Source of the DNA: an uncultured virus (IMG/VR IMGVR_UViG_3300013132_004380)
Lineage: Duplodnaviria > Heunggongvirae > Uroviricota > Caudoviricetes
Direction: 5' to 3' (one strand)
DNA length: 64,000 nucleotides
IMG/VR virus record: IMGVR_UViG_3300013132_004380
Shown: piece after piece, positions 1-64,000 of the stretch
Position numbering within the stretch: the first letter of the stretch is position 1
Layout: each line of letters begins with the position of its first letter
Translations under genes and position numbers: made by a program
The notes under the pieces: generated by a model
Databases searched by the model: none
What the model saw: the letters and a program-made list of their open reading frames with translations, nothing else
Told to the model about the DNA's origin: nothing

Positions 1-96
1 CTTAATATCATCTTCAGACGCTTGAGCAAACCAATCTGCAAGTCCAGGTCCAACTGACAGCAGGAATTCAAGATTAGCACGATCTCGTTGATTCAT
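1..96 (-). CDS. small hypothetical early protein, truncated by window edge
   Basis: ATG at 96 after AAGGA; reads MNQRDRANLEFLLSVGPGLADWFAQASEDDIK open to position 1. Confidence 0.55.
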   Translation of the reverse strand, partial: MNQRDRANLEFLLSVGPGLADWFAQASEDDIK

Positions 97-106
97 GATT
101 TTTTCC

Positions 107-370
107 TTAGTTTGACCAAAAAGTTTCGCTTGAAGGATCGCAGCACCATGGAGTATCTTCGGGAATATCAATCATTTTACCCGTCATGAGATTTTTAACG
201 GTTTTGGCTCCAACTGGATACTTAAGGGCAAAGAAAGTTTCTTCCATTGTCTGGTAAACTTCTTGTCCGGCGTTACGATTAGAACAGGTTGCGCTACGTT
301 TGGCGCCGCCTGCAGTTTTGAAATAACGCTTGTCAGCATGGGGATCGGCAGTGTGAAAAACAACGTACAT
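107..370 (-). CDS. hypothetical early protein
   Basis: ORF track 107..382; likely start MYVV at 370 after GGAG; directly downstream of promoter 400-428. Confidence 0.7.
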   Translation of the reverse strand: MYVVFHTADPHADKRYFKTAGGAKRSATCSNRNAGQEVYQTMEETFFALKYPVGAKTVKNLMTGKMIDIPEDTPWCCDPSSETFWSN

Positions 371-399
371 CTTGTGCTCCAAAGTTTCAGTGTAAAGCT

Positions 400-428
400 A
401 TTATACCGAAATATTGAATATTTGTCAA
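400..428 (-). promoter_or_regulatory. repeated early sigma70 promoter with palindromic spacer
   Basis: TTGACA-AATATTCAATATTTCGG-TATAAT, 17-nt spacer. Confidence 0.9.
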
Positions 429-628
429 TCAACTTCGTAGTACTGATTGTCGTCGTGGTGATAATAAGCAGCAAGAACGCTATCTAACCATTCATCATAG
501 GCAGCTTCAATTTCGGCTTCGATTAATGCTTGTGCTTCAATTTGAAGTTCAGAATTGACTTCGTCCAATCCCCACGAAAGGTCAACATATTGGCGTTCCA
601 TATCCATTTCGAACATAATTTGATCCAT
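425..628 (-). CDS. acidic hypothetical early protein
   Basis: 67 aa, very D/E-rich, between two promoter repeats. Confidence 0.65.
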   Translation of the reverse strand: MDQIMFEMDMERQYVDLSWGLDEVNSELQIEAQALIEAEIEAAYDEWLDSVLAAYYHHDDNQYYEVD

Positions 629-662
629 TTCTTTTGCACCCTGTTGATTAAACTATGATGCT

Positions 663-691
663 ATTATATCAAAATAATGAATATTTGTCAA
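663..691 (-). promoter_or_regulatory. repeated early sigma70 promoter (variant)
   Basis: TTGACA-AATATTCATTATTTTGA-TATAAT. Confidence 0.85.
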
Positions 692-712
692 CCGATCTTG
701 TAAGGCATAGTC

Positions 713-735
713 GGGGCAATGTAGGACACTGCCCC
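713..735 (-). terminator. GC-rich hairpin after phasin-like gene
   Basis: GGGGCA...TGCCCC stem; no clear U-tract. Confidence 0.3.
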
Positions 736-755
736 ATCAAATTTGCTAGATTAAA

Positions 756-1031
756 TTACTTTTTATTCAAATGACTGTAGTATGCTTTCATAATGCCTTC
801 TCCAAATTTGCTGTAATCAAACTTGGTTAATTCTTGCATACTACGACTGGTTTCACCTAAAACACTGTTCATCATTGATGAAGTTGCCTTAACTGCTTCT
901 TTGGTGTAGGCAGTTTGGCTGTCTACAAAGTCATTTAAACTTGTTGCAATCTTTTCGTTGGTTACAAAAGTTTTGATAAAAGTTTTTTTACTGTTTTGTA
1001 CAGTATCTACCATAAAATCCATATTAAACAT
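756..1031 (-). CDS. phasin-like amphipathic helical protein
   Basis: 91 aa helical ORF with AGGAG SD and TAAATA late promoter; PhaR-like palindrome upstream. Confidence 0.5.
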   Translation of the reverse strand: MFNMDFMVDTVQNSKKTFIKTFVTNEKIATSLNDFVDSQTAYTKEAVKATSSMMNSVLGETSRSMQELTKFDYSKFGEGIMKAYYSHLNKK

Positions 1032-1062
1032 GTGTGTCTCCTAAAACATGATTATACAAGTA

Positions 1063-1085
1063 TTTATGCTGCAGTGCAACATAAA
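1063..1085. promoter_or_regulatory. PhaR-like operator palindrome
   Basis: TTTATGCTGCA-G-TGCAACATAAA, near-perfect inverted repeat with TGC-N3-GCA core, overlapping TAAATA (1061-1066, minus). Confidence 0.55.
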
Positions 1086-1151
1086 ATAATATCTTATTAA
1101 TTTAGTTTGAGTAAATAACATATATTCCAAAAAATATGTAAGGAGATCAAA

Positions 1152-1583
1152 ATGGAATTATTTTTATTCTTTTTAATTGTAGCAGTGGGAGGCATGTGGT
1201 GGCTTAATTATAATATGAACAAAAAAGCTCGAGCCGAAGAACAATCAAGGTTAGATAAACAAGAAGCAGAAGCACCTTATAAAGTAGATGCTTCCGAAGT
1301 GAAGGCATCGGTTGCACCAGCTGCTGAGCAAGCCATGGAGCAAACTGCAGTTCAGCCAACAAAATGCGGTTGCGGACGTAGCCCAACTGGATTTTGTGTG
1401 GGACTTCATAAGTTAACTTCAGAAGAATGGGCAGTTCATGTAGATAATCCCAACAAACCTGTCACAGAAACTAAACCAGTTAAAAAGCCAAGAAAACCTG
1501 CTGCAACTAAAACTGCTGCAGCCAAGGCAAAAAGTAAAAAACCTGCTGCTGCCAAAGCAACTGTCAAAAAAGCAAAGAAGTAA
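1152..1583 (+). CDS. membrane-anchored CDGSH-like Fe-S/zinc-finger protein with Lys/Ala-rich tail
   Basis: N-terminal TM helix; CGCGRSPTGFCVGLH (3Cys-1His); KKPAAAKA-type C-terminus; AAGGAG SD. Confidence 0.6.
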   Translation: MELFLFFLIVAVGGMWWLNYNMNKKARAEEQSRLDKQEAEAPYKVDASEVKASVAPAAEQAMEQTAVQPTKCGCGRSPTGFCVGLHKLTSEEWAVHVDNPNKPVTETKPVKKPRKPAATKTAAAKAKSKKPAAAKATVKKAKK

Positions 1584-1592
1584 TTAAGTTTT

Positions 1593-2654
1593 TTAAGCTG
1601 TCAGATTGGCATTATCTTTGTATGATGCCAATTTGTTTTTCCAATAATTGTAAAGTGCAAAACTAGCAAGATTTTTTCCCTTGCTTTCACACATAATATC
1701 AAATTGATCAGAAAAGGTCAATGCCCAATCATTTACAGCTGAATTCCAATAAAAGTTACTGTGAGCACGTAATTTTTGTTTTTTATGACCCGATTCCATC
1801 AAGGCCGAAAGATCGGGAACTCTGTCAGTTGAATGTCCCACCAAGCAATCTTCCCTACTAACACTATAATGCATAACAGGGCGATGACCGCGCCAACTAT
1901 CCACCACTCTTTTAACGCTGTCACTAGTTGGATCAATGTATACCCCTTCACGGACCCAATTATGATGTATATCGAGCACGACAGGCACAAGATCACTAAT
2001 GCTAAGGCAATCATCCAATCCATAACTTATTTCCTCGTTTTCGATGGTAATGGTGTTGCGGGCTTCCTGGCTGAGTCGTGTATAGGCGCGTCGGATACCT
2101 TCGGGACCGGCACGACCCGCGATGTGGACATTGATTTTAAAGTCTTGAAATCTCTGGGCAAACCCCATCCAAGCGGCCATTGTAGCATGGTATTCAAATT
2201 CCTCTATAGAACGTTCAACAATCTCAGGGTTATCGCTAGCAAGCACAGTGAACTGGCCAGGGTGAAAGCTAAGGCGAACATCGCGAAGCCTAGCCAACTC
2301 ACCGACCTTTCCAAACGACTGCTGCGCATATCTTTGTACATCAGGTAGCTGCCAAAAGTAACGCCAGCTAGGCTCAGTGAAAGCAGGCAAAATATCACTT
2401 GAAAGACGTACCATCCGAAGTCCATGTTCTTGATCTCCAACTTTTTTAACTAATTGATAAATGGATTCGATGTTTTGTTTCATCAAATCCCACAACCGTT
2501 GCTCCGCCGCAGATCGACTTTGACGATTAAGCCAAGTTATTGTTGTGGTTCCGGTATTATATTTTTTTGCTGGATCTTTGGGTTTGATACCGTCCATTTG
2601 ATCTGGACTATCAATCCACTTGCAAGCAAAACCTATACGTTGAATTGTATTCAT
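1593..2654 (-). CDS. uvsE: UV-damage endonuclease
   Basis: RIGFACK, RLSSDILP, LSFHPGQF, IENEE, VLDIHH, RAHS, DIMCESKGK motifs of the UvdE family. Confidence 0.9.
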   Translation of the reverse strand: MNTIQRIGFACKWIDSPDQMDGIKPKDPAKKYNTGTTTITWLNRQSRSAAEQRLWDLMKQNIESIYQLVKKVGDQEHGLRMVRLSSDILPAFTEPSWRYFWQLPDVQRYAQQSFGKVGELARLRDVRLSFHPGQFTVLASDNPEIVERSIEEFEYHATMAAWMGFAQRFQDFKINVHIAGRAGPEGIRRAYTRLSQEARNTITIENEEISYGLDDCLSISDLVPVVLDIHHNWVREGVYIDPTSDSVKRVVDSWRGHRPVMHYSVSREDCLVGHSTDRVPDLSALMESGHKKQKLRAHSNFYWNSAVNDWALTFSDQFDIMCESKGKNLASFALYNYWKNKLASYKDNANLTA

Positions 2655-2660
2655 TCTACA

Positions 2661-2689
2661 ATTATATACGCATAAGTTTTATTTGTCAA
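2661..2689 (-). promoter_or_regulatory. sigma70 promoter, leaderless geometry
   Basis: TTGACA-17-TATAAT, then 6 nt to the uvsE ATG. Confidence 0.75.
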
Positions 2690-3401
2690 ATTGTACACTT
2701 ATCACATGTTCATAATTCTTTTTAATAAGACTTTTATACATTAGATTTCTATGTACAAGAAATTCTTGTGATCCGGCATCATGGCAAAATTTAGCTAATT
2801 GTTTAAAATACAACGATCTTCTTTGGTACAAACCTCTACAAACAGCATCAGTATTTTTTGTTTGATAAACTGCAGTTATCCATTTGTTTCTTTCTTGACT
2901 GTCCCAATTATGTATTTCTGTAAATGCAGTCAAATTTGAACCTGATTTAATTATTGCAGGATGACTGTATTCTCTTTCTTTGAAATCTTGATTTTTATAG
3001 TCTTTTACAGTAGTAATAAGAATATCTTGTGTTAATTTGCATAAATCTGTAATTTTAGACTGTTGCTCTTTTTCGTCTTGTGCAAAAGTTAAAAACTCAT
3101 CTGTGGCAATTACACAACTAAATTTTAAGGTAGCTGAACCTTCAAATTTTTTGACTGCAATTTGTTGTGACAGGTTTTCGAATAAGTCATTATTCATTTG
3201 TGCCAAATAAATGTCAGATGTTCTCGGTACAGCAAATATCAAAGGATTAAATCCTATAAACAAATATGATTTAGGATTCATATTATGATATTCAAAAACC
3301 TTGTCCAGAATTTCTTTTTTTCTGTCGATTATTTCAGATTTTTTTCCGTGTAAATTGAAAGCATCAAAAATAATATTGCTGTAATCGTTAAAATTATTCA
3401 T
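2679..3401 (-). CDS. hypothetical protein, possibly degenerate Rossmann methyltransferase fold
   Basis: 240 aa ORF, last gene of the amidinotransferase operon; weak YLFIGF motif-I-like strand. Confidence 0.6.
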   Translation of the reverse strand: MNNFNDYSNIIFDAFNLHGKKSEIIDRKKEILDKVFEYHNMNPKSYLFIGFNPLIFAVPRTSDIYLAQMNNDLFENLSQQIAVKKFEGSATLKFSCVIATDEFLTFAQDEKEQQSKITDLCKLTQDILITTVKDYKNQDFKEREYSHPAIIKSGSNLTAFTEIHNWDSQERNKWITAVYQTKNTDAVCRGLYQRRSLYFKQLAKFCHDAGSQEFLVHRNLMYKSLIKKNYEHVISVQFDK

Positions 3402-3405
3402 AAAT

Positions 3406-4422
3406 TTATTTAGTTTGACGCTCTAAATCCAGGGTAACACAATGAAACCCCCCACCTAGAGTTCTACTATGACGTAGTTCTAATGGAATAACCTCGATGC
3501 CTTTTTTTGATAATTGTTTGTGCAATTCTATTTGTTTACTATCTACAATCACCGTAGTTGGATTTACACTAAACATGTTTAACGCTATCCATTTACTAGC
3601 ATAAGGATATTGATAAAATGATTGTTCTACTACATGGTCAACCCATATTTTATCCCATTTTTTAAAATACTCAGGCAAATTTGATTGATTAATTCTGGAA
3701 GAGTTTAATACTACTAATCCGTCTTTGAGAATAGAAATGGTGCTGTCAATATGGGCATATGCATAGATATTATCTAATACATGTATTTGATATTGTTTGC
3801 CTAGCATATTTTGTAACCATTCTGCTCCTAATCGGTTGCCAGTATTACTTACCAAATAGAAAATATCGTCGTTATGCCTTAAAATGTTTGCTGCATCAAA
3901 CATAGGTTCCTGCTCATTTAATACTACATTCTTATTAAGAACATATGAATCTTGTGTAAGTAATCTTGGCTTAGGCGCAGAAAACCATCTTGCTTTATCT
4001 CGAATAGCTTTAACTTTAATTTTATAATAAGCACTTACTTCAAATTGTCTACTTCTGTAAACCATTGGGGCTTCTATGACCATATCATCAATTACCAACA
4101 AGGTATCTCGAGGACAGTATTTGTACATGCCGTCAGTTTCCCATTCGTGTGTTCTAACAACATGACTGTGATCTAATTCGTTTGGCCTGTAAACTTCAAC
4201 CCCCAATGATCGTAAAGTGTTTGCTAAAATTTCTAAATCTTCGTTAGCTTCGTCGATTACATGTTTGGGGAATGGGCCCTGAGGCATAATTGTTTCTTTC
4301 CAAGCAGTAACTTCTTTATTATAATCAAAAATTTCATCGAATTTAGGAAATTGTGCTCCAGTTGCATCGCCTACTACACAGGATTTAAGTTGATCGTATT
4401 CATTTTTGCTGGAAATTTTCAT
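3406..4422 (-). CDS. amidinotransferase (glycine/inosamine-phosphate amidinotransferase family)
   Basis: NEYDQLKSCVVG, YCPRD, FDAAN, AHIDSTI, LGGGFHCVTLD (Asp-His-Cys triad). Confidence 0.85.
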   Translation of the reverse strand: MKISSKNEYDQLKSCVVGDATGAQFPKFDEIFDYNKEVTAWKETIMPQGPFPKHVIDEANEDLEILANTLRSLGVEVYRPNELDHSHVVRTHEWETDGMYKYCPRDTLLVIDDMVIEAPMVYRSRQFEVSAYYKIKVKAIRDKARWFSAPKPRLLTQDSYVLNKNVVLNEQEPMFDAANILRHNDDIFYLVSNTGNRLGAEWLQNMLGKQYQIHVLDNIYAYAHIDSTISILKDGLVVLNSSRINQSNLPEYFKKWDKIWVDHVVEQSFYQYPYASKWIALNMFSVNPTTVIVDSKQIELHKQLSKKGIEVIPLELRHSRTLGGGFHCVTLDLERQTK

Positions 4423-4937
4423 ATATGGCCAGTGATTTGCAATGTATATCGTGGAGTAAGTCCAATATTTGCTGCCATGTGAGGAGTGTCATAACTCCAA
4501 TATACGCAACAGCCTTTGTTCCAATTTATAAATGGTTCATTGTTATATTCTGCGTAATGACCCGATTGCCAATCTTCTAGAAATACGATAGCTCTACGTA
4601 TGGAATGTTCCTTGCCTTGTAAATTAAAAAGTTTAATATATCTTGTGTACAAATCTTGATGAGTTGGCAAAATTGTGCCAGTATCCATTCTATAGTAACT
4701 AGTCCCAATATCTGACCATCCTAGCATTTCAAAAAATTTAATAAAATGGAAATTCCAGCTTGGTTGGGGGTTGCGCATGTCACACATAACCCCTGTAAAT
4801 GTTCCGCCGTAACCTTGATTCCTCCATTTATGTAAACTTTGTTCATCATTAAATGGTTCATAACTATACTTTAAAGATTTGTATTCCTCATCCCAAAATG
4901 GATCAATACGGATTTTAACGATTTCGTGTGTTGCCAT
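4419..4937 (-). CDS. 2OG-Fe(II) oxygenase (Asp/Asn beta-hydroxylase-like)
   Basis: LPTHQD (HxD), distal H in DTPHMAAN, RYTLQITG. Confidence 0.7.
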   Translation of the reverse strand: MATHEIVKIRIDPFWDEEYKSLKYSYEPFNDEQSLHKWRNQGYGGTFTGVMCDMRNPQPSWNFHFIKFFEMLGWSDIGTSYYRMDTGTILPTHQDLYTRYIKLFNLQGKEHSIRRAIVFLEDWQSGHYAEYNNEPFINWNKGCCVYWSYDTPHMAANIGLTPRYTLQITGHI

Positions 4938-5532
4938 AATGAATGACTTTGACTGTGTCAGTAGAGTTTAATTTGCGCCAAGGATCAACAATAATAGATC
5001 CTGCAGGAATAGTAACATAAGGTTGTGTGTCTACTTGTTCACCAGTATATTCATAAGTAATTTTTCTACTGTGAGCCCATAAAAAGACTGCAGGATTTTG
5101 CACTTCTTGAATTACATCTGTTTGGTCATCTGCTAATGGGTCAACATACTTTATTGCGGCATGGCCGTGTTTAGCCACGTAATAACCCACTAATGTTGAG
5201 TAAGAACCGATACAATAAGGAACGTCAGGTTTATATGCTTTACCATGAATTACAATAGGTAAATCTCCATTGTCTCGACTTACTTCAATTAAAAATTTTG
5301 CAAGGTTCTCTGCCTGTACTTCCCTTGCAGACATGACAGTATCAAACAAATCATACCCAATATTATATTCTTTTGCTAACCAACGCAATGCAATATTATC
5401 CCGTGGATGGCAATTATGCACTACAACACCATTTTTGGCATTAATGTAATATTGATCGTCTTTTATCTCATGGTTTGGTTCTACTTCGATGTTATATACT
5501 TTTCCGTTATAATTGTACTTTTCAATTTTCAT
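4915..5532 (-). CDS. ugd: split-intein C-half fused to C-terminal part of UDP-glucose/GDP-mannose 6-dehydrogenase
   Basis: 40 aa IntC ending VVVHN, then CHPRDNIAL (catalytic Cys motif) and HGKAYKPD. Confidence 0.88.
   Translation of the reverse strand: MKIEKYNYNGKVYNIEVEPNHEIKDDQYYINAKNGVVVHNCHPRDNIALRWLAKEYNIGYDLFDTVMSAREVQAENLAKFLIEVSRDNGDLPIVIHGKAYKPDVPYCIGSYSTLVGYYVAKHGHAAIKYVDPLADDQTDVIQEVQNPAVFLWAHSRKITYEYTGEQVDTQPYVTIPAGSIIVDPWRKLNSTDTVKVIHYGNTRNR
5413..5532 (-). mobile_element. split intein C-fragment (IntC, 40 aa)
   Basis: Block F KVYNIEV and block G VVVHN|C. Confidence 0.9.
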
Positions 5533-6335
5533 AATTCTATTCCTAGGTTAATCAGTTTTTGTTTTGTTAAAATTTCAATTTTTATGTCTGGATGTTGTTC
5601 TTTTAATAGCTCAAATTTTCTGTATTGGATTCGGTACCAGTGATCTGCTTTCGGATCAACGTAGGCGTTCCACTCATATACAAAAAAGTCAGGGTAATAT
5701 GACCTACTAATTCCCGAGTCGTCTATATAGTCGATTCTACCCCTATGACAGTCAAATTTTAGTTGCTGTTTATCGAGCCATTCGATAAATTTCAACTCCC
5801 AGTGCCCTTGTACTCGATATTCTTTTCCCGACGAATGAATGTACGTATGCCATTTACACTTACAATTTGCATCGTTATTTTCTTTATATGCTCCTCGGCG
5901 CCATGCATTAATTGATCCTTGACTAAATTTTTTACGAAACTCAGTATCTTGCATTAACTTAGATCTAGTCTTAGACACTTTCTGTCTAACTTCAGGTCTC
6001 TTCATAGCGTTCTTCTCACCAATATTAACTTTGCCTATCATTGATTCCGATGTACGCTTTCGTTCTGCCGGATCTTCATATCTCCTTTTTTGTGCATTGC
6101 TGTTCTTTTGCCGCCGATCTAGTAAATTATTCTGAACTGCCTGCCAACATCTATTACAAAAATCTTTTGTGAAATTTATGTTAGCTTTCATCTTAATATA
6201 TTGTTTTTTCACTCTATTGTGAATTACACTGCATTGATCACATGTAATCTCTAAGATCAACTGGTTAACTGTTATCTTTTTACCGGTTTTTGAGCTAGTC
6301 CAAGAATATGGTTTTTGGTATTCTTTGTGTATCAT
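5529..6335 (-). CDS. free-standing PD-(D/E)xK (TnsA-like) homing endonuclease with basic NUMOD-like repeats
   Basis: QGHWELKF...YYPDFF...YVDPK; CDQC/CNRC Cys pairs; GEKNAMKRPEVRQKVS; likely start 6335, 5 nt after TAAATA (track start 6377). Confidence 0.75.
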   Translation of the reverse strand: MIHKEYQKPYSWTSSKTGKKITVNQLILEITCDQCSVIHNRVKKQYIKMKANINFTKDFCNRCWQAVQNNLLDRRQKNSNAQKRRYEDPAERKRTSESMIGKVNIGEKNAMKRPEVRQKVSKTRSKLMQDTEFRKKFSQGSINAWRRGAYKENNDANCKCKWHTYIHSSGKEYRVQGHWELKFIEWLDKQQLKFDCHRGRIDYIDDSGISRSYYPDFFVYEWNAYVDPKADHWYRIQYRKFELLKEQHPDIKIEILTKQKLINLGIEL

Positions 6336-6376
6336 ACATTTATTTAGCAAAGAATACAAAATATACATGACAGGCA

Positions 6377-7447
6377 CTAGCTTAACCGATATAACCTGTC
6401 AGATTCAACAATTTCGTCAGCTCTGACAATCACCCGGACGTTGTTACGCAATACTGGAACAAGATGCTCAGGAGTACACTCAAGTAATACTTCGTCGTTT
6501 TCAATGAACCTAAGGATGTTACCGCTATACTCCCGACAAGTTACTTTATCAATCTTTTTCTCATCCTTACTTGTAATGGAATAATTTACAGATTCTATTA
6601 GGTGCACACGATCGTCGAAAGTTTTGTGCAGATTTTCGATAGAAATAATTTCGCCGTCGACCCGAACTGGGAAATCGGGCAACACACAAGCACCTGCGTC
6701 CCCCATTCCTGCAGTCATGTATTTTGGACCCATGATACGCATAGTTGATCTGGCTAAGGCATTAGTTACTACATCAACATTGATGTTACCAATGCGCAAA
6801 GCAAAATCTTGAATCATGTTCACAAGACCCACTTTAGCACTAATAAATGTGTTATAAAAGATTTTAATTGATTCACATTCGTCCCAGGTACCAACTTCGT
6901 ACCTTGGATCATTTTGCATAATTGTTTTATATAAATCTATTAGTTCACCTGCCACTCCTGTCAGACTACCATCTTCAGTTCCAATAATAACCATTTCAGG
7001 ATTTGCCATATCCCATTTAACACTGCCCATGGCAATTAGATAGGGGTTATATAAAAACAAATGTCGTTTGTCCAATAAAGGTACAAACTTTCTTCTAGTT
7101 GTTCCCGGCAAAACTGTGCTAATCAACACAATCTTTTTTTGAGTTCGCGCATACTGATTGACCTTATTAATTGCATCAATTACTGCGTCATGCCCAAAGT
7201 CTTTTGGCTCCATATGGCTACTAGGCACACTACCATCATAACCTTCTGCATGTGGTGTAGGTACAGCAATGAAAATCCATTCGCTTTCATTTACTAATTC
7301 TTCAATTTCACAAACTTTCACTGAGGTGCTCTGCCTTGGGTAAATATCATAGCCTCTGACTTCATGTTTTTCTGCCATAACTTCGGCACAGTCAAGGCCT
7401 AATTTTCCAATTCCAATAAAACCAATTTTTTTTCTAATAACTTGCAT
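6377..7447 (-). CDS. ugd: N-terminal part of UDP-glucose/GDP-mannose 6-dehydrogenase fused to split-intein N-half
   Basis: GIGKLG Rossmann motif, AVPTP, STVLPGTT, KIFYNTFISAKV, GMGDAGA followed by intein Cys1. Confidence 0.9.
   Translation of the reverse strand: MQVIRKKIGFIGIGKLGLDCAEVMAEKHEVRGYDIYPRQSTSVKVCEIEELVNESEWIFIAVPTPHAEGYDGSVPSSHMEPKDFGHDAVIDAINKVNQYARTQKKIVLISTVLPGTTRRKFVPLLDKRHLFLYNPYLIAMGSVKWDMANPEMVIIGTEDGSLTGVAGELIDLYKTIMQNDPRYEVGTWDECESIKIFYNTFISAKVGLVNMIQDFALRIGNINVDVVTNALARSTMRIMGPKYMTAGMGDAGACVLPDFPVRVDGEIISIENLHKTFDDRVHLIESVNYSITSKDEKKIDKVTCREYSGNILRFIENDEVLLECTPEHLVPVLRNNVRVIVRADEIVESDRLYRLS
6380..6688 (-). mobile_element. split intein N-fragment (IntN, 103 aa)
   Basis: Block A CVLPDFPVRVDG; block B LECTPEHLVPV; VRADEIVESD; ends at TAG. 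Confidence 0.9.
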
Positions 7448-8623
7448 ATGATCTCCGTTGATAATTTCTACTACATATTATACAAAAATTTACTTGAACC
7501 TTCAAGATTTTCCGCAGCTTATTTCTATCCGTTTGGCACTACGTCTGCTAATAATCTGGCATTTTCTTGGGAAACTGATTCGAAAATACATTCTGAATAT
7601 TTACATTCTGTTTTATTTTATGATCAAGAACCTTTGTTATGCAAAGAGTTACCAACCCAACATTTTTTAGCATTGCAGAATAAAGTATTCTTTTGTAATA
7701 TACTTGCAAATAGCGAACATTCGATACAGAAAAAAAATCTACTAAAAAAAGAAAATTTTTATGACTGGTATTATTTTTATCACGGATTTGCTGCTCTTTG
7801 TTGGTTCGATGATTTAAAATATTTGCCAAAAGTGGAATACTCTTTTTCAAAAGTATTTATAAACCTTAACAGACTACACACAAAATATAGAAGTTATAGA
7901 ATTAATTTAATAAGCGAATACTATAAAAGAAATTTACTAGATTTTGGGCATATTAGTTTTGCTTCAACAAATAATGAATATGGAACTTGGATCGATGAAA
8001 TATCCGATCCTCATACTTTACTTCCAAAAAATAAGTTGAAAGAAATTGAAAGTAATCTATTTAAAATTTCTTTGCCACTAGTGGTCGATACTTATGATCC
8101 TAAGGGATTTGCAAGTGCAGACTCGGGGCCAGAAGCATTAAAACTTAATCAATCTGCCTTATGGCATGTTGTTAGCGAAACTATTTTTTATCAAGAAAAA
8201 TTACATTTAACTGAAAAAATTTTTAAGCCAATATGCTCAAGACGACCCTTTATTTTAGTAGGGGCAAAAGGTAATCTTGCTTATTTACGAAGTTATGGAT
8301 TTAAAACATTTGGTCGATGGATTTCTGAAGATTATGATAATGAGGAAGATAACGAAAAAAGATTGTTAATGATAGTTGATGAAGTGGAAAAATTATGTAA
8401 ATTATCTTTTCATGAATTAAAATCAATGCATAAAGAAATGCAAGATATTTTAGAATACAATTTTAATCATTTTTATAACGAATTTAAAAAAATTATTGTT
8501 GATGAACTGGTTGATAATTTTCAAGAATGTCTTAAAATTTGGAATCACGATAGATTTAACGAAGAAAAATTGGGATTAGATGCAAATTCTTTACGCAATA
8601 TAAAAAATATATTATTACGATAA
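7448..8623 (+). CDS. putative glycosyltransferase-like protein (GT10/GT-B-like C-terminus)
   Basis: YDQEP; VVSETIFY...LTEKIFKPI...PFILVG...YLRSYGFKTF...YD pattern. Confidence 0.55.
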   Translation: MISVDNFYYILYKNLLEPSRFSAAYFYPFGTTSANNLAFSWETDSKIHSEYLHSVLFYDQEPLLCKELPTQHFLALQNKVFFCNILANSEHSIQKKNLLKKENFYDWYYFYHGFAALCWFDDLKYLPKVEYSFSKVFINLNRLHTKYRSYRINLISEYYKRNLLDFGHISFASTNNEYGTWIDEISDPHTLLPKNKLKEIESNLFKISLPLVVDTYDPKGFASADSGPEALKLNQSALWHVVSETIFYQEKLHLTEKIFKPICSRRPFILVGAKGNLAYLRSYGFKTFGRWISEDYDNEEDNEKRLLMIVDEVEKLCKLSFHELKSMHKEMQDILEYNFNHFYNEFKKIIVDELVDNFQECLKIWNHDRFNEEKLGLDANSLRNIKNILLR

Positions 8624-8648
8624 ATAGTTTGGTCAACGGAGTTTCATA

Positions 8649-8930
8649 ATGGGGGAATTTTTCAAATTAGTGGCCGAAGTCGGTTTTCCTATAGCTGGTG
8701 CAATAGCTGCAGGATATTTTGTTTTCTTAACTTTGAAATTTATTCTTGCAGGAGTTACTGGCAGCGTAAACGGTTTAAAAGGCATTATTATGGCTTTAGA
8801 CAATCGTGTTAAAACTATGAATCACGATGTCATCAGAATAGACACTATTGTAAGCAATGCATTAGGATTAAAACCAGATGTAGATCGTATAGCTCGTGCT
8901 GATGGTAAAAACGACGCCCGCAGAGATTAA
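8649..8930 (+). CDS. small membrane protein (TM plus coiled coil), paralog of 9705-10073
   Basis: EVGFPIAGA...IMALDNRVKTMNHDVIRI aligns with KYGFPIVAA...LIALIDRIRMLDNDLIRM. Confidence 0.75.
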   Translation: MGEFFKLVAEVGFPIAGAIAAGYFVFLTLKFILAGVTGSVNGLKGIIMALDNRVKTMNHDVIRIDTIVSNALGLKPDVDRIARADGKNDARRD

Positions 8931-8932
8931 TT

Positions 8933-9127
8933 ATGCTTTATGTTGATTATGTTTGGCATTTAACCTCCAGCACCATGGTTCCAGATATTGAAATAGATAT
9001 CGATAAATTAAATTGGAAAGCAGGAGATTTTTGGCAAGTACAGGAACGTAACGGACAATTAATATTTTGTAAAGTGGATCCAATGGTGCAATTTTTATTA
9101 GAAGGTGCAGTCGATGGACGTAGTTGA
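8933..9127 (+). CDS. hypothetical protein
   Basis: 64 aa ORF in operon arrangement. Confidence 0.6.
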   Translation: MLYVDYVWHLTSSTMVPDIEIDIDKLNWKAGDFWQVQERNGQLIFCKVDPMVQFLLEGAVDGRS

Positions 9128-9152
9128 ACTTATCAACAAGTATGGTTTCTAA
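9114..9152 (+). pseudogene. orphaned 5' fragment of the 9705-10073 gene
   Basis: ATG..TAA encodes MDVVELINKYGF*, matching MDSLVELINKYGFP at 9705. Confidence 0.75.
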
Positions 9153-9199
9153 TTTGTTGTTAGGTTGGCCCAAACATACTAAATTAGATAAATAAAAAC

Positions 9200-9703
9200 A
9201 TGAAACATCTACATCATATTATTCCAAAACATATGGGCGGAACAGATGACCCATCAAATTTAAGAGAACTCACGATAGAAGAGCATGCTGAAGCACACAG
9301 AAAGTTATATGAAGAATTCGGTAAACCTCAGGATAAAAGAGCATGGATGGGGTTAGCAAAACTTATGACAGGTAAAGAAATTATTAAGGAAATTTTAACT
9401 TCCCCCAAGAGTGAAGAACATAAAAGAAAGATAAGTGCAGCATTGAAAGGTAAACCAAAACCTTGGCAAATTGGATCAAGACACGGTGCTGGAAATGCTG
9501 GTAAGCCCAAGAGTGAAGAACATAAACGCAATATAGGACTTAGTAAATTAGGAAAAAAAAGAGAACCATTTTCAGAAGAATGGAAACAAGCTCTTAAAGA
9601 TGCAAAGGCGAAAGAACCTTATAAAACTTGCCCACATTGCGGATTAAAAGGAAAAGGACCAAATATGACCCGTTATCATTTTGATAAATGCAACAGGAAA
9701 TAA
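9200..9703 (+). CDS. HNH homing endonuclease with NUMOD3 repeats and C-terminal zinc ribbon
   Basis: HHIIPKHMGGTDDPSNLRELTIEEHAEAH; two PKSEEHKR repeats; CPHC...HFDKC. Confidence 0.88.
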   Translation: MKHLHHIIPKHMGGTDDPSNLRELTIEEHAEAHRKLYEEFGKPQDKRAWMGLAKLMTGKEIIKEILTSPKSEEHKRKISAALKGKPKPWQIGSRHGAGNAGKPKSEEHKRNIGLSKLGKKREPFSEEWKQALKDAKAKEPYKTCPHCGLKGKGPNMTRYHFDKCNRK

Positions 9704-9704
9704 T

Positions 9705-10073
9705 ATGGACTCATTGGTGGAATTAATTAACAAATACGGCTTCCCAATTGTTGCAGCAGGTGGTACCGGATATATGATTTATTATGTGTGGGAATGGGCC
9801 ACTAAAGAAATTAAACCTGTATTAAGTGAAGCAAATACTACTCTTATCGCACTAATAGATCGTATACGAATGCTGGATAATGATTTAATCAGGATGCAAC
9901 AAAAAGTTAATACAGTATTACATCTCAGAGGTAAAATAATCGAGTCGGAACGTGTACTTGAAGTAGTTAAGGTTGACAATGAAGCAGATAAAAAGTTTAA
10001 AAAGGCCATCATCGACTCTGACAAAAACGTAGACCTTGAAGATAAAAACACTGCTGCATCTGGTGAAAGTTAA
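9705..10073 (+). CDS. small membrane protein (TM plus coiled coil)
   Basis: ATG at 9705 after AGGA; paralog of 8649-8930. Confidence 0.75.
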   Translation: MDSLVELINKYGFPIVAAGGTGYMIYYVWEWATKEIKPVLSEANTTLIALIDRIRMLDNDLIRMQQKVNTVLHLRGKIIESERVLEVVKVDNEADKKFKKAIIDSDKNVDLEDKNTAASGES

Positions 10074-10771
10074 TGGCGGAATTATTATATCTACTACTTA
10101 CAACTCATTTTACTATTATTTGCGTTACTGTATATCTACATAGATCTCAAGCTCACAAATCTGTAATTTTAAGTCCTGTAATCAGCCATATCATGCGATT
10201 TTGGCTTTGGTTAACTACCGGAATGATTACCAAAGAGTGGGTAGCAGTTCATCGTAAACATCATCGATTTTGTGATCATGAACAAGATCCACACAGTCCC
10301 CAGGTTCACGGTATTGCTAAAGTTTTGTTTAACGGCAGTTATTTGTATTATCAAGCAACTAAAAATATCGCCGACGTTGATGCTTACGGAAAACAAACTC
10401 CTAACGACTGGATTGAACAAAATTTATATACTAAACATAAAAACATAGGAATAATATTGTTATTGATATTCAATTTACTATTATTTAACTGGTGGGGTCT
10501 AGCAATCTGGGTTGTACAGATGATTTGGATTCCCTTTTGGGCAGCAGGTGTAATAAACGGTCTTGGACATTTTGTAGGTTATAGAAATTGGTCTACAAAA
10601 GATTATAGTAGAAATATTTTTCCTTTTGGGATCCTAATAGGCGGTGAAGAATTACACAACAATCATCATAATGATCCAAAATCTTGCAGATTAAAAAATA
10701 AATGGTACGAAATTGATATTGGATACTTGTATATTAAATTGTTTGTGCTACTCGGACTCGCTAAAATTTGA
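10073..10771 (+). CDS. delta-9-type fatty acid desaturase
   Basis: His boxes HRSQAH, HRKHH, HNNHH; DPHSP; GEELH; TM segments. Confidence 0.9.
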   Translation: MAELLYLLLTTHFTIICVTVYLHRSQAHKSVILSPVISHIMRFWLWLTTGMITKEWVAVHRKHHRFCDHEQDPHSPQVHGIAKVLFNGSYLYYQATKNIADVDAYGKQTPNDWIEQNLYTKHKNIGIILLLIFNLLLFNWWGLAIWVVQMIWIPFWAAGVINGLGHFVGYRNWSTKDYSRNIFPFGILIGGEELHNNHHNDPKSCRLKNKWYEIDIGYLYIKLFVLLGLAKI

Positions 10772-10892
10772 TTTTACCCCGTTCATACAAATAGTTTTAA
10801 AAAACTCATCACATTCCCCATAAATCATAATAGGGGAATAATAACTCAATAAGCTATAATAAATCAATTGATCGAACCAATATTCAACTAAT

Positions 10893-12971
10893 TTATTTTG
10901 AAGTTGCCACATAGGTGCCATCCCAATCTGAGGGTAAATGTTTGGCACTCATTTCTTCAATTCGTTCCTGCCAAATTGAATAATAATTGTCCATTTGATT
11001 GTCAAATTCGCCGACTAGTTCCTTACATAATTTCATTGCAGTTCGAAAATTTTGTTTTCTATAATTTAAAAGCATTACTTCGTGTGTTTTTCTGGCTTGC
11101 TGATACTTACGCATGATTATTGTATTTTCCGGCGGAAACAACACGGTATAAATGTTAACTCCTTCTTTTTTTCCTTTTACTGCAATTTTATCTAATTCTA
11201 AAACAAAAAATTCATCTTTTACATATTCAGCAGTTTTCGGACCAAGTACGATTTTGACGCCGTACGGCTTACTTTGACCTTCCAATCGGGATGCCAAATT
11301 GACGCCATCACCCAAGCAAGTATAGTCAAAACGCTGACTACTTCCCATGTTACCAACCACAACGGTATCAGTATTAATGCCAAGACCCATACCAAAAGGC
11401 GGTACACCTTCTGCCGAAATTTCTGCATTAAACGCATCTAAGCTTCCCATCATTTGTAAACCAGTTCGTACTGCATTCTTGGCATGTTCTGCATCATCCA
11501 ATGGCGCATTCCAAAATGCCATTTGAGCATCACCTATATACTTGTCCAATGTACCTTGATTTTCTAATATCTTGGCTGTCATTGCAGTCATATAACGATT
11601 CATTATTTTAGTAAGACCTTGTACGTCTTTTCCGTAATGTTCACTGATGCTTGTAAACCCGCGCACATCAGTGAACATAATAGATAACTCTCTACTGTCT
11701 CCACCTAACTGTAGTAATTCTGGATTTTTCTGTAGTTTTTCAACCATTGCTGGCGACAAGTAAGTGCCAAATTGTTTTTTAATTTGTTGCTTTTGTAAAT
11801 ATTCACTTACAAATTTTATTCCGTATGCGTGAAGACTGACCAATAATAGACCACTAATAATGGCAGTAGCATCAATGAGCCATAAGTAGGATTGATATAA
11901 AGCATAACTGCCATAGCCAAAAGAGAACACCATAACGACAACTGCTGCCAAACCTGCATAAATCCATCTTGTTAATGTTAATAAAATTATTCCCGAAAAT
12001 CCTAAAATAACAATTTCTAGTCCATCTGCGTAATCGGGCCGTTGAATTGTAACTCCGTTTATCATTGTTGCAATAATACCTGCCTGTGCTTCATGAGGGT
12101 ATACAGCGCCTCGACTGGTGGGCACGGGATTAGCCAATCCTGCGGCTGTGACTCCGACTACTACAATAGCTTTGTTGAAATCTTCGGGCAAATTCATCAC
12201 GCTTACGCTCTGAGACGTTTGACTCCAATCAATCCAAATTCTTCCCAATGCATCTGTACTAATGGGTCCGAATTTAGGAATACGCATACGTTCAACACCG
12301 TTTTCATTTAATTTAACTTGTACAGTGGTATCGTCCGCTGCTATCCTCAGTGTTTCCATGGCTAAACTTGGATAAATTTTTCCGTCAACAGTTATTACTA
12401 ACGGCACTCTACGATTTACTCCGTCGACTTCAGGTAATGTATTAACAATGCCAATACCTGCTGCTGCATTTTCTAAAATAGGAATATTAGCAATAAGACC
12501 GGGGTACTGAACTATTCTGTCCATATATTCAGGCGCAAGTACTGCACTGCCGGGATTTCTGGGAGAATTTCTCGTTTGATCACTGGGTGCACTCGGTAAT
12601 ACAACGGGAAAACGTTTTAAAATTTCAGCCAAACGACGATCTTGATTACTTCTATCATTGTTAGGCATAAGAACGTTGAAAACAACAAGACCAGCATTCC
12701 TTCTATACAGATCCTCAATAATTTCAGCATAAATCCCTCGCGGTAAAGGCCATTGCCCATACTGATCTAAAGCTGCTTCGTCTATATTAACTGTAAAAAT
12801 ATTTGAAGGTTCTGTTTCTTTAGATAAGATTAATGTGTCAAAATATCTTAGTCTAACCGATTCGACTAAACTGGGATCATAAACTCTAACCGCAACAATG
12901 ATTGTTAAAGTTATCAGAGCTGTCCATGGACTTAATAGTAATTTTTTAATTTTCTTCATCTGGTCTTGCAC
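10893..12971 (-). CDS. CHASE2-domain class III adenylate cyclase
   Basis: N-terminal TM; CHASE2 (IDEAALDQYGQWPLPR, EVDGVNRRVPL); 3 TM; FTDVRGFT, DKYIGDA, DYTCLGDGVNLASRLE; start may be ATG 12959. Confidence 0.92.
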   Translation of the reverse strand: MQDQMKKIKKLLLSPWTALITLTIIVAVRVYDPSLVESVRLRYFDTLILSKETEPSNIFTVNIDEAALDQYGQWPLPRGIYAEIIEDLYRRNAGLVVFNVLMPNNDRSNQDRRLAEILKRFPVVLPSAPSDQTRNSPRNPGSAVLAPEYMDRIVQYPGLIANIPILENAAAGIGIVNTLPEVDGVNRRVPLVITVDGKIYPSLAMETLRIAADDTTVQVKLNENGVERMRIPKFGPISTDALGRIWIDWSQTSQSVSVMNLPEDFNKAIVVVGVTAAGLANPVPTSRGAVYPHEAQAGIIATMINGVTIQRPDYADGLEIVILGFSGIILLTLTRWIYAGLAAVVVMVFSFGYGSYALYQSYLWLIDATAIISGLLLVSLHAYGIKFVSEYLQKQQIKKQFGTYLSPAMVEKLQKNPELLQLGGDSRELSIMFTDVRGFTSISEHYGKDVQGLTKIMNRYMTAMTAKILENQGTLDKYIGDAQMAFWNAPLDDAEHAKNAVRTGLQMMGSLDAFNAEISAEGVPPFGMGLGINTDTVVVGNMGSSQRFDYTCLGDGVNLASRLEGQSKPYGVKIVLGPKTAEYVKDEFFVLELDKIAVKGKKEGVNIYTVLFPPENTIIMRKYQQARKTHEVMLLNYRKQNFRTAMKLCKELVGEFDNQMDNYYSIWQERIEEMSAKHLPSDWDGTYVATSK

Positions 12972-13197
12972 CTCTCACTGTTGCTCCAGTTTCATCTGCA
13001 GCTAACTTTCTACATTTTTCATTAATCTCACCTTTCATACAAACAGGCAAGATTGTTCTTCTCTGTCGTTCAATTTCTTGGCGTTTGATTAAATTTTCAA
13101 ATGCAGATTTCATCCTATAATTTTGTACCATTAAGTACAAAGACAAAATAGCCAATGTTGCTATTAGTAGTATCAAAACGGCCCTTATGTTAAACAT
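12946..13197 (-). CDS. small membrane-anchored protein
   Basis: N-terminal TM; TATAAATA 5 nt upstream of ATG. Confidence 0.6.
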   Translation of the reverse strand: MFNIRAVLILLIATLAILSLYLMVQNYRMKSAFENLIKRQEIERQRRTILPVCMKGEINEKCRKLAADETGATVRGARPDEEN

Positions 13198-13205
13198 AAG
13201 AGTAT

Positions 13206-14027
13206 TTATAGAAGCATGTCTTCAACTATTTGTTCCATTTTATACTGTGGACTATAACCCAAACTTTTAAGTTTTTCTGTGTTCATAAACATACTATGAA
13301 CCTGTACAATTTTATGAAAATCTGGCGGTTCTATATTATTCATTATACTGGTGCTGTTTAACTTTCGATGTGCATAATCAATTATAGTTCTAAATTTAAC
13401 AGGTACACCATTACCAATGTTATAAATTTCATTAAGGTTGCCTTTGTTCATAACCAAAGCAATGGCTTTAGCAACATCTTTCACGTGTACATAGTCTCTA
13501 TACATATTGCCATTATCATAAATGTTTATGTCTCTATTTGCTTTGAGTTCATTGATCAAATGTTGTAAAGCATTTTTCTTTAAGCTGGCTTTAGGATCTC
13601 CCGGACCAACAACATTGGCTAATCTAAGAATTCTGTAATTGATGTTAAAAACTTTTGAATACGTAATTAATAAATCTTCTGCTGCTTTTTTAGTAATACT
13701 ATAAAACCCAGTGGGTTTACAAATGCTGTTCTCGTTGGCCGGCATATCTGTATCACCGTACACAAACCAACTGCTGACAAAATTGAAAGTAACTTGTTTA
13801 TCTTTGCACTGTTCTAATACACGCATTAATGTAATTAAATTAGTTTCTATATCTAAGTAAGGATTAGTTAACATATTGTAATTACTGATGGTGCTGATCA
13901 GATATAAAATCTGTTCAGATCGTACGGTATAATCATGTCTTTCATTGACAATGCAGTTGGGATTTTGTCTTACAAATTCGGATCCGACGAATCCCGATCC
14001 GCCGAAGACTTGGATAGAATTTTTCAT
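13206..14027 (-). CDS. NAD-dependent nucleotide-sugar epimerase/dehydratase
   Basis: GGSGFVG, VSSWFVYG, YSITK (YxxxK), RDYVHVKDV. Confidence 0.88.
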   Translation of the reverse strand: MKNSIQVFGGSGFVGSEFVRQNPNCIVNERHDYTVRSEQILYLISTISNYNMLTNPYLDIETNLITLMRVLEQCKDKQVTFNFVSSWFVYGDTDMPANENSICKPTGFYSITKKAAEDLLITYSKVFNINYRILRLANVVGPGDPKASLKKNALQHLINELKANRDINIYDNGNMYRDYVHVKDVAKAIALVMNKGNLNEIYNIGNGVPVKFRTIIDYAHRKLNSTSIMNNIEPPDFHKIVQVHSMFMNTEKLKSLGYSPQYKMEQIVEDMLL

Positions 14028-14030
14028 AAT

Positions 14031-14642
14031 TTATTGTTGATTGATTGATGTTGCGCAACCAGCTAATAATCCACAAGATTGAATTATACTATAATGTTGT
14101 GAAATAGAACCTTGTTGTGTTAAATTTAAAGTTGCCGCACCACCTGAATTAGTTAAATTTATAGTGGCACTGTGATTACCGCTGTCTTTTTGATTTGTGA
14201 TAACACTGTGGCCGTTTCCATTAAGGGTTAAATTCAATGAATGCTCTCCAACTCCTTGTTGAACAGATTGTATTGAATTGTTATTTCCCAAAATTGAACT
14301 AATGATAGATTTATTAGGAGAATTTAGTTGGGTAAAATTCAAAAGATTTGAATTTCCTTGCACATTAGATTCTAATATATTTCCCGAAGTTTGATCTGAA
14401 AACATTATGTTGTTATGACCAATAATAGACATTCTTACAGTATTACTGTTAATTTGTGAAATGTTAATTTCGTTACTGTCCCCATTGATCACACTATTTT
14501 GTTGATTGATACCAGTTATGGTGTTGGAGCTGCCAGTTTGATTAATAACAATTTGATTATTGCTGCCTATTTGTTCTATAAAAATAGAATTATCAGCAGC
14601 GTACAAATTGAAAGACAATAATAAAAAAATTAAATATCTCAT
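14031..14642 (-). CDS. secreted curlin-repeat-like protein
   Basis: Signal peptide; repeated IxQxGxxN units; N/Q/S/G-rich. Confidence 0.7.
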   Translation of the reverse strand: MRYLIFLLLSFNLYAADNSIFIEQIGSNNQIVINQTGSSNTITGINQQNSVINGDSNEINISQINSNTVRMSIIGHNNIMFSDQTSGNILESNVQGNSNLLNFTQLNSPNKSIISSILGNNNSIQSVQQGVGEHSLNLTLNGNGHSVITNQKDSGNHSATINLTNSGGAATLNLTQQGSISQHYSIIQSCGLLAGCATSINQQ

Positions 14643-15745
14643 TTTTGTATTAATGTAATTGAAGTACCATTTCCTTGGTTTACTCTATTACTTATAGTGA
14701 TAGAACCTTGTACTTGAACAATTGTTGAATTTTGATTTATTGGCGTAGTGACGCATTGTTGATCACCGCCACCATCTCTGCACAAAGTGACGTAAGGTTC
14801 ATCTTTTACTGCGATAACTCCGCTGCTTCGTCTGTAATCTGGTAGAACTGTATCAATTTCATCTAGCATACGTTCATTCAATGCGTCCATAACTATGTCA
14901 AATACATTATTAAGAAAACTGTTATCTAAAAAAGTATAACTAAGTCTATCTTGCCATATTTGTGCTTGAGCTTTATCAAGTGCATTTTCTAAATCTTTTA
15001 CAGCCAGAAAATCTACATCTAAAAAATTCTTTTGTGTTTCTTGTTTTTCAGCAGAATCTTTTAATTCACGTGGGGGACTTAAAATTAACATGTTTCCTAT
15101 TGCGTCTTCGGACAAATTTAAAATTACAGGAGTTCTTGGGGGAGAATTTCTACTATCGACCCTTGTTGCTTGAAAAGGCTGATTTAATATAACTATACCT
15201 GCATCTGTTTCAATTTGAATTTGACCTGTTACGCAGTTTGATTCTATGTCTGATTTAGTTCTTGAAGGCTTGTTATCGGGACAGCTTGGTAATAAAATAA
15301 TTGTGCTTTGACCTAATTCTTCTACTGTTGCTGTAAAATCGGTGCCTCTGACAGAGATAGTAGCCGTCGGAGTTTTAAGTGCAACATTCTGTGGGGATTT
15401 TTTTGCAATCTGTCCGCTGGCATATCTAACGGTACCAATAGCAATTTTAGCTCCTAGTTTACCAGTGTTCGATTTAGGATCATAAACAAAATCATCAATT
15501 ACTAATCTGCTGTTTTCATTGACTTGAACTTTTGTGTTATCTTCAAAGGTTATCCCCACTTTTCCCTGTTGAGTTTTGATGCTGTCGGCCATCTCCACTG
15601 TTTGACCTTTTTTCCCCTCCAACTGTTGATTTTTTCTCTGAATGCTGGCTGGACTGTTCAACTGTTCTGTTACTGTTCCTATCCCTGCTTTGCAGTTCAA
15701 GGATATAATCACCAAGAGTAACACAATTGCCCTGCATATGATCAT
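14639..15745 (-). CDS. FecR-domain periplasmic protein
   Basis: Signal peptide; DSIKT...ITFEDNTKVQVNENSRL, TPTATISVRGTDF. Confidence 0.85.
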   Translation of the reverse strand: MIICRAIVLLLVIISLNCKAGIGTVTEQLNSPASIQRKNQQLEGKKGQTVEMADSIKTQQGKVGITFEDNTKVQVNENSRLVIDDFVYDPKSNTGKLGAKIAIGTVRYASGQIAKKSPQNVALKTPTATISVRGTDFTATVEELGQSTIILLPSCPDNKPSRTKSDIESNCVTGQIQIETDAGIVILNQPFQATRVDSRNSPPRTPVILNLSEDAIGNMLILSPPRELKDSAEKQETQKNFLDVDFLAVKDLENALDKAQAQIWQDRLSYTFLDNSFLNNVFDIVMDALNERMLDEIDTVLPDYRRSSGVIAVKDEPYVTLCRDGGGDQQCVTTPINQNSTIVQVQGSITISNRVNQGNGTSITLIQK

Positions 15746-15747
15746 CT

Positions 15748-16530
15748 TTAATTTGAGGTTGTTATAGAAAAAGTATTACCCGATCCAGCACTCAATATAT
15801 TTACTGTAGTATCAATGGTTCCGCTTTGATTAATTGTGGTATTATTACTAGATCCTGTATAATTCATAACCACACTATGACCAGATACTCCACCTCCCGA
15901 TTGTGTTATACTGGTAATATTTGTTGCACCCACAGTAGTTATATTAATTGTTCCTTTGTCACCTGTCAAGTTTAGTGTAGTTTCGTTTCCACCTCCACCT
16001 GTTTGACTTATTGTGGTAGTAGTGTTATTGGCATTGATGGTGCCCACTAATTGATTATTATTTCCTCCACTGGTTGTTACTGTCATAGTATTATCAGAAC
16101 CTAAAATGTTTAAATTCATTATAGATCCATCACCAGTCTGATTTAAATTTAAGGTAGTACTTGCATTCGAACCTGCACCATCATTGTTTAAATTTAAAGT
16201 TGCAATTGCATTATTACCGGTATTTACATAAGTGATGTCTGTGGGACTGCTACCATTTGCAGTTGTAGTTACTACTCCCATATTTAATATGTTCCCACTA
16301 CCAATTTGTTGTATATCAATATTAATTGCATCACCTGTAAATTTAGCAGGATTGGTGTTACCTGTTCCTACTCCTTGTATACTACGAACTCTATTACTTG
16401 CACCATCTTGAAGAATTGTAATAGTTGCATTATCTCCTGCTTGATCAATATAGATAGTGTTATCAGATGCATGAACAGGTAAACTTACTGCAGCAATTAA
16501 TGAAATTAAAAATTTCATTGGTTTTATCAT
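15748..16530 (-). CDS. secreted curlin-repeat-like protein
   Basis: Signal peptide; DNTIYIDQAGDN, QDGASN, QQIGSGN, QTGGGGN beta-solenoid repeats. Confidence 0.7.
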   Translation of the reverse strand: MIKPMKFLISLIAAVSLPVHASDNTIYIDQAGDNATITILQDGASNRVRSIQGVGTGNTNPAKFTGDAINIDIQQIGSGNILNMGVVTTTANGSSPTDITYVNTGNNAIATLNLNNDGAGSNASTTLNLNQTGDGSIMNLNILGSDNTMTVTTSGGNNNQLVGTINANNTTTTISQTGGGGNETTLNLTGDKGTINITTVGATNITSITQSGGGVSGHSVVMNYTGSSNNTTINQSGTIDTTVNILSAGSGNTFSITTSN

Positions 16531-17333
16531 TTTTTATCCTTTCCGTTTTCTTTAAATTCCCAAACTTGTTTTCTTTGACCTTCTTTAATTAGTTCGATAA
16601 CTGCTGCTTCAATAGCAGTTTTTACAGCATAGGTGCCAGGTTCATTTATAGTAATTCCCGACTCAGATTCAAATGCTTTTGTCCCCAAATCAAAAAACTT
16701 TAAAGTACTAAAACTATCTGCAGTACTAAGAATGGTTTTTTGTACAGTAACGCTGACTAACACTTTTCCGGTATTGACACTCACTGCTCTTAAACTCACT
16801 GTAACAATATCTTCACTATATTGAGTTTGTGCGCCGATGCCTAACCACCTTGCTCCAGCGCCTCCCGATTTTGTACTAGTGTCAAAACCTATTATGCCTC
16901 CCTCAATTATTAATCCCGCAAATTGCATTGGCATTAATGGTTTAGCATTAACTCCTTCATATGCTTCACGCATTTGACGTATTATCAATCGTTCTTTAGT
17001 TAAGTTATCTAACCCAACACGTTCTACTACTTCAAACCAACGACCATTACCTGCATCTTGTAATGCACGAATCAGAAAAGTTTCAGCCCCTTGAGTAACT
17101 GCAGTGCTTAAGCTGGCAATATTACTTTGACTCCTTCTTTGACCAGTTTTATCTAAAAAACTGTAAACTGCGACGCTGATAGGCTTTTGAGATGAAGGAG
17201 CAGGAACATTTTCCAATTCTCGTTGCATCATGGATTTAACTGTGACAGGCAAACTGTTTAATTGTCCTGCATTTTGATGAATAGCGCATCCAGATAAACC
17301 AGTTATTAATAACATTAGAAATAGTGTTTTCAT
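16527..17333 (-). CDS. csgG: curli secretion channel lipoprotein CsgG
   Basis: Lipobox LSGC; VAVYSFLDKTGQR, STAVTQGA, WFEVVERVGLDNLTKERLIIR. Confidence 0.92.
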   Translation of the reverse strand: MKTLFLMLLITGLSGCAIHQNAGQLNSLPVTVKSMMQRELENVPAPSSQKPISVAVYSFLDKTGQRRSQSNIASLSTAVTQGAETFLIRALQDAGNGRWFEVVERVGLDNLTKERLIIRQMREAYEGVNAKPLMPMQFAGLIIEGGIIGFDTSTKSGGAGARWLGIGAQTQYSEDIVTVSLRAVSVNTGKVLVSVTVQKTILSTADSFSTLKFFDLGTKAFESESGITINEPGTYAVKTAIEAAVIELIKEGQRKQVWEFKENGKDKK

Positions 17334-17335
17334 AA

Positions 17336-17791
17336 TTAAAATTGAAACTGTCCTAAAGGTACAACCACTGTGGTATTGACACCTGGTCCAGTTACAATTA
17401 ATTTGATAGTGCCATCTAGGCTATTTTTTTCCCATGCTATTTGAGTATTTGTTTCGGTATCAAAAGTAAAGATTCCACTATTACTTCCACCTTCTTTAAA
17501 CATAGCAGTAGCAAGATTTTGACTTATTTGAGCATAGACTCTGGATTCTAAATTATTTAAAAATTTATTGATATTACTGTTTTGCTCTGCAGTCTTGATC
17601 TTATCTAACTCTGCTTGCAATTTGTCTGCAATTGTTTTTTGTCTTACTGTTTCTTGGTTTTCGATAGTTAATACATGACTACTGAACCCAATGCCGTTAA
17701 AACTGGGGTTTTTAAATGTGAAATCAGGTAAAGGTGCAGCAAATATTGCTGAACACACTAAACCTGACATAATAATTACTAATTTTACCAT
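17336..17791 (-). CDS. csgF: curli assembly component CsgF
   Basis: Signal peptide then FTFKNPSFNG; FLNNLESRVYAQIS; adjacent to csgG. Confidence 0.8.
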   Translation of the reverse strand: MVKLVIIMSGLVCSAIFAAPLPDFTFKNPSFNGIGFSSHVLTIENQETVRQKTIADKLQAELDKIKTAEQNSNINKFLNNLESRVYAQISQNLATAMFKEGGSNSGIFTFDTETNTQIAWEKNSLDGTIKLIVTGPGVNTTVVVPLGQFQF

Positions 17792-17842
17792 TTTTACCTC
17801 CCTTATTATTTAAAGATGGCAGGTAAAAAGTTTTCTTACGTG

Positions 17843-18142
17843 TTAATTAACTAAACGATCAACTATGCTATCATAGAATGAATCTAATTCGCCATTAAAT
17901 TTTCCGCGCAGATGTTCTACTGCTTCTATGCAAAATTTGTAATTTTCTTTTTTATATTCTTCGATAAATGTATTATGCAACTGTCTGGAAGCTTCCAATG
18001 ACGGTAGTTCTGTAACAGATACTTTATCCACTACACAATAAGCGGTGATTTCTTTTCCATTTCGTTCAAATGTTTCTAATTCTAATATTGTATAGTTTTT
18101 TTCAAGTTTTTCTTTTACGTTTTTATCCCATACTATATTCAT
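17843..18142 (-). CDS. stand-alone paralog of the adenylate cyclase C-terminal region
   Basis: YTILELE...HNTFIEEYKKENY...LRGKFNGELDSFY aligns with cyclase FFVLELD...HEVMLLNYRKQNF...LVGEFDNQMDNYY. Confidence 0.65.
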   Translation of the reverse strand: MNIVWDKNVKEKLEKNYTILELETFERNGKEITAYCVVDKVSVTELPSLEASRQLHNTFIEEYKKENYKFCIEAVEHLRGKFNGELDSFYDSIVDRLVN

Positions 18143-18575
18143 GCCTTTTTTCCTTTACTACAAAGTCCAATGCTGTATACAATGAATCAAGATTCATTTC
18201 GTGTTGTTTATACCCTGTAATCACCGTAGAGAAATAATATTCGCTGGGGAAATCGTACTCATGATATGAGTCAGCCATATAATATATCATAGCTATGATA
18301 TTTTTATTGTTCCACTTAACTTTTACTTCTTTTTTTAAATAAAAATCAGGGTAACCTTCTAATCTATCTAAACTTCGTTCGCATGCTTCAGTGATAGACC
18401 ATAACGCACATTCCATCATTGATCCCAGATTCTGTTCGATATCACAAAAATGTTTAAATCTTAGTTCATGATCGAGCAACCAAACTTTTCCTAAACTAAT
18501 AGCATCAGGACATCTCGATTTCATACTATCTAAATTAGTATTCATACCGTATGCCAAATAATAAGTTCTTTTCAT
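18123..18575 (-). CDS. gamma-glutamylcyclotransferase-like protein
   Basis: YLAYGMN, LDRLEGYPDFY, PSEYY. Confidence 0.8.
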   Translation of the reverse strand: MKRTYYLAYGMNTNLDSMKSRCPDAISLGKVWLLDHELRFKHFCDIEQNLGSMMECALWSITEACERSLDRLEGYPDFYLKKEVKVKWNNKNIIAMIYYMADSYHEYDFPSEYYFSTVITGYKQHEMNLDSLYTALDFVVKEKRHEYSMG

Positions 18576-19105
18576 AGTGTTTTTAAATCGTATTTAGATA
18601 CTGCCTGTTTAATTGCTTGCGCTTGGCTTACACAGTCAGCTAAAGCATTGTGCAACATAGTTCCTGCTTTTCTGGTATCACCCAAGGCTTTTAGCAGTGT
18701 TCTGCTGTCTCTTATTGTATAATATGGCCATGGCGCAGGTTTGCCAAGCTGTCTATATAAGTTTTCCAATATGACTATATCGAAAACTGGCCCTTGAGCC
18801 CAGATGCGGTCTGCTCCTACGACAAATCGATTTAATTCACGAGTAAATTCTTCGAGACTAACACGATCATGTTCGCCTAATGCTTCTTCTCGAACTTCGT
18901 CGATTTGTTGGCCCCACCAGTCCACTGTGCCTTGATCGACGTTTCTACCTAATGCTATTTGTTCATCTACATCGATTCTATAATACAATCCAGTATCCAA
19001 CTCTTCATCCAAGTCGAAAGGGTTAAACTGAACTGCCCCAAACGTCAAGATTACACTGTCGGGACTTGTGGCTAAAGTCTCAAGATCCAACATAATGTCT
19101 TTCAT
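18572..19105 (-). CDS. DEDDh 3'-5' exonuclease (DexA-like)
   Basis: MLDLETL, WAQGPVFD, RDSRT, HNALADC. Confidence 0.85.
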   Translation of the reverse strand: MKDIMLDLETLATSPDSVILTFGAVQFNPFDLDEELDTGLYYRIDVDEQIALGRNVDQGTVDWWGQQIDEVREEALGEHDRVSLEEFTRELNRFVVGADRIWAQGPVFDIVILENLYRQLGKPAPWPYYTIRDSRTLLKALGDTRKAGTMLHNALADCVSQAQAIKQAVSKYDLKTL

Positions 19106-19420
19106 TTAAGCCTCTGGTTCTAATTTTACTATCAGGGGAAATCCGCTGTTACGGGCCAATAAAGTAACTTCTACTCCTTTTTGTTCGGCCATTTCATATG
19201 AAAGTGTAGCAACTATTCCGGAACCTTCTACATGAATTTTTTCTGTCATAACCTCTGCATCATCCCTTGAATAGTTAAAAACAATGATCAAAGTTTCTTC
19301 AACAAATTCTCGTGTGGTCACTTCATCATTGAGATAGATTACATGCCATAATATTGGGGCAGGAATATCTGTCTTGGGCTTGATTTTTGTTGTAACTTTT
19401 GGTTCTGCAATAGTAGTCAT
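19106..19420 (-). CDS. clpS: Clp protease adaptor ClpS
   Basis: VIYLNDEVTTREFV, IHVEGSG, EMAEQK, FPL. Confidence 0.85.
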   Translation of the reverse strand: MTTIAEPKVTTKIKPKTDIPAPILWHVIYLNDEVTTREFVEETLIIVFNYSRDDAEVMTEKIHVEGSGIVATLSYEMAEQKGVEVTLLARNSGFPLIVKLEPEA

Positions 19421-19430
19421 AGTTTAATTG

Positions 19431-19460
19431 AAAAAGTTAAGGGGGAATTGCTCCCCCCTT
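19431..19460 (-). terminator. rho-independent terminator after hsp20
   Basis: AAGGGGGGA-GCAA-TTCCCCCTT followed by AACTTTTT. Confidence 0.7.
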
Positions 19461-19468
19461 GTATTATA

Positions 19469-19912
19469 TTACTTAGTGTAAGTAATTGCAATTTTTTTGG
19501 CTTTATGCTCTTCAGGAATTACTAATTCCAAAGCTACAGCCAAAATTCCGTTTTTAACGGTTGCCGCACGAACTTGAACATCAGGATTTAAAGTAAATAA
19601 ACGCTCGAAATTTCTGGTGCTAATACCTTTATGAGCATAAGTAATTTCAGGCGCATCTTTTTTAACTTTAGAACCTTTTACTACAAGAACTTGGTCCTTG
19701 AGTTCAATGTCCAGTTCATCTTCCTCAAATCCTGCAACTGCAACTTCAATAACGTAGTGTGTGTCATCCAATTGTGCAATATTGTAGGGTGGGTAATTGT
19801 CTTTACCACTATTAGCAAATGTACGACCCAAATCATTAAACATGCGGTCAAAACCAATAGTGTGACGAGCAAAAGTAGGAAGATCGATTGTGCGAAGTTC
19901 AAATTGTGTCAT
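19469..19912 (-). CDS. small heat shock protein (IbpA/Hsp20)
   Basis: IGFDRMF, YPPYNI, IEVAVAGF, HKGISTRNFER, NGIL. Confidence 0.92.
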   Translation of the reverse strand: MTQFELRTIDLPTFARHTIGFDRMFNDLGRTFANSGKDNYPPYNIAQLDDTHYVIEVAVAGFEEDELDIELKDQVLVVKGSKVKKDAPEITYAHKGISTRNFERLFTLNPDVQVRAATVKNGILAVALELVIPEEHKAKKIAITYTK

Positions 19913-19985
19913 AATATTCTCCTTTTAAATTAAGCAAGTATGACTTTGTTGTAGCCCGACCATCGGCACTACAAATGTATTTATA
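19913..19985 (-). promoter_or_regulatory. late promoter and ROSE-like RNA thermometer leader
   Basis: TATAAATA, a 5' hairpin, then CTTGCT able to pair with the AGGAG SD. Confidence 0.55.
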
Positions 19986-19991
19986 CAGGAT

Positions 19992-20234
19992 TTAATTAGC
20001 TTTGTCAACTTTCATCGGTTCAATCAATTTGTAAGGTAGATAGTTGTGCAGTTCTTTAGTTCCCCAATATAAACAAAAAGCAGTATAATCGGAGTCAGAA
20101 GGCACTGTCATTTTTACTGCCATTTTGTGATTCTTTAACGTATAAGGGATACCAGTTTGTTGTGACCAATGTTCCACTTCGGAAGTTAAAATTTCATAAA
20201 GATTATAGTCAAGGTCAAATCTTATATACATCAA
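19992..20234 (-). CDS. hypothetical protein
   Basis: 80 aa ORF coupled to rpsU. Confidence 0.6.
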   Translation of the reverse strand: MMYIRFDLDYNLYEILTSEVEHWSQQTGIPYTLKNHKMAVKMTVPSDSDYTAFCLYWGTKELHNYLPYKLIEPMKVDKAN

Positions 20235-20467
20235 TACATTTTTTTAGGCAATGCTTCAGAAGCTAATTTTTTCCGCCATCGATTCTTCGCCGCACTTGCT
20301 GCTTTTTTTCTTGCAATGGTTGGCTTTTCATAGCTTTCACGCTCACGCAAATCTTGCAGAATACCACTGTCTGCAACTTTTTTCTTAAACTTGCGCATTG
20401 CTTTTTCAAAGTTGCCATCTGTGACAACTACTGTAGTTCCTGATAAAAATTTTGTCTTATTTAACAT
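20231..20467 (-). CDS. rpsU: ribosomal protein bS21
   Basis: NFEKAMRKFKKKV..SGILQDLRERESYEKPT..RKK. Confidence 0.92.
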   Translation of the reverse strand: MLNKTKFLSGTTVVVTDGNFEKAMRKFKKKVADSGILQDLRERESYEKPTIARKKAASAAKNRWRKKLASEALPKKMY

Positions 20468-20732
20468 ACTCGTCTAAGGTCCTTAACCATTCAATTGGAT
20501 CTAATGCTTTGTAATTTTTATAATCTAATACTTTGATACAGGATGTTCTAATTCCTTCATACCATTGCACATCATTCATGGAATCGTTGTAAATGTAAAT
20601 ATCATAAATTTTATCACTTAGATGATTAACAAATTCTGATATTTGTTCTGTAGTCCATGTACAATTTCTAATTAAAATTTTAGGAACACTTCTATCAAAT
20701 TCGTAGTCAGGGGGTGTAAATATTCTTGGCAT
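20457..20732 (-). CDS. hypothetical protein
   Basis: 91 aa ORF in operon. Confidence 0.6.
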   Translation of the reverse strand: MPRIFTPPDYEFDRSVPKILIRNCTWTTEQISEFVNHLSDKIYDIYIYNDSMNDVQWYEGIRTSCIKVLDYKNYKALDPIEWLRTLDEYVK

Positions 20733-20733
20733 A

Positions 20734-21510
20734 TCAGTTCTTTATAGTAATAAGTAAATGCCATCCCAGTTTGCGTTCCATAATTTTAAACAGTTCGTCA
20801 GGCATTGCAGCAAACCAGGGCTGTTTTACGTATTCATATTTAACATAATTTTCTATTACCCAAGGGAAAATAAAATCTTGTTCAATGTCGACATTGTCAA
20901 AAAACCGAAATAATTCTTTTACTTCACTGTGAGTATATGTTAATGCTTGGGGACAGTCACTCTGTGCCTCGGGCTGATCCCAACCTGCGTCTATTAGAAT
21001 ATTTTTCCAACTATTTTTAGCGTAAAGCATGCATTTAATTTCACCGCGGTCGGCCAGAAGTGCGGGCAAACAAGCCACAACACGATCAGGACGTGGCGCA
21101 TGATGAATTACGCCAAAACTATAAATTAGATCAAATTTTTCTCCGTTTGTAAAAATCTTATCTAATTCTTCAGCGTTGCATTCTATAAACGTACCCTTCA
21201 ATCCGAAAATTTCAAATCTTTGTTTGGCCAGCGCGATACTTTCGCTGCTTAAATCTACTCCGGTATAAATGGCGCCGCGGCGAGCAAAGTTGACTGCATC
21301 TGTACCAATTCCACATCCTATTTCAAGTACACGTAGGCCTTCCCATTTATGAAATTCAGGAAAAGTAAAATTGTGTGGTTCATTTGCATATCGTCTTGCT
21401 TCTACTTCATCAAAATATTCCTTTGACCCTATTAGACTTTGACTGTGTCTGATATTGCAAGGCCGATTGTTCCAGTATGTTCTTACTTGTTCTAATAGAT
21501 CGTTGTTCAT
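20734..21510 (-). CDS. class I SAM-dependent methyltransferase
   Basis: [26 protein letters not shown]. Confidence 0.88.
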
Positions 21511-22211
21511 TTTTGATTAGCTAATTTTGTTATCCATTGTTCCAACTCTTTTCTTCTGTCGGGGTGACTGTAATCTTCTGGATTTGTTGGATCTTTACCA
21601 TCTGCTGCATAACTTTGTTCTTGAAAAGTTTCATCATTATTTTGGCCAGTTACATCTGCCCGATTATGATACACTTGTACAGGAATGTTGCGAATTCTAT
21701 TACAATGATACGTCACATGAAAGATCCACCAATCACTGTGATTAACGGGACTAATTTTACCGAAAAACTCGATCCAGTCTCTAGGAATTATAGGGAATAA
21801 CGCGAACGGATGATCCATGTTTACGCAGGGCATACGAAGCAGTCCCCAATGATCAGAATTTTTTAAAATTTCTTCATCCCAACCATCAGTTAACATTAGA
21901 GCATCGTCATTCCAAAACATTAGCCAATCTCCCGATGCTTGTTCCCCGAGAAAATTTACATATCGGTAAAGACGCAAATAGCCAAATCTTTCTGTTTCAA
22001 ATACTTTGGTACTGGCCCCAGATTGTTCTACAAAAGGAAACCAAGTACTACTAAAAAATTCTCTACTTTCATCATCATCATCGTCATATGCAATAAGAAT
22101 TTCTAAATTAGAAGGATTTTTTGCTGTGCTTAAAATACTACCAATACTTTTGATTACCGTGTCTACCCTTTTTCTAGTAGGTAGAAGAATAGATATTTTA
22201 GGATTCGTCAT
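21507..22211 (-). CDS. GT-A (GT2-like) glycosyltransferase
   Basis: [29 protein letters not shown]. Confidence 0.8.
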
Positions 22212-22219
22212 TGTGATGG

Positions 22220-23761
22220 TTATTGTTTTTTAAGTTTTTCTGCAACTAAGTCTTGCTCAGTTGCAGTTAGTTGATCAATTTCATATTCGCCGGACTGAAG
22301 TTTATTTACTAAGAACTCTATATACTTATCATCATAACTATAGCTGTCAGTTTTGTTTTTGTCAACTTCGATCCATTTTGCGCCATTAAATTTGTATAGC
22401 TTATTAGGTTTATAATCTACTCTCAGAAACAAATCGCCTTTATTTGGCATTACAGTGAATTCCGTCCCGAAATTGCTTTTGTTAGAGATAGGTTGTTGGA
22501 TGTTATCTGCTTGTAAACTTCCTAAAGTACTATCGAATTTCTTAGCTATTGCCGGCCACATATAATAAAAAACATCTTTGCTATACTTTTTATCATTTAC
22601 TTCGTAATATCCACCTTCCATTTTTTTAATCTTCATTCCATTAACTAAAAATGTATCCTTGTCTTCGGTTGGCAAAATTTCATTATCCACTGTGGGTTTA
22701 TCTACGACAAGGGGCGCCACCGTTTCTATAGGTTGCACAATTTTGTATTCTATTATTGTACTTTTATTTGCAGATTTTTTATTTGAACGTTTTTTAATGG
22801 GCTGAGGAATGTTGTCTTCCTCATTATCGAAGGTGTTCCCTGGTATAGGTTTTCCAGACGGAAAATGAACCCAAGGCTTAAACAAATAACTGTGTTTAGA
22901 TATTTCGAAATTGTCAAAATCTGATTCTAAATTTTCAGAAGTTTTTTTTTCAGCTTGGATATTTTCTTCGATAGGTGATTTGTCGATCTTCGCTGTTCGT
23001 TTATTGGACAAATGCCAAATAATACTTTGTTGAGCAGCAAGGATGAGTACTAACGCCAATGGATCAAATACAGCAACTATAACAATGATCATCCAGCTAA
23101 CTGCTTTTTCTAATAGATCAGCGTCTGGATTAGGACCATAAACCAATGCAGCAATATACTTTATTGGGCCGACTTCGGATTCAACTTTCCTGAGTTCTGC
23201 GGCCACTGGTGCTCGTTCAGCACTTAATTTTTGTATTTCTTTTTGTGCGGTGTCAATGTCTTTTAAAAGCCTATTGCGCTCTGCTGTTTGTTGACGACGA
23301 AGTTGTGCTGCTCTTTCTACGCCCTGTTCGCTTGTTCCGCGGGATAATCTTTCATTTACTTGCGCATCCATTTGTGTCATTGATCGTCTTGCTGCATCGA
23401 TATTTTCCCGTTGTATTTTTATTTTTTCATCGAATAATGCCAATTGTGCGCTGCTATTTCCTGTAACCAAAGTTTGATCACTGTGAGCTTTGCTTAAAAA
23501 GCCAAAGATTCCCATGCTGGTAAGCAGCATTAGAACTGCAACTGCAGGAACAAGATAAAGTTTGTAAGTAAATTTGGCTCTGTGCCAATTAAGTTTTAAC
23601 CAGACCGCGGCTGTAATTTTTCCTATTTCTAATGCAGCACCCATTATGATAATAGGAACAACCGCTGTAGAAAATATTGCTGTCAAGCCTGCTATACTAT
23701 AAAACGCTGCGATACTACTAATTATTAGTGCAACTATTAAGGTAAAAATTCCAAATATCAT
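22220..23761 (-). CDS. multi-pass membrane protein with coiled coil
   Basis: 3 N-terminal TM, long coiled coil, VFDPLALVLILAA TM, C-terminal PNKGDLFLRVD domain. Confidence 0.75.
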   Translation of the reverse strand: MIFGIFTLIVALIISSIAAFYSIAGLTAIFSTAVVPIIIMGAALEIGKITAAVWLKLNWHRAKFTYKLYLVPAVAVLMLLTSMGIFGFLSKAHSDQTLVTGNSSAQLALFDEKIKIQRENIDAARRSMTQMDAQVNERLSRGTSEQGVERAAQLRRQQTAERNRLLKDIDTAQKEIQKLSAERAPVAAELRKVESEVGPIKYIAALVYGPNPDADLLEKAVSWMIIVIVAVFDPLALVLILAAQQSIIWHLSNKRTAKIDKSPIEENIQAEKKTSENLESDFDNFEISKHSYLFKPWVHFPSGKPIPGNTFDNEEDNIPQPIKKRSNKKSANKSTIIEYKIVQPIETVAPLVVDKPTVDNEILPTEDKDTFLVNGMKIKKMEGGYYEVNDKKYSKDVFYYMWPAIAKKFDSTLGSLQADNIQQPISNKSNFGTEFTVMPNKGDLFLRVDYKPNKLYKFNGAKWIEVDKNKTDSYSYDDKYIEFLVNKLQSGEYEIDQLTATEQDLVAEKLKKQ

Positions 23762-23773
23762 AATCAGTATTTA

Positions 23774-24133
23774 TTAAGTTATACGCACCTTTTTTGATTG
23801 AAGCCTGTCACTATAAAGTTGTCTCCCACGTGCTCGTATAAGGTCTGCTGTATCTTGTGGGCTTTGATCAAACCAATCTCGGATATCATCTGGAGTAATT
23901 GTGTCGTCTACTTCAACTATATAAATTTCGTAATGTCGATGAGTATTGAACCGAGCTCTCATCATTAGTTTCCATACTATGGAAGTAGCCGTTTCTGATC
24001 TACCTGACCAGTCATCTTCTTTTGTATGGTCACGCATCAGTGCTTGCCAAGTTTCTTCTTTGGCTATGTCAGACACGCAAATTACAGACTCTAAACCTGT
24101 GCAATCCCAGCTTAACACATAACTTTTAGACAT
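23774..24133 (-). CDS. hypothetical protein
   Basis: WDCTGLE...RARFNTHRHYEIY; likely start MSKS. Confidence 0.7.
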   Translation of the reverse strand: MSKSYVLSWDCTGLESVICVSDIAKEETWQALMRDHTKEDDWSGRSETATSIVWKLMMRARFNTHRHYEIYIVEVDDTITPDDIRDWFDQSPQDTADLIRARGRQLYSDRLQSKKVRIT

Positions 24134-24278
24134 TTGATTTACTGGCAAACAAGTCAATCAAAATCACGGTAAGAATAATTGCGGACCAAATACCAGGAGA
24201 TTGAGAAAAAGTTATTCCGCTTTCTCCTAACAAATATCCCAACAGTGCATAAAGAGCGACTCTCACAAACATAGTCAT
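24126..24278 (-). CDS. small two-TM membrane protein
   Basis: ATG at 24278 after GGAGG; hydrophobic. Confidence 0.55.
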   Translation of the reverse strand: MTMFVRVALYALLGYLLGESGITFSQSPGIWSAIILTVILIDLFASKSNV

Positions 24279-24279
24279 G

Positions 24280-24429
24280 TCAGACCTCCACAAACCAAAC
24301 GTCCCAACTTTTGCGTCTAATCCTGGAAATATCAAAACTGTTTTTATAACAGTGCACCCAAGCATCCAAATAAAATCCAAACTCATTGGGGCCCAGCATG
24401 GTTTTATCAGTTTTTTCCATCTTCAACAT
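24280..24429 (-). CDS. 49 aa hypothetical protein (below ORF-track cutoff)
   Basis: AAGGA SD; MLKMEKTDK...WDVWFVEV* fills the gap exactly. Confidence 0.55.
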   Translation of the reverse strand: MLKMEKTDKTMLGPNEFGFYLDAWVHCYKNSFDISRIRRKSWDVWFVEV

Positions 24430-24438
24430 AACGATTCC

Positions 24439-24753
24439 TTAGTATTGATTAAGTGAGGGACCAAGGTCAGCAATCAATTCACGTTCCCGGGCATGGGCAG
24501 GTTTGCGACCCCGGATAGTTTCAAGCACATCAATTTCAAACACATCGGGTCCATGATCGCGAATGCTGCGACACAGGTTCCAATCTTTGTTCTCGGTTAG
24601 TGCACGACGAACGTGCTTTTGCCAACGAACTTTTACGGCCTGTTTAAGTTTCTGTCCACATGCAGTAATTCCGATGTAGAAGTCACCCGTCGCAGTGTTC
24701 ATGATCATGTACACGGCGTGCTTGCGGTCTTGGCGTGTTTTACGTTTCAGCAT
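24439..24753 (-). CDS. minimal GIY-YIG nuclease-domain protein
   Basis: AVYMIMNTATGDFYIGIT, RWQKH, ERELI, LN. Confidence 0.75.
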   Translation of the reverse strand: MLKRKTRQDRKHAVYMIMNTATGDFYIGITACGQKLKQAVKVRWQKHVRRALTENKDWNLCRSIRDHGPDVFEIDVLETIRGRKPAHARERELIADLGPSLNQY

Positions 24754-24759
24754 ATCAAT

Positions 24760-24788
24760 ATTATACCGAAATATTGAATATTTGTCAA
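24760..24788 (-). promoter_or_regulatory. repeated early sigma70 promoter, leaderless geometry
   Basis: Identical to 400-428; ATG 6 nt after TATAAT. Confidence 0.9.
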
Positions 24789-24794
24789 CCGATT

Positions 24795-24965
24795 TTACTG
24801 CAATTCCAACACATCAGCAGTGTAGCTGCCATACAAATACTGCAGGGTTTTCCATACAGATTCATCGACATTATAATGTTGGCGAAGTTGGGTGTAAACT
24901 TCGCGAAACCAATTATCATCGCCGCGGACTTGTGCATACTGTTGGGCACGTTTGAGAAAGTCCAT
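24795..24965 (-). CDS. 56 aa hypothetical early protein (below ORF-track cutoff)
   Basis: GGAG SD; MDFLKRAQQY...DVLELQ* between two promoters. Confidence 0.6.
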   Translation of the reverse strand: MDFLKRAQQYAQVRGDDNWFREVYTQLRQHYNVDESVWKTLQYLYGSYTADVLELQ

Positions 24966-24997
24966 CTGCTTGCTCCGTTTCGTTCACTGTAGCCACT

Positions 24998-25026
24998 ATT
25001 ATAGCACCGAATTTAATGGCTGTCAA
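24998..25026 (-). promoter_or_regulatory. sigma70 promoter lacking the palindromic spacer
   Basis: TTGACA-GCCATTAAATTCGGTGC-TATAAT. Confidence 0.85.
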
Positions 25027-25030
25027 CCGG

Positions 25031-25276
25031 TTAAAAATCAGCAGTGATGGCATGACTCTGAGTATCGTATTTCACAAATACTTTTCCAACTTCGTTTTCG
25101 CCAGTGCCGGCTTCATCAAAGTAAGTGACCTTGTAGCAGAATTCGCCACCAGTAGTCAAGCCCACAAATTTCGCAGTTTGAAAAGAACACATACTGTAGC
25201 CCGATGCATCCAGAATCTTGGCCAGGAGTTTGGGGGTCAATGTAACGAGATACTGAAGTGTGTCTGCCATGATCAT
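25031..25276 (-). CDS. hypothetical early protein
   Basis: GGAG SD, own promoter. Confidence 0.7.
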   Translation of the reverse strand: MIMADTLQYLVTLTPKLLAKILDASGYSMCSFQTAKFVGLTTGGEFCYKVTYFDEAGTGENEVGKVFVKYDTQSHAITADF

Positions 25277-25309
25277 GTTGCTGACTCCGTTTTGTTACTG
25301 TATGATGCT

Positions 25310-25338
25310 ATTATACCGAAATATTGAATATTTGTCAA
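25310..25338 (-). promoter_or_regulatory. repeated early sigma70 promoter
   Basis: Identical to 400-428. Confidence 0.9.
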
Positions 25339-25343
25339 CCGAA

Positions 25344-25556
25344 TTATTGGGCTAAAATACGTAGAGATTCCCCGTGAAGATAATCCATTTCGGACTGTTC
25401 TACATAAAAATCTGTGCGGGGGTCCCAATATTGGCCAGCCTTGGAATCATAGTACAAAATTCTACCATTACCGTAAATGAACGGTCCCTCAAGACCTTTT
25501 CGTTTGCCAAAGCCTTGAAGTAGGTCTTCAGTTTTCCCTAGAACTTTGTAACCCAT
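25344..25556 (-). CDS. hypothetical early protein
   Basis: AGGAG SD; GLEGPF..YYDSKAGQYWDPRTDFYV. Confidence 0.7.
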   Translation of the reverse strand: MGYKVLGKTEDLLQGFGKRKGLEGPFIYGNGRILYYDSKAGQYWDPRTDFYVEQSEMDYLHGESLRILAQ

Positions 25557-25585
25557 TGCTACTCCTGTTTATTCAGTATTCAAGC

Positions 25586-25614
25586 ATTATACCGAAATAT
25601 TGAATATTTGTCAA
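25586..25614 (-). promoter_or_regulatory. repeated early sigma70 promoter
   Basis: Identical to 400-428. Confidence 0.9.
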
Positions 25615-25615
25615 T

Positions 25616-25837
25616 CTAGTGTAGCGTAACAGGATCCATATTTGATACGCCAAAAAACTTAAGAACAGATTCTACATTGTCAGGCACTGCACTGTCTTGG
25701 TTAATTTCTGGCATAAGCACAGATTTTAAGTTTCCTTCGCTGTCCAACACGAAAACATAATCATCATCTGCCAAACTGTCTAAAAAGTCACCCTCATTAA
25801 TATCTTCTAATTCATTTTCATTGGAAGGTCGTTGCAT
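25616..25837 (-). CDS. acidic hypothetical protein
   Basis: 73 aa ORF. Confidence 0.6.
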   Translation of the reverse strand: MQRPSNENELEDINEGDFLDSLADDDYVFVLDSEGNLKSVLMPEINQDSAVPDNVESVLKFFGVSNMDPVTLH

Positions 25838-26474
25838 AATATTGCTTCTCCAGTTGTTTATTATATAATTTTATTAGTTTAGAAAGTTTGGCGATTACAG
25901 GATCTGTTTCACTAAAAAACTTTGTGTAGGTTTTGAATACATTTGTATCCTCAATAGTTGACATAGAACCAGATGATCGATTTATAATTAATTCTGCTGC
26001 AGCCATAAAAGCATATGCACCAATTTCATCAGAATCACCGTAATATTCTTCTACTTCCTTCAAGTTTAAATTGTCGTTATTACTTTTATATTGTCTAGTC
26101 CAACGATAATTTCTATTTCTGAATTGATGTAAATGTACAAATTCATGACCAAGTGTACTTGCTAAATCTATACAGAGCTCAGCCCAGTGGTCTCTGCGCA
26201 AGTCCGATTCATTAAAAGTAAAAGTTGTTTTTCTTGGAAATGCTATTTCTATGGTAATTGGGGGCTTGCCTTGTTCATCTTGGTCAGGATCGTATAAGCC
26301 CGAAACATTAAATTTTCCAGGAGGTAAACTTAATGTTTCCACACTACAAAATACACATTCTTCATATGGTACAGCATTTTTAATGCTCTTAAAGATTTTT
26401 TTCGATTCTACTGTTTGATTCAAAAGTTTGTCATAAACTTTGTACAAACTTTCTAATAGTTGAAAATAATTCAT
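25818..26474 (-). CDS. putative zincin-like metalloprotease
   Basis: LGHEFVHLHQ (HExxH) with distal EIGAYA. Confidence 0.6.
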   Translation of the reverse strand: MNYFQLLESLYKVYDKLLNQTVESKKIFKSIKNAVPYEECVFCSVETLSLPPGKFNVSGLYDPDQDEQGKPPITIEIAFPRKTTFTFNESDLRRDHWAELCIDLASTLGHEFVHLHQFRNRNYRWTRQYKSNNDNLNLKEVEEYYGDSDEIGAYAFMAAAELIINRSSGSMSTIEDTNVFKTYTKFFSETDPVIAKLSKLIKLYNKQLEKQYYATTFQ

Positions 26475-26475
26475 T

Positions 26476-26805
26476 TTATTTAAAAAGTATAAAAGCCATC
26501 AATACTGCTTGCGCAATAAAGCCAGCACCGATAGTAATAATATTTAACTGATCTCTTAAAATTATAGCTCTTGCAAACAATAATACCAAAGCAGACCAAA
26601 TAAACAAAATCATTTCTAAATTAGGCAATCTATCAGTCAATGCACTCATTAAAGCAATAAGACTGGGAATAGTAGCAGCATGCAAAACAATAGCAGCCAT
26701 CCATCCTAGTGTATTTGCAGTAATTTTTTGCAAGTGCACCAAAAAGAATTTTTTAATCAATAAACAAAATTTTAAAAAACTAAATTTTAAAGTTGACAGT
26801 TTCAT
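26476..26805 (-). CDS. three-TM membrane protein (PQ-loop/SemiSWEET-like?)
   Basis: LGWMAAIVLHAATIPSLI; three hydrophobic helices. Confidence 0.55.
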   Translation of the reverse strand: MKLSTLKFSFLKFCLLIKKFFLVHLQKITANTLGWMAAIVLHAATIPSLIALMSALTDRLPNLEMILFIWSALVLLFARAIILRDQLNIITIGAGFIAQAVLMAFILFK

Positions 26806-26807
26806 TT

Positions 26808-27419
26808 CTAATCTCTATAAAAAATGTGTTGGCCAATTTGGGTAATTTTGGTTTTATTCCACCCAGGACGCACTGTAGTATTGTGAAAATACATTGCTTT
26901 AGTTAAATGGGGGAGCCTATAATTTTCAATATAAACTTTTTTTGCAATTTCCTGACTTTCTTTGAATAATCTTTGATTTCTAGGTGGAATTCTAGATTTA
27001 GCAGTACAAGTCCAACTAAATTGGCAAATTACGTTTTTATAAAGTTTTGTTCTTTGAAAAACAACTTGACACAAAGTTTCCCCATACCTGCCAGATTCTA
27101 GTCTGTTTAAAGTAACTTGCGCAACAGCAACCTTTCCTTCAAATGATTCACCAGCAGCTTCCCAATAAATGTTTTTTGCTAAACATTCCAACTGTATAGC
27201 TTTTTCTGCCATAATTTTTTGCTGATGTGCTTTAGCTGCATCCGCTTTTTGTAATTGTTCCATTTGTAAAGCATTTTCCAATTTTAAATTACGCAATTTA
27301 GAGTCTGTGACTCCATAAACTGCAAAAACTGTGGCAAATAATGCAGTGCCGAAAGTAATGGTTGCTATACCATTTATAATGGTTTTATAGCAAATATGAG
27401 ATAATCCCATAGTTGTCAT
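26808..27419 (-). CDS. cell wall hydrolase (SleB/CwlJ, Hydrolase_2)
   Basis: CLAKNIYWEAAGE, GKVAVAQVTLNR, CQFSW, IGQHIFY. Confidence 0.9.
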   Translation of the reverse strand: MTTMGLSHICYKTIINGIATITFGTALFATVFAVYGVTDSKLRNLKLENALQMEQLQKADAAKAHQQKIMAEKAIQLECLAKNIYWEAAGESFEGKVAVAQVTLNRLESGRYGETLCQVVFQRTKLYKNVICQFSWTCTAKSRIPPRNQRLFKESQEIAKKVYIENYRLPHLTKAMYFHNTTVRPGWNKTKITQIGQHIFYRD

Positions 27420-27537
27420 AATGACCTCCTTTTTTGAATAGCGTAGTTTTTATATATTTCCTAAAAAATAGATAAAAATGCTACTATATTAACTGTTAAT
27501 AATCACAGTTTTAAGAATTTAAATCAAAGATTATGGT

Positions 27538-29292
27538 TTATACAGTACCACGAATTTGAACACCGGCATTAGACAAAATTTCAGTGTTCTTATATTGATT
27601 CAAAATTGATTTGACAATATCCCCTGCTTGATTTGGTTGACACATGGCATATAAGAAGTAATCTGTTCCTAGTCCTTGACTATCCGATGCATACCCGGGT
27701 AAACTACTTATAAAACTATATATTACAGTGTTATCATTGAAACTGCTTATAGTCATGTTTGCCCTATCGTAGTTGACTACTTCAGTATTAATTCCCTCGC
27801 ACAATAAATCCCAATTTAAATTAATCTTTTGTACAAGATTTTTATAAACAGGATCATTGGAAATTTGATTTAATAAACTAAAATAATTTTGAACTTTTTG
27901 TTCGTAATTTATCAAAGTCCTATTATCAAATGGGGCATTTGATCCGCCGCCTTCGCCCACATTGATTGAACTTAACAGTACTGCATCTTTATATAACGCA
28001 TATGCATCAATTATTTCTGTTAATAAATTATGGATTTGCGGTCCATAAGGGGATTTATTTAATTCATCTAAACCTTGATTAACTTCATTTAAATAATTTA
28101 TTAAGTATCCGCTTGCGCACCCAATAACATCTAAAATAGATGCAGGTCCACCATCTGGTGTTTTAGGTAGGAAAGATTTAAAATTTTCGATAATATCGGG
28201 AGGTAACAAGCTCGAATTCGTAGCTAAAGATTCTACATTTTCTGTAGCCTGACTTAATACTGTATCAATTAAGTCTGCTAGTTCTTTACCTGTAGTAATA
28301 CTAAAATTGGGGGTCTTTTGATACAAATCTTTGCCAAAAGATATAAAATCAGCAAACACACTGTCATTTGGTCCGCCACTGCATACGCTTATACTAGTGT
28401 AATCTAACGCACTATTTAACGTCGGAATGGAACTTTTTAGTACCGTTTGAATTGTTGATAAATCTGCTATATTGTTTATTGATCGAAGTATTTCATTTAA
28501 TTGATTAGTGTAAATAGGGTTTAGAATATCAGAATAATTAATACTTGCCGATTGAATTTTTACACTCAGCCCGCCTATAGATCCAAGACCGCTATCTACT
28601 AAATGTTTTGCAACACTATTACTTGTCCCAAAACTGCCTAAAGGAATCTGCTGAATATAAGTTCCAATGTTTGCTATGGCTGTTTTTAATGCACGACCTT
28701 CTGCATAACGATTGAATCCTTGGGTTAAAAATTCTTGATAACTATTAACTCCAAAATATTTTAAATTTCTTTTTTGACTGTTATTTGTAGCAATCAAATA
28801 GTTGTTTGCATTGGCAATCCATGCAAGAATTTGATTAAAGGTATTAATAAAATAATAGTTGTCGAAATAATTGCTACCTGTTAATCTGGTCATTTGCAAA
28901 TCTATATAATATAATGCGTTGCCAGGTGTTTCGGTAAACCTGTCAGGCATTACTCCAGTAATTGCAGGTATAGCTGAATTCGATCCAAATGTGCATGCTG
29001 TGGGTTTTTTCCAATATTCTCTGAGATACCCAGTCAGATAAGGTACTATGATATAGCTATTATCGGAATCTGTTACGCCAAGGAATTGATAATTGTATGC
29101 CCCTGGGCTCACTGTCATCGCTACAATACTTCCATGGGCCGACAAACTACCAGTATAAATTGAACTTTTACTAGGTATATGGAAATACTGTGGCAATTCT
29201 ATTCCATAATTTATTCCATTTTCTAAGGGATTTGCTATAGCAGCAGGAATTTCCGGACCGGGACTAGTAGTGTTTCCTGTATCTAATGCCAT
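27538..29292 (-). CDS. probable virion (baseplate/tail) structural protein
   Basis: 584 aa N/S/T-rich ORF downstream of the PAAR gene. Confidence 0.55.
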   Translation of the reverse strand: MALDTGNTTSPGPEIPAAIANPLENGINYGIELPQYFHIPSKSSIYTGSLSAHGSIVAMTVSPGAYNYQFLGVTDSDNSYIIVPYLTGYLREYWKKPTACTFGSNSAIPAITGVMPDRFTETPGNALYYIDLQMTRLTGSNYFDNYYFINTFNQILAWIANANNYLIATNNSQKRNLKYFGVNSYQEFLTQGFNRYAEGRALKTAIANIGTYIQQIPLGSFGTSNSVAKHLVDSGLGSIGGLSVKIQSASINYSDILNPIYTNQLNEILRSINNIADLSTIQTVLKSSIPTLNSALDYTSISVCSGGPNDSVFADFISFGKDLYQKTPNFSITTGKELADLIDTVLSQATENVESLATNSSLLPPDIIENFKSFLPKTPDGGPASILDVIGCASGYLINYLNEVNQGLDELNKSPYGPQIHNLLTEIIDAYALYKDAVLLSSINVGEGGGSNAPFDNRTLINYEQKVQNYFSLLNQISNDPVYKNLVQKINLNWDLLCEGINTEVVNYDRANMTISSFNDNTVIYSFISSLPGYASDSQGLGTDYFLYAMCQPNQAGDIVKSILNQYKNTEILSNAGVQIRGTV

Positions 29293-29876
29293 TATGTTAT
29301 CCCTTGTACATTTACCGGAACAGTATTTCCAAACTGAACAGGATCGTCGATAAAAGTTTTTATCAAATCTTGTTGAGCTACACTAATAGAGTAAGTAGCC
29401 GCAACATTACTGACCTCAGGATCTGGCTGTCCTACAGAATTTCCGGGAACAGGACTTGCGCCTTGAATTCCCCCTGTTGCCCAAGGACCGCCTGCACCAT
29501 TTGCAACCGACCCGCCACGGACCACTTCAATTGGCCCAGTTTGCCATCCTGTTACAGGTATTGAATTTAAATTACCCCTAAATACTAATTCGGTTCTATT
29601 TTTTTCATCTGGCCCGCAGTCCGGAGCTTGTTCTATAGTAAACACGTCACCTTTATCTACTACAACAGGCCCGGTGCCACCTACGACTTTGGGATCTAAA
29701 ATTCCGCTATCACAATATACTCTTAACGCCCGTAACCAATCGTGGTTAACAAAAAAAGGAACCTGCTGTCCTTGAACCATATAGAACATAGCAGCCAATT
29801 GTAATGGACTTAACCCTCCGGTTTGATTTTGTGGTGTATTAAGGAAGCCGCTATATTGAGGTAGTATATCTGCCAT
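29292..29876 (-). CDS. probable baseplate-associated protein
   Basis: GLSPLQL N-terminus; coupled to the PAAR gene. Confidence 0.5.
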   Translation of the reverse strand: MADILPQYSGFLNTPQNQTGGLSPLQLAAMFYMVQGQQVPFFVNHDWLRALRVYCDSGILDPKVVGGTGPVVVDKGDVFTIEQAPDCGPDEKNRTELVFRGNLNSIPVTGWQTGPIEVVRGGSVANGAGGPWATGGIQGASPVPGNSVGQPDPEVSNVAATYSISVAQQDLIKTFIDDPVQFGNTVPVNVQGIT

Positions 29877-30373
29877 TAAAGTTCTCTTAATAAGGTTGTG
29901 CCCAACTTCGCCAGTCCAATCAATGATAAACTTCGTTCAACAGTGCTTGCAATATCGGCAATAGGGGCAGCGGCCGCTTCGAACCCTGAGGCAAAACTTC
30001 CAAAATTTCCGGATGGGTCTACACTAAATCCATTACCAAGTTGTCCTAATGCTATGCCCAAAACTAGACCAATTAGCCCACCACCACCTAAACTTAATAC
30101 ATCATCTGATGCTAACATGATACCGTGGCCACAAATACCTTTGGCGCCTTTTGTTAAAGGCATTTGACCTTCTATAGTTAGCCCACCAGGAAAATCAATT
30201 ATCCCACCGAAACAATGTAATGGTTTTTTTGGGGTGCATCCTAAATGTGGCGTATACACACAGCCCAACAGTGCTATTGGTCTTCCGTTAACGGTGACAG
30301 ACGAACTGGAGTTACCTATTACTAATCCGCCAGGACCTAATATATCACCGATTCTGACCAATCCGCCTGCCAT
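29876..30373 (-). CDS. PAAR-like spike tip protein (gp5.4-like) with C-terminal extension
   Basis: VRIGD, SVTVNGRPIA, PH...H, CGH. Confidence 0.75.
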   Translation of the reverse strand: MAGGLVRIGDILGPGGLVIGNSSSSVTVNGRPIALLGCVYTPHLGCTPKKPLHCFGGIIDFPGGLTIEGQMPLTKGAKGICGHGIMLASDDVLSLGGGGLIGLVLGIALGQLGNGFSVDPSGNFGSFASGFEAAAAPIADIASTVERSLSLIGLAKLGTTLLREL

Positions 30374-30381
30374 AAATTTCC

Positions 30382-30693
30382 TTAAGAAAGAATACTACCT
30401 TTGCTTACAGTTTGAATACCTGTGGTTGTTTGTATATAATGATCTTCCATTTGTTTGATAACTGGAGCATGTAACATAACATGTTGACGACCAATACTTA
30501 CTTCAGTATTTATATCTGCGGAAATTAGGCTTTGCATCAACCCAATTCCTTGAGGTCCAGGAATAATCGTACAAGGTCTGGTAACTGTCCAAGTATCAGG
30601 ATCTACACTAACAATACGGGCAACAATTTCGTCACCATTGACCATCTTAAATCCAACTACATCATTTGCTTCATACGATTTTTTGATTAACAT
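30382..30693 (-). CDS. hypothetical protein (Sm-like beta fold?)
   Basis: FKMVNGDEIVAR; YIQTTTGI. Confidence 0.65.
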   Translation of the reverse strand: MLIKKSYEANDVVGFKMVNGDEIVARIVSVDPDTWTVTRPCTIIPGPQGIGLMQSLISADINTEVSIGRQHVMLHAPVIKQMEDHYIQTTTGIQTVSKGSILS

Positions 30694-30934
30694 TTAATTT
30701 TTCCTTTAATTGATCTTCAGTTAATTTTACAAGTCCTTGAAATCCGCCTTCCACAAACAACTTACCATTATGATAAATTTGTGGTACTGTACGATGACCC
30801 TGCTCTACAATAAATTCCTTTGCAGCAACATCTTCGTCAATTCTTATTTCTTCAAACGCAATGTTTTTTGATTTTAATAAATTTTTTGCCTGTACACAGA
30901 ATGAACAATTATTCTTTGAATACACAGTTAGCAT
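30671..30934 (-). CDS. glutaredoxin
   Basis: CSFC, RTVPQI, GGF. Confidence 0.9.
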   Translation of the reverse strand: MLTVYSKNNCSFCVQAKNLLKSKNIAFEEIRIDEDVAAKEFIVEQGHRTVPQIYHNGKLFVEGGFQGLVKLTEDQLKEKLNVNQKIV

Positions 30935-30949
30935 TATACGTTTCCTAAT

Positions 30950-32086
30950 TTAATCATGAACCTCTAGTTTCCATCCTTTCGTTTTACCTTTTTTTGGTAT
31001 TCCCCATTGGGCTTTTTGTATTTGCAATTTCAACGTACTCCAACTAAGATCATGTTCTTTACAAAAAATAGCTGCTTCATTGCCCCATAATATATATTCT
31101 TTGCCATCTGGGGAGGTTAATTTATATTGTTTACTATTTTTATTTAATTGTCCCGTTCTTAATTTTGCTTTGTCGGCAATTAGTTTTTTAGTTGAATCTT
31201 TTTGTTTTCGACCATACATTGGATTATTAACACCCGAGGTCAGTTCACTTAATTTTTTTCTTGTTTCCGGAGTATGTTGTTTAGGACCGTAACCACCACG
31301 TTGCTTTTGTAATTCTGAACGCAATTGCTTTTGTTGCTGTGCCTTATCAAAACCGTAGATTTCTTCATAATTTTTCCCCTTATGATTAGGTGGTCGATTA
31401 TCTTCGCACACATTGGTTAAGATTCCGAAATATTCATATCCCTTTCTACCATAATGTTTTATCATGTCCCTTTCAATTTTATATGCTAGTTGTTCGTCTA
31501 TTATATTCTCTGCTATATATTCTATTTTTGGTTCCAAACCTTCGTTCCGTATAGCACGAATTTTATTGTCTTTGTATAGATTTTGAACTTTTGCAGATTC
31601 AAATAAATGAGTCTGTGCTCTGTTGCCTTTTCCTTTGCCGATATAAAATGGCAAATTATTTCTCGGATCAATTAATTGGTACACATAATACATAATTTCA
31701 ATCTCCTCTTGATATTTAGCAAGAGACTGAAAATAGTAGTTAGGTAAGACATTATTAAGTGAATGTTTATCAATCACACCTATAATATTATATTCTCTAC
31801 TATCTTTATACGGCATTATATCTATGTATTCTGTTCCATTGTGCCAAATACTGTGTTTGATAGCTTGTAGATCATTAAAACCTTCAACAAAATAAAAACA
31901 TAATATTTGATGTCCGCCATATATTGAAACATAGTTTCTCACACTATTATGACAATCATTATAATCATATGCAGATTGTGAGTTAACGTTGACTGCACCT
32001 ATCCATCTACAATCTAAATGTTTAGCAAATGCCATAATGTTATTATTAATTTTAGGAGGAATTGCCCACGTCATGATTTGGATCAA
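30950..32086 (-). CDS. GIY-YIG/NUMOD3 homing endonuclease with an N-terminal Cys-His-Asp domain; internal start at 31693
   Basis: YVYQLIDPRNNLPFYIGKG, LTN, HTPETRKKLS, NPMYGRK; internal TAAATA and GAGGAG before M132. Confidence 0.8.
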   Translation of the reverse strand: MIQIMTWAIPPKINNNIMAFAKHLDCRWIGAVNVNSQSAYDYNDCHNSVRNYVSIYGGHQILCFYFVEGFNDLQAIKHSIWHNGTEYIDIMPYKDSREYNIIGVIDKHSLNNVLPNYYFQSLAKYQEEIEIMYYVYQLIDPRNNLPFYIGKGKGNRAQTHLFESAKVQNLYKDNKIRAIRNEGLEPKIEYIAENIIDEQLAYKIERDMIKHYGRKGYEYFGILTNVCEDNRPPNHKGKNYEEIYGFDKAQQQKQLRSELQKQRGGYGPKQHTPETRKKLSELTSGVNNPMYGRKQKDSTKKLIADKAKLRTGQLNKNSKQYKLTSPDGKEYILWGNEAAIFCKEHDLSWSTLKLQIQKAQWGIPKKGKTKGWKLEVHD

Positions 32087-33210
32087 AGAACAAAACCTTT
32101 AAATGTATTATTATCTACATCTTGTTTCGTTCCACCAATGACATAAGAACTTATTTGCGTTTGCTGGGGGGCCACTTGCACTTCTGCTCCTGCAATCCAT
32201 TTTGCAGTCCACGGCAATGGATTGCTGCCAGGCTTAATGCCACAATTTAATCCCACTGCTGTCATTCTTTTACACGTTAACCAATCAACATAATCACACA
32301 ATAGTTCAGTATTTAAACCTATCATACTACCATTTTTGAAAAGGTACTTTGCCCATTCTTTTTCTTGTTTAGCTGCATTTAGAAACATTTGTTCACATTC
32401 TTCTTTTGTTTCAACTTTAAGGCGAGCAAAATCTGGATCGTCTTGTGGTAGCAGTTTGATCATCATTTGTGTGCTTCCTAAATGAATGTTTTCATCACGG
32501 GCAATTAATTTAATAGTCTTTGCATTACCTTCCATTTTTTTCAACTCTGCGAATGCCCACGAACACGCAAAACTCACATAGAATCTAATACCTTCTAGTG
32601 CATTAACACTATTAATAGCTAACCACAATTTTTTCTTCAGTTCATATTTGTCAACAGTTACCGTGCGACCATTAACTATATGATTGCCTTCGCCTAACAA
32701 TCTATACCAAGTACCATATTCAATGACATCATCATAATATCTACTGATGTCTTTGGCACAATTTACTATAGGTTCAATTTCTAAAATATTATCAAATATT
32801 TCACTGGGATCAGAATATACATTACGAATAATATGGGTATAACTGCGACTATGAATTGTTTCGTTAAATGCCCAGGTCTCAATCCACGTTTCTAATTCAG
32901 GAATAGTTGCTAACGGCAAAAAAGCCAAATTAGGGCTACGACCTTGTACACTATCTAATAATATTTGTCTTTTTAGATTGCTAGTAAAAATGTGTTTTTC
33001 AAAAGGAGTTAGTTCTTTAAAATCTTTTGCATCACGAAGCAAATCTACTTCTTCAGGTCTCCAAAAAAAACCTAATTGTTTATCGGTTAATTTATCAAAC
33101 TGTCGATATTTTAATGTTTCATATCGTTGAATATTAACAGGACCGGTTGAGTCTAAAAATGCCAACGCTTCTGTATGTTTCTTTTTATTATTAAGATTAA
33201 AGACACTCAT
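32083..33210 (-). CDS. nrdB: ribonucleotide reductase class Ia beta subunit
   Basis: FFWRPEEV, QILLDSVQGR, ETIHSRSY, LEGIRFYVSF, RDENIH. Confidence 0.96.
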   Translation of the reverse strand: MSVFNLNNKKKHTEALAFLDSTGPVNIQRYETLKYRQFDKLTDKQLGFFWRPEEVDLLRDAKDFKELTPFEKHIFTSNLKRQILLDSVQGRSPNLAFLPLATIPELETWIETWAFNETIHSRSYTHIIRNVYSDPSEIFDNILEIEPIVNCAKDISRYYDDVIEYGTWYRLLGEGNHIVNGRTVTVDKYELKKKLWLAINSVNALEGIRFYVSFACSWAFAELKKMEGNAKTIKLIARDENIHLGSTQMMIKLLPQDDPDFARLKVETKEECEQMFLNAAKQEKEWAKYLFKNGSMIGLNTELLCDYVDWLTCKRMTAVGLNCGIKPGSNPLPWTAKWIAGAEVQVAPQQTQISSYVIGGTKQDVDNNTFKGFVL

Positions 33211-33219
33211 TGTTTTTCC

Positions 33220-35517
33220 TTATATAACACAGCTATCACAATCCTCTTGATTCATTTCTACTTCTTCTACTGGTTTAGATGACATTTTATCTACGTCAAT
33301 TTCACCTTGGCCATCCATGGTGTTAAAATAGTATAGTTGTTTGGTACCATACTTATAACACATTAATAAATGCCCAATCATTTCACTCATTGGAATCTTT
33401 TCATCTTCGTAATAATGCGGGTTATAAGAAGTATTAACACTGATACCTTGATCAATATATTTTTGCAGAACAGCACACAACTTTAAATAACCTTCGGGAC
33501 TACGTTGATCCCACAATAATTCATACTTGTTTTTTAGTTTGCGAAACTCAGGAACAACTTGCTTCAACACACCATGTTTGCTTTGTTTAATGGATACATA
33601 ACTGCGTGGAGGCTCAATGCCGTTTGTACTATTACTAATTTGAGCACTGGTCTCCGCTGGCATCAGTGCCATCAATGTAGCATTACGTTGTCCATATCGT
33701 ATTGCGTCTAATCTCAGCGCGTCCCACGCCATTCTTTCTTTATGTGGTACTAATTCATCTACCTCAGCTTTACGAGTATCAATGGGCAGGATACCATCTG
33801 CAGATTTTAAATCTTGCCAACGTGTGCAAGGTCCTTGTTCCTTAGCTAACTCTACGCTTGCTTTTAAAAGATAGTAACTCCACGCCTCTGCATATTCGTC
33901 TACTAATTCTAGTGCAGCAGGATCACTGTAACCGACATCATGTTTAGCAAGAAAATATGCAAAATTAATAATTCCAATTCCCAAAGGCCTAAATTCTTCA
34001 GTTGCAAATTTAGCTGCTAATACAGGATAATGCTGATAACTTAACAGTGCATCAAGTCCTCGAACTGCTAATGTACAAATACGTTCAAAATCTCTCGGAG
34101 ATTTAACGTTGCCCCAATTAGTAGCACTTAGTGTGCACAAAGCAATTCTGCCATCAGGATCATTTAAATCTTTAAGAGGTACTGTAGGCAAATCAATTTC
34201 TGTGCAAAGATTACTCATTTTGACTGGAGCAATCTTTTCTTTAAATGGGCTATGCGTATTGGCATGATCTACGTTCATCAAGTAAACGCGACCTGTGTCT
34301 TTTCTTTCTTGCATAAACCTACTGAATAGGCCTATAGCTTTGTATGTTTTTTTACGAAGTTTTGTATTGCGCTCTGCCCGCTCATACAGCTCTTTGAACT
34401 TGTCTTGATCATTAAAAAATGCTTCATACAGCTCAGGCACATCGTGTGGACTAAAACAAGTAATGTCGCCGCCTGTAATCAGGCGCTCATACATTAACTT
34501 GTTAAATTGCACGCCATAGTCCATATGACGTACTCGATTATCTTCGGTGCCTTTATTGTTTTTTAATACTAACAAATCTTCTACTTCCAAATGCCATATA
34601 GGATAATATAAAGTGGCGGCGCCATTACGAACGCCGCCTTGGCTACAACTGCGTGTTGCACTTTGAAAGTGTTTACAAAAAGGAATTACTCCAGTATGAT
34701 ACGCATCGCCATTGCGTATAGGACTGCCTAATGCACGAATACGACCAGCCCCAATTCCAATGCCAGCTTTTTGGCTGACGTAACGTACAATACTGCCAGC
34801 AGTGGCATTAATACTATCAAGGCTGTCGTCAGCCTCAATGAGAACGCACGATGAGAATTGTTTTTGAGGTGTCCGTACACCAGCCATAATGGGAGTAGGG
34901 AGACTAATATCGTGATTAGATATAGCATTGTAATAATCCTTGATCCAAGATAGTCGAGTTAATTTAGGATAATTTTGAAACAGCGTTACTGCGATTAAAA
35001 TGTAGGCCATTTGTGGTGTTTCAAAGATTTCTCCTGTAACACGATTTTGTACCAAATATTTGCCGCGCCATTGTTCCATGGCTACATACGTAAATTGTCC
35101 ATCCTTGTCGTGATTGATATACCCGTTAAGTTCACTCCACTCTGTATCTGAATAAGCCGACAGTAAATCCCGATCATAAAATCCACGGGCTACATTTTGT
35201 TTGACTAGATCTATTAAACTACATGGTTCATATGTGCCGTAAACTTGTTTTCTGAGATGATAGTTGATCAACCGACCTGCAACATATTGATAATTAGGAT
35301 TTTCTTCACTAATAAGATCCGCTGCACTTTTGATCAATGTTTCTTGAATATCGCTGGTCTTGATTCCATTGTAAAATTGAATATGACTACGTAGTTCTAA
35401 TTCACTGGCACTGACTCCAGAAATGTCTTTAGTGGCCCAAAAAACTACTTTATGTATTTTTTCTAAATCGAGAGGTTCTTTACTCCCATCTCTTTTTGTA
35501 ACTTGAATTTGTGTCAT
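33220..35517 (-). CDS. nrdA: ribonucleotide reductase class Ia alpha subunit with ATP cone
   Basis: VTKRDG, QFSSCVL, SNLCTE, LCTL, LYY, C-terminal CDSC. Confidence 0.97.
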   Translation of the reverse strand: MTQIQVTKRDGSKEPLDLEKIHKVVFWATKDISGVSASELELRSHIQFYNGIKTSDIQETLIKSAADLISEENPNYQYVAGRLINYHLRKQVYGTYEPCSLIDLVKQNVARGFYDRDLLSAYSDTEWSELNGYINHDKDGQFTYVAMEQWRGKYLVQNRVTGEIFETPQMAYILIAVTLFQNYPKLTRLSWIKDYYNAISNHDISLPTPIMAGVRTPQKQFSSCVLIEADDSLDSINATAGSIVRYVSQKAGIGIGAGRIRALGSPIRNGDAYHTGVIPFCKHFQSATRSCSQGGVRNGAATLYYPIWHLEVEDLLVLKNNKGTEDNRVRHMDYGVQFNKLMYERLITGGDITCFSPHDVPELYEAFFNDQDKFKELYERAERNTKLRKKTYKAIGLFSRFMQERKDTGRVYLMNVDHANTHSPFKEKIAPVKMSNLCTEIDLPTVPLKDLNDPDGRIALCTLSATNWGNVKSPRDFERICTLAVRGLDALLSYQHYPVLAAKFATEEFRPLGIGIINFAYFLAKHDVGYSDPAALELVDEYAEAWSYYLLKASVELAKEQGPCTRWQDLKSADGILPIDTRKAEVDELVPHKERMAWDALRLDAIRYGQRNATLMALMPAETSAQISNSTNGIEPPRSYVSIKQSKHGVLKQVVPEFRKLKNKYELLWDQRSPEGYLKLCAVLQKYIDQGISVNTSYNPHYYEDEKIPMSEMIGHLLMCYKYGTKQLYYFNTMDGQGEIDVDKMSSKPVEEVEMNQEDCDSCVI

Positions 35518-35532
35518 TGATGTTTTTCTCTT

Positions 35533-35979
35533 TTATTCTATTTTTTCCATATCTAAATCGTTGACAGTGATTATTTTAATCAATTGCATGTTTTTTTCGA
35601 TGTGTTCTTTATTTACAATTTCGTTAAACACATAATTAAGAACATATTTTCCTTTGTCAATCCATACTAAATTATACTGTTCTTTGGTCGAACTATTTTG
35701 ATATATTCTAAGTTCTAAATGCGGCCTGTGATCGCAAAGATGTAAAGTATAAAACATTCCTAGACATTTTGCAAGATCACAATAGGTATTTTCGTAGATT
35801 AATTCCCAAGGATTGGGCCAATTGGTAAAATCGCTGTAATGAAGATAATGCTGCACAAATGGTGCATATGACCATAAAGAGGTTGTAGATTGAATAGCTT
35901 CTACTTTAGAAATTGTATTCAATTTTTGTCGAAAATCATACCAAAAGCGAAGTCGTTCGCTTGGATTTAAATTCCACAT
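35533..35979 (-). CDS. hypothetical protein
   Basis: 148 aa; WPNPWELI. Confidence 0.7.
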   Translation of the reverse strand: MWNLNPSERLRFWYDFRQKLNTISKVEAIQSTTSLWSYAPFVQHYLHYSDFTNWPNPWELIYENTYCDLAKCLGMFYTLHLCDHRPHLELRIYQNSSTKEQYNLVWIDKGKYVLNYVFNEIVNKEHIEKNMQLIKIITVNDLDMEKIE

Positions 35980-35990
35980 TGTTTAATTGA

Positions 35991-36530
35991 TTAGAATGAT
36001 AATGTGCTTATTGTGTATTGAATGTTAGCAGCAAACCCAGAACTATTGTCAAGATTGGCTACTAACTGTAAATAACTACCAGGCCCGCCACCGCCTACCC
36101 CTACTGCTTCCCATGTTAAACCTACAGCAGTCACTCCATCAGTTTCGGTATATTCTTCATCTAAACTGTAAGCAGCAGCGTTTGCTAAATTTCGTGCGAC
36201 TTTTAACCAACCCACTCTAGTTCCAATGTCTCTTGTAGCTGCATACTGCACATAAATTGCAGGTTTATTATAATCTACAATTCCCGAAGCTAAATTAGCA
36301 ATTGTGTTGGCACTAATAGCCTGTGTGTAAACAGTATAGCCTGGAATATTACTGTGTTCAGTTAAAATTTCAGTGTTACCAATTTCTGGTGCACCTTCTG
36401 CAAGTGTACCATTACCGATATATAGTTTACGTGTATCAACACTCCACCCTAACTCTGCAGTAGCAAGTTGAGGTAAATCTGTTTGTACTCCATGTCTATG
36501 TTTTACTTGACTGATTTGAACAATGGCCAT
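35991..36530 (-). CDS. virion structural protein with Mtd-like N-terminal module
   Basis: IVQISQVKHRHG..LPQLATAELGWSVDTRKLYIGNG. Confidence 0.65.
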   Translation of the reverse strand: MAIVQISQVKHRHGVQTDLPQLATAELGWSVDTRKLYIGNGTLAEGAPEIGNTEILTEHSNIPGYTVYTQAISANTIANLASGIVDYNKPAIYVQYAATRDIGTRVGWLKVARNLANAAAYSLDEEYTETDGVTAVGLTWEAVGVGGGGPGSYLQLVANLDNSSGFAANIQYTISTLSF

Positions 36531-36554
36531 GCTATTTTATCCAGTTTTTTATAT

Positions 36555-37244
36555 TTAGTTCATTGTATAATATTGCTCTAAGCGGCGTAACCATTGTTCA
36601 GTCCAGTGCTCGAATTCTTCATTTTCGATTACAAATTCTTGATATGTAAATGGTTCTGATGCACTACACATTAAAATTACACCAGTTTTGATGTCGGTTT
36701 GATAGGTATTATTATGTGCCATAGCGTAGGCAGCTAACTGAATAAAATAGTCATCAATCCATTCTTTTTTCTTAATTTTATTAGTTTGTTTAAAATCCAT
36801 AATAGCAGGGCTATTACGCCAAACTCCTATGCAATCAGTTGTACCGGCATATAACCCGCTGTAGTACACAGGTACTTCAACTCCCCAAAACTCCGACACA
36901 TTATTTGCTAATCCTTCAAATACAATAATATTGGCCATACTATGACTTTGCACACTAAAAGGATTGGATCCCGGTAAGCCCATTTCTCCTTGTTTTACAT
37001 AAGTTTCTAACCACTTATGCATTCTTGTACCTCTGCTACTAGCCTCTGTAGAAATTTGCTGTGCTTGTACTGTACCAACTCTACGGCGCCAATCAGCTAA
37101 CGCTTGCCGCTTTTCTTCGGGCTTGGTTGCATCTAAAATTGTTGTTACTGAAGGAACCTTTGTGCCATCTGGCAAAGAATAGTGTCTCTTGCCATCTACA
37201 GTAGTTCTACTGACTGGCCGATAGTTAAATTTTTCTATTAACAT
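36555..37244 (-). CDS. PD-(D/E)xK exonuclease
   Basis: PSVTTIL, RGTRMH, YAGTTD, IMDFKQ, QLAAY. Confidence 0.85.
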   Translation of the reverse strand: MLIEKFNYRPVSRTTVDGKRHYSLPDGTKVPSVTTILDATKPEEKRQALADWRRRVGTVQAQQISTEASSRGTRMHKWLETYVKQGEMGLPGSNPFSVQSHSMANIIVFEGLANNVSEFWGVEVPVYYSGLYAGTTDCIGVWRNSPAIMDFKQTNKIKKKEWIDDYFIQLAAYAMAHNNTYQTDIKTGVILMCSASEPFTYQEFVIENEEFEHWTEQWLRRLEQYYTMN

Positions 37245-37565
37245 TTATACTCGAAAACTCTCTCCGCAACCGCAACGGTCACGCTCATTTGGGTTAGTAA
37301 ATTCGAATCCTTCATTGAGTCCTTTTCGAACCCAATCAATAGTTAAACCTGAAAGGTACACTGAACTTTTAGGATCAACGAAAATTTTACAATCTTGATA
37401 CTCATAAATTTGATCTTCAGGTCTTGCTTGATCTACATATTCTAATACATAAGCTAAACCACTGCAACCAGTGGTTTTCACTCCGATTCTTAGTCCTAAT
37501 CCTTTGCCGCGTTTAGACAAATTTTGTTTAACTTTTTCAGCTGCTGACTGTGTTAAGGTTATCAT
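37245..37565 (-). CDS. iscA: A-type Fe-S carrier IscA
   Basis: [27 protein letters not shown]. Confidence 0.93.
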
Positions 37566-37941
37566 GTTTGTCTTTATAGTCTGCAATAGCAGCCTTAATA
37601 GCATCTTCAGCTAAGATAGAACAATGTATTTTTACAGGTGGCAAAGCCAATTCTTCTGCAATAGCTGAATTTTTAATTGCTGCAGCTTCGTCTAACGTTC
37701 TGCCTTTAACCCATTCTGTGACAAGAGATGAACTAGCTATTGCTGAACCGCAACCATAAGTTTTAAACTTTGCATCGGTTATGATACCTGTTTTGTTGTC
37801 TACTTTGATTTGAAGTTTCATTACATCACCGCAAGCTGGTGCTCCAACCATACCAGTGCCAACGTCAATGTCGTTCTTATCAAAACTACCAACGTTTCGG
37901 GGATTTTCGTAATGATCTATAACTTGTGCACTATAAGCCAT
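37537..37941 (-). CDS. iscU: Fe-S scaffold IscU
   Basis: [35 protein letters not shown]. Confidence 0.96.
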
Positions 37942-37959
37942 CAAATACTCCTATAGTAT

Positions 37960-37988
37960 ATTATACAGTATTAGTTTACTTTTGTCTA
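37960..37988 (-). promoter_or_regulatory. sigma70-like promoter for iscU-iscA
   Basis: TAGACA-17-TATAAT followed by GGAG. Confidence 0.65.
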
Positions 37989-38350
37989 CGTTTTAATGCT
38001 CGATCAGCCATTTTACTGACTTTTTCTTGAGGATTTTCTGCTGCTTTGGCAACATCATCAGGATTAGCTGCTGATGTTGCAATCGAGGTTTTAAATTTTA
38101 CAGTTTCGGGTGTTATATTAGCCAATAATTCCTGCATTGCTTCATCTTCTTCATTGGCAGCGATCAAATCTTGATATTCTATATTTGTTAGACCAGTATT
38201 TCTAATATACCTTAAAATCATACTGGTAGGTAATTCGTCAGGAAGTTCATCGTCAAGAATTCTTTGATGTAGCAAACTCAGCGCAGTTACTATATCAGCT
38301 AAAGGCGCCGAGTCACTGATATCTTCACGAATAAAATCATGTGCTCGCAT
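37976..38350 (-). CDS. hypothetical (possible internal head) protein
   Basis: MRAHDFIRE N-terminus. Confidence 0.65.
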   Translation of the reverse strand: MRAHDFIREDISDSAPLADIVTALSLLHQRILDDELPDELPTSMILRYIRNTGLTNIEYQDLIAANEEDEAMQELLANITPETVKFKTSIATSAANPDDVAKAAENPQEKVSKMADRALKRRQK

Positions 38351-39021
38351 TAACGACGCTTTCTACCTAACTCTTCGTCGCCACCGGCTGCAACATCGGC
38401 TGCTGCAAATGCATCTTCTTCGCTGCCCATATCTGCAGGAGGCATTTGTCCAGGCATTCCGGGGGTTACTGGAGCTGCTGCCATGTCCATTGGCGCTTCA
38501 ATTTGTTCTCCAGCTAATGATCTTGCACCATTGTCTAGTGCATCGCGAGCGCCATTTAAAGCGTCCATTAGTCCCTGAAGAGCTGATGTAACCGTATTTT
38601 TAAACTGGTCTGCTTGAGCAGTTCCTACTTGATCTCTGATTGTGTCTAGTAATGGTGGCAGTTCTTCATTTAACATTTTACTTGCATCAGTAATCATGTC
38701 TTGCACACTGTCAACCATGTCTTTGGCTGCCAGAACTGCTTCTGCAGTTTCCAATTCTCCTTCTACTAGATATTGTTGATTTTCTAGCCAAGCACCTAAA
38801 CTTTCACGCACCATCAGCATTTCCATGTATTTTGGATTACGCTCAGCTGTGTGTGCGCCATAACTTTTACGAATATAATTTAGATTTTCTTCCAATGCAA
38901 AATACAATTTCTGTGCTTTAGGATATGAAAGTTTATCATAATCAATTTTAAAACCAAACCGACTCTCGATTACTTTATTAAGGCGCTTAGTTTTTTGTGG
39001 TGCTAGTTCTTTTAAATTCAT
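38350..39021 (-). CDS. hypothetical (possible prohead core/scaffold-like) protein
   Basis: Helical, acidic P/A-rich tail ending LGRKRR. Confidence 0.65.
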   Translation of the reverse strand: MNLKELAPQKTKRLNKVIESRFGFKIDYDKLSYPKAQKLYFALEENLNYIRKSYGAHTAERNPKYMEMLMVRESLGAWLENQQYLVEGELETAEAVLAAKDMVDSVQDMITDASKMLNEELPPLLDTIRDQVGTAQADQFKNTVTSALQGLMDALNGARDALDNGARSLAGEQIEAPMDMAAAPVTPGMPGQMPPADMGSEEDAFAAADVAAGGDEELGRKRR

Positions 39022-39539
39022 AGTATCTTGTCCCAGATTTTCATATATTTAGCATTTGAAATAGTTTTTTCCAATTCTCGTTTTGCCAAGCTATATTGAG
39101 CTCGGGATTCCAAATATCTTGAAATCCAAAGCTCTCTTTTAAAATTATCTTCTGCAGTTTTATTTGAAATTTTCTTTGTATAAAATGTAATTTCGCTGTG
39201 CATTTTAGCAGCAATTTTATCTCTTTCAAGTAGTTCAGTTGCTAACTGAAAATTTCTTGTTTTTTCTAATACTACATATAATATTGCTGCTTTTTTATTC
39301 AAAAAATTATGTATTAATTTTCCATCTTTCTTTACAATATGATTCGTATCATCGAAGATTTGAATTGTATAATTACTAACAACATACAGTTGATTATTAA
39401 TTGGAATTAGTACTGGAATGTTTAAAGCGTACCTTAAATAGTTAATTTCCTTTTTTGCCCAACCTTTAATATCTTTTATAACTAGGTCAATCAGTGTTTT
39501 TCCTAGTTCTTCTTTTATAATTGATTCTACCTTGTTCAT
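39018..39539 (-). CDS. hypothetical protein
   Basis: 173 aa ORF. Confidence 0.6.
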   Translation of the reverse strand: MNKVESIIKEELGKTLIDLVIKDIKGWAKKEINYLRYALNIPVLIPINNQLYVVSNYTIQIFDDTNHIVKKDGKLIHNFLNKKAAILYVVLEKTRNFQLATELLERDKIAAKMHSEITFYTKKISNKTAEDNFKRELWISRYLESRAQYSLAKRELEKTISNAKYMKIWDKIL

Positions 39540-39714
39540 CTTTTGTTCTTTTAAGTATATCTTTGTTTACTAATTGATTTGCAGTTAATTGTTCTCTGTC
39601 ATCTAAATCGCGTTTTGCCACTACAGGTGTTTGTTCATCAAATCGTTTCAGCAAGTCTGCTTCTTCATTTGTTATGGCTATATGTAAATGCTCAGTTAAT
39701 TCAAAAATTTTCAT
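39487..39714 (-). CDS. hypothetical protein
   Basis: MKIFELTE; 75 aa. Confidence 0.6.
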   Translation of the reverse strand: MKIFELTEHLHIAITNEEADLLKRFDEQTPVVAKRDLDDREQLTANQLVNKDILKRTKDEQGRINYKRRTRKNTD

Positions 39715-39977
39715 CTTGATGCCAAATGTATTAAAAGTGTTATGATTGCAGCAAACATGGCACCTATAATTCCTGTGCCCAGAGTAATTAACTGTTTATT
39801 GATGCCACCTGACTTATTCGCGACTGTGTCTTTAATTTCTACTATGTGTTCTTCTAATGTAGATAATCTGCGGTCTAAATGATTTAATTTTTGTTCCAAT
39901 GATGCATATCTTTCGGCACATAATTCAACATGTGCTTCTAAATTTATTTTTTCAATACTGGTAGTGTTTGTGGCCAT
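39711..39977 (-). CDS. coiled-coil protein with C-terminal TM
   Basis: LEAHVELCAERY, heptad repeats, hydrophobic C-terminus. Confidence 0.7.
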   Translation of the reverse strand: MATNTTSIEKINLEAHVELCAERYASLEQKLNHLDRRLSTLEEHIVEIKDTVANKSGGINKQLITLGTGIIGAMFAAIITLLIHLASR

Positions 39978-40055
39978 ATATTTCTCTTTTAAATAGTTGA
40001 TGCATTGTTAAAATAAAAATATTTGCCATAATGAGTGCCCTAAGTATTCCTTGCA

Positions 40056-40490
40056 TCAATAGTTATTTAGTTCTTCGACTCGAAAGAAATGAATGTTTTT
40101 TAATGCGCCATAGCTATTGAAAATTGGAAGCATGAATCTGGCGGTTTCGTCTAATCCCAAAATAATGGGCACTTGATCAAAGTCTTGATACAGTTGATCT
40201 GGTGTATAGACATCTGTGTGTTCACTGTCAAACTTCACTGCCCATACCCGTTGTTCGCCGGCCATGTCATGATAAAATTCGCCAAAACATTGTTTTAACC
40301 CCGATTTACTCTTAAAATTCATGGAGTCTAATATAATGGGACCTTCGCCTATCCTAGGTTGAGTTTTAAGTCCTAAAACTTGCAATACTGTTTCCCAGTT
40401 TCTTTGTTGATTTCTTTCCTTAGAAGAGCCACGCAATACATCTGTTCTAGTTATATCGATTATTGTAGTTAAAATAAAGAGATCGTTCAT
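40056..40490 (-). CDS. hypothetical protein
   Basis: IDITRT..RNQQRNWETVLQVLGL; likely start 5 nt after TAAATA. Confidence 0.65.
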   Translation of the reverse strand: MNDLFILTTIIDITRTDVLRGSSKERNQQRNWETVLQVLGLKTQPRIGEGPIILDSMNFKSKSGLKQCFGEFYHDMAGEQRVWAVKFDSEHTDVYTPDQLYQDFDQVPIILGLDETARFMLPIFNSYGALKNIHFFRVEELNNY

Positions 40491-40509
40491 GCAGATATTT
40501 ATAGTCAAC

Positions 40510-40536
40510 AAAAAAGGCAGCTAAAAGCTGCCTTTT
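40510..40536 (-). terminator. rho-independent terminator (bidirectional-looking)
   Basis: AAAAGGCAGCT-AAA-AGCTGCCTTTT. Confidence 0.85.
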
Positions 40537-40556
40537 AGTAGTGCTTAAACTATTAA

Positions 40557-40979
40557 TTAAGCGCCAGCGGTTGTAACAAAACGTAGACCAGGCTGTGCAA
40601 CTTTAACCCCAGTCAAGTTGACCGAACTTACTGTACCTAAAGCAACAATATTTGCTTCGAGATCGGTAGCATTCCAGCTGCTGTCCTCAATAACAACACT
40701 TAATAGACCATTGGTTACGCCACCAATACCAGCACTGCTGACTTGATATGCTAACAATGTGCTGTTAATACCGATTGTGCGAAGAATTGCTTCTACTGCT
40801 TCACCAGTTCCTAGTGCAGTAGTTAAAGCAACGTTGGCATTTACGGAGAAAGCCTGAATTGGCTTGCCAATACCAGTGCTAATAGGTACACCCAACGAAC
40901 TTGCTTCTGTGCTGAATGCAATATTGCCAACGCTAACAACGTTTTGTGCATTACCATTTGTACGTGTGAAAACTGCCAT
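40557..40979 (-). CDS. probable abundant virion structural protein
   Basis: TATAAATA promoter, 5' hairpin, AAGGA SD, strong terminator; A/V/G/T-rich. Confidence 0.65.
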   Translation of the reverse strand: MAVFTRTNGNAQNVVSVGNIAFSTEASSLGVPISTGIGKPIQAFSVNANVALTTALGTGEAVEAILRTIGINSTLLAYQVSSAGIGGVTNGLLSVVIEDSSWNATDLEANIVALGTVSSVNLTGVKVAQPGLRFVTTAGA

Positions 40980-41040
40980 TTTGATTTTCCTTTAAAATAA
41001 TTGCGTTTGACGCATATGATTATTTATACTTTTGACAAAA

Positions 41041-42423
41041 TTAGCTTGTTGTAGAGGGCTTTTGCCAGGATTTTGGCTTAAGAAAATTCTCTCTACTAAA
41101 AACGATTCGGTCAATTAATTTTACTGCACTGCCATCATGCCCCACTGCTACAAAGCCCTCGGGCTTAGTAACCTTGTAGCCATTTTCAGATTTAATGAAA
41201 GTGCCAGTTATACCTTCAATTTGTTGTAACTTTTTTACTAATTCTAATTTAAGTTCAACTGCTTTTTTGTAAACTGCTAAAATGCCTAACAAAGTATTAG
41301 AATTATCTGCAATAAAACTTTCCATGCTTTCTATTTCTTTTCTACGATTTTGTATAGCTACAGGTTCTGGTTTATTGGGATCTTTAGGTTTATTTTTATC
41401 TTGTGATTTTTGTAAAACTGCGTCTATTTCTTTTTCTTTAGTCAGTCTGACATAGTTCATAAAATCTTTAAGAAATTCTGTAGGATTGTTTACTTGACTA
41501 GTGCCCCCAGGACTTAAAGCATGAGAGGGACTTTTTACTACGCTGTTAATAAAAGGCTTAACGTATTTACCAAATTCATGACTTAAAAATTTATCAAATT
41601 TACCGGGATCAATTTTCATGAGAGTGCCGGCAACTTGGTTAAGGCCTGAAATAATAAGTTGATTTTCTTCAGGTGTTAAGCTGGCAATTCCTGTATAATC
41701 ATTGTAGTATGCATCATCAAACCATACATCCGGATTTTGTTGTAGACCTGCTGCCCTAAAACCAAATTTTGCTCGCATTTCTGGAACATTAGCAAATGGT
41801 TTTGCACCTGCATCTAATTCTTCTTGACTAGGTGGATCCCAATCATATACTGTATGAAAAATAATTCCGATTTTTGCTCTACGCCATTTTGCAGCTAACT
41901 CACTATTTCTTGATGTTGTATACGTTATAGTGTTAGGAGTACATGCTAATAAAGGTTCGTCGCCAATGGTAATTTCTTCTAAATCTTGGTTAGTAAACAA
42001 CAGATCACCTTTAATTACTCCGCTGATTCCGAGTTTAGGCAAATACTTCAAGCATAGTTGTAATTTCCTAGCAAGTTCGTCGCTACCATACCATTTTTCG
42101 ATGTCTTTGGGAGTTTTACAAAGTTTAGGTTCAGTTTTTGCGAAAACACTTTTTGTACCAACAAAAAACTTGCTGTCTGTAGGGTCTGTGCCGCAGTGTA
42201 TGGCAGGAGCACCATCCCATTTTACTGTAACCTGACTGGGTTCCCCTGAACCCGCTGCTAACATAGATCTGACACTATTTACATAATTAAATGCTTCTAA
42301 TGCACCCCAATGGCCTTTGTTAAAAATTTCATCTTCAAGATGTTCCAAATGTGTGGCTTGCTCCGATGCGCCTTCTGTTAATAACCATTGAGGTTTTTGA
42401 TTCTTTATTTCGAATAATTTCAT
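41041..42423 (-). CDS. RNA/DNA ligase-like nucleotidyltransferase-fold protein
   Basis: HLEHLED, TVKWDG (KxDG), KGDLLF, PEGFV, VKLIDR. Confidence 0.6.
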   Translation of the reverse strand: MKLFEIKNQKPQWLLTEGASEQATHLEHLEDEIFNKGHWGALEAFNYVNSVRSMLAAGSGEPSQVTVKWDGAPAIHCGTDPTDSKFFVGTKSVFAKTEPKLCKTPKDIEKWYGSDELARKLQLCLKYLPKLGISGVIKGDLLFTNQDLEEITIGDEPLLACTPNTITYTTSRNSELAAKWRRAKIGIIFHTVYDWDPPSQEELDAGAKPFANVPEMRAKFGFRAAGLQQNPDVWFDDAYYNDYTGIASLTPEENQLIISGLNQVAGTLMKIDPGKFDKFLSHEFGKYVKPFINSVVKSPSHALSPGGTSQVNNPTEFLKDFMNYVRLTKEKEIDAVLQKSQDKNKPKDPNKPEPVAIQNRRKEIESMESFIADNSNTLLGILAVYKKAVELKLELVKKLQQIEGITGTFIKSENGYKVTKPEGFVAVGHDGSAVKLIDRIVFSRENFLKPKSWQKPSTTS

Positions 42424-42677
42424 TTAGAACCGTTCTCCGATATAATACGTTTTAATCCCCTTGTAAATTTTGTAGGATCTTGATTTCTTATACTATTAAC
42501 TAACCTACGCTCCAATTCTTCCGATTGTGACGAATCATAATTTTCTTTTATAAAATTTATCAAATTGATTGCACTTTGTATAACATGACTAGCTTTAGAT
42601 TCTACTAGATTATGCTTGTCTTTATTTAATTTTAACGAATCTAGTTCGTCTAATATACTACGTGTTTTTTTAAGCAC
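42420..42677 (-). CDS. hypothetical protein
   Basis: TRSILDEL..LERRLVNSIR..KFTRG. Confidence 0.7.
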   Translation of the reverse strand: MLKKTRSILDELDSLKLNKDKHNLVESKASHVIQSAINLINFIKENYDSSQSEELERRLVNSIRNQDPTKFTRGLKRIISENGSK

Positions 42678-42707
42678 AATAAATTCCCAAATCCTTTATA
42701 TATTTAT

Positions 42708-44096
42708 TTAATTCATATTTGATTTAAGACCAGCTAACATTTGTTTTAATTTATTACTTTGTATTTCAGCATCAATTTTAGGGGACTCTTCATTTGTTAT
42801 CTTTGGCTTGATAGAATTCATAATACTACCAATTTGCGGTTTTACAGTACCAGGTGTGCCCTGAGCTTCTTCGCCAGGATCAGTAATACGCAAACTTTCA
42901 ATATCAAAGTCTAAATCTACCTTCATACCTACACCACTGCTACTACGTGTTTTCATTAACTGAATTTGATAACGTCCGCGTTCACGCATTGCTCGACTTG
43001 TAAAAATACCAAATACATTATCAGCAGTATTAATTTTACTGATACCTCCCGAAATATGGCTATGATCAAATTCAATTTCTTCCACTGCACTACGATTCAA
43101 CTGCGATGCTGTAATCATTAAGATATTAAACTCTTTAGCTAAATTACGTAACTCCTCACTGACATATTTGTCTTTGACAAACAAGTCGTTAGGGCTAACT
43201 TTAGCACTCACTGGCATCACAAGATCCAAATAGTCTACCATAATAAAGTCTGCCCGCCGATTTGTCTGGACTTCTAATTCTTTAAGATATGCTCGAATCT
43301 GATTTACATTACTCTGCGCTGGCATATATTTGATACGTAGACTGCCTGACTTTTTGCCAGCCATCTTAATTTTCATTTCCAGTGTATCTAAATCTTTAAA
43401 AATCTCTCTTGTACTTACATTGGCCACCATACTGTCCATACGCATCGCACACAGTTCCTCACTAAGTTCTAATGTAAGAAATACACCATGTAGACCCTGT
43501 GTGATCCAATTAATTGCAATGTTCTGCATGAATAAGCTTTTGCCTGAACCTGAACCTCCTGCAAAAATATTCAGTTCGCCGCGATTCATACCACCAAACA
43601 ATCGCTTGTCTAAGGTAAGCCACCCTGTTGTAACCTGTCCGTTATTACTTTTGATTTTCATTAATCTGGCTCTGGGATCAGCAAAGTAGTCTGTGCCCAT
43701 ATCCTTAGTAAGACTGATTTGTACTGCATCTTTGATTAATTTTTCAACAGGATCAAATTCACCCTTTTCAATCATATCGGCAGCTTTAAGAATAGCACGT
43801 TCTAGTTCTTGTTTTTTTGTAAACGATTCAAATTCTGCCATGAACCAATCATAATGATTTTCATTGAGGTCAGGAACAGATTCCAATTCTATACTAGTTA
43901 CAGCTTTAATTTGACTAAGGGTAGGCATGGATTTATGTTGATCAACATGATCTTTTATAAATCGTGCTGCCTCGCGTAAACTACGGTCAAGGTTATCCGG
44001 ATTATAAATGTTTTGTACTCTGATGTAACTTTCAGAGTTTTGTTGCATCATTTCTAAGAATAATTTTTGTAAATCAACACTATAATTTTTATTCAT
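42708..44096 (-). CDS. replicative helicase (gp41/DnaB-like)
   Basis: GGSGSGKS, TLELSE, VDYLD, TASQLNR, KTR. Confidence 0.92.
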   Translation of the reverse strand: MNKNYSVDLQKLFLEMMQQNSESYIRVQNIYNPDNLDRSLREAARFIKDHVDQHKSMPTLSQIKAVTSIELESVPDLNENHYDWFMAEFESFTKKQELERAILKAADMIEKGEFDPVEKLIKDAVQISLTKDMGTDYFADPRARLMKIKSNNGQVTTGWLTLDKRLFGGMNRGELNIFAGGSGSGKSLFMQNIAINWITQGLHGVFLTLELSEELCAMRMDSMVANVSTREIFKDLDTLEMKIKMAGKKSGSLRIKYMPAQSNVNQIRAYLKELEVQTNRRADFIMVDYLDLVMPVSAKVSPNDLFVKDKYVSEELRNLAKEFNILMITASQLNRSAVEEIEFDHSHISGGISKINTADNVFGIFTSRAMRERGRYQIQLMKTRSSSGVGMKVDLDFDIESLRITDPGEEAQGTPGTVKPQIGSIMNSIKPKITNEESPKIDAEIQSNKLKQMLAGLKSNMN

Positions 44097-45003
44097 TTTC
44101 GATCTTAGCGCAATTAAATGTACAAAACCGTGGTTTTTCTTTTTCTATGCTTTGAAAAAACTCAATTTCTTGATTAATAATTTTAGTCATAGTAGTATTT
44201 TTTATATCATATAGATTTTTTTCTTTAAAAAATTTTGACTTATAATAAAAACGATGATCGTTTACATAACAACAGGGAGTATAATATCCAGTTGCAGTTA
44301 TAAAGTGCTGACGATTATTTTTACATTTAGGATCTATTTCTTGATTATAATTTTTATTATATTTCCATTCTATAATACTATTATTTCTGGAACCGTGAAA
44401 CTCTATATTAGTTGGTTTTAAATAATCATGATCGGAATCCCATCGATCACTTGGTTCAACAATAAATTGTTTGATTCCTATATCTTCCGACAATTTTTTT
44501 GTTGTTTGAATAGAGTCTTCATTAAAACGAAAAGGAATAAATTTCCATTTTGACTTTATGTAACTGTCTGCTACTGTTTCCATTCCAATTAAAATAGATG
44601 GCCAGTCTGCATTAATTCGATAATTTGTAAAATTATTCGGATTGCCGTCTACACTAAAAGTTACTGTGTCATTTGAATCTAAATTAGTAACAAGTTCACT
44701 CCACCATTGTTTATTTTTATAACTACCGTTTGTAATTATTTCAATTATAGCCCCGTTAGTTTTTAAAAAATTAACTAATCTAAATAAGTCTGGATAATAT
44801 ATAGGATCTCCGTAATTGCCGCACAATAAAACTCGAATATTTTTTAAAGATATGTCCAAAAAATTTTTTAAATCTTCTAAATTTAAATTATTATTCTGCC
44901 AGTTTTTTTGTTTAAAAGTTTCTAAAAATTTTGTTCTTGCACATCTTGGACATTTTAATGTACAAATATTTGTGGGTTCAAGATGCAATCCATTTATTGT
45001 CAT
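44089..45003 (-). CDS. radical SAM protein with C-terminal twitch/SPASM-like Cys cluster
   Basis: CTLKCPRC, GNYGDP, TNG, FSVDG, PCC, C..NC. Confidence 0.85.
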   Translation of the reverse strand: MTINGLHLEPTNICTLKCPRCARTKFLETFKQKNWQNNNLNLEDLKNFLDISLKNIRVLLCGNYGDPIYYPDLFRLVNFLKTNGAIIEIITNGSYKNKQWWSELVTNLDSNDTVTFSVDGNPNNFTNYRINADWPSILIGMETVADSYIKSKWKFIPFRFNEDSIQTTKKLSEDIGIKQFIVEPSDRWDSDHDYLKPTNIEFHGSRNNSIIEWKYNKNYNQEIDPKCKNNRQHFITATGYYTPCCYVNDHRFYYKSKFFKEKNLYDIKNTTMTKIINQEIEFFQSIEKEKPRFCTFNCAKIENE

Positions 45004-46046
45004 AATTTACTCGATATTAATTTAATTTTTAATGAATTTGTTTCTGTCGCTTGCAAAATTGCTTTCATAGTAAACAATTTCCCATATGTAACTACTGCAT
45101 CCGAAATGTCTTTCACACGTTCATTCCAGACTGGAAAGCTCACTGACCATCCATATTCCAATGCACAGTCAATTAATTGGCGACCGGGCCATACTGACCG
45201 GCCTTGTTTATTTACATGTCGATCAAAATCAGGAACCACAATAACTTGCTTCCCCAAAGATTCTATTAGTTCAGCTTGTTGCATAGTAATGTTGTTAGAT
45301 AATACAGCTACACCATCTAAGGCCATAGCGTCAAATACACCTTCACATACTATAATAAATTTATTGTCCTTGTGTTGTTGATCTAAATTAAAAACAAATT
45401 GACTGGGATGATCACTGTGATATTTTGGCATAATGCCGTCTACAAATGTTCTTGCAGTGTAACCAACAATTTTATTTTGATAACGAAAAGGAATAATAAC
45501 TCTATGACTTAATTTATGTTCTACTTGAGGAGTCCAATAACATTCATATCGTTGCATGTCTATGCGTCTTTGGTAAACATAATCAACCGCAATCATAAAC
45601 TCATGAGGAAAATCTTTGTCAGCCAAATGATAAAACTCTGCTATGGCCATAAAACTTTGTGCTTCTGAGGGCAATGTTCTAGGTTCAAATTCAATCGGTT
45701 CTTCAGGTTCCCCAATTTGATCAGGTTGGATTAGTTCTCGAACTCTTAGTGCTTCAATGACCAATCTTTGTACATCGTTGTCATCAGTGCCTAACCATTT
45801 TAAAAAACGACGATATTTGAAACTTAGTGGATATCCGGGAGTATAACTACTTTTCCATTGACAATTGAAGCAATGATAGGATATGCCGCCATTGGCATTA
45901 GTTTTGATGCCTCCGCGGCCACGAGTATCTGCGCTATGACCATTATGGTGACAGCACACTGAGTTAAAACTGATCCAACCACTTTGACTTGTTTTTCTTT
46001 TGGCAGGTAGTTGGTTCAGTGTAAAATCTTGAACCGCATTGAACAT
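45000..46046 (-). CDS. DNA primase (zinc finger plus TOPRIM)
   Basis: CC..HCFNC, IIPF..GYTAR, CEGVFDA, PDFD, KDISDA. Confidence 0.85.
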   Translation of the reverse strand: MFNAVQDFTLNQLPAKRKTSQSGWISFNSVCCHHNGHSADTRGRGGIKTNANGGISYHCFNCQWKSSYTPGYPLSFKYRRFLKWLGTDDNDVQRLVIEALRVRELIQPDQIGEPEEPIEFEPRTLPSEAQSFMAIAEFYHLADKDFPHEFMIAVDYVYQRRIDMQRYECYWTPQVEHKLSHRVIIPFRYQNKIVGYTARTFVDGIMPKYHSDHPSQFVFNLDQQHKDNKFIIVCEGVFDAMALDGVAVLSNNITMQQAELIESLGKQVIVVPDFDRHVNKQGRSVWPGRQLIDCALEYGWSVSFPVWNERVKDISDAVVTYGKLFTMKAILQATETNSLKIKLISSKL

Positions 46047-46052
46047 CTATAT

Positions 46053-46081
46053 ATTGTACTGCATTTTTTGAGCGAAATCAA
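46053..46081 (-). promoter_or_regulatory. sigma70-like promoter, leaderless geometry
   Basis: TTGATT-17-TACAAT, then 6 nt to the primase ATG. Confidence 0.6.
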
Positions 46082-46250
46082 CTTATTTCCTGCCAGTTAA
46101 TGCTAGCATAGATGTCTTGATTAGTGCCGGTAGTCCCATAATAATTGAATGTGTATAAGCAACATCAGTAAATGGGTCACGTACTAATTCATAAGTAAAA
46201 GAAACACTTTCTTGAGTAGGTTCACTTGCACTTTGATTGCTAAAATTAAT
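46078..46250 (-). pseudogene. frameshifted 3' remnant of a virion structural gene
   Basis: No start; SNQSASEPTQESVSFTYELVRDPFT..IIM, frameshift, TTGTNQDIYASINWQEIS*. Confidence 0.45.
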
Positions 46251-46559
46251 TTATGGGTTCACAAAGGTTGTACTATTTTGATTTACAGCACTTTGATAAA
46301 CTGTACCTATTTCTGTTACAGTGATAACGGTACTTGCCCCGCTCGCTGGCAGTACGCTGATAGTTTTACCAATTCCACCCATGTTAATATAAGTAGGTAT
46401 GTTCTGTGGAATTTGTCCTATATTTGAACTAAGAGTTGCTGCTGCATTAATAGCATAAACGCAGGTAGTATTTGCAACCACACGAATTTTGGTACTGTTT
46501 AATGAGTTAGCACCCGCAACGTTTGCGGCTGTTGATGTTACGACTGTATAACTGGCCAT
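46251..46559 (-). CDS. small virion-type protein
   Basis: TATAAATA and AGGA; T/V/A-rich beta protein. Confidence 0.65.
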   Translation of the reverse strand: MASYTVVTSTAANVAGANSLNSTKIRVVANTTCVYAINAAATLSSNIGQIPQNIPTYINMGGIGKTISVLPASGASTVITVTEIGTVYQSAVNQNSTTFVNP

Positions 46560-46597
46560 ATTTCAATCCTATTTCTTATATTTATATAATTAACAAA

Positions 46598-47311
46598 TTA
46601 AGGCACTAACAATAATTTGGTAAACCCTGAGCTTATTGCTTCAGTATTTGATCCACCATAAGGGTTGGCACTAGCAGTTGCAGTAAGGGCAGAGCTAGGT
46701 TTTGTAAAATTTCCTGTGTATACTGCAAGTCCTTTAACAAATCTGAAATTTGTAATGTAACCCACAAAAGCTGAATTGGTTGCAAAAGTGTTTGTATTAC
46801 CTACTACAAATGTTGTAGCATTTTCTGTAATATTATTTGTATCGGTAATTTGACTGCCGCGAAGTGTGCCGTCTCTATACACTTTTGTAATGCCTGATTG
46901 TCTTACCACTGCAAAATGATACCAAGTACTTGTAGTAGTTGAGCTTGCCGAACTATATCTAACACTATTGTTTGCCCAGTAATAGAAAGTTGCACTTTCG
47001 ATACTGACGCCGATTTTTATGTTTGGATAATCGTCGACCGTAAAAAGTCTCTGAAATTGTGCCGTACTTGTTTGATAAGAAAACCATTCAACAGTGAAAT
47101 CACCTGTGCCAACTGCCCAATCATTACTGCCAGGAGTGGTTATATATGAGTTCACAGAACTACTAAATTGATAACTATTGCCACCACCGACAAATGGACT
47201 GACATTCTGAACAGATACAGAACTGCCTAACGTCAATGTAGGATTAACAAAACTGCTGGGTTGATCGACCAATCTTTTTGCAGACATTATTTGTAACATT
47301 ATGCCAGCCAT
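46598..47311 (-). CDS. LamG/concanavalin A-like tail fibre domain protein
   Basis: GTGDFTVEW, WYHFAVVR, GYITNFRFVKGLAVYTGNFT. Confidence 0.8.
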   Translation of the reverse strand: MAGIMLQIMSAKRLVDQPSSFVNPTLTLGSSVSVQNVSPFVGGGNSYQFSSSVNSYITTPGSNDWAVGTGDFTVEWFSYQTSTAQFQRLFTVDDYPNIKIGVSIESATFYYWANNSVRYSSASSTTTSTWYHFAVVRQSGITKVYRDGTLRGSQITDTNNITENATTFVVGNTNTFATNSAFVGYITNFRFVKGLAVYTGNFTKPSSALTATASANPYGGSNTEAISSGFTKLLLVP

Positions 47312-47312
47312 G

Positions 47313-48830
47313 TTATGTTAGCCCTGTGCCGTTAATAAACCAAGTGTCTGTGGCCACTTTCATCAAGGTAGCCATACCATAATTGCCTAATGTACGTGAA
47401 GCTGATGTACTATTTCCAGCAAGATACATAGTTACTCCACCAGCTGGACTAACGGTCAGATTAGCAGTCCCTTGCTGAATAATGCTTATGGCTGCTCCTA
47501 TTTGAAATGCCACCGTAGCATTGTTTGGTACTGTGATTACATTTGCACTGTTTGAACTGAAGTAATGTTTGCCTGCATCGGTTAAAGCCAATGCGGCATT
47601 GCTGGTAAATATGATCTGGGGAACATCTCTGTAACCTATAGCAAAACCGTTTGTTGTGCCAGTTATGTTACCCACTGCCGAAACATTGCCAAGTGATGTT
47701 AGATTTAATGTAGTTATGCCGAGTGTAGTAAATTCTGTGCTGCCTATATTGTTTACCCCAACGACGATACTACCATTAGCTGTGGGTATGTCTATTGTAC
47801 TTGTACCGTTTGTGATGGCTGTGCCGTCAGGTAATCCAGTAAGTTGGCTCCCGTCGCCTATGAAGTATGGTGCGGTGATGTTGCCGGGAGCAGTCAGCAC
47901 ACCGTCTGTGCCAAATGTCCAGGTCCAGCTGTTACCTGTAATATCACTGTCAGTTTCGATAGTAGCACCATAACCCAAAGGTGCTACTATTCTGAATGCG
48001 GAACCGCCGCCTCCGCCGGGTTCATCACCGATAAAGGTATTGCCTTCAAACTGAATGTAGTTGGGCACTTTCAGATCGCCACCGGTGTCAAAGGTCCATG
48101 TATTCGTTGCAGCAGTTGTTATAGTTACATCGCCGTCCGATAAAGAAATGTTTATGTTGCTTGTGCCATTTGCAATAGAAGAACTACTTCCTGCAGGTCC
48201 AGTAGGACCCTGGGGTCCTGTATTACCAATTGGTCCTTGCGGACCGGTGTCACCTGTAGGCCCAGCTGGTCCTTGCGGACCGGTGTCACCTGTAGGCCCA
48301 GCTGGTCCTTGTGGTCCTTGTGGGCCTGTGTCACCAGATGGTCCTTGTGGACCCTGAGACCCTGTGTTACCAGCTGGTCCAGCTGGTCCTTGTGGTCCTG
48401 ATGGACCAACAGCAGTATTACCATTTACTGTTAAATTTCCTGACCCGTCAACACTTAAAGCTACTCCACCCAAATAAATGGTATTATTACTAACCCATAA
48501 CTCACGCCATTGATTGGTTGAAGACCCCAATGAATAAGTTACATTCGAACCAGGAATAATGTTACCATTGACAATTAAACTACTGTTAGCAACAATTTGA
48601 CCTACACCATTGGGTGTCAACGTAATATTAGCGTTAGCAGTACGCCCCGTAATTTCTTGACCACTTATTAACAAATTTCCTGTACTACCTACAATATACC
48701 CGCCTTCTGTAACTCCATCATGCACATTGATGCTGTAATCGCTAGTATTGATGGTAATTTCACCTTCTGCACCTGTGTAAGTAGAACTTACATTTGCATT
48801 TCCTCTTTTAAACTGTACAGTTTTACTCAT
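47313..48830 (-). CDS. tail fibre with Mtd-like N-terminus and collagen segment
   Basis: [22 protein letters not shown]; about 24 Gly-X-Y triplets; C-terminal [13 protein letters not shown]. Confidence 0.8.
48189..48407 (-). repeat. collagen-like Gly-X-Y repeat with an exact 36-nt tandem duplication
   Basis: GGTCCTTGCGGACCGGTGTCACCTGTAGGCCCAGCT twice (48232-48303). Confidence 0.85.
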
Positions 48831-48862
48831 TTACGATTCCAAATTATTATATACTTATCAAT

Positions 48863-49618
48863 TTATAGGGCATTTAAACTAGCAATAACATTATCAACGA
48901 AATCCAAATTTTGATACACTCCTACTATAAAATTTAAATCCAGTATACTCATAACTGCACCAATCGGGGCCACAGTTAAATTACCAGTTTTCCACATTAC
49001 TGCAGGATAGTGCAATTCTCCAGTGATCGGAAATGACTGATCTGTCATTGGTGTACCAAAACCAACATTTGTAAACACACCTGGTCTTGCAAATGCTACT
49101 TGATTTGTATTATTTTCTATCAAGAATTCATTTTTAATTGTTAATGTTCTGCTATAGTTAAAATCTACAGTGCCTTCTTCAATGCCGGAACCTCCGCCCA
49201 ACAAAGACAAAAACTGTCCTATTTCATTGTCTCTAGGTTGAAACGCACTATTTTCCCCAAGTATAAACATCGCTCCCCCACTTTGTACAAATTGAACCAA
49301 TTTTGTAGTTGGATCATTGGGGTTAGTAGAATAAGGGCTTGCATAACCTAAATCCCAAATTTGGCTATACACTGACAAATCAGTAATGTTAAGTACACTA
49401 TAGCTGGATATTAAATCAACTTGAAAATCCAGTGCATTACCCCTTGCTTCTATAACTGGATATAAGTCAGTGTCTGGATTTCGATCGGGTCCCGAATAAT
49501 AATCGGTATTACCACCAGGTCCGTTAGTTAAAGGGTCATAAAAACATAGAATACGTTTTTTATAAGACCTATCAACTTGTCTAAACCAAAATCCAAGTCT
49601 GGCTGCTCCAAAATTCAT
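48863..49618 (-). CDS. hypothetical tail-associated protein
   Basis: FGAARLGFW N-terminus; FVQSGGAMFILGEN. Confidence 0.65.
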   Translation of the reverse strand: MNFGAARLGFWFRQVDRSYKKRILCFYDPLTNGPGGNTDYYSGPDRNPDTDLYPVIEARGNALDFQVDLISSYSVLNITDLSVYSQIWDLGYASPYSTNPNDPTTKLVQFVQSGGAMFILGENSAFQPRDNEIGQFLSLLGGGSGIEEGTVDFNYSRTLTIKNEFLIENNTNQVAFARPGVFTNVGFGTPMTDQSFPITGELHYPAVMWKTGNLTVAPIGAVMSILDLNFIVGVYQNLDFVDNVIASLNAL

Positions 49619-50607
49619 TATGCATATCCTGTGGTCAGTGCAACATAGTAGTTTGTACCATCATAGAACATGTTTAACATGTCTATGCTGTTTGCAGAAA
49701 AACTTAATGTTTTAAAATTACCAGCAAATTTGTAGGCTGCATTAGCAGTCAATAATCTATTTCCTGTAGCATCCTGCGTAAAAATTAGTGTTAAACTTTG
49801 CCCAGGGCTCATGTTGTCGGGCGAATTTAATGTAAGATTTCCTGTCAGTGTTGCAGTTTGTACTGTAGCAAGAGCCCTATTAGGACTAAATGAGCCAGAT
49901 ATTGACCCTAAATTTGCCACTACATCCTCTATGCCAGGAATATTAATAGTAGCTACGTTAGCAACATTAGATACTGTAACCCCGTTACCTGTGAAGTTCA
50001 ACGCAGTGGTTGTCGTAGTAACATTTGCTGCATTTTGCTGTACGACAAAAGCAGAGCCAGCTGGACCACTGGGTCCAATTGGACCTTGTGGACCTTGTGG
50101 ACCTTGTATTCCTTGAGGGCCCAAATCTCCTTGTGGACCTTGTGGTCCAATCGGACCAATTGGACCAATCGGCCCCTGTGGACCCAAATCTCCTTGTGGA
50201 CCAGATGGCCCAGACGGGCCGATTGGTCCAATTGGGCCTTGCGGTCCCTGTGTTCCTTGAGGTCCAATTGGGCCTTGTGGCCCTTGCGAGCCCAGACTGC
50301 CCTGCGGACCAATTGGGCCAATTGGTCCGATTGGTCCGATTGGGCCTTGAACTCCTTGCGGACCCTGTGTTCCTTGCGGACCCTGTATTCCGATGCCTGT
50401 TGGACCTTGTGGTCCCTGTGATCCTTGGGGACCTTGGGGACCTTGAGGACCAGTGGGGCCTTGCGCCCCTCTTACACCAGCAGGACCCTGCGGCCCTTGT
50501 GGTCCCTGCGGCCCTCTTGGGCCTTGCGGCCCCTGGGGTCCTTGTGGACCCTGGGCTCCTTGCGGTCCTGTGGGACATGGAATTCCCAACAATGTGTTCA
50601 AACTCAT
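49618..50607 (-). CDS. collagen-like tail fibre protein
   Basis: About 57 GPQ/GPI triplets; C-terminal [11 protein letters not shown] domain. Confidence 0.85.
50056..50568 (-). repeat. collagen-like 9-nt periodic repeat
   Basis: GGA/GGT-CCN-CAA units. Confidence 0.9.
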
Positions 50608-50616
50608 GTTCTGTCC

Positions 50617-51156
50617 TTAAATGTTTCCGAAATCAAAAATAGCACTGGTAATTGGGTCATCAATGCTGCCCAAATCTAATGCAACAGGGGGATCTATTGG
50701 GTAAGCAGAATTGCTAACAAAAATTTCGCCTGCTGCACCGTAATTATCATCTACATAACTTGCTACATTACCCCAGCATGTTCCGATTTTAATATTATAG
50801 TTATATTGTTCCCTGTCTAATTGCACCAAATCTAATCCCGGAATGGCTACATATCCAGTGCCTATACTGGCATTAGTAACTGTAACATTTGCACTTAACA
50901 CCACATTGGCATTTGCAAAAACATAATCGTCAACTATGTTAAAAGTTAAAGTGCTGCCCGTGATATCCAATGGTTTTTGATCTGCATTTTGGATAGCTAC
51001 TTTTATAATATTTGTAACACCTTTGTATAATTGTAAAGTTCTGGTGTACACGAAACTGTTCCTTTGTGTAAGTTGATCCAATATCAAACAATTTGCTTGG
51101 ATGTCAAATTGTACTGTGATATCATTATCATAGTAAAAACTTTGTAAAGTTTGCAT
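50617..51156 (-). CDS. probable tail/baseplate structural protein
   Basis: [22 protein letters not shown]. Confidence 0.6.
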
Positions 51157-51215
51157 TAAGGTATTTATCTATAAACAATTTCGAACTGTGTCTATTCGAA
51201 TTTATAAATAGTACT

Positions 51216-51590
51216 GTGGAATTACATTACCAAAATTTACTAGATAATTATCCGTTTTTGAGTTTTTTGACGTACGGAGGAAATGAATATGTTGGCATCA
51301 TACAGAATATTGATGACGTGATCACCAGCATATATGATTATTCTGTATTAAAAACGCAAGAACAGAAAAAACTTTATTTAGAATTAGGAGAAGTTTGGTG
51401 GTGGGAAAGTAATCGATTAGTACCGATCAATATTTTCCTAAAAAATGATTGGTCACCATTTAGAGTTACTTTAAAAACATTTAACAGTAAAGATGTAGAC
51501 TTAAAGTACGGCCCGGCACTAAGTCTTAAAGAGGCAGTACAGAAACGCAGTAAACGACGAAGTATAACCTTAGTTCGCCGGGTCATCTAA
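51216..51590 (+). CDS. hypothetical protein
   Basis: YPFLS..EYVGIIQN..WWWESNR; GTG 5 nt after TATAAATA. Confidence 0.7.
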   Translation: MELHYQNLLDNYPFLSFLTYGGNEYVGIIQNIDDVITSIYDYSVLKTQEQKKLYLELGEVWWWESNRLVPINIFLKNDWSPFRVTLKTFNSKDVDLKYGPALSLKEAVQKRSKRRSITLVRRVI

Positions 51591-51645
51591 TTAAAGATAA
51601 TAGTTCGTCTACAGTAATAGAACTTTTAGCACCTTTACTACTATT
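51583..51645 (-). pseudogene. C-terminal remnant of a deleted HNH-type endonuclease
   Basis: NSSKGAKSSITVDELLSLIR* with no start, beginning inside a TATAAATA box. Confidence 0.4.
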
Positions 51646-51680
51646 TATACTAAATTAAAAAATCACACGCCGCGCAGTTA

Positions 51681-52253
51681 TTAGTCAGATAGAAGATTCA
51701 TATGTACTATAACTAAGTGACTATAAGCAATTGAATGGCTATGCTTAAAATGGTATGCTCCATCTTCGGGCTTATCCCAAATAGTTGTTGAAACAGAATT
51801 CCAAGATTTACCCAATAGGTGCCGTTTAGCAGGTCTAATAACTGCCAAAAACATGGCCAATTGCGTAATGTTTGTGACAGGCTCGGGCATTTTCATTAGA
51901 GAATCATAATGATTTCCTATGTGTATTAACTGCTCACAGAATGGTTTACTGTACAATCTATGCCAGGGCGGTTCAGTATTCATTAGTTCTATTAGGTGCT
52001 GCTCACTTTGTACATGGGTGTACAAATTTACATTTAAAAAATCTAATTTTATGTATCCCCGAGATTCAGCTGTTTGATAATCTAAACTGGCTTGCCCTGT
52101 AAACGGGTCTACGGGAATACCAGTTACATAAATGCCAGTATTATGCTTAGTTAATTTATCATCTTTTATGATGCTGGCAGGCACATGTTGAATTCGAGAT
52201 AAAATTTGCGTTCTATCTGCAAAATCTATATCTACATCTGAAGTAAATTTCAT
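51681..52253 (-). CDS. miniature DnaE (family C polymerase palm)-like protein
   Basis: SDVDIDF, KHNTGIY, GYIKLDFL, LAVIRP, YHFKHSHSIAY. Confidence 0.75.
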   Translation of the reverse strand: MKFTSDVDIDFADRTQILSRIQHVPASIIKDDKLTKHNTGIYVTGIPVDPFTGQASLDYQTAESRGYIKLDFLNVNLYTHVQSEQHLIELMNTEPPWHRLYSKPFCEQLIHIGNHYDSLMKMPEPVTNITQLAMFLAVIRPAKRHLLGKSWNSVSTTIWDKPEDGAYHFKHSHSIAYSHLVIVHMNLLSD

Positions 52254-52933
52254 AAATTTGCCTCGGTCAATATTGTTTTACACCATTCAACATCTGCTAG
52301 ATAATCTCGAAATTTTTGTTGCCAAAAATCTGGATCGATTACAGGCATGATTATTTGTAATTGTTCCGCGTTGATTCCGTTAAGCCAATCAACTCCACTG
52401 CTACAATTAAACACAACCCAAGGGCTAATGCGTCCATCTGATATGTGACGACATATGCGATTAGAAGAACCATGCCTAAAATAATTATCGAAATTGCTCG
52501 CCAATTTTTCTTCAGTGTCTGCATAATCTTGCATTTCCTTAAGTGAACGTTCCAGTGCATCTTGGACTGATTCTTTTTTAATATATTGAATTAACCATTC
52601 TGAGTAAACACTTTCCTTGCACCAATGGTCAATTTTTTTATTATTTTTTAATAACCAATCTGTAAAACTACTGACGTTTACTGCACGGATGTCAGTTAAA
52701 TACCTTCCAAATTTTACAAAGGCCAAATAAAATTGACTATTTACAAAATCTTCGTAAGTTTTTAATTTCGCACTGCCCTGGGTAATTTCATAAAATCTCA
52801 GATATGATTTTAAAGCTATCTGTACTGCAGGTTCATTTTGCTGTTGCCATCGACGTTTTAATTCGCAGAGATGAGCACCTAATGTGCTTTCCCTAACATA
52901 CGATTTCCCGCAATACTTACAACTATAATTCAC
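52250..52933 (-). CDS. zinc-finger hypothetical protein
   Basis: CKYC..HLC N-terminus; GRISPW. Confidence 0.7.
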   Translation of the reverse strand: MNYSCKYCGKSYVRESTLGAHLCELKRRWQQQNEPAVQIALKSYLRFYEITQGSAKLKTYEDFVNSQFYLAFVKFGRYLTDIRAVNVSSFTDWLLKNNKKIDHWCKESVYSEWLIQYIKKESVQDALERSLKEMQDYADTEEKLASNFDNYFRHGSSNRICRHISDGRISPWVVFNCSSGVDWLNGINAEQLQIIMPVIDPDFWQQKFRDYLADVEWCKTILTEANL

Positions 52934-53403
52934 CCCAGTTCCTTTTTAATGTCTTGGTCTGACATTCCCATATCTTTAGCCATAGCTTTAATATCGCTTA
53001 AAGCGTTTACTTCAGCCAGCAGTTCGATTTCATCCGTTTTCATACTGGGATAAACTTTGGTTAAAAATTTTACTACTTTGGCACTGTTTGCGGATTCTTT
53101 CTTTTTAACTGACAACCAGTAATGTCTTTGTTGGCCCATACCAGGACTAACTGTGGTACATAACAACCATTGCAGTTTAGGATGATGACCTAAATCAAAG
53201 AAATTTTGATTTACCCTTTCATTGCTGGCTCTTAAATACCATTCTTGAAGATCTGCCATTCCTTCAACATTGGCACTGTATTTCATCATCAAATATGTGC
53301 TAAATTTTTTACGTTCCTCATCTGTGAGCTCATCTACAAACTTTCGATTTTTCGTGTTAAGTTGAAGAGTTTCATTGGCTATGCTTAATTTGTCTGTAGT
53401 CAT
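52930..53403 (-). CDS. possible clamp-loader small subunit (gp62-like)
   Basis: KKFSTYLMMKY..N..HPKLQW..RHYWL pattern. Confidence 0.5.
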   Translation of the reverse strand: MTTDKLSIANETLQLNTKNRKFVDELTDEERKKFSTYLMMKYSANVEGMADLQEWYLRASNERVNQNFFDLGHHPKLQWLLCTTVSPGMGQQRHYWLSVKKKESANSAKVVKFLTKVYPSMKTDEIELLAEVNALSDIKAMAKDMGMSDQDIKKELG

Positions 53404-53669
53404 ACTGGATGGTGTGGGATTGAAGTTGATTCTTGTTGCTTCATTAAAAGATAGAACATTTTAACACGTTCTAACTCTTGTTGCAACACAGAATTATCTC
53501 TTGCTGCATAAAAAATTTCTTCCCAAATTTCAAAATCTTTTAGGTCCTGGTCTGTTCTTTCTGGAGTTCTACCTATTTCAATTCTATCGGTGGCTCCAAA
53601 TTCGCGAGCATAAATTATGCCATTGGCTGTTTCGTAAATGTAATTTACATTAGGTTTAAATCTGGACAT
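53400..53669 (-). CDS. hypothetical protein
   Basis: YIYE..IYAREFG. Confidence 0.65.
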   Translation of the reverse strand: MSRFKPNVNYIYETANGIIYAREFGATDRIEIGRTPERTDQDLKDFEIWEEIFYAARDNSVLQQELERVKMFYLLMKQQESTSIPHHPV

Positions 53670-54195
53670 CTAATAGAGCCTTAACGTTTTCGTCGATAAA
53701 GTACCTACCAATTTCTATATTTTGAAATCCTGAGATCACATCTGCATGCAAAGGTAATTCGGACAAATCTAAATTAGATTTTCTTACAAAGGTTGTGTTG
53801 TGAGTTTCATAATTTGCAAAAAAAATTGTAGGTTTTTTACATTCTACTACAGCAGAATGCACGAACTTATGATGTATATGATCGTAATCTCCAAGTTGGT
53901 CATGTGTTAATAACAAATCAAAACTTTTAGCAATTGACAAAATTTGCGAATGGGCTGCATCTGTATCAAAACTTATTTTATTGTTAATCATATCTAGATA
54001 AGTGTCGTTGTGTCCTAACATTATTGTTGCAACATTTCTTTTGTTCCAAAAATGAGAAATCTCATTTCCCCTCTTAGAGATAGAGTTATATGTAACATAA
54101 AGAATAGTCCAATCAAATTTTTTAAAATGTTCGATCAAAGGCCACGCAAAAATTATACAGTCATCGGGATGGGCAACGATACACAATGCTTTCAT
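53656..54195 (-). CDS. PIG-L/LmbE-family deacetylase-like protein
   Basis: VAHPDD, LLTH..GDYDHIHH. Confidence 0.7.
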   Translation of the reverse strand: MKALCIVAHPDDCIIFAWPLIEHFKKFDWTILYVTYNSISKRGNEISHFWNKRNVATIMLGHNDTYLDMINNKISFDTDAAHSQILSIAKSFDLLLTHDQLGDYDHIHHKFVHSAVVECKKPTIFFANYETHNTTFVRKSNLDLSELPLHADVISGFQNIEIGRYFIDENVKALLDVQI

Positions 54196-54197
54196 TC

Positions 54198-54995
54198 TTA
54201 GTCCCAATTGGTAATTATATTGTAAAACACTTCTGCTAAATATTTCTGACTTGCTGGTAATCCGTGATAGCCTGGGTCATCTGCTCCATTTAAAGGATGA
54301 AGATACGTTGCATAAGCAGGAGTTTGTTTCCAATCTGTAATGAGATACTTGTCCGGTACAAGATCGGGAATAATCTTTCTTACAGATTCAGCAGTCCATA
54401 AGTTGTCCGGCAACACAATAAAATTAATACCATTTAAAAATAGTTGAATTATACCATCTCTGATTATCCATGTATCCATTTGCAATTTCCAATTACTGTC
54501 ATACAAATGATTTATAAAATATTTAATTGCTAGTTGAGTAGATTTATCTATCTTACTAGATCTGTAAGGGTGATCATAATTTTCAGCAAGACTAAAAATT
54601 GTTTCACAGATCATATTATATTCTTTATTGTTATAATTTATATTTTTCATCCCGTCTTGAGGTCTATAACCATTCTGAATACTATTATTTTGCAGATGAT
54701 TTTGTAAGTCTGATCCCCAACCTTTATTTTCATTAGCAGGCGCAACATAAGGTGCCGCCGAAGCAGGAATTTCCATTCTATCATGAAAAGTGGGGGCAAT
54801 TATTGCAAAGTCAGGTCGTTGCCTGATTACTTCATCTATCATAATCCTGATCCCACCGTTGCTAACACCTTGTCTTGCTAAATGAACTAAATCCCAATCC
54901 AATTTTTTAGCTAACAACTCGCCATAACTAGTGCCCGGTAGTGAGGCACTAGGTGCGCTAAAACTACAGCCACAGATGATAAGTTTCTTTTTCAT
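54198..54995 (-). CDS. SGNH-hydrolase-like protein
   Basis: CGCSFS, LARQGVSN, DPGYH. Confidence 0.6.
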   Translation of the reverse strand: MKKKLIICGCSFSAPSASLPGTSYGELLAKKLDWDLVHLARQGVSNGGIRIMIDEVIRQRPDFAIIAPTFHDRMEIPASAAPYVAPANENKGWGSDLQNHLQNNSIQNGYRPQDGMKNINYNNKEYNMICETIFSLAENYDHPYRSSKIDKSTQLAIKYFINHLYDSNWKLQMDTWIIRDGIIQLFLNGINFIVLPDNLWTAESVRKIIPDLVPDKYLITDWKQTPAYATYLHPLNGADDPGYHGLPASQKYLAEVFYNIITNWD

Positions 54996-55498
54996 TACCA
55001 TGCTTTAGAAAAGTTAACTACTTCGCACTGACGACTAATATCTTTGACAAAGTAAACACATAACGGTTTAGGTCGATCAGTTTCCAAAGGTACTGCTAAC
55101 AATTGCCCAGGTTTCAGTTTAGGAAAATACCATTTAACATCTTGATAGATGTCAATTACTTCAACTGGAAAAAACTCTGGACGAAAACTGCCCAAGGGAT
55201 TAAAAGCAAACGCACTAAATCCTCTGTCATTAATTGATGTTAATGGAACAACTTCTAAATCTCCCGAATCAGGCTCACCGATTAATAGTTGCCAATCTAA
55301 AGGCATTTTTACTACGTGATCGCCAATTCGTAAAACCAATGCAGGACTGTTAAAACTTTCTAAAAAAATCAAAGGAATAAAAAAGTAGTCTGGATTTTTT
55401 GCGTCACTGTTATCTAATACACAAAATCTAACGTCATCTACTTCTTCGGGAATTTCACTAAGTTCGTATGATGTGTTGTCGAGAGTTAACAAGCGCAG
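54995..55498 (-). CDS. hypothetical protein, probable CTG (or TTG) start
   Basis: AAGGAG 6 nt before CTG-CGC-TTG-TTA-ACT; no ATG near the 5' end. Confidence 0.7.
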   Translation of the reverse strand: MRLLTLDNTSYELSEIPEEVDDVRFCVLDNSDAKNPDYFFIPLIFLESFNSPALVLRIGDHVVKMPLDWQLLIGEPDSGDLEVVPLTSINDRGFSAFAFNPLGSFRPEFFPVEVIDIYQDVKWYFPKLKPGQLLAVPLETDRPKPLCVYFVKDISRQCEVVNFSKAW

Positions 55499-55585
55499 AA
55501 TAATCTCCTTTTGTATAAAGAAAAATGCTAGTCACGATATTTGCCGTATCCACTAGCTCTAACGATTATTAAGGAATCATCAGCA

Positions 55586-56422
55586 ATGTATTTACAAAAC
55601 AAATATACTAATTGGTATAATAACATTATTGCTAATGCAATGTCAAGGATATTACCAAAAGAAACATATACCGAAAAACATCATATTATACCAAGAAGTT
55701 TGGGCGGTGATAATTCAGACGAAAATCTGATTAGATTGACCGCCCGGGAACATTTTTTATGTCATTTGCTATTACCAAAAATGCTCAGTGGTGTTGCTAA
55801 AAGAAATATGACTTTTGCTATTTGGTCCATGTTAAACAGGGACCATTCTAGACAACGATCTAGACACAAAGTTAATTCACACACATATAGCCGTCTCAAA
55901 ATTCAAATCGCTCAAGCTTCTTCTGAATTACACAAAGGTAAGTCTAAATCAGAAGAAACTAAAAGGAAAATTTCTGAAAAGGCAAAAGGACGAGTTTCAC
56001 CTAATAAAGGAAAGCCAATGACTGCCGAACAACGAGAAAAACTTTCAATTGCACATAAAGGCAAAACTATTTCTCCCATCGTTGTTGCAAAGATATTAGA
56101 ATCACGAAAACATTACACACACTCAGAAGAAACAAAACAAAAAATAGGCAGAGCACACAAAGGAAAAACTCAAATAGTCTCCGAAGAAACCAAACAAAAA
56201 ATTTCTAATTCGCTGAAAGGTAGACCAAATCATAATAAAGGAAAACCTGCCTACAACTTGGGAATTTCTCATACAGACGAAACTATAAAAAAGTTGCAGT
56301 TAGCAGCGCAAAATAGAGAAAGACTTACTTGTATTCATTGCGGTAAATCTGCACCTAAATGTAGCTTTACACGATGGCACGGTGATAATTGCAAACACAA
56401 ATATTCAACTCTGCCACTCTAA
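55586..56422 (+). CDS. HNH homing endonuclease with NUMOD3 repeats, antisense to neighbours
   Basis: EKHHIIPRSLGGDNSDENLIRLTAREHFLCH; several HSEETKQKI repeats; CIHC..HGDNC. Confidence 0.9.
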   Translation: MYLQNKYTNWYNNIIANAMSRILPKETYTEKHHIIPRSLGGDNSDENLIRLTAREHFLCHLLLPKMLSGVAKRNMTFAIWSMLNRDHSRQRSRHKVNSHTYSRLKIQIAQASSELHKGKSKSEETKRKISEKAKGRVSPNKGKPMTAEQREKLSIAHKGKTISPIVVAKILESRKHYTHSEETKQKIGRAHKGKTQIVSEETKQKISNSLKGRPNHNKGKPAYNLGISHTDETIKKLQLAAQNRERLTCIHCGKSAPKCSFTRWHGDNCKHKYSTLPL

Positions 56423-57847
56423 TTTTTCTACACTAAAAGGATAGCGAGCTTCTTTATAAAAAGCCCGCCTTTTAGTTAAATGTCTTTTTGCAAATTTACA
56501 GGTGCTGGTTAAGTCCCAAATTTCTACATGGTCTTTATCTGCAGCTTTTCTAATACCTCGCCCAATGCTTTGTATGACCCTAACAAAGCTCTTTCCGGGC
56601 TCCAAAAGAACCAGATTAAAAATCCTAGGGATATTAATACCCACAGCGGCCACACCATAAGTCGCCACAATAACCTTGTCATTTGAAATTTCAATTTCGT
56701 CATATTCTTCTTTGCGGTTTTTTGCTTTCGTAGCACCACTTACAAATACTGCATTATTAATTTTGGCGGCTAGTTGTTTACCGGGATCTACCCGATCTAC
56801 TAAGATTAGTGTGTTGCCAGACTCAGCGATCTTATTTACTAAAGTTGCAATGAAGTCCAATCTTTCTTCTGTTTCTAACAAATATCGTAATTCATCTTGG
56901 TAGTTTTTGTATTCTACATAATCTACTAATTGCACCACATTAACATGACAGTCACTGAGATGTCCGGCTTCTTGTAGTTCACTGGCACTTAATCGACCTA
57001 CTACTTGACCGATGCAGCACACTAACGCCTGTCTTGCATAGTCCTCTTTGGGAACTGTTCCGGTTAGTCCCCAACGAATTGGTACCTGCGCAAATATTCC
57101 ACTTAACAGTGTTTTCAATGCGTCTGCTTTAGCACTGTGTGCCTCGTCCACCATGACACAGATCACCCCTTCAACAAAATCGTGAATAGTTACATCTGTT
57201 TCATAGTTCTTTGTGTTTTTCAACAATGCATTCAAGCTTTGCCAAGTACAGATTGTGTGTGTTTTAGTATACTCTTTTCTATCACCATACAATACACCCA
57301 CATCCAGTCCCATGGTTTTGTAGTCAGTTTCGGTCTGTGTTACTAAGCTTTTGCTAGGCACAATAACAATGCTGCGTCCCAGATGTTGCACACTTGCACT
57401 TAATGCAGCAGTCATAATTGTTTTACCTGCGCCAGTAGCTACTTCTTGTATGCATTGGGGTGTGGATAAAAATCTGTTTACAATTTCAACTTGATAATCT
57501 CTGAGCACTATAGGTTTACCGTCAGGCCATTGACGGTGAGAAAAAGTAGTTTCCGACACCTGTGCTAGTTCTAGTACTGTACTGTATGTTCTTTGATCAT
57601 CAATGTCAACATCATACCCCCGTTCATCTAAGTATGGAAGAATATCTGGCAAAAGATTGATGTACGTGGTACCTCCGAGGTTAAAAAATGCCACCTTACC
57701 GTCCCACCTACCTAAACGCACTGCCGGTAGATATTTTGCACCAGGTATGTCGTACTTAAATTTGTTAACTAGATTTTTACGATCAGAAAGATCTAACCCT
57801 TCTAGCTTAACGTTGACTTCATCTCGAATTATTAATTTACATTTCAT
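56405..57847 (-). CDS. uvsW: UvsW-like SF2 helicase
   Basis: LRDYQ, ATGAGKT, DEAH, GLTGT, QSIGRGIR. Confidence 0.85.
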   Translation of the reverse strand: MKCKLIIRDEVNVKLEGLDLSDRKNLVNKFKYDIPGAKYLPAVRLGRWDGKVAFFNLGGTTYINLLPDILPYLDERGYDVDIDDQRTYSTVLELAQVSETTFSHRQWPDGKPIVLRDYQVEIVNRFLSTPQCIQEVATGAGKTIMTAALSASVQHLGRSIVIVPSKSLVTQTETDYKTMGLDVGVLYGDRKEYTKTHTICTWQSLNALLKNTKNYETDVTIHDFVEGVICVMVDEAHSAKADALKTLLSGIFAQVPIRWGLTGTVPKEDYARQALVCCIGQVVGRLSASELQEAGHLSDCHVNVVQLVDYVEYKNYQDELRYLLETEERLDFIATLVNKIAESGNTLILVDRVDPGKQLAAKINNAVFVSGATKAKNRKEEYDEIEISNDKVIVATYGVAAVGINIPRIFNLVLLEPGKSFVRVIQSIGRGIRKAADKDHVEIWDLTSTCKFAKRHLTKRRAFYKEARYPFSVEKLEWQS

Positions 57848-58881
57848 TCTAGTATAATGGTCTTTTCTGCTTTTGCTAACCAATTTTGTTTTTTCGGTCC
57901 TATCATCATTGCTGTGTTAGAAATTAACAATTTAGGTTCAATATCAAAGCTTGTAGTTTTATTCAGGTATCGAATTTCGTCTGTATCAGTCTGACTCGGA
58001 CCAGTGTCGTACACATACACAGGTATCCTGTGTGTCAATTTTGCATACATTAAAAGTTGTTTTAAAGAAGTAGTCTGTTTTGATAAAGTAATTTGTCTAC
58101 TACAAAAAATTTTATAAAATTCAGGATATTGCTGTTTAATTATTGCCTGCAACTCATCACTAACAGTATAACCTAAAACAGGGGCATTGTCTACTAATAG
58201 TAAAAGATTTTCTTTAGCAAATCCACCAAGATTAGTTTCAATGTAATCTGTCAGACTTAGTTCACCGTTTTCTATATAAAGAAAATCATTCCTTTGTATA
58301 AGTTCGATTTGATATTGACTTTGTTCTACTTCTATCAATTGATTATAAAGTTCTTTAACTTCGTCAGCAACGTCAAATTGATTAGCTGTGGCTAAAGTCA
58401 TAGTCCAATTCAGCATAGGCTCAGTCAACGACAATGTCCACAATTTAGTGTCATGGTCGAATTCGGATCCACCGTGACTTTCTTTAGTGTACTTTCTGAC
58501 AACGGTCAATAATTTTGTATCGTATGGAAATTTTAAAATTAATTTATCATTTTCTATATACAGTCTTTTAGTTCTGTCAATTTGACGAATGCCGTACTTA
58601 AAATTTGTCAAGCTTTGGGGAATAATAACGCCAATGCTGCCAAGTTGCCTTACATATTTTTTAACCAGAGTAACAGCCAGTTCTGCCTGTTTGTCCGTAT
58701 ATGCTCTGTTTAATTCACTGGTTTGTGTTGCCAAACTTTCGATTATTTTAACATCATATCTGGCTAAACTTATTGGGGGTTCCAGCTTTTCAAAAAACAT
58801 CAAAGTCCTGTTATTGGCCGAACGTAGTCCAGCAATAAATTCTATGTAATCTTCAATGTAAGGAAAAGTTGCACTTTGCAT
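57844..58881 (-). CDS. hypothetical protein
   Basis: 345 aa; YTDKQAELA, LKFPYD. Confidence 0.7.
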   Translation of the reverse strand: MQSATFPYIEDYIEFIAGLRSANNRTLMFFEKLEPPISLARYDVKIIESLATQTSELNRAYTDKQAELAVTLVKKYVRQLGSIGVIIPQSLTNFKYGIRQIDRTKRLYIENDKLILKFPYDTKLLTVVRKYTKESHGGSEFDHDTKLWTLSLTEPMLNWTMTLATANQFDVADEVKELYNQLIEVEQSQYQIELIQRNDFLYIENGELSLTDYIETNLGGFAKENLLLLVDNAPVLGYTVSDELQAIIKQQYPEFYKIFCSRQITLSKQTTSLKQLLMYAKLTHRIPVYVYDTGPSQTDTDEIRYLNKTTSFDIEPKLLISNTAMMIGPKKQNWLAKAEKTIILE

Positions 58882-58888
58882 TTTTACA

Positions 58889-58917
58889 ATTATACATTGT
58901 TCTTTTCACAAAGTCAA
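58889..58917 (-). promoter_or_regulatory. sigma70 promoter, leaderless geometry
   Basis: TTGACT-17-TATAAT, then 7 nt to ATG. Confidence 0.7.
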
Positions 58918-59435
58918 AAAAGTTCATTCATTATTTTAATAGCGTAATCGAATGCAATGTCGGCTTCAGCGGCCATGCTATCGTCGCACTTGGCTCTTAT
59001 AAATGCTATCAAATTGTCTCTGTCATCAAATTGTAATGCCAAATTGTTGCCAGGAGTTAACTTTCTTATCATTTGCCCACCGTATAAATCTCCCATATGC
59101 CAAACATACATATGGGCAATAATTTTGACCGGTTTCTTTTCTAATGTTTGCAAATAATTATAGTAATCAAGTGTCGATGATTTAAAATTGTAAGGGCTGC
59201 CTTTGCTTAATTCTATAAAATCTTGATACAATAAAAAAGCTCTGTAAATGCAAGGTTGTTGATTGAATCCACAGTATGCCCCAGCAAGTCCTTCTAGCAG
59301 TTTGTAGAACAACCATTTTTGGTAAATGAAATCTGTCCACACTTCAGTCGGTAATTGTTTTTGTATCACTGCCTGCATGAACCTTGTTTGTTCTGCTTCG
59401 CGATGTTTGTTTAATGTTAGTTCTTTTAGGCTCAT
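58914..59435 (-). CDS. heme oxygenase
   Basis: LKELT..HREAE; AHMYVWHMGDLYGGQMI. Confidence 0.85.
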   Translation of the reverse strand: MSLKELTLNKHREAEQTRFMQAVIQKQLPTEVWTDFIYQKWLFYKLLEGLAGAYCGFNQQPCIYRAFLLYQDFIELSKGSPYNFKSSTLDYYNYLQTLEKKPVKIIAHMYVWHMGDLYGGQMIRKLTPGNNLALQFDDRDNLIAFIRAKCDDSMAAEADIAFDYAIKIMNELF

Positions 59436-59461
59436 ACTGTTACTTATCCAGAATTTCAGTC

Positions 59462-59491
59462 AAAAAAATACCCCGCTTGAGCAGGGGTATT
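59462..59491 (-). terminator. rho-independent terminator
   Basis: AATACCCCTGC-TCAA-GCGGGGTATTTTTTT. Confidence 0.85.
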
Positions 59492-59549
59492 GTAATTATC
59501 GAAACAGGACTTATTGACGTTGCCTGTTACGCACACGGCAGGGGTAATC

Positions 59550-60590
59550 TTATGCGGCCTTCATGCAAGTCGTTTCTGCCATACGCTGCCAACGAAGCGG
59601 AAAGCTCTTACGCAAGTCTGCAATCTTAAGTGCCATACGCAGACTCATTTCACGCAAACGACTAGCATTAGTATGCATGAACTCCAACAGTTCGTCTTGT
59701 TCAACTTGTCCAAAATCATAATCTTGAAACAGAACACCATCTTGCGCAATCTGCTTAATACGCAGGAACTTGTCACGCATACTGTCCAAAGTCAGATCCA
59801 AATAGTGGCAACGACTTTGCAGTGCATCCAAATGGTCACGAAGTTTCTGCGACTTCATTTGATCAAACTTAAGGTTGGTGATGAAGATTACACTGCCTTT
59901 GAAATCGAAACTATCGGGCACACCCTCACGACGCAGCATGTGGCTGTCTGACAGCCAACTAATCTTACGCTTCTTGCCGGAGTCCAGCGCGCCTTTAAGC
60001 AGGTTAAGACTAACGTCGTCGAGCAGAATGCTGTCGCAGTCATCAAACACCAGTACGCAATTGGGATCGCTGTACTTGTACAGAGTGCAATACAGACCCA
60101 ACGCTGTTGCACTGCCTTTGACAACTTCGGCCCGCAGTTTCTTGCCACTGATTTGATCAAACAAGCAGGCTTTCTCGACTTCTTGCTCAACACCGTGGCT
60201 CTTGCCTACTCCGGGGGGACCCGAAACAATCATAGCACGGATATCGCCAGTAGTGGCAGCTTTGGTCATTTCCGTAAGGATATCGAAACGCTCACGGATA
60301 CGGGTCATAACTTCTTCGTCAGTTTCCTGTTTTGCAGGAATAACTTCTTGGGTCACAGTGTCCTCATTGGAATCGATAACATCGTTACGGCCCACAAAAG
60401 TGTAAGCCCTGGGGCCAGCTACATTGATACGAATAGTCTCGGGCATGTTAGGGAAAGTGCCTCCATTACGCACAGTAACAAACGAACTCTTGCCAGTGCT
60501 CTTGAACTTTTCAACAAGTTCAAAGGTCATGCCAGCCACGCTTTTGTTGCGATAGGAGCCTTCAACAAAACGAACAATGGATTTAGCCAT
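59550..60590 (-). CDS. AAA+/P-loop ATPase, early gene
   Basis: GPPGVGKS, LVFDDCD, IFITN, ALQSR. Confidence 0.85.
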   Translation of the reverse strand: MAKSIVRFVEGSYRNKSVAGMTFELVEKFKSTGKSSFVTVRNGGTFPNMPETIRINVAGPRAYTFVGRNDVIDSNEDTVTQEVIPAKQETDEEVMTRIRERFDILTEMTKAATTGDIRAMIVSGPPGVGKSHGVEQEVEKACLFDQISGKKLRAEVVKGSATALGLYCTLYKYSDPNCVLVFDDCDSILLDDVSLNLLKGALDSGKKRKISWLSDSHMLRREGVPDSFDFKGSVIFITNLKFDQMKSQKLRDHLDALQSRCHYLDLTLDSMRDKFLRIKQIAQDGVLFQDYDFGQVEQDELLEFMHTNASRLREMSLRMALKIADLRKSFPLRWQRMAETTCMKAA

Positions 60591-60624
60591 TTCAGTCCTC
60601 AGTTGGATTAGTTACTATACCAAT

Positions 60625-60653
60625 ATTATACGAAATATTAGAATATTTGTCAA
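60625..60653 (-). promoter_or_regulatory. repeated early sigma70 promoter
   Basis: TTGACA-AATATTCTAATATTTCG-TATAAT. Confidence 0.9.
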
Positions 60654-60658
60654 CCAAA

Positions 60659-61327
60659 TTACAGGGATTTGACAAAGTTTACAGTGGTAACTTTAGCCCC
60701 ATTGTGATAGCGACTTTGTTCTGTACGCTTGATTTTGGCAGTGTAGACACCGTTTTGGGTGCAGTCTTGTTTACTGGTAAAGAAACTGATAAGATTGCCC
60801 CGATCATCTTTACCGTTAACAGACCAGCAGTTGAACTGGTCGCTCCAACGTGAAGTCATCACAGTAAGGGAGAATTTAATCTTTTCGCCGTTTTTGCCAA
60901 GGTATTCGCTGATTTGGCTCAGCCCAGCAATTTCTTCGTCCCGTTGCTGTCTTGCACGGATCTGTCCTGCCAGACTGGGAAGGAATGCCATCAACCCTGC
61001 GTCCTTCATCGTGCATTCTGCACCTTTAATCAAATTGGACATAGTGTTTTGGAAGTCGCTGACAGTTTGATTTTTAAGAATACGCATAACCAGATCCTGG
61101 GTCAGCAACTCAATTGCTTGGGCAGCATCTGCACGATCCTGATCTGTTATTGTAAGATTACAGTCAAGCATAAGAACTTTATTGGGAGTAACTGCGATTA
61201 CAGCATCTTTTTCTTTGTCAAAGAATGACGTGTCTTTGTGAACTTGATCATTGTTTTTGCGGAAAGCAGCAAAAGCAAGAGCAGCAAGATCTTGGGTAGC
61301 AATCTTCACAGGGGTGTAGCGGGCCAT
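60659..61327 (-). CDS. hypothetical early protein (C-terminal OB-like)
   Basis: AAGGA SD; SEYLG..GEKI..TTVNFVK. Confidence 0.7.
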   Translation of the reverse strand: MARYTPVKIATQDLAALAFAAFRKNNDQVHKDTSFFDKEKDAVIAVTPNKVLMLDCNLTITDQDRADAAQAIELLTQDLVMRILKNQTVSDFQNTMSNLIKGAECTMKDAGLMAFLPSLAGQIRARQQRDEEIAGLSQISEYLGKNGEKIKFSLTVMTSRWSDQFNCWSVNGKDDRGNLISFFTSKQDCTQNGVYTAKIKRTEQSRYHNGAKVTTVNFVKSL

Positions 61328-61361
61328 GTCGTTCCTTGATTGGATTAGTTACTATACCAAT

Positions 61362-61390
61362 ATTATAAGAAATATTGGATTATTTGTCAA
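61362..61390 (-). promoter_or_regulatory. repeated early sigma70 promoter
   Basis: TTGACA-AATAATCCAATATTTCT-TATAAT; leader shared with the 60625 copy. Confidence 0.88.
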
Positions 61391-61634
61391 CCAAATCAAC
61401 TTGAAATTCGATGCGTTCTTGTTGCATGTTTTCGTTGTAGAACGTGGTGCTGGAAGCAAAACCACGGATCCTTTCACGACTAATACGCTCAAGGGCTTGC
61501 CAAACTGCGACCCGTTGGGCTGTGAAACACATTTCTGTCATGCCCTGCACAGTTGTCGTAAAGCCAACCCCATTGACAATAATACGAATCTTTTGGCTGT
61601 TATTCAAACCTTCGATGATACGCTTTTGACGCAT
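61380..61634 (-). CDS. hypothetical early protein
   Basis: 84 aa between promoter repeats. Confidence 0.65.
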   Translation of the reverse strand: MRQKRIIEGLNNSQKIRIIVNGVGFTTTVQGMTEMCFTAQRVAVWQALERISRERIRGFASSTTFYNENMQQERIEFQVDLVDK

Positions 61635-61664
61635 GTTTTACACCGTGTTGTTTACTATACCAAT

Positions 61665-61693
61665 ATTGTATCGAAATATTGAATATTTGTCAA
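61665..61693 (-). promoter_or_regulatory. repeated early sigma70 promoter
   Basis: TTGACA-AATATTCAATATTTCGA-TACAAT. Confidence 0.85.
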
Positions 61694-61884
61694 CCAAATT
61701 TTAAAAGATAGGCAGTGTATTCAGCAGGGGTGTTGGGCTTACTGTAACTATCGTGGCTTACTAAATCAAAGCAATCACCACAAAAATATCCTGTTACACC
61801 AAAATAATTTTGCAAGTTCCAAAATTGTTTTTCTTTTGTAGTGTTTTCCATCCCGCAGACTTTACAATTTCTATTAGAAGTCAT
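61690..61884 (-). CDS. small CxxC...CxxC zinc-ribbon protein
   Basis: CKVC...CGDC. Confidence 0.6.
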   Translation of the reverse strand: MTSNRNCKVCGMENTTKEKQFWNLQNYFGVTGYFCGDCFDLVSHDSYSKPNTPAEYTAYLLKFG

Positions 61885-62332
61885 CTTTTACTTCCAGTCG
61901 CTGTTTAATTTCCATATAGAACTGCTGGTAACGAACCATGCGCTCTATGTCTTTTTCTTTAATGCCTTTAAGACGACGAATGTCGGTATTGTGACGCAGA
62001 TCCGCCATCTTTACTTGCATAGCATCTGGGTTGGCAAAAACAGATTCTTTGTATTCTCCGTAGGTCTGTCCAGGCTGTTTAGTTAGTGCTCGGATACCGG
62101 CAATAACACGCTCCGAAATGCCTGCGTCACGAAGTTCTTGATAAGTGACAGGGGTATCTTCAATTACATCATGCCCTAAAGCAATGCACATAAGTTCCTC
62201 ATCGTCGGACTTGAGGTAATGCATTACCTTGAGCGGATGTAAAATGTAAGGATTGCCACCTTTGTCAAACTGTCCAGCATGGGCATTAGTGGCAATAACT
62301 AACATCTTTCCTAACATAGTGCCTTTGGACAT
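61874..62332 (-). CDS. HD-domain RelA/SpoT-type (p)ppGpp hydrolase-like protein
   Basis: HAGQFDKGGNPYILHP, LGHDVIEDT, VKMADLRHN; start MSKG after AAGGA. Confidence 0.8.
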   Translation of the reverse strand: MSKGTMLGKMLVIATNAHAGQFDKGGNPYILHPLKVMHYLKSDDEELMCIALGHDVIEDTPVTYQELRDAGISERVIAGIRALTKQPGQTYGEYKESVFANPDAMQVKMADLRHNTDIRRLKGIKEKDIERMVRYQQFYMEIKQRLEVKDDF

Positions 62333-62363
62333 TTTGTTTTCCTTATTGGAATTTCGTATTATT

Positions 62364-62392
62364 ACTATACAAAATATTCCAATATTTGTCAA
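62364..62392 (-). promoter_or_regulatory. repeated early sigma70 promoter
   Basis: TTGACA-AATATTGGAATATTTTG-TATAGT. Confidence 0.8.
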
Positions 62393-62550
62393 TCTTCGGA
62401 TTCTTTACTATTAGGACCTTCAATATACTGTTTAACTGCCCGCATCAAACGACGTGAAGTATCGTAAACAAACTCTTGGTCATCTTCTTCACTGTGAACT
62501 ACAAGAATGAAGCCATTTGCGGCTCGACGAATTTCAATCGATTCAAACAT
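62389..62550 (-). CDS. 53 aa hypothetical protein (below ORF-track cutoff)
   Basis: GAGG SD; MFESIEIRRAANGFILVV... Confidence 0.6.
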   Translation of the reverse strand: MFESIEIRRAANGFILVVHSEEDDQEFVYDTSRRLMRAVKQYIEGPNSKESED

Positions 62551-62592
62551 GTTATTACCTCTCTTTTTAAGAGTATAACAGATTAATTTTTA

Positions 62593-62979
62593 TTATGCAA
62601 TCTTTTTAAACACCGAATGCAGAACGTGACTAGCAGAATCGAAATGTTTTTCCATTATAGTTAAGTTAGCTAATCCGTATGCTATTTGGCCCATATCTCT
62701 GTAATAAGTTTTGCTAGGCCATTTGTTTCGTCGAAATGGAAAACTGTTAATTAATAAACACTCATCTGCTATAGGTTGATAATCTTTGCCCGTTTGCATT
62801 GCTGTCAACATCTGGACTGCAACAGGCGTTTCCCCTATACCCGTTCGTTCAAAATTAGTTGCAAATAAGTGAACAATGTAAGCTTCTACTTCATTGTCGA
62901 GATAGGTAGACGTTTGACCTTCAATCTCTAAAATAAGGTCATACGCTACACGACGATATTCAAGCCAATGGGGACTCAT
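62593..62979 (-). CDS. hypothetical protein
   Basis: VEAYIVHLFA..ADECL..YYRDMGQIAY. Confidence 0.7.
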   Translation of the reverse strand: MSPHWLEYRRVAYDLILEIEGQTSTYLDNEVEAYIVHLFATNFERTGIGETPVAVQMLTAMQTGKDYQPIADECLLINSFPFRRNKWPSKTYYRDMGQIAYGLANLTIMEKHFDSASHVLHSVFKKIA

Positions 62980-62987
62980 ACATATAT

Positions 62988-63470
62988 TTAAACATTTCTT
63001 CTAATATTTAAATAACTAGGCTGCTTATTATACAAAAACTCTTCCCAAATGTCTGTAAGTTCCTGATCTGTTTCAGGTTTATAGATTCTGATGTTAGGAA
63101 ATACCGACAAAGCACAGACATCATCTTCTGCCCAATGGCTGAATCCCAAATGGCCATAATCTCTGTCTCTGCCTGCTCCTACCAATTTGACCGGAGCCAG
63201 TTCTTCATTCAAATAATTTCTAAGCCATTCGTAAGGTCTAAAAATAACAAATGGTGTAATACTGTAGCAAATAGGAATTCTATCATTATGACTGAGGCCC
63301 ACTGCTGCTCCTACCATAAGTTGTTCGCTTGCTCCCATGTTCAAACTACGGTTAGGAAAAGTTTTTCTAACCTGATCCAAGACACCAAATCCCAAATCCC
63401 CGGTCAGAGTCCAAATACGTGGATCCGTGCACATTGAATCAAACAATAATTCGCTAAACAATTTTCTCAT
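62988..63470 (-). CDS. transketolase pyrimidine-binding subunit (split transketolase)
   Basis: LTGDLG, NMGASEQLMVGAAVGL, RPYE, GFSH, PSYLNI. Confidence 0.85.
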   Translation of the reverse strand: MRKLFSELLFDSMCTDPRIWTLTGDLGFGVLDQVRKTFPNRSLNMGASEQLMVGAAVGLSHNDRIPICYSITPFVIFRPYEWLRNYLNEELAPVKLVGAGRDRDYGHLGFSHWAEDDVCALSVFPNIRIYKPETDQELTDIWEEFLYNKQPSYLNIRRNV

Positions 63471-64000
63471 AGTTTTTCCAAATCGTCAGGCTTCAAAACA
63501 TAGTAATGAGTTAACACTCCCTCAGCAAACTTCCATTTCGGAGGTTCGGTATTTCTTATATTAATTGACGGCAAAAATGCAGTCAATCTTTTATTCATAT
63601 AATCTCTGTCGATCATGTCATATGCAATCATACCATTTACATTTGCATAAACTTTAAGATTAGTTAATTTGGCCTCATGAATGAATCTTAAACTTTCCCA
63701 AATACTGCCTTCATTGGCTTCTCCATCACTAATAAGACAGTAAACGTCCCGTGAAGTGTCTGCTAATGCATAACCAACTGCAACCGTTAGACCCTGTCCT
63801 AAACTTCCTGTAGAACAATAGATTCCATCACCGACTGACCTATGAGGATGTACTCCATGTTTATGAAACAGTTTTTCTGCATTCTTAAGTTGATACTTTT
63901 CAAGTATTACATAAAGAGCAAGTGCAGCATGACCTGAACTTAAAATAAAAATATCATCAGGACGTTTAGTTTTATAAATTTCTTCAATTATGTTTACTGC
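63467..64000 (-). CDS. transketolase N-terminal TPP-binding subunit, truncated by window edge
   Basis: Manual translation: ILSSGHAA, HGVHP, STGSLGQG, LISDGEANEGSIWE; stop overlaps the next ATG. Confidence 0.85.
   Translation of the reverse strand, partial: AVNIIEEIYKTKRPDDIFILSSGHAALALYVILEKYQLKNAEKLFHKHGVHPHRSVGDGIYCSTGSLGQGLTVAVGYALADTSRDVYCLISDGEANEGSIWESLRFIHEAKLTNLKVYANVNGMIAYDMIDRDYMNKRLTAFLPSINIRNTEPPKWKFAEGVLTHYYVLKPDDLEKL

Follow-up and report, generated by a model that had tools for sequence, protein, structure and literature searches.

A split UDP-glucose dehydrogenase-family gene in a freshwater phage, with a predicted trans-splicing intein and a putative TnsA-like homing endonuclease gene between its halves

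In the window, i.e., the whole 64,000-nucleotide stretch of freshwater phage DNA that was analysed, a sugar-nucleotide dehydrogenase gene occurs in two pieces with a nuclease gene between them. The N-gene, the nuclease gene and the C-gene all lie on the minus strand as three open reading frames in three different frames, and 847 nt separate the two halves, as the preliminary description had stated in calling them separate reading frames. Taken together, the two exteins (253 + 165 residues) amount to 418 aa, exactly as long as L005, a relative whose gene is uninterrupted; the window exteins are 94% (N) and 82% (C) identical to it. The two genes downstream overlap the coding sequences before them, and this gene order is also found in L002 and L005-L008. 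The features are presented in Table 1.

Table 1. Position and supporting evidence of the features at the split dehydrogenase locus (window coordinates).
Feature	Position	Strand	Evidence
Candidate sigma-70 promoter of the operon, TTGAAG-17-TATAAT	7477..7505	-	30 nt before N-gene start
N-gene, 356 aa: 253-aa UGD-family half + 103-aa IntN; ...GMGDAGA-CVLPDF...RLYRLS-stop	7447-6377	-	
N-extein, residues 1-253, UDP-glucose/GDP-mannose dehydrogenase family, ending GMGDAGA	6689..7447	-	PF03721, PF00984, PHROG 9148, L005
Composite cassette (split intein + nuclease gene), 1276 bp	5413-6688	-	
IntN, 103 aa + stop (codons 6688-6380), Cys1, block-B T72-x-x-H75	6377..6688	-	TIGR01445; 11-allele alignment
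RNA hairpin, 10-bp perfect stem, around late promoter motif and nuclease AUG	6318..6357	-	folding
T4-type late promoter motif CTAAATA	6341..6347	-	5 nt before nuclease ATG
Free-standing putative homing endonuclease, 268 aa	5529..6335	-	profile and structure matches, conserved residues
AGGA, Shine-Dalgarno-like site of the C-gene, within the nuclease's last codons	5541..5544	-	8 nt before IntC ATG
C-gene, 205 aa: 40-aa IntC + 165 aa; MKIEK...VVVHN-CHPRD	5532-4915	-	
IntC, 40 aa, ending His39-Asn40	5413..5532	-	TIGR01443 above cutoff
C-extein, 165 aa + stop, first residue the catalytic Cys (CHPRD)	4915..5412	-	PHROG 9148, E 1e-19
172-aa Fe/2-oxoglutarate-oxygenase-like protein, downstream	4419-4937	-	Atlas structure match, Asp_Arg_Hydrox cluster, TM 0.84
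338-aa amidinotransferase, downstream	3406-4422	-	inosamine-phosphate amidinotransferase 1bwd, E 3e-91

The UGD profile PHROG 9148 is divided between the two genes, with positions 2-263 matching the N-gene (E 2e-61) and positions 261-357 the C-gene; both halves score under the NCBIfam cutoffs for UGD. The Cys of L005 aligns with that of GFGGSCFPKD in the solved UGD 3vtf, which upholds the earlier claim that the +1 nucleophile of the intein is the catalytic Cys. When L005 is compared with 3vtf and 7kws, the UGD motifs are found: the Cys in G-x-C-x-P-x-D, the upstream KxxxN and STxxPG. The hydrolytic glutamate is presumably the E of NPEFL. NPYLIAMG in L005 aligns to NPEFLREG, with this glutamate replaced by Tyr, and all 125 loci of this subfamily have Tyr (118) or Phe (7) at the position. 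Given this replacement, UDP-glucose is unproven as the substrate: the preliminary name of UDP-glucose dehydrogenase holds as to family membership, with "UDP-glucose" being a family label. In the human enzyme, Glu161 is described as the glutamate base for thioester hydrolysis (PMC3265891). Cultured phages with empty alleles of this subfamily include Synechococcus phage Bellamy and Pelagibacter phage HTVC008M.

With respect to the intein, IntC scores 18.6 against TIGR01443, above the cutoff of 15.6, and IntN scores 23.5 bits (E 8e-5) against TIGR01445, just under the cutoff of 24.5. The IntN profile matches the solved inteins 2jmz, 9hth, 2cw7 and NrdJ-1. The class 1 splicing set is complete in the window (C1, T72, H75, H39, N40 and C+1), and across alleles T72 is conserved in 11/11, H75 in 10/11, and H39 and N40 in 11/11; in the IntN alignment, rows L107 and L108 begin one codon late and lack Cys1, which is present in their sequence. 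A model of the IntN and IntC complex obtained a score of 0.94 versus 0.01 for the best control, a value that may reflect likeness to solved inteins, with at least 99% contact agreement between runs and a partner pLDDT of at least 90; this mark is reached by 116 of 157 solved pairs and 2 of 215 mismatched pairs. The fragments have net charges of -6 and -1, with no clear opposite charges, so for the candidate protein-ligation tool proposed in the preliminary description strong charge steering is not to be assumed. Sequence evidence thus supports IntN and IntC as a class 1 naturally split intein predicted to trans-splice, as first described, and likewise the expectation that enzyme activity would need trans-splicing.

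The nuclease most likely starts at the ATG at 6335, 5 nt past the promoter motif, and not at an upstream GTG; the database gene call P0029 has the same length, 268 aa. It is composed of an N-terminal CxxC...CxxC and helical region, and a C-terminal TnsA/T7-endonuclease-I-like PD-(D/E)xK domain with the catalytic set E180, D216, D227 and K229 on a restriction-enzyme-like fold. Among 107 homologues, E180, D216 and K229 are invariant and D227 is at least 90% conserved; 81 of them match DUF7487 and 39 match Phage_endo_I (E<=0.01), while the best family matches of the window nuclease itself fall under curated cutoffs. T7 endonuclease I provides the only significant PDB sequence matches (E 5e-8). 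In a structure comparison limited to the last 120 residues, the highest similarity is to TnsA (Z 9.0, rmsd 2.8, 110 residues), with I-Bth0305I (Z 6.2, rmsd 3.1, 80 residues) and Vsr (Z 6.0) middling and below it; a Foldseek search gave no match at E<=0.001. These matches bear out a PD-(D/E)xK endonuclease between the halves, and suggest a putative homing endonuclease of TnsA/T7-endonuclease-I-like type. A Vsr/EDxHD identity was rejected, as the EDxHD motif is absent in alignments of 11 and of 107 homologues, and so was a GIY-YIG or Vsr Pfam identity, as no such family occurs among the 107.

Two expression signals of the preliminary description are present: a T4-type late promoter motif belonging to the nuclease, and a nuclease stop that overlaps the IntC ATG by 4 nt (ATGA, 5532-5529). 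In the window, 7 of 26 MTAAATA sites lie 5-6 nt before an ATG, and in the GAC-HPRD subfamily 12 of the 17 distinct split loci have the late motif at most 20 nt from the nuclease ATG. From the 5-nt spacing between motif and ATG, the late mRNA of the nuclease is probably leaderless. The hairpin around this start has a folding energy of -9.1 kcal/mol (z -2.9, with 3 of 200 shuffles as good), and cannot form on a transcript started at the late promoter, whose short form reaches -2.9 kcal/mol with the AUG unpaired. Such a start-hiding hairpin is clear in the window, and suggested in L096 (z -1.95) and L104 (z -1.42); most of the other relatives that were folded show it weakly or not at all. Among split loci, the Shine-Dalgarno-like site occurs in 21 of 30 distinct cases and the ATGA overlap in 22 of 32. 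The claim that the C-gene requires translational coupling to the nuclease, in turn, is unsupported: an AGGA of its own stands 8 nt upstream of IntC, the overlap is missing in some alleles (L100), and all that is left of the nuclease gene in three loci is a 3' remnant. The candidate sigma-70 promoter matches 10 of 12 consensus positions; given that such matches are no commoner in the region than expected by chance (28 vs 31.8), only its position supports it. No terminator was found in a scan between the halves.

Regarding allele states among relatives, 74 of the best 80 loci are uninterrupted (GAGA-C-HPRD) and 6 have IntN at the same Cys. All 26 IntN-bearing proteins are UGD N-halves that stop after IntN. 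The complete split layout occurs in 53 of 159 nuclease-anchored loci, which fall into two UGD subfamilies that differ greatly, GAC-HPRD and GGxC-FPKD. Between alleles, the gap separating the halves varies in frame and in length (840-871 nt), and only a nuclease 3' remnant is left in three loci (L243/L440, L300/L444 and L302/L446). Nine full-length proteins carry an intein of the same family at this site, in cis. The 35 viral HN-C(F/L)PKD loci comprise 23 split or partial cases, 9 long contiguous inteins, 2 other mini-inteins and 1 other protein; in these loci, which were examined for a cis mini-intein followed by a free nuclease (the direct collaborative state), the split-intein family is never contiguous. 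Contiguous LAGLIDADG-type inteins occupy the same GGx-C(F/L)PKD site (P0285, L461), and a long branch places them distant from the split-intein family. The states in relatives are empty, cis-mini-intein, split, split with nuclease remnant, and intact gene with a free nuclease, and they seem to represent several stages by which split genes form and are undone. No split allele was found among 50,697 GenBank phage records, in which the nuclease matches are of two types, both distant; the one whose context was inspected, L472, has no neighbouring UGD gene on the strand of the match. The best 80 of 305 prokaryotic UGD loci are all uninterrupted and none has this nuclease.

Gly(-2) and Pro(+3) flank the catalytic Cys and are otherwise near-invariant. 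One or the other is altered in 14 of 17 free-nuclease alleles, 4 of 60 empty alleles and 1 of 13 split alleles, a sequence pattern that suggests self-immunity and a nuclease target centred on the Cys codon. A phylogeny-corrected test of this association was not significant (median p 0.5); supported branches gave only 5 independent pairs, of which 1.9 went in the same direction and 0.0 in the opposite one. IntN, the nuclease and IntC have dN<dS in 9 of 9 pairs of relatives, which exclude the window itself and of which several have saturated dS. The window N-extein is closer to the empty L005 than to the nearest split alleles (79-86%). The extein tree does not reject a single clade for the five nearest split alleles (p-AU 0.089), hence it does not prove homing. 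The best tree of the in-intein nucleases has two clades, and a single origin was not rejected (p-AU 0.077).

The reading that we consider highly probable is a mobile composite element, formed by a split class 1 intein and a free-standing TnsA-like homing endonuclease gene, inserted directly before the catalytic Cys codon. Behind it stand the anatomy of the locus, the intact splicing and nuclease residues, the existence of empty alleles, the retention of the cassette in diverged phages and the dN<dS of the relatives. The two precursors would be translated separately, and IntN and IntC would fold into a single Hint domain. Trans-splicing, through the Cys1 acyl shift, attack by the +1 Cys and Asn cyclisation, would then yield the 418-aa enzyme and free its catalytic thiol. 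The hairpin would hold the nuclease off early in infection, leaving late production to its own promoter. In a co-infecting phage whose allele is empty, the nuclease would cut at the Cys codon or directly beside it, and the repair that follows would copy the whole cassette. Split alleles could keep the normal active-site motif because the intein insertion itself would destroy the target.

That frameshifts in the assembly break one continuous reading frame has practically no probability, and no point in its support was found. The same breaks are seen in L001, which is 99.93% identical over 5914 nt and may share the window's sample, in contigs from 4 runs of 4 studies (X2-X5) and in dozens of diverged loci. 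One contig of X2 covers the whole stretch with 12 differing letters and, in this contig alone, a 2-base gap at 6749; a contig of X4 differs at 3 positions over 4400-6491, and the coverage by X3 and X5 is piecewise. Contiguous forms are 0 of 26 among close IntN homologues. Given that most of the closest loci are uninterrupted and independent contigs repeat the split, assembly error is excluded.

The halves could also assemble into a working enzyme non-covalently, in which case the sole role of the intein pieces would be dimerisation. The intein-less fractured Aeh1 NrdA described in PMC2677866 is a precedent, and the Hint halves are predicted to bind. Yet every splicing residue is retained across alleles, an unspliced protein would have its catalytic Cys inside the intein active site, joined to Asn40 by a peptide bond, and the same intein family occurs in cis here in nine full-length proteins, all of which makes this very improbable. 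A decaying relic, with poor splicing or a dead nuclease and an enzyme that is dispensable or complemented by the host, is also very improbable. The nuclease remnants in three loci and the 2-base gap within the N-gene of one X2 contig fit it, whereas the three window reading frames are full length with intact catalytic residues and are repeated in contigs of other studies, the relatives are under purifying selection, and the operon neighbours are intact. Joining at the RNA or ribosome level, by a self-splicing intron or translational bypass, would produce a contiguous cis-intein precursor; bypassing is named as an alternative by Dassa et al. (PMC2677866), and this intein also has contiguous forms. 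Nevertheless, 847 nt lie between the halves, the gap varies among alleles in length and frame, and IntC has its own ATG and Shine-Dalgarno-like site, which leaves this explanation exceedingly improbable.

Beyond the composite element, it is possible, at slightly less than an even chance for all parts jointly, that one viral UGD intein site preserves a split-intein life cycle that is complete and reversible. A TnsA-like family of homing nucleases, so far undescribed, would first stand free right behind the intact gene, and would target the codons around the catalytic Cys, with GG-N10-CC as the predicted core, whose centre lies 1 nt away from the intein site. Self-cutting would be avoided by changes in the host gene, Gly-2 to Leu/Ser/Lys or Pro+3 to Cys/Val/Ile/Ser. 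The nuclease would then have entered a same-site mini-intein once or twice, which would confer immunity with an undamaged motif and split the intein. Finally, the cassette would have passed between UGD subfamilies, and decay of the nuclease, occurring repeatedly, would have re-fused halves into cis mini-inteins. The motif changes beside free nucleases amount to a concrete target prediction, hence the origin of split inteins and the reversal of splitting become testable, as does whether a homing nuclease can drive an amino-acid change in an active site. The family is weightier than the locus, with five allele states at one site, where the gene-breaking model of 2009 was built from different genes (PMC2677866). 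Taken by itself, the locus brings a host from a glycan pathway and a third family of nucleases into an architecture already known, and provides diverse natural split inteins (28 pairs that stay distinct at a cut of 95%) with a typical split site.

In comparison with known systems, the locus is a "fractured gene" as defined by Dassa et al. in 2009 (PMC2677866), whose examples include gp41-1, gp41-8, NrdJ-1, NrdA-2 and IMPDH-1. The two agree in the order Host-N+IntN, free-standing nuclease and IntC+host-C on one strand at one locus, in the IntN-nuclease gap (41 nt here, 27-51 there), in fragment sizes (103/40 aa versus 88-105/33-54), in an intein break at the usual endonuclease position, in the five catalytic residues, in a hairpin with a TAAATA-type late promoter, and in a nuclease 3' end that overlaps the IntC start (4 nt here, 6-69 there). 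Their NrdA site also directly precedes a catalytic Cys. Unlike this locus, the hosts listed there are gp41, IMPDH, DnaE, NrdA, NrdJ, ligase, terminase and one unknown, with examples ranging over DNA synthesis and repair, whereas the host here is a nucleotide-sugar dehydrogenase of the UGD family; their nucleases are GIY-YIG or Vsr-like, and the one here is a canonical PD-(D/E)xK of TnsA/T7-endonuclease-I-like type. The earlier view that such hosts are mainly replication and nucleotide genes needs qualification, since the metabolic dehydrogenase IMPDH is already among them.

As for novelty, no paper on a split UGD intein was found in a literature search that covered few subscription papers and did not extend to InBase, nor, again with few subscription papers covered, one in which the nuclease of a split intein is TnsA-like. 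The suggestion of a new allele in this host therefore stands, but the architecture is that of 2009, contiguous UGD inteins are catalogued, and contiguous LAGLIDADG ones were found at this very site. Novikova et al. (PMC4760082) report 10 in Euryarchaeota, which share the host family, possibly at a different insertion site, and differ in being cis-splicing with an in-frame LAGLIDADG domain.

I-Bth0305I and the EDxHD family (PMC3239194) are similarly two-part phage homing nucleases with a restriction-enzyme-like C-terminal domain and a pseudopalindromic target beside the insertion site, as is predicted here; the window nuclease differs in lacking the EDxHD motif and in scoring higher against TnsA. 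In collaborative homing, a free-standing nuclease beside an intact target gene is described as "pre-adapted" to the place where a splicing element that lacks a nuclease inserts, and the two merge later (PMC2988022). The free nuclease next to an intact target gene is common to both, whereas the elements there are introns and here an intein that the merger splits, and the free state here appears to cost residues of the active-site motif. The promoter and hairpin layout matches that of I-TevI, segB and Aeh1 mobE (PMC2988022). Tn7 TnsA (1t0f), T7 endonuclease I (1m0d, 3cae) and DUF7487 share the fold and the E...PD...(D/E)xK set with the window nuclease, which adds an N-terminal Cys-rich and helical region of about 150 aa; TnsA and T7 endonuclease I are a transposase subunit and a junction resolvase, unlike the homing role proposed here.

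The window contains ribonucleotide reductase, a DnaB-like helicase and TAAATA motifs, and its sequence reads as that of a large T4-like phage; its close copies derive from metagenomes of lakes and fresh water. The N-gene, the nuclease gene and the C-gene occupy three different frames, in agreement with the preliminary description of the halves as separate ORFs. The exteins present 94% (N) and 82% (C) identity to the uninterrupted UGD gene (418 aa) of the collinear phage L005, their lengths also total 418, and the L005 Cys aligns to the catalytic Cys of solved UGDs, which bears out the fracture at that residue. In the 80 best of the 510 related viral loci, GD(A/S)GA-C-HPRD runs through uninterrupted 74 times, and the other six have the intein N-half (IntN) at that same Cys. 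Given the same split is found in the related locus L001 and in contigs from other studies, it is real rather than an assembly artefact.

Table. Features of the window (strand as annotated)
Feature	Position	Strand	Remark
N-gene	7447-6377	-	253 UGD-family residues, then 103-aa IntN
C-gene	5532-4915	-	40-aa intein C-half (IntC), then remaining 165 UGD residues
CTAAATA motif	5 nt upstream of nuclease ATG	-	T4-type late promoter motif
10-bp hairpin	6357-6318	-	z -2.9; late promoter motif and nuclease AUG lie within it
Stop-codon hairpin	6368-6402		z -1.51; covers IntN stop codon
Downstream genes	3406-4937	-	Fe/2OG-oxygenase-like and inosamine-phosphate-amidinotransferase-like proteins
391-aa gene	7442-8623		No Pfam family
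HNH + NUMOD3 gene	9188-9703	+	Second free-standing nuclease, 167 aa
Region of CHASE2 adenylate/guanylate cyclase gene (Pfam) and neighbours	10893-17791		
Candidate free-standing homing endonuclease	30950-32086		Beside ribonucleotide reductase genes; resemblance from translation only
Candidate free-standing homing endonuclease	55541-56422		Beside helicase; resemblance from translation only

Given Cys1, T72xxH75, His39-Asn40 and the +1 Cys, the split intein is assigned by its residues to class 1. The predicted IntN-IntC complex obtained a score of 0.94, against 0.01 for the best control; 116 of 157 solved pairs and 2 of 215 mismatched ones attain this mark, and likeness to solved inteins can yield a pass. 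The runs presented at least 99% contact agreement and a partner pLDDT of at least 90. The close IntN profile found 26 proteins, every one a UGD N-half that terminates after IntN. In nine of nine pairs of relatives, IntN, nuclease and IntC each have a dN lower than dS (the window is in none, and several dS values are saturated). Trans-splicing plus homing is predicted with considerable confidence. The net charges of IntN and IntC are -6 and -1, hence binding strength and tool value are not readable from sequence.

The nuclease most likely starts at ATG 6335, giving 268 aa. Across 107 homologues E180, D216 and K229 do not vary and D227 hardly does; T7 endonuclease I provides the sole significant PDB matches of the profile (E 5e-8), and the model (pLDDT 92.7) best matches TnsA (Z 9.0, rmsd 2.8, 110 residues), followed lower down by I-Bth0305I and Vsr (Z 6.0). 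Sequence and model identify it as a canonical PD-(D/E)xK enzyme, as had been proposed. Its own late promoter is upheld at motif level; such motifs are rarer in the window than chance (26 vs 53.5), with a spacing of 5-6 nt to a gene start in seven and of 15-29 nt in seven more. The hairpin enclosing this start is unable to form on the late transcript, an arrangement described in PMC2988022 for I-TevI, segB and Aeh1 mobE. Such a start-hiding hairpin was not general among the relatives folded. The HNH + NUMOD3 gene has the same start (ATAAATA-5 nt-ATG), and no L005 DNA match spans it.

An ATGA overlap occurs in 22 of 32 distinct split loci, and an SD-like site in 21 of the 30 having a called start. 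Given IntC has its own AGGA in the window, and three loci retain just the nuclease 3' end, which carries the IntC start signals, the IntC start is provided by the nuclease gene, whose own translation seems not to be needed. This speaks against the translational coupling suggested earlier. A hairpin also covers the IntN stop codon in the related loci L006 (1720-1752, z -2.35) and L100 (3914-3948, z -3.88), where a following U-run resembles a weak terminator; if it terminates, the C-gene would rely on the late promoter.

The identification as a UDP-glucose dehydrogenase stands for the family and is less secure for the substrate: the NPEFL glutamate, which we take to be Glu161 of the human enzyme, is replaced by Tyr or Phe in all 125 loci of the window's subfamily. 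In the human enzyme, according to PMC3265891, Glu161 hydrolyses the Cys276 thioester. The split dehydrogenase is the first gene of an operon with the oxygenase-like and amidinotransferase-like genes. Given this replacement and these partners, the enzyme may use a substrate other than UDP-glucose and make a product other than UDP-glucuronate, and UGD is a family name only. The 391-aa gene lies head-to-head with the dehydrogenase with zero gap, which places the operon promoter inside it. Judged from their translations, genes beside the cyclase gene may encode a FecR-like protein and components of curli/CsgG-type secretion.

Nuclease-anchored scans yielded 159 loci: the split layout is complete in 53 and partial in 12, 21 (19 automatic, plus L149 and L157 by eye) lack an intein and carry a free-standing nuclease right behind an intact UGD, one is unclassified, and 72 are distant matches with no UGD or intein detected. 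Split alleles were found both in the window's own GAC-HPRD subfamily and in the short canonical GGxC-FPKD enzymes, and the IntC profiles of the two match with a probability of 99.7. With a wide IntN profile, 147 of 150 representative matches were re-scored: 42 are UGD N-halves ending in IntN, 10 are UGDs interrupted at this Cys by a contiguous mini-intein (nine full length, 147-167 aa), one UGD has a LAGLIDADG intein in that position, and the remaining 94 proteins are not UGDs. Among the nearest of these non-UGD proteins, P0192, P0201, P0202 and P0209 are PolB-like N-halves that terminate with a related IntN. In P0208 and P0212 a polymerase-exonuclease-like N-half runs into IntN, which a TnsA-like nuclease domain (YxPDF) follows in frame before the stop, possibly a split intein in another host with the nuclease fused to IntN. 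P0168 and P0183, stand-alone Hint-like proteins of 158 aa closely akin to the window's intein family, have no Cys1 and end in His-Thr or His-Val; they are possibly domesticated or splicing-dead copies. L094 (1836-3968), P0019 and P0025 carry a second contiguous intein of ~350 aa within the same N-gene (KxFYN|C...QGN|TFIS, +1 Thr), adjoining a conserved Lys/Asn motif, so maturation of their precursors takes a cis and a trans splicing event.

In the nuclease tree, rooted on seven distant homologues, free copies are basal and in-intein copies form two supported clades, one including a free copy; a single origin of the in-intein copies was not rejected (p-AU 0.077). The intein tree interleaves split with cis forms (six changes), and keeping the two apart was rejected at p-AU 0.002 in a comparison of 28 split and 9 cis forms that excluded P0285 and the outgroups. 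A small number of nuclease entries alongside frequent split/cis flips agrees with repeated loss of the nuclease and re-fusion into cis forms, a direction we infer; the nuclease could also have hopped repeatedly into new mini-inteins. L149 and L234 carry near-identical free nucleases behind UGDs that belong to different clades, and a tight clade of UGDs (L152, L150, L232, L277) combines split, free with changed motif, and free with canonical motif states; both look like signs of recent movement. The full family-level cycle, from free nuclease through mini-intein entry with splitting and spread to nuclease decay and re-fusion, is proposed tentatively, as slightly less likely than not. This state series and a testable target prediction extend the meaning beyond a single locus.

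For that prediction, 116 viral and metagenomic loci of the short canonical family, each with at least 150 N-extein residues, were reduced to 90 at 95% identity; prokaryotic copies, the HPRD subfamily and loci shorter than this were left out. Of the free-nuclease alleles, 14 of 17 have a change at Gly(-2) or Pro(+3) beside the catalytic Cys, against 4 of 60 empty alleles and 1 of 13 split ones (Fisher p 2e-9 and 1e-4, on related rows), free-nuclease and most empty alleles being drawn by different queries. In the subclade richest in free copies, picked after the tree was seen, the values are 11/14 vs 4/16 (p 0.009). The independent-pairs test gave five pairs and was not significant. Prokaryotic copies keep the motif in 78 of 80. 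General decay of free-nuclease UGDs is ruled out by where the deviations fall: over 77 conserved columns (mean 1.1), Pro+3 deviates most (8/17) and Gly-2 is tied second (6/17), and no deviation falls on the catalytic Cys, Lys or Asp. At least seven different motif substitutions occur beside free nucleases.

The common DNA core, GG-N10-CC, whose centre lies 1 nt away from where the intein inserts, is intact in 60/60 HPRD empty, 57/63 viral canonical, 77/79 prokaryotic and 3/20 free-nuclease alleles, and is our predicted nuclease target around the catalytic Cys codon, though its symmetry may merely reflect the Gly and Pro codons. Whether motif change makes free-nuclease alleles self-immune is close to a coin toss; three of them retain the core.

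Contiguous UGD inteins are catalogued in Euryarchaeota in the available parts of PMC4760082 and PMC2874743; those of PMC12707363 and PMC5867893 contain no mention of a UGD intein. Our search, with subscription papers and InBase outside its scope, found no publication on a split UGD intein or a TnsA-like nuclease within a split intein. The suggested novelty would apply to the split UGD intein and not to the fractured-gene layout or to contiguous UGD inteins. I-Bth0305I (PMC3239194, in part) is a structural match (Z 6.2) below TnsA, and its EDxHD motif is absent from the window's nuclease. The layout fits the fractured genes of Dassa et al. 2009 as far as the text of PMC2677866 available describes them, but UGD is not among the hosts given there, and the nucleases are GIY-YIG or Vsr-like, whereas the window's is TnsA/T7-endonuclease-I-like. 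The split UGD-family gene with a TnsA-like nuclease is a real, fresh variation on this known layout.
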